Made by a program: the position numbers and the translations under genes. The notes under the pieces were generated by a model. It saw only the letters and a list, made by a program, of their open reading frames with translations. It did not search any database and had not been told where the DNA came from. From assembly GCA_036172245.1 (NCBI GenBank), contig JAYWIR010000141.1, forward strand, positions 49,361 through 69,360: 20,000 nucleotides of DNA, in the 5' to 3' direction. Source of the stretch: Raillietiella orientalis. Its lineage: Eukaryota. Shown here one piece after another: positions 1-20,000 of this stretch; the stretch's first letter is position 1, and each line of letters begins with the position of its first letter.

Positions 1-1200
1 AAAAGAGAAGGTAAGTGTGAGGCTCCTGCCGTTTGAGTGTTCCGCTGCTAATGGAGGGCAAGCGCAGAATATGTGGACTTCTAAGCTGTTCTAAAGAACG
101 GTGTACAACTGTTAGGTGACTTTCTCCTTTGACGTTCTTTGATGCCGCTGTCTGATGATGAGTTTTCGCTAGTTGCACACACCATCCCTGGGTCGCCAAG
201 AAACGAGAGAACCGTTTCTGCCCAAAGCGACGCGTACGGACTGTCGTATGGAACAGTGTGTATAAAGGTGTTGTATTTGAGGTTATTGTGAATTAGAAGG
301 TGAAAAGGTTGTGTGAAGTTCCTGGAGATTCTTCTGGCAGCGATGTAGCTATGATCGCTGTGCATGAGCAGAGATGTTTTCATCCCGACGCCATTGATTG
401 GATTTGCTGACATTGCACGTGGATGCTTCATGCGGTGCCAGTGAGCATTATGCATCCAAGCAGAGAGATCCCCCGGAATGCGACAAACTTTACTCGTCTG
501 TGGCTTAGACCAGACTCCTCCCTGCACCTTCATGAAGTTGCGATGTCTTCAGTCTGTTTACTGACTTTCCGTAGCTATTTTCATCATCACGACAGTGAAC
601 CCTAGGAAAGTAGTGACTGTTGTTGATGAATGCACTGCCGCCAGCCTGGTCGTCAGCGGCTGTTGTCTTACTCCACGGATCCACGCGGCCTGCAGCCACG
701 TCGAAAAAGGGCGTACCAACGACCGGGATCCACACACATTCACGTGCTCTATCCACGAAATCTCTGGAGCGTGACAACTCTTGGCATTCTTTATGGAATG
801 TAGGAAGGCTCGATCCATCTCCTCGGACTCGGACTCTGAGCGACATGTTGGAAGGCGCCTCCCTACTATAGGCGGGCGTTATTTGCAGCGACAGACGCGG
901 TGGCAGCCATCGCTGGACTGCTGTGTTCAATTCGACTTCGAGCATTCGACCTCTTGGGAAGCTGATGGATACCTCCACGTGATGGGCGTTCTCAGAGTAT
1001 GCCCGAAGTTCCAGGGAGGGGACTCTTTCCTACCAGCTCACGCCACCGCTATCGAAAAAAAGGCAGCATTTCCCGAAGCTTCCACTGGTTCTTGTTCGCA
1101 TCGCTGCTTTCAAGTGGACGGACGACCATTTTATCGATCTGTTCCAACAGCTTTCTTGAAGCGCCCGACGTTGCGCTAGCCCATGGTCATGAATCTCCGA
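1..1200 (-). mobile_element. Decayed L1/Tx1-type LINE ORF2 fragment (RT domains ~2-7 and post-RT region)
   Basis: Minus-strand, frameshifted remnants occur in the expected order: NAAFFSIAV/FFDSGGVSW (domain-3-like), WNFGHTLR, VQR/DGC (RQGCP-like), FDVAAGRVDPWSKTTA (F..SG..N.sKt-like), TTFLGF (YLG-like), then NPINGVGM (P..GGLG-like). Boundaries approximate. Confidence 0.5.
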
Positions 1201-3330
1201 GAGTTCCCTTCCTGCCTGCAGAGAAAGGCGCCATGGGAAGTATTCGGTTAGCGATGACTGCGAGTCCTCAGTCTTACCTCTGGAGCCGCCCTCTGCCCGG
1301 ATCCACATGCGGGCCCTGCTGAACGCCTTCGGGCCTGAACCACGCAAACCTAGGATCTCGTCTTTTCTCGTCCTCGACCACGACCTCGGAAGTCGGGGGG
1401 AAGGATGCAGGACCGATCTCATCTTGAACTTCGCGGATCTCGCTGCAGGCAGGAAAAAAAAGGAGATGCGACGGTGTCCTAAACTGTTGTACGGCAGATC
1501 GAAGAAACACCAGAAGAGCAGGAACAGAAGTGGGTAAGAGCGAGTGAAGCCTTTTTGGGCGCCGCAAGACCGCACCTTTCCCGGAGAGATGGAAGCCCCA
1601 CCTTCCAAGGAGAAAGTGATGTTCTAGGGAATGCCGAAGCGTAGTCGGTCGACATCCAATGCTCTCGGAGCATCGGCGGTGGTCGAAAGTGCGCATGGAA
1701 ACGCGCAATGACCTCGCAGTAGACGTCTTCGCTCCGGACGTAACTGCGGACAACCTGACGCTAATGAAGAAGGCCACAGTTTCGCTTCTACCTCGATGGA
1801 CGGCATCTTCATTGCTGCGAAAGGTCAATTGCAGGACAGACTGCTGTCATTCGGGGCAGCCAGCCCTTCGGCTTCCTTTTCACGGACAGTGTCCGCCAAA
1901 AAGAAGTTTCTTCCCGATGGAAGCGCGGTCTTCCTGTGTGAAGAGGTTCTCAAGGAATACAGCGCGTTGCAGAACCGTCAGCCTGAAGATTTGCTGACCG
2001 TTAAGTCGGGGCAGCATGCGAGGGCATTGCCATACGCAAACACCCGGAGGCCGGCAAGTCCTCCCGGTGTTCCCGGCCAATCGCACGCGCCGTTATGGCG
2101 GTGCGGGGCCACGGAGGTCGGCGGAGGCGGAGCTGCCTTGGAAGCTGCGTACCCTCGCCGCGACTGCCTGTGCGGCTCCCCAGGCGGCGGCCTCTCCGCA
2201 GCACCAACACGCAGGCTCCTTCGAGGAGCGCGGCATTCATGGCCGGAGAGTGGATGCAGCTGCGCCCGGAGGCGCGGAACTTGATCACCAGGCCATCGCA
2301 GGGCGTTGATTCGCTGGAACAGACACGTGAGATACTTCGGAGTGACTTAGAATGCGCCGTATTCTGATCAACAGACGGGCCCCGATAGCCAAACACTAAG
2401 TCGCCTGCTCGTTCGCGTGCAGTCACGTCTGCCCCTCAGGCAAGTGGCTCGCCACCACCCGCTAGCGACACTGCTTTCGCGCCACCGCTGAAGCCTCACC
2501 GCCCTCGGCTATCCGTTCCCGCGAACGTCGCTCTCGAGACGGACGAGCATCCGTGAATCTTCTGCCATTCCACGAACACCCAGCTCCGGAGACAGGAGAA
2601 CGTGGGCCAAGGTCACCAAAGCCATGGCGAAAGTTAGGCGGTCCCTGCAATTCCTGAGTGTTGCGGAAGGAAGAAGCAGCGTAGGAGGTGAGCAACCATA
2701 CGATCGCCCGGCAGCCGCTGGTTTCTCCTCAACGGTGGTTTCCACTTGCTAGATAAGTGGCGCGTGCCTACCGGCAAAGTGGCAGCATCTTGGAGACCGG
2801 ACCGCGCCTGGTGACACTGCAGCACCTACTACGTTTCCCAGAGGTCGGCTTCGCTAGGGAGGACCCTTCTGAATTCCAGGAGACAGTCCGCTGCTGCCCT
2901 ACGGCTAGGGGCAACTTCTCTCTAGGGCGAAAGAAGACGGCGTGTGCTGGTGCTGCAGAGCTCGGAGCCTCGCGTGCAACGTGCGCCGGTCCCGTCGGAC
3001 GAGGGGAGCGTCATTCCCAATGGTTGCAGGTGCGGCAACGGAAATCGTCCGCCCTCCTTGCCTGACAGCACTCTGTTCTGACCACCGGATTTTGCGCAAA
3101 CTTCTCTCCGAGTTGTTGCTCATCCCGGTGGACGACCACAGACGGCGTCTTGAAGTTCCCTCTCGGTGCGAAGTGCCACGCGGCGACCGGAAGCCCCGAT
3201 CGCCGTTCCCCGCCACTTGTGCGTTGTCTTCTGGCTCCGTGGGGTTGTGTTATTCCGGCTCGCTGGTAGCCAAAATGGCTGAACAGCCATACTCTTCGCG
3301 GCCCGGTTCCTAAGTATGATTTCGACCTCT
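1200..3330 (+). mobile_element. Decayed L1/Tx1-type LINE ORF2: APE endonuclease, linker and post-RT region; RT core apparently missing
   Basis: LLNAFGP (~1316, NVYGP-like), LSEHR (~1660, SDH-like) and SRSAAFMAGE (~2220, linker RSR..GE). These are followed by TWAKVTKAMAKVRRSLQFLSVAEGR and RLVTLQHLLRFPEVG, which match the post-RT consensus. Many stops and frameshifts. Confidence 0.55.
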
Positions 3331-3599
3331 TCACTAGTAGGAAACCTTCACTAGGATCTGTTCGGCATCCTGTAAAGTCGCTGGGGGTCCGCCGTCGTGG
3401 GCTGTTATCACCTTTGCTCTTTTCCTCATTGTTTTTGTCTTTCGATTCCAAAAAGTGCCTTTTGGTGTTTCATTTTCTTCTTCCACCGTCCTGCATGACC
3501 TGCGGTTTTCTTCGGCGCTTTTTTCTGGCGATGTGACTGGGCGCAACATGGTGTCCCGTCCATCTCTCCTGGATTTCTATTTTCTTTTTTTTACATATA

Positions 3600-5630
3600 C
3601 GCTTTGGCGAGACAGGGAGGACTATGGATCCTTGGCAATTGTAGTGATAGTGGGTTGAAAAGTGAGCAATGCTTTCTGGATTGTTTTGCTAAGTATAGTT
3701 CTTCGAGATTCCCCTAGATGAGCTGGTGCAGTCTGCGTTGTTTACGAACAGCTATCTGCTCCCCATTAACTGGCAGGAGTCGTATTTTGTGACGTTGCAC
3801 GGATCAGGAGTTTGGAAGACCAAAGTCCTCGCTACATCTGGATGGGGTGAGCTGCCCTCAGGTCTCTTTGAGATCGTTTTCTCTCTCCTACGCGACCCAA
3901 TGAGCAGCGTCAGGACTTTAGTTCGAGTCATCTTCGTGCGAAATGAACTGCCGTCCTCCTCGTTTTCTGCGACTCCTTATTGCTTCGGCGTGACCCTGGC
4001 AGCCTGGAGCTCCGTCAGAGGAGCCAGAGACTACAAATATGCCACCCACTCGGCTATTGGCTTCCTTCGGATGCTAGGCAGGATGGCTCTACCTAGGGAT
4101 ATTGGTTATTGAGGATGATGATGCTGCCATGCAGAAAGAATGCAGGGGACCCTTAGCAGCACCAGGAGATCCCTTGCCGGGCATCCCAATTCAAGTTTCA
4201 TTCATTTGTTTTCGTATAGCTTCCTGTACGGATGTTCCGCTCCTCTCTCTTGCCGAGATGTCGGACCTCTGATGCCCCGTATGGCTGAAGGAACTGCAGC
4301 TCGTGTCAACGAGGAGTGACTCTTCGGCACCCCCAGGGAAGGCGGTGTTTGGGAAAACTCAACGCTGGGGTTTGCTCAGCTCTACTTGATTAGGCATCTC
4401 TTTGGCTACCACGCGTGCACAAATTCTTGCGCATATGTCGTTTTAATGTTCGCATCTTTGTAGTGTGGATGCCCGCCTGCCATTCATTCCACGAACGTCC
4501 AGTTTCTCCGCGCAACCTCGGAAATCCCGATGGCAGTTGCGTACAGTCTGAAAACATCCACCCGGTTCTTCCATCTGACCTCACTTTTCTAAAATCTCTG
4601 TTTCAAACGAATGACTCTTGCAATTCTCTTCATCTCTTGTCACATCAAAATCGAGAGGTGACATCTCACGGAGGATGGAATCACTAAGCAGAAATGCGTG
4701 GCTGTTTGTTCAGCGGCGGCACTTTTTCCACTAAACGAGTCCGCCTCTCGAATTATGGCTGCCATCCGGGAATGCAATGGAGGAAGTCTTCTCCTGTATA
4801 CTGGAAACTGCGCTCATCCCTTCTCCCGGATCAGCTTACCCACACAAGAGACGGTGAACTTCACATGGGAAAGTGCAGTGTCCCGGAAAGCCCGCGGCAC
4901 CGAAAATTCGCGAAAGGGTGGGCCCATTCCGGATCTTATAAATGGGAAGCAAACGGTCCCGTAAGCGGCTCGTTATCCACAGATGGCAGAGGAATAGATG
5001 GGAGATTCAAAAATCACATCCTTCCAGGAAGGGAACAGGCGATGCGCTCGTAGTTTCCCAAAGGCTCTGCAGCAGACGAGAAAGGTCGTCCACCAGCTGT
5101 CTTCCAGGATAACGCGAGGTTTTCCGATGTCCAGCCGTCCTGGTACGCAACATCGTTTCCGCCGACCACCTGAGGTGCTGCAAGAGGCGTGCGACACCCG
5201 CTTAGCTCTCTTATGCAATGGTCTGTGGCACCCGCTGGATCCGGACGAGGTGCAATGCTCGAACGGACCGCTCACGGATTTGTCGCAGACGCGCGATTTC
5301 TTGCTCGGAGATGCCTGATCTTTGACTCAAGGTCTACCCTAACGTGGAGTACTGCGCTCCCTTCGGTGAAACTGCTTCGTTTTGTCATCAGTGGGCATCT
5401 GCTCACGTGGCGACCTTGTTCTTGTTTCTGTCTGTGGCACGGCTATACTCTTTTTTGCTAAAAGCATGGTCGTGCGCACGACCGGTCCAGCTGACATGCG
5501 CACTTACTCACCGATTTCTCGTAGCCAGGTGAGTACTTCGATGTTCCACGTCTCTCCAGCTCCAGTTTTCTGTCATCCAGAGAGGCTACTATATGATATG
5601 GACCGGTGATCCTAGCCTATCTATATGATG
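3600..5630 (+). mobile_element. Decayed LINE ORF2 3' half (RT domains 3-7 to C-terminus)
   Basis: LLPINWQES (v.iNG..s-like), GVSCP, a clear YLGI at 4090-4101, ARVNEE*LFGTPREGGV (~4300-4350) and a weak Cys-containing remnant at ~5170-5230. Confidence 0.6.
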
Positions 5631-5639
5631 GTCATCCAT

Positions 5640-6110
5640 ACGTGGTCTGCTGATAACACGCGCCTTCGGTCGCTGCTCATTTTGATGCGGAGGGTAGCGC
5701 GGTTTCCATGAATGTGCAGGGAGGACTCTCGTCTTTCGCACCTGCTGCAGTGGGTGTTTACCCTCTTACTGGACGAAACTTTCCGGCTGGCACCACATCG
5801 GAGACTTCCCTAAGACGCCGTCTGCAGCGTTGATTCCAGCCATTTAAGGAAGAGCGAGTCCCTTTCCGGAGACTCCACGGGCCGCACCAGCTCTTCCAGG
5901 AGGATCTTCAGGGAATTGAACCAGAGGAACATTCCTTCCTGTGGGATGCTTTGGATGGCAGCTGCCATCAGTGCCCCGCTGTCCTTCCATCTCGCGTTTT
6001 TCTCTCACCTGTGATTTCGCAGGAGGGAGGCGCTGGTATGCAGAGGCGCTTCACTTCCTTGTCCAACCACTGCGCGCACCTTCTCGTGCGCTCTGCGCGA
6101 AATCTGCGCG
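5640..6110 (-). mobile_element. LINE ORF2 C-terminal (zf-RVT) fragment
   Basis: Minus-strand CSRCERRESSLH at 5749-5714 matches CxxC..ES..H of zf-RVT. Confidence 0.55.
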
Positions 6111-6114
6111 GACA

Positions 6115-6415
6115 GCAGGGCACGGCCCGCATGAGCGGCCGTATGTGTGCGGTCGCCGCGCGCGGCAGCTGGCGTGGCAGGTTCGAATGTTCGAATCCCG
6201 CCTGAGGAAGTGTCAAAGCCGGGAACAGGGGGGTGCGTGGCGGCTTTCGAGTGTCCCCGCTGGATGACGCTATTTGACCTGTAGGCTTGGGGTGCAGCAA
6301 TGGAGGAATCCGGAAACCCCGCTTACCCCCGTTGACCGGCCGGGGCTCCGGAGTCCTATCAGTAACCAAGGAACCTTAGGGATACTCCCTGGTTATCAAA
6401 ACGAATTCAAACCTA
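6115..6415 (+). mobile_element. Candidate tRNA-derived SINE or structured Pol III-like element
   Basis: T-arm/B-box sequence GGCAG-GTTCGAAT-GTTCGAAT-CCCGCC at 6176-6202 with a duplicated 8-mer. A-box is weak (~6124-6138). Hairpins at 6215-6247, 6304-6357 and 6363-6395, and an A-rich end. Confidence 0.4.
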
Positions 6416-6419
6416 TGAG

Positions 6420-7770
6420 GCTGGCTTAGAACCCCTGGGCTGGTTACCTCTGTAGAGTGCAAGAAGTGCAATGCTTGCTTCATAAAGCGACCCTTGAAAA
6501 GTGCCCTTTAGGGTTCCCTCCAGAGGAACAAATAGAGAGCGGTCTCCTTGCTGGTTGCTTCCGGAGAAGAAAGTCAAGAACAGATCCTTTCCGGGTTTTT
6601 TCTAGGAAAAAAGTAAGCAATTCCCCTCTTCGGAAGACTCGTCCGGACTCAATAAGGATGAGGTCCCTTTCGGTCTCCCTCTAAAGACAACCAGACACCT
6701 GAGAAGTCGCATGCGAGGCAATCGACTTTTCCCTACGCGTGCGTACCCTCAGGCGACCCTCTCAGAAAACAGGAAAATCTTCAGCCGTTACAGACATGCA
6801 GAAGAGCCACCAATCACTAGCTTGGCTTCCCATTCCTCTTACGGAGTTCCGTCTTCGATGAGAATCGCAGTTCATTGAGGCAGTGTATGTTGACATCCAT
6901 GCCAGATTTCAAAACATGATCGTTAATGAAAGCGGACGTCGTCCGGATCTCAAGGACCACCTGTGATCAATGGCTGATAATCCATCCCTATCTTTATCTT
7001 CAAAGTTTTGCACTACCAGTGAGGGGGTAAAAGGGAGGTCTCTGTCTTTTCCCCTTCTTCCAGCAGGTCGTGGATTCTGTGCTTCGAGAGGTGAGACAGC
7101 AGTTCGCTTCTCGGGATGCCCTTCAGGCTTCATGTCGGAGACGTCTTCCTCTCCTTCCAAGAGCCGCTCCTCTTAGCGAGGTCCTCACAGGTTCTTGGCG
7201 CCTCCCGGTACTCGCGCAAGCCGACGGCACCCGCCCAGCAAATGTCTCGAGCGCGGCGGATGCACGAGGCGACCACGAGCTGCCTCGTGGTTTCACCCGC
7301 ACAGCACTCATCCCACGAATGACCGCTTCACCCTTTCACGTGTCGAATTTCCTTTCTCGTCTTTCGCTTTTCCATTTTCCTTCCACCGTTTTATGCTACC
7401 GAGGTTGGGTTTACAGAATCCTCCTCTTCGGCATGCTTCAGTTCTTCATTTCACTCTTCAATCCCCCGGCACTCAGTTAAGAAAAGCTCCTCGGCAAACC
7501 AGGGATTCCATTTTTCGGGATCTCCATCTTTGGTTATTGTGAGTTTCCAGCTTCTGGACTTCCGGGGTTTTGAGATTAGGGATTGTTGCTCTCAGGTCTG
7601 TGTCTTTCGTCCACATGTTTAACTTTAGACGGAAGCCAACACAACAGGAGCTTGGGTTCTTCTGCTGTATTCTTACCCGCGATCGCCCAGTGCATACATT
7701 TTCTTATTGCGCCGTTGATTGTTGCGGTGTGTGATGACTGTCGTTATCCAGAAGTCCTCTGTTCACCAGA
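6420..7770 (-). mobile_element. Decayed LINE: ORF1 3' part followed by the start of the ORF2 endonuclease
   Basis: CMHWAIAGKNTAEEP..CWLPSKVKHVDERH (~7698-7600) keeps double-CCHC spacing with mutated ligands. A charged low-complexity tail follows, then DVNIHCLNE (6897-6871), resembling the APE D.iclQE motif. Confidence 0.5.
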
Positions 7771-7779
7771 AGCCGTATG

Positions 7780-8440
7780 AGTCTATGCGGCACCTTCTGT
7801 TTCCTGTTTGACGGGATGAACCCTGAAGATCGGATTTGTCACTTCTCCAAATTACCTGAGGCCGTCCCTTCTGTGCACCTCCTGAATCGCCGAACGCTGA
7901 CTGGTGCCCCTTCTTCGCGGTGGCAGAACTGCTTCTGTGCAACCGGCTTCTCCTGATGGAGCTGCAAGAGCTTCCGATCAACCCGTAGGTTCAGCTTGAA
8001 GTCAATATCTGGGCTCCATGGCGCAGGGTGCGACGAGTTCCGTCGACTCAGATCAGTCCTCTTTTCTGTACAAAGGTCCTCCTTGATCTTCCTGAGATTC
8101 TGAAGATTCCTAACCGAGTGGCAGGCAGGGACCACTGCTCGAACGGGGCACAACACGTGTGGGTTGGCGGGCGGAGCTCCGTTTGCTTTAAACCACAGCC
8201 TCAGCTGCTCTTACGGGGTGTTCTCTAGGCACAAGAGCAAATCCTCCTTACGTCTTCGTCCGACGACGGAGCGGTCTGCTGTCCACCAGCATTGTGATCT
8301 GCCCTTCGCTGCCACACATTTCGGGGGTAGACTCCTTCTTGCTCAAAGAGGCCAGCGCTCGTTCTGCTAGCGGCCCCAGTGCAAGAAGAGCAGCTCCGTA
8401 TGCTGCCAGCTGAGCAGAAGGTCTCAAAATCTCGCTAGGG
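7780..8440 (+). mobile_element. LINE ORF2 C-terminal fragment, truncated within the zf-RVT region
   Basis: 8374-8434 matches the reverse complement of 8985-9045 at 52/61 nt, which is the zf-RVT-like region of the neighbouring element. Left boundary uncertain. Confidence 0.45.
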
Positions 8441-8559
8441 AAAGTTGAACGCTACAGTTGACTAGCTGGTTCACCGATCAACAACCTCTAGCCTTTTGAA
8501 ATGTTCGCTCATGAGAAGCACGGTACCACTGAGAGGGGCGAGGCGATGACCCGGGTCTG

Positions 8560-10090
8560 CTTCGTCAGGTTCTTACTTAGCTTCCTAGGGACTCTCTGCT
8601 GAAGTGTTGGATAGGAAAGAGCGCTCCTGTACTGTTCCTCGGGACCACATGATACCTACGGACATCAGTGGCCGAAGAAAGATCAGCAGAATAAGCGAAG
8701 ACCTTTCTACAGGGAGGACAGTTGTCTTAGAAGACTCAGTCTGCCGATGCTGCGCGTGGAGGAAGAAAAAGAAAGCCAGCATCGTTCCAGAGGGTGTTGA
8801 ACGCGGAAGGGAATCCTTGTATAGTGCGCAGCTGTGATGCCATGACCACCCTCGCAAAGCGAAGCTGCAACTCATCGCGTCCTCTTCTCGAGGAGAGCAT
8901 CAGGATGCGGATCGGATCGGTGATGCCGAACCAGCAGGTCCCTCAGATGACCTTGGAACAGGAAGCACGACATTTAGCGGTGCTCGAGATTCTGGGAACA
9001 TCTGCTCAGCGGGTGGCATACGGAGCTACTCTTCTTGTACTGGGGTTACAAGCAGGTAGATCCAAGTGTAGTCAAGAGCTTCAAGAAGGGTTCTTGGCGA
9101 AACCCGCTTCTCAGGTCAACCGTTGGCCGCAAAGCACAATGGAAAGAAAGGGTCTTCAAATGAGTGCGCAAGTCAGTTCGAGGGAGGAGCAGAATCCCAT
9201 ACACTCTGCAGGGAGGTGGAAACCGTTGGGAGGATGGGGAAGTGGGTGATTCGCGCGGTCTTTCACAGTAAGCGCCGAGTAAGAAAATCTGCTGTCCTTC
9301 ATCGATAGGAGCTGTGACTAAATTTATGAGCTGTTTCAGCGTGGGTGACCCTTGCATATCATTGCACAACTGGTATTTCTTGGCCCTTTTTATTCCATGG
9401 ACTCGTCTTGGAGTTCGTATAGGGAGGAGAAATCCCCACCCCCTTGGAAGGTAGTCGCCCTGCTCACTACGGATGGGCGAGATCCCCGGTGACCTTTCCT
9501 TTACGCGGACGCCCAGGGGTCATATGAGGCTGACGACGTGTGCAGCACAGCGGATGACTGGGCTTTCATCAGAGTCCCTCGCGATGGAAGATGGTCGTCT
9601 GGATGCTTCCAGGTGTCGATGGAGACGCAACCTCGAATGAGTTTGTGATGCGGTATTCCGTGAAGGGAGTTAAGAAGGTTCGAATTCTAGGCTCGAGTCC
9701 CAGAAGAATTCGCGCCACAGTTCATTCCAGGAGCTCCGACGATTTCCGGTTGCGACGGAGGAGCGATCAACTAGGATGATGCCTTACGTAAGGATGAGCA
9801 GCTTCCAATAGGGATGGAGGAAAAAGAAGAAGAGGAGTTCTATCTCCAGGGCTTGCTGGAGATGAAGACGTCTGCATGGAAAGAACGCCTGACGTCTGCG
9901 TAGGTCGCGCATTCCTGCCGAGTCTTTCATAGTGCATGCTTGCGGCGCCGTCGCCATGGCGGATCCGTGCGTCGCGGGTAGAAAGACTTGTACTCCGCTT
10001 CCCGCCGCAGAGTGATTGCAGCGCGAGTCCGAGGTTGCTAGGTCCGCACCCGAGGGCGGTCATCGCAAAATCCTCACTCACCGTTAACTG
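8560..10090 (-). mobile_element. Decayed LINE ORF2 3' half
   Basis: In order on the minus strand: SVNGE, YADV (9902-9891, YADD-like), T*GIIL, LTPFTEYRITNSF, LPSKGVGI, SVCHPLSRCSQNLEHR*MSC (zf-RVT-like) and FNTLWNDAGFLF. Confidence 0.55.
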
Positions 10091-10109
10091 ACGCGCGAGC
10101 CCTCATGAT

Positions 10110-10660
10110 GTCCGCTGGCCCAGCAGTCCGGGTGGTCGGGCTGATCCCTTGCCTATCCCTGAGTCTCGTGAGCATGCCGGCACGAAGCCCGTCCACCGGT
10201 CTCCCGCGCTACACACCCGTCGCCACACACCCGTGTCGAGAGCAGCAGCGCTTCGCGCCTGCCTACGAGGAGCAAGAGTGAGTTCCAGTTGTGTGGCCTG
10301 AAACTCCACGGTGATGGCTGACTCTTTGATTCTGCCTTGCAGTAGGGTGATCGAAGCGTTAGGTTCATGTTGGCAGACTGACCAGTCATGGGTGCGCTCA
10401 ACAAATCGGCCAACGCTGCAGAAAGCTCTGCGTGTCGAGGTTGCGGCTCGAACGAGACGAGGGTACCACAGAATAAGCGCTGCCAGTGTCGATCATGTGG
10501 CTTATGGTTCAGAATGGGACGCAGTCCGTTGCCGGGCAAAGAACGGTGGGCAAGGTGGTGCGGGTGGGAAAGCACGATCGGCGGCGCTGTTGGGAAAGGT
10601 TGCAGGAAAACGCACGGTGAGCAGCGCAAAGGACACATAGGGTAAGGGCTGAGTGCCAGT
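10110..10660 (+). mobile_element. LINE ORF2 C-terminal (zf-RVT) fragment
   Basis: SACRGCGSNETR (first Cys at 10433), frameshifted to YHRIS, then RWARWCGW (W..W..R-like). Confidence 0.55.
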
Positions 10661-10699
10661 CCTGCGTCTGGGGTCAGCGACACAGCAACATGTGTGTCT

Positions 10700-12950
10700 C
10701 TAGCATCGGCGGGCAGCAGGACGGTGGTGCAGGTGACACTTACGGAACTGCGGAATGACGAGGACGCCACGGCCTCTACGCCGCCGTTGTCGCTACTGGT
10801 GATGCCATCATCCGAGTTCATCGCTTTTTGCCACTCTCGTTGCAAGAGGCGATGACCGTATCCTAGGCGTTGCCTTCCTTGCCAGCGTTACCTGGCTCTT
10901 TCGTACACGCCTACTCTTTAGGGTCACCCTCGAAGGCGTCAGAAAAGGTCGGACAAGTCGCTAGAGATGCTTCTTTCCCAGCTCAGCAGAACGCGTTTCG
11001 TGGTAATGCCTTAAGGGCATATACGATGACCTCTCAGGTGGCTCTGGGCTGTCGACAGTTGTGCTCGACTTGTCGAGTGTCTGGGAGGAAACCAGAGTTG
11101 CTTTTGGTCACGCGACCTACGAAGACCAGGAAGGCGCCTTCCCGTCGTCAAGAGTGCCAACCGTGTGTCTCGCGCTCCGCTGAGGTTCCTGCGACGCGGG
11201 AGCTGCCAGGGAGCTCTGAATTTCTTCTTCATCCGGCCGGAGGGTTGGATGGAAGTTCGTTGGCAACAGGCCCGACTTCACCTTTCAAGGTGCGTCACCT
11301 GGGTTGGAAGGCATCGCCTGCTCGCATCTCAAAGCCACATGCGCACCATCCTCCATCTGCTGGATCTCTTTCTCGAGGTCGGATCCAACAGCTCCTTATC
11401 CTCTTCCTTCTACTTTCCCTCCCTTCTCTACCTTCTTTTCTCCTGATTAATGCTCCTTCCACCAGCAACGCAGCCTCCTCCTGGGATGGAAATCCAAGAG
11501 AAAGGCCTGCAGTCGGGAGGACGGGAGAAAAGAGTGAGGGAGCGGCCGGCGAAGGGAGCGACAGGATGGGAATTTTCTGTCGCAGTTTCGGTCCGCGTTT
11601 CAGGAGCAGATGGGAAGGGGCGAGAAGAAGCGAGCGAGGAACACGAAGAACTTGCTCTTTCTCCCTCCCTTCCCGAGAAGTGACCGGTAAACATTTCTTC
11701 CCCCATGAACCCTGACCGTGTAATTCCACCAGGATTGTAAGAAACTCCTGACTCTTCCCTTCAGGAAGAGGGGAGAGAAAGGTTGGGCTCACATGCCGGA
11801 GACGTGCCCGCCAAGCCTTGCATCTGAAGCTGCCCAGATATGCGAGGAGTCCACCTTCAGGATGCTGCACGTTCCGCCAAAAAGGTGAGCGGGATCCTCG
11901 GATAAGTTGTGACCCTTCTTGGTCAGTCTCTTGACGATCTCCTGGAGGATAGAAAGAAGAAGGTGGAAGGAAGTCCGCCGCGCGTCCTCGGGCAACACGC
12001 ACCTCCGCGGCAAAACCGCAAGAGCAAGCGCAGGGAGGAATCTTCTTCTTTCTTGTTTCCCGCCTCCTTCGGAAGCGGCCCCCGGACTCCTCTAAATGCA
12101 AGCGCGCAAGGAAGGGATGAAGAGAGTTTTTCTTCTTTTCCTCTCCCTTGCCGCCAGCTCCAGCTCCGGGAAGAGTCCTGGGAGTGCACGGCCGGCAGGA
12201 CGTTGGGGCTTCCTGGCGACCCCGCCCCCGAGCTGCGCGTGGGACGCGGAGGCGATCGTGCCAGGAGCGTTCGAGCATGCAGTCACGGTCCACAGCTTCC
12301 TCTCGTATCGCAGAGTGATGGGTTCCAGATGCTGACGGATCAGCGGAGTGTCGATGGCCTTCCTGCGAACCGTTCCGTAGCACATCCTCAAGATAGATTG
12401 CTGGAAGGAGGGTGCAGATAAATCACGAGCCGTTCCCGGAGGAGAGGTGCGCTCATGAGCAAGGAAGAGGATTCCGGGAAAAAGAACAGGACGGACGCTT
12501 TGGGGACATCTGGGAGAAAATCCCGTCCTACGCGTTTGCCGTGCGTTCGCCGTGGGCGATGCGCGAGGCACCGACGCGCGCGCTGCTACCGGCAGGTGGA
12601 GGGAGCTGAGGTCGCGCTCAAGGACTGCCGACCTCGTCCACCGGGTCGGTAGCAGCCCCCGGTCGACGCCCTCTTCGCTGCTCGAGCCATGAGCGGATAC
12701 TCGGCTGCTAGACGCGCGGTCTCTGAAGAGCTTCGTAACTCCCTCGTACCTCGGACATCTTTTACCTCTTGTGAGGCACCGTGCCACCTTACTCGCGGAC
12801 GGTCATCATGACCCCTTCGCCGCACGCAAACCGGCCCAGCTCCCAAGACATTTCCCGGTCCCCGTTCACTTATCTGTTCCGTGCTTGCATTTACAAGCGT
12901 TCTCCAAGGGTAGCGCAGCAGCCCATCTGACATGCCCTCCCCCTAGCACT
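10700..12950 (-). mobile_element. Decayed LINE: ORF1 remnant, ORF2 linker and RT N-terminus (possibly composite)
   Basis: YGTVRRK and PTSCRPC followed by a basic tail (ORF1-like); EGALIRRK (~11450, linker); EEIQSSLA and RKSQVTLARK (pre-RT and RT domain 1-like). Confidence 0.4.
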
Positions 12951-13049
12951 GCATGAGGCGCGCGTGTCCCGGCGTGCGTCCGTCCTGACGCAGCCTTGCG
13001 CCGCAGTCGCACTGGCTACAGTCTGGGACAGTTCCAAGTCTCCCTGGGG

Positions 13050-13620
13050 CGCCGTGAGGGAAGTCAGCGAAGAGCTCTCAGAGCGAAGATACCCCGTTTA
13101 CCTCCCGCATTTTGGTCCAAAAGGCGCCCCGGATGAAGTTTCTCTCTCCTCCTGTCGTCGGAGGGGAGAATGAAAGTGTCCCGGTCGCTGTCGTGCGGGA
13201 GAAGCCTACCAGCGAATGGAGGGCAGTTTTTCGGGTTCTGCTCATTCGCAGAAGATGACCCGCCGGGAAGCAGTTGGGGGTGGCCGAGGACAAGGAGTTC
13301 GCGGACGAAGACGATGTGCGGAAGCGTTCGTTTTCTGCCTGAGGGTCCTGCTTCGTTACCTGGCCACCTCCTCTCCGGAGCTTGCTGGTATCTTTCGGCA
13401 CGGAGGGAAGGGCAGTTCATTGGCCTTCCGCCTACGCGCGCAAAGCGGGGAGTCAACCATAGGTGCTCAACGTCTTCTTCCTCCCTTCCTTCTTCCTCCT
13501 TCTCTTACATTTCCATGACATTCGCTGACTCCTCTGCTTTGTCAGTGAGGCGCTCTCCCACTCCAGGGAGAGGGAAGCGGATCCAGGGGGGAGAGCAGGA
13601 CATCTGCGTGCAGTTTCGCC
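13050..13620 (-). mobile_element. Probable LINE ORF1 tail / endonuclease start
   Basis: Purine-rich charged stretch followed by PHIVFVRE (D.vflQE-like). Weak evidence. Confidence 0.3.
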
Positions 13621-13811
13621 CTACTAAGGCCGCCCTCTCGTGAGAGAGTTCCGTGCGGGAACGGCAGCCGCGACCACGCAGAAGATCTGCTTGGAGAACC
13701 GCGACCTCCTGGTCCAGAAAGGGTGCAAGAAGAGCGGCGGATGGGATACGGAACCGGCCCGATGGGGAAGGACGAATCTTAGGGAAGAGCGCTTATCTCG
13801 GGAACGCAGGT

Positions 13812-13920
13812 TCCCTACCACCTCTCCACCACCACCGCCTGCACGACGTTGCACTCACCCAAGCGCCCTCCACCCGCTCCAGGGGTTCCCCCTCTCGCGC
13901 GCGCGCAAGCACGCACGCAC
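13812..13920 (-). pseudogene. Putative 82-nt intron (13920-13839) and damaged start of the next GGT exon
   Basis: GTGCGT...TGCAG, then AVVVERW*G with W and G at the spacing of GGT 'AIIYNLWFG'. There is an in-frame TAG and similarity is lost afterwards. The polypyrimidine tract is poor. Confidence 0.4.
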
Positions 13921-14152
13921 CTGGGCCACGTCCGCGATGCTCTCAGTCCCTGCGGAGGAGGCCGCTACGAATCGAACCTCCCCTTCGCCGTCCACGTACA
14001 CTACCGGGCAAGCAGAAGACAAAGGTCGCTTTCCCGGAGCCATGTAGTTATTGGGACTCGGGGAGTAGCTCCTGTTCCCCAGGGCATCCGAGAAGGTCAG
14101 CATCGTGCTGCTCAGCAATATCCCGGTGGAGGGGGAGTACCATATCTTGCCC
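13921..14152 (-). pseudogene. ggt: Gamma-glutamyltranspeptidase (GGT)-like small-subunit exon, main part
   Basis: Open frame GKIWYSPSTGILLSSTMLTFS...SPSPNNYMAPGKRPLSSACPVVYVDGEGEVRFVAASSAGTESIADVAQ matches the GGT signature (SP.TGI..N.M..FS...SP.N.I.PGKRPLSS.CP). It ends at a CAG|GTGCGT donor. Confidence 0.9.
14139..14152 (+). repeat. Target-site duplication, left copy (ACCATATCTTGCCC)
   Basis: Identical to 15287-15300. Confidence 0.9.
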
Positions 14153-15286
14153 CCTGGCTCCAAGATTCCGTTTGCGGATGGGCTATATTCAACGGCTCCA
14201 GCGATGAAGTCTTCTCCTGCCTCCGTAGAGGCAGGCAGGCTGGTCAGCCACTGCAGGAGATCGTCAGCAGCCCACGGAAGCTTCTCTGGGCCTCCTTTAC
14301 TCCCCTTGCCCCAATGCTGCCCTCCCTCATGGAAGTTCGGGACAGCCAGCAGGAGGCATCTTGGGAAGTGTCCTGCCTCATCGGAGGCAGGAAAAAATTA
14401 TTGAAGGCGTGGACGTCCCGGGAACTAGCGGACGCTAGTACCCCGAGTGTCCCGCTGAATGGACTTTCATGCTGGGACGCGCTGCTCGAAGTACCTCCGA
14501 AGGAGGTGAAGTGGCCCCCGGCCTCGTGGGTTAACGGTACCCTTCCCCTGCAGTGGCAGGAGACGGCGTTGCTTCTGCTCCATTGGGGACTGTTAAGATG
14601 AGGGCGCTTGTCTCACTGGACACCGGGGAGTGTGCATGCTAATTGCCCAGACTGTGGGGAAAGAGAAACCTTTCCTCACTTAATCATTGAGTGCGTTGCC
14701 CTTCGCGATATGTGGGACCGACTCTCGTCGATCTTGAACATTCCGCGGGGCGACCCGAAAAACATTTTTCGACTCCTGATGCGGGACGCCTTGCCAGCTT
14801 CCGGGTGTGTAGCAGTGCTATGTTGCATACGCGGAATACTGGAATAGTGGACCGCGTCAAGGAGAGGACATGCCAGTCGGAATGGCATCCACTGGGCAAC
14901 CATCTCCTTGTAGAAGGCCTGCCGTTGGCGCCGACTTGTAAAACACTCACAGGCACTCGTCCGCATCCGTGACAGGATGCAGAGGTTTCCTCACGGCGTA
15001 CCGTGATTCCTTCCCTTCCCTCCCCCTCCCGAAGAACATTGCCCCCCCAGCGTTTTCTTTTTTTTGTTCATTTTTGGTTTTCCCGCCCCTTCGCCAGTGT
15101 AGAGGACCTTATCGGCCTTCGGGTCGGTAAGGACAAGTGCCTCAAGACATTCGGGCCATATGTCCCGACTGAAAAACAAGAACAACAACAACAACAAAAA
15201 AAACAAATCAGGACTTTATTATGAAATTTTTTTTGTGTATTTTGAAAAATTTTTGTAATAAAAGCTCCGGCTCACCCGGGTGAAAA
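14153..15286 (+). mobile_element. 5'-truncated L1/Tx1-type LINE insertion (1134 bp), comparatively young
   Basis: zf-RVT CPDCGERETFPHLIIEC at 14644-14694. The frame is interrupted only by TGA at 14599 and TAG at 14845. It has a 3' UTR, AATAAA at 15257, a short A-tail and perfect flanking 14-bp direct repeats. Confidence 0.9.
15172..15207 (+). repeat. A-rich / (CAA)n microsatellite inside the LINE 3' UTR
   Basis: aaaaacaagaacaacaacaacaacaaaaaaaacaaa. Confidence 0.8.
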
Positions 15287-15300
15287 ACCATATCTTGCCC
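15287..15300 (+). repeat. Target-site duplication, right copy (ACCATATCTTGCCC)
   Basis: Identical to 14139-14152 and directly follows the A-tail. Confidence 0.9.
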
Positions 15301-15303
15301 GGT
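15287..15303 (-). pseudogene. ggt: 5' stub of the same GGT-like exon, with its splice acceptor
   Basis: Minus strand reads ccttccttttccAG|A CCG GGC AAG ATA TGG T, and joins in frame with 14152-13921 through the duplicated 14-mer. Confidence 0.85.
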
Positions 15304-15499
15304 CTGGAAAAGGAAGGCTGGCAGGCGGACGAGGATGAGCACGGAAATGACTGGGGTTTTCTCTACGCCCTCCCTTCGTGAACTTCCTGTCTGCCGATTA
15401 GGAAGGGGAAGGAAAGGGATTAATGGGAGGCTGGATGGCTGGCCGAGGGGAGTTTTGAACTGGCAAGTATTGCGGCTCCGCACGCGTCCTCGCCTACGA

Positions 15500-16132
15500 T
15501 ATTGCCCGTGCACAAGGCAGGACAAGCGGGAATCTCTAGACGTCTCCACCGGCCGGGGGAGAGGGGATTGGGAAAGGACCGCGGCCCGAAAGCAATGCTG
15601 GATGACAGAGGGGGAGCAAGAGAATTCTCAGGAAGAGGGAGGGCGGGAGCACCAGCGCCTGCTCCGTAAGTCGGCACTTCTGGCCTCGGTTCGCTCTGGC
15701 TGCACGGTGCTGGAGCGCTCCGGACGCATCTGGGGGGAAGAAGAGGATCGGGCGCTTATTTTCAGCGCGCGAACGTTGGTGTGGAAAAGAATAGCTCTGC
15801 GATTCCCGAGTCTGGATGCGCGGGTTTGGCCTGGTTGGAGCTCGATCCCGAGACGGAGTCACTATAGGGAGCCAAGGGCGTGCACGGAGCACGCCACGTG
15901 TCAAAGAGTGAGCTCCCAAGGAAGGATTTCCTTCCTCCGCTCCTCCTTCCTTCGCGGCAGAGTTCTGTGCCTTTTTTCCCGGTCTCGTGGGACGTCCCGT
16001 TGGCGCTACGGAAGCACCCATCGAACACCACTCACCACCTTAGTCTCTCTTCTCGCTCTCTCTCCGGGGGCGACCCTCGAGGTGCCCTGTGCGCATTTCT
16101 GGCAGATGGGGAGTCTCTCGGCTCTGATGAGG
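15500..16132 (+). mobile_element. Host LINE, left part (ORF2 linker to pre-RT)
   Basis: ALLASVRSGCTVLER (linker) and LSPG...AHFWQ (KSPG.DG..FW-like). It continues in frame at 17437 after the nested insertion. Left boundary uncertain. Confidence 0.6.
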
Positions 16133-17421
16133 TTTGAACCGGTTACCGCGGGACATTTATTTTGAGAAACAAACGACAAACTTGAAGGAATATGCATCCT
16201 TTCAAGACACAAGAAACGCTCATACCAAAGGTGAAACAGGGAAAACCACCGGCACGCGGACCGGCTTCAAGAAAGAAGGAAACGGAGGGAAAGGGCATGA
16301 AATAGACAAAAAAATAAAGTAGGGTGGGGACAGGGATCTTTGATAGCGAACGTTCTTCTTCTTCTAGAAGCGCTGCTTGACGATGGCGACTTTCCTGGTG
16401 ACAATTTTTTGCGGCAGATGAGGCTACCTTGCAGCTACCTTCGTAAGGTTGGCGGCTATCCTGGTAGCGTCCTTTCGCTGCAAACTTCCTTCGAGGTCAC
16501 GGCGGGCCGTCACGATGGCGCGGATGAAGCAGATTGCTGCGATCACAGCGCCTTCTTTAAGTGCGCCTTCGCTGAATAAGTATCGCAGCAGGTTGAATGC
16601 AGTGTCCTGGGGACGACGAAGTGCCGGAACAAGTCTCCGCCATAACACCTGGAGGTCACAAGAAGGTGCGGAAGCGATTCCATCGCCCTGAACCTGCGAC
16701 AGTTTGGGGAGGCAACTCCCCCAGACACCAACTGTCTGCGCTAATTGCACTGGAATCCTCAGTGCAGGAATGGCCGAACATCCTGTTTCCATCGAAGCGG
16801 CAACACCGAGGTCTCCATGCAGAGAGAGAAGGTACCACGCGTTCTTCGGGGGTGCACTGAGAAGTTCACTCCACCACAGGAGTCCCTTTGCCCGGTGACG
16901 AGGAGTGGCAGCATCCACCAGCACGCTCGTTTTGCAGCCGTTTGCAGACTCCTGCAATGCTGCAGGAGAACTCCCGCCCTGCAGTTCGGCTAATGTCGCT
17001 GTTTGCCCTGAGGGCAGACAGCGCTGCGGCCGGGGGTGAGACGGCAACCGGGACCAAAGCGACCAGTCCTGAAGGATAACTCCAAGTGGTTTGCATAGGA
17101 GACCTTGTAGAGGTCGCAGTTGCTCTGAACGCTCATCCAAAGTGGAAGTCCAGTGCTCCAGAGCTTCCTGCCGCCAGGCATTCTAGTTCGTGGGGCGGCA
17201 GGAGATCCAGGGATGGGCTAACAACAACGAGGACAGATGCCTCACAGGGTAACCAAATCCAGTCCTGCGGATGAGGCTGCACAGCAGCAAGGAAAGAAGT
17301 CCTGCACTGCCGACGCATCGCTGGAGGATATGGCGAGCCGGAGCACACCAGTGACTAGACCACCATTTCCCACATAGGAAGAGAAGCCGGAACTGAACCT
17401 GCAGTCTGATCTTCTAGATGA
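16133..17421 (-). mobile_element. 5'-truncated LINE nested antisense in a related LINE
   Basis: SPNCRRFRAMESLPHLL (zf-RVT) and GAVIAAICFIRAIVTAR. AATAAA at 16161-16156 and an A-tail at 16135-16133. Flanked by a 12/15 direct repeat (16118-16132 and 17422-17436). Confidence 0.8.
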
Positions 17422-18853
17422 TCGTCGCTGATGAAGGAGACTGGAGATGTCCCTTCTCCCTTACGCTCAGCAAAGGTGAGCCTCATGCCGAAAGGCGGAG
17501 ACGCACTATCGGGGACCTGCAAGGTCCAGGATCCGCCTCAAGGATTTGGCGGCTCCTCGGCGGGATGCCGGCTTGGGCATCTTGACGCTGGAGCGGATCG
17601 GACTGTATGTGCAGTTCCTAATGTACCCAGCTTTGGACGACTCCACGGTGTGCTCCCGCGCGGTTGCTGCTGCGACGCTGCGAGGGTGGCGACGGACTGC
17701 TTTCGTTGTTCCCACATACGGAGCGCGCCATGAGAGGATCCGGCTTCCCGCTGAGGCAACTCGCCTCGATCCTAGAAGCGCATTCGTGGATCTCCTGCCG
17801 GTCGACGAACTTTAACTCTTGGAGGCAGGAAGCTTGATCGTCCTGGGCAAGGCAACAGGATGTGTCCCGTTTGGAACTCTGTTGCGTGGACCTTTCTCCA
17901 TACTGTCTAGTGGAAGAGGTGTTCAGAATTAGGACAAGTGGACTCGCCTGGCCGTTACACCCCTCGCCGAAGCGCTGTCTGCCCTAAAGGCAAGAAAACA
18001 CGGTTGTCTACAGGCAAGGTGGCAGGTCGCCTGCGCTATCGCTGGCGAAACCCGACCTCTGGGCGGTTGGAGGACCTGCGAGCTGGCAGACGCTGCCACG
18101 CCCCGCATTCGAGCCAAGGGACTAATCCGGAGTAGCGAGCTCCTTGTGGTGCCCCCCGAAGAACTTGTGGTCCCTTTCCCTGTTTGCACGCGACTGTGTT
18201 CCCCCTTCGGTGGAACAGGACGCTTTTCTGCTGGTGCATTGAGGTCTGTATTGCAACCAGCGCGCGCACCTGGTGTCCAGGGGTGTCTTTGGTCCCCGAA
18301 CTGTGGAAGGTGCGGAGCAGTGGAATCGCTCCCGCATTTGCTATTCGACTGCTGTGCCCTCCAGAAACTGCAGCAGAGACTGTCTTCAGCGCTCCTGCAT
18401 CCGGAGGGAATCGCAATGGACTGGATGCGTTGCTTCTTCACGCGTGGCGGCCTACCGCTTGGCGCGGTCATCGCGACCATCTGTTGCGTCCGCGCTATTG
18501 TCAGGGGCCGCCACGTCTTGGAGCTGCAAGCGTTCCCAGCAGCGATCTCGACAGTGCAGCCTGCAATCTGGGCATGGCTGCCGGATGGCCACACATCGAC
18601 GAAGAAGTGAGGAAGGAGATCTCCACCATTCAACGACGGTTCTGAGAAAAGGAAAGACCGAAGCTGCAGATCTCTGTTCTACGCACCCACTATTTTATTT
18701 ATTTATCGCCCCCTCCCTACCATTTCTCACTCTCAGTATGCCCGATCTGTGTGTCGCGAAACCCTCCCCCTTATCTTCTGTTCCCCTTCCCTGGGAACTA
18801 TGTTCCAAGATGATTTCCTTTCAATAAACGTACCGCCGATACCGGATAAGAAA
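17422..18853 (+). mobile_element. Host LINE, right part (start of RT domain 1, deletion, post-RT, zf-RVT, 3' UTR)
   Basis: ETGDVPSPLRSAKVSLMPKGGD, then immediately RIRLKDLAAPRRDAGLGI; NCGRCGAVESLPHLLFDC (~18300-18350); AATAAA at 18823. Confidence 0.85.
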
Positions 18854-18854
18854 C

Positions 18855-19900
18855 GACAACGCTGCGGCTCTTGATTACCTCGCTACGCGGCGGATTCTCG
18901 CTGCGATGGGAGACTTTTTTAGCTTCATGCTTTTGCTTTTTGGTTTTTTTCCATGTAACCACCTGCCATCTAGGCTCCTGGCCGTTTTCCTCGATCTTTT
19001 CGGCGTTGTCCGCCGGGGTCTCGTATGCGGCCTGAGCTTCAAGCGGGTGGGACATCTTTCGCTGCAGCTTTCGCCGCACGCTTTTTTTCCAGTTGTTTCT
19101 CACGCTTTTTTGCGCTTCTCGCAGACGCGACGCGAACTGTTGCCTTTGAGCACACCTCACGGGTGTGGGCCATTAGGCCACATATTTGGCACTGCACGTT
19201 TGGGCACCTTTTTTTGAGATGGTCGGACATATTGCAGAAGCCACAGTATTTGGGCTTTCCCACATACCATAGGTCGACCGATTCACCGGTGACCACAAAT
19301 TTGTGATGAAACCCACAGCCCTCACGGACGGTGAACGCGTCGCCTCGAGGCCGCACTGTAGTCCAGCCTAATCCACAAAGGGAGAAGGCTTGGACCACAG
19401 AGCGTGCACCGTGCCGTATTGTCCCAGCGCGGCACGGAGGGCTTCCGTCCGCATCCGCGCGGTTATACCTAATAGGTGGACCACAGTGCTGCGGCCCACC
19501 GAAATAGGAAGAAGCCTGCGCTTCTCCATAGTAACATGGGTTTTCAGCAACCGTTGAGTCAGATTTGCCTGTTCGCAGATGACTGCCGATGATGAGCAGA
19601 TCACTGCTCCGATGGTCATCGGGCAGAGTTCTTCCTCCAGCACGTTGAGAGCGCCCATCGCCTTCCCAAAGTCGTGTGCGCTCTCCGGAGAGTACAGATT
19701 GCCTACCTTTTATAACAAGAAAAGGTTGTACCCCTCCTCCACGACGGCATTGAATTCCGCAGGCGTAGGTGCCGCTGCCACGGCGCTCTATACCCACGCT
19801 GCAGCGGGGACCGATTCTGTGGGGAGGATGCCTCCTACCTTCATCGCCTCTGGGAAAGACGTGGCCGTCGCCCCCTGGCACTCACTGGTGTGTCTGGCAT
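18855..19900 (-). mobile_element. Tx1-type ORF1 (RRM-like region plus two CCHC zinc knuckles), disrupted
   Basis: EALRAALGQYGTV; CGFCNMSDHLKKRC (19245-19204) and CQICGLMAHTREVC (19191-19150); Lys-rich tail. Upstream stops and a frameshift near 19370-19320. Confidence 0.8.
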
Positions 19901-20000
19901 TGCTGCCTGATCGACCACCGAACTCCACGCACTTAAGGAAAGGCTCCCGGCACCAAGGAGCACTAAGAAAACACGACCATCCGGTGCGCTCAAAGCGTAC

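Follow-up and report, generated by a model that had tools for sequence, protein, structure and literature searches.

The 20,000-nucleotide stretch of Raillietiella orientalis DNA analysed here (contig JAYWIR010000141.1, positions 49,361 to 69,360; hereafter, the window) contains the last third of a glutathione-hydrolase-like gene of the GGT family on its minus strand, in which exon A is interrupted by the 3' end of a LINE. Judging from the DNA, the insertion probably knocked out an old and divergent GGT paralogue, and it is the first clear disabling lesion in the visible part of the gene. The features on which this reading is based are collected in Table 1.

Table 1. Features of the interrupted GGT gene, the LINE insert, and the surrounding LINE fragments (positions in the window).
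Feature	Position	Strand	Remark
Polypyrimidine tract and CAG splice acceptor of exon A	15304..15325	-	14/17 pyrimidines
First 3 nt of exon A, cut off beyond the insertion	15301..15303	-	
Target-site duplication, right copy	15287..15300	.	Directly after the LINE A-run
LINE 3' terminus: AATAAA, ~20 nt, four A	15257..15286	+	
Cryptic splice donor in antisense LINE end, 28 nt past the natural acceptor	15270..15278	-	7/9 consensus
Gene-sense AATAAA and U/GU-rich tract ending in a CAG acceptor	15168..15220	-	Candidate signals
5'-truncated LINE 3' end, 1134 nt, antisense to the GGT gene	14153..15286	+	
ORF2 C-terminal remnant, 283 codons, single frame, 3 premature stops	14155..15006	+	
Target-site duplication, left copy	14139..14152	.	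Exact repeat
Rest of exon A (light chain, human GGT1 residues ~405-483), open	13921..14152	-	Donor GT 13920-13919
GGT exon B, 114 nt, 38 open codons, phase 0-0	12287..12400	-	BLAST, HMM, tblastn
GGT terminal exon C, 50 codons and TGA	11789..11941	-	BLAST, HMM, tblastn
5'-truncated LINE 3' end, upstream intron	16132-17480	-	Head to head with 17480-18855
5'-truncated LINE 3' end, upstream intron	17480-18855	+	Head to head with 16132-17480
Decayed ORF1-like frame, two CCHC knuckles	18860-20000	-	Cut off by plus-strand LINE end near 18855
zf-RVT-region fragments	8373-8434 (-), 8985-9055 (+), 5792-5980 (-)		Match the insert or each other
zf-RVT-region fragment	~10440-10500	-	By eye only

The LINE insert and its target-site duplication

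Two copies of a 14-nt direct repeat, identical at 14/14 positions, are separated by 1134 nt, and the right copy begins immediately past the A-run that follows the AATAAA at 15257. A 14-mer repeat alone is not proof, because the window holds three exact 14-mer repeats in total; its position is what counts. When seven AATAAA sites were scanned on both strands, a flanking repeat longer than 10 nt was found only at the 15257 site. None of 1986 random start positions showed an exact match of at least 12 nt inside the 6 kb upstream. The 14-nt repeat is a real target-site duplication. A previous reading of the window, made from the sequence only, had described a perfect 14-bp duplication around a 1134-bp LINE 3' fragment, and the exact copies and their placement at the LINE A-run bear this out. 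The same reading had listed the duplication, the 5' truncation, and an A-tail as hallmarks of target-primed reverse transcription; the first two stand, and the A-tail is present but merely 4 nt long, or 5 nt if the first base of the repeat is counted. The nick context is TGGT/AC and differs from TTTT/AA, the target of the mammalian-type L1 endonuclease.

Insertion of a LINE into a host exon by target-primed reverse transcription is the best reading of this structure and is supported by it. Going by established L1 biology, an L1/Tx1-type LINE would have been copied into the genome by this mechanism, with the first nick placed 17 nt into exon A of the GGT-family gene. Reverse transcription would have broken off at 1.1 kb, with the 14-bp duplication arising from a second, staggered nick.

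The ORF2-like frame of the insert opens at the left copy of the duplication, with the 5' truncation falling within ORF2, and no frameshift was visible in its 283 codons. RT and endonuclease domains are absent, so the insert is a 5'-truncated LINE 3' end whose clade assignment is putative. The ORF2 remnant matched zf-RVT (PF13966) with an E value of 4.6e-4 and 21.2 bits, below the cut-off of 27.5, and 110 residues of the insert align with the LINE fragment at 17957-18409 at 41-49% identity. The putative L1/Tx1 label of the insert rests on this zinc-finger remnant (zf-RVT-like CCHC) and is not proven. For 22 nt of the LINE 3' end, an exact search of metagenome and viral contigs gave 0 matches. 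Homology searches returned nothing at an E value of 0.001, either with the ORF2 remnant of the insert (557 candidates) or with the ORF of a neighbouring LINE (8000 candidates), and no second copy at the same target sequence was found in the window or in the two collections of metagenome and viral contigs. The insert could be an off-target copy of a target-specific L1/Tx1-like LINE family. Just ahead of its A-tail lies a 12-bp perfect palindrome (15271-15282), possibly a 3'-end recognition hairpin, for which the predicted fold reaches only -6 kcal/mol.

The GGT exons sit in a LINE graveyard. In the intron upstream of exon A, two head-to-head LINE ends are 66% identical over 396 nt, and each ends in AATAAA, about 22 nt, and AAA; at 18823 (+) and 16161 (-) their termini have the same layout as that of the insert. 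No convincing target-site duplication was found for either of them. Twin priming was rejected for this pair (16300-18860), because both pieces cover a single ORF2 region, in which their DNA is 66% identical. Near 18855, a LINE was apparently inserted into another LINE, whose decayed ORF1-like frame is cut off there. Pfam searches in 10 frames of the neighbouring LINE fragments found no RT or EN family; the few weak matches were below the cut-off and were treated as chance.

With its perfect duplication and intact exons, the locus resembles a young, unfixed insertion. It might thus be a polymorphic or haplotype-specific allele, or even an assembly join, with most of the population carrying an empty, working site. 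We regard this as very improbable. With three stops and a 4-nt tail, the insert looks old or derived from a defective source, and an assembly join would not yield a target-site duplication at the exact LINE boundaries.

Exon-intron structure of the GGT gene

Three bases of exon A lie outside the right repeat copy, next to an acceptor (AG 15305-15304) with 14 pyrimidines in 17 positions, a level attained by 2% of the 1469 minus-strand AGs. On the far side of the insert, the left repeat copy and a further 218 nt extend to 13921 and are followed by the donor CAG/GTGCGT, which matches the consensus at 8/9 positions. The parts add up to 235 nt, in agreement with the exon that had been rebuilt between an acceptor and a GTGCGT donor by removing the insert and one repeat. 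Its 77 codons from 14151 to 13921 are open. The exon A peptide matched the Pfam family G_glu_transpept (PF01019) with an E value of 4.8e-12 and 45.9 bits, over the curated cut-off of 27, so the profile check proposed for the rebuilt peptide returned a GGT match; against the human GGT1 light chain the E value was 2.7e-11.

At the DNA level, both exon A boundaries coincide with introns of unrelated GGT genes. Among 80 fetched loci, 10 that were top matches or looked spliced were read at this level. At the acceptor position, seven of the 10 showed AG, one nucleotide, and Phe-Gly, with the same phase and position as in exon A, two had no intron there, and one gave no usable reading; the proposal that homologous GGT exons should start at this acceptor was thus upheld in 7/10 loci. 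At the donor position, four loci had an intron at the same codon as exon A, two were continuous, two differed, and two gave no read-out. A related signal was found in the proteins. In the alignment of 175 GGT relatives, 135 had the first Gly and sufficient upstream sequence. Ser or Arg stands two places ahead of this Gly in 38 of the 44 proteins that lack the upstream-exon motif, and in 1 of the 91 continuous ones. Ser or Arg is encoded by AG plus one base.

Exon A had been considered the only non-transposon coding sequence visible in the window. This did not hold, since two more GGT exons, B and C, lie downstream of it at 12400-12287 and 11941-11789. They were located by tblastn with full-length GGTs and with an HMM built from 18 of these. 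The HMM matches were weak and colinear (E values of 1.2 for exon B and 0.035 for exon C), and the best BLAST E values against the 175 GGTs were 3e-4 and 2e-6, respectively; neither exon taken alone gave a Pfam match. The acceptor of exon B has 14/17 pyrimidines and its donor matches the consensus at 6/9 positions, while the acceptor of exon C has 16/17 pyrimidines. Both exons are open and in phase 0, their spacing relative to the homologues shows no net indel, and the TGA of exon C falls where GGT proteins end. The end point of exon B is at the same residue as that of an exon in one GGT locus (L019); another locus (L004) has no intron there. For the start of exon B (12400-12359, minus strand), two alignments to GGTs are possible, one free of gaps and the other with an insertion and a deletion of one residue each. 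This start contains a 4-nt tandem repeat, and its net length equals that of the homologues; compensating indels are possible at this site.

Over their 165 codons, the three exons show no stop or frameshift, and all five splice sites are intact. Their GC3 is 0.70-0.75, compared with an exon GC of 0.55-0.61. Because exons B and C are open, in phase, and closed by a normal stop, nothing but the insertion breaks the frame in the last third of the gene. HMM and tblastn searches of 15304-20000 (4.7 kb, filled with LINEs) found no upstream GGT exons. Within 1.5 kb past the GGT stop (11788-10288, minus strand), neither AATAAA, ATTAAA, nor any of seven other hexamer variants was present. The only variant seen in this interval is AAGAAA, at 11699 and 11226.

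Divergence of the gene and the order of events

Residues were numbered through alignment to 4GG2_B, with the chain start taken as Thr381. The match to the human GGT1 light chain (PDB 4GG2_B and 4GDX_B) spans 67 residues and retains Ser451, Ser452, and Gly474. In contrast, Glu420, Asp423, and Gly473 of human GGT1 are replaced by Thr, Thr, and Ala, so that the oxyanion pair Gly473-Gly474 reads Ala-Gly. According to the cited part of PMC7949050, Glu420 and Asp423 bind the glutamate amino group, Gly473-Gly474 forms the oxyanion hole, and mutation of Asp423 leads to loss of activity. The GGT small-subunit signature ascribed to exon A by the sequence-only reading is therefore confirmed as a family match, by Pfam and by the human light chain, but not as a canonical active site. 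Gly473 is absent in 3 of the 175 aligned relatives, two of which are poorly aligned. Thr381 (the nucleophile), Asn401, and Arg107 are encoded by exons outside the window.

Of 28 columns conserved in at least 80% of the relatives, seven are changed in this gene; that many changes are found in 7 of 165 relatives, in some of them through misalignment. Three of the seven changes require two or three base changes, with Asp to Leu and Asp to Thr among these multi-base replacements, and four are single-base changes. The closest relative is at most 55% identical. Identity to proteins auto-named scoloptoxin SSD14-like is 39%, below that to ordinary GGTs (up to 55%). In a FastTree tree of 77 columns and 172 rows, from which four poorly aligned rows were omitted, the terminal branch of this gene is the longest of all (0.76, where the median is 0.21). 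The gene groups as sister to a divergent GGT of Amblyomma americanum (P0142), with a support of 0.93 and an identity of only 39%, and this grouping may reflect long-branch attraction. A tick origin was not accepted despite the support in the 77-column tree, given the low identity and the length of both branches. Asp423 is missing from P0142 and from two further relatives (P0113 and P0114), and another (P0046) has an altered glycine loop. Judging from these proteins, a non-canonical active site seems to occur repeatedly among GGT paralogues.

Neutral decay to 12% per site was simulated in 1000 runs. As no frameshift is visible in the insert, the indel term of the simulation, at 10% of substitutions, was left out of account. 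No stop arose in 15% of the runs, and all 10 splice bases stayed intact in 28%, giving a joint p of about 0.04 under neutral decay with no indel term. The gene is probably an old divergent paralogue, not a freshly decayed enzyme; selection that kept the frame of an old paralogue open accounts better for the data than the decay of a standard enzyme. By the time it was hit, the gene would already have been without the residues that bind the amino group of glutamate, yet would have kept its open frame and all splice sites; the four single-base changes could postdate its death. A divergent GGT type with an altered glutamate pocket points to GGT-like proteins, as yet unstudied, that act on another substrate or have no catalysis.

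The gene could also have been non-functional already, as a pseudogene or a partial DNA-level duplicate in a nest of LINEs, in which case the LINE hit dead sequence. The missing poly(A) signal and the absence of an upstream exon from the LINE-filled 4.7 kb fit a gene already dead or partial. The upstream intron holds two more LINE ends, one of them in gene sense with its own AATAAA at 16161, and the loss of active-site residues and the longest terminal branch of the 172 rows count on the same side. However, we consider death before the insertion unlikely, given 165 codons with no stop or frameshift, five intact splice sites, and a coding-type GC3. Multi-base replacements need long divergence, during which neutral decay rarely spares stops (the joint p above), and Asp423 is absent in other members of the GGT family as well.

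Death by insertion also has to be weighed against the distribution of stops, with three in the LINE and none in the exons. Supposing that the LINE acquired its stops after insertion, its decay amounts to about 8%. The exons and splice sites should then have collected 1.3-2.3 disabling changes, yet they show none. All three events would land in the LINE with a probability of 0.18-0.33, which is not significant; this becomes 0.07 when the identity of the duplication is counted, a figure biased by the way in which the site was discovered. The asymmetry is therefore awkward for death by insertion but not significant, and at p values of 0.18-0.33 it does not settle the order of events. The three LINE stops may have come from a defective source.

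Predicted transcript effects and comparison with known systems

A reading from the natural acceptor runs into a stop after 27 codons. The candidate cryptic donor at 15270-15278 matches 7/9 consensus positions, a level attained by 4% of the 995 minus-strand GTs. Farther along, the tract after the AATAAA at 15220 is 72% T over 36 nt, a content attained by 0.04% of minus-strand 36-mers, and a strong candidate acceptor in gene sense lies at 15168. A transcript spliced at the natural acceptor would meet the stop, the strong cryptic donor, and the AATAAA with its GU-rich tract. Skipping of exon A would shift the frame, since the exon is 235 nt long. Because of the read-through stop, the frame shift upon skipping, and the poly(A) signal borne by the insert, the insertion allele is predicted to be most likely null.

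The gene might nevertheless have survived if most of the LINE were spliced out through cryptic sites, leaving a light chain with a short LINE-derived insert and exons still under selection. The clean exons beside an insert with three stops would suit such a rescue, as would the good donor 28 nt into the broken exon. In addition, the antisense LINE is open in the GGT frame for 82 codons ahead of the left duplication copy, and 14 of the 24 AGs in this stretch are in a usable phase. However, the stop asymmetry is not significant, and an open run of this length occurs by chance at 14% of positions. The in-frame cryptic acceptors are present but weak: of the 14 in-phase AGs, just 4 are YAG, with pyrimidines at 6-11 of the 17 preceding positions (14-16 for the natural acceptors), and the AG adjoining the duplication lies out of frame. 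The AATAAA, the GU-rich tract, and the strong decoy acceptor all come earlier in the transcript. Precise splicing-out through the duplication was rejected, as the repeat contains no AG/GT. We therefore find survival of the gene improbable. An extended version of this idea appears slightly more doubtful still. In it, a non-catalytic GGT-like gene tolerated the 1.1-kb exonic LINE by recruiting antisense splice sites; most of the insert would have turned into a new intron, with selection still acting on the exons as the LINE gained three stops. If true, it would be an intron gain from a LINE caught in the act in an uncharacterised arthropod GGT pseudo-enzyme, and RNA evidence of splice rescue would raise the importance of the case.

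Taken as death by insertion, the locus is a clean but ordinary example of how retrotransposons break genes, which is well known. As a null allele, it would neatly record both the loss of a gene and the activity of LINEs in this genome, in a form that can be dated. The literature searched contained no account of the locus.

Altered GGT paralogues have counterparts among arthropods. The Amblyomma americanum protein P0142 likewise lacks the acids at Glu420 and Asp423, although it is only 39% identical to the gene described here. The third venom gamma-GT of Aphidius ervi, as presented in the cited part of PMC4516919, is an arthropod paralogue with an altered active site and is probably inactive. 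On the side of the retroelement, the insert resembles L1-group or Tx1-type LINEs with a C-terminal zf-RVT in its zf-RVT-like CCHC remnant, its 5' truncation, and its target-site duplication. Unlike full L1/Tx1 LINEs, this copy has no RT or endonuclease domain, and no public relative of it was found.

The closest parallels to the event itself are the exonic L1 and Alu insertions in human NF1, as far as these are covered by the cited part of PMC3219598. There, as here, a retroelement lies in a coding exon, antisense cases are common, and the target-site duplications measure 7-20 bp, a range that includes the 14 bp found here. The NF1 insertions differ in having long poly(A) tails and nicks that fit the TTTT/AA consensus, compared with four A and TGGT/AC in the present case. 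All such NF1 insertions changed splicing, with exon skipping in 6 of 13 exonic cases or the use of cryptic sites as the dominant outcomes. The host gene here is an invertebrate GGT paralogue, unlike human NF1, and the effect of the insertion is predicted from the DNA. Antisense splice sites in L1 are documented in the cited part of PMC2176070, in which the antisense strand of mouse L1 carries splice and poly(A) signals, and the antisense strand of the insert shows similar splice-like signals.
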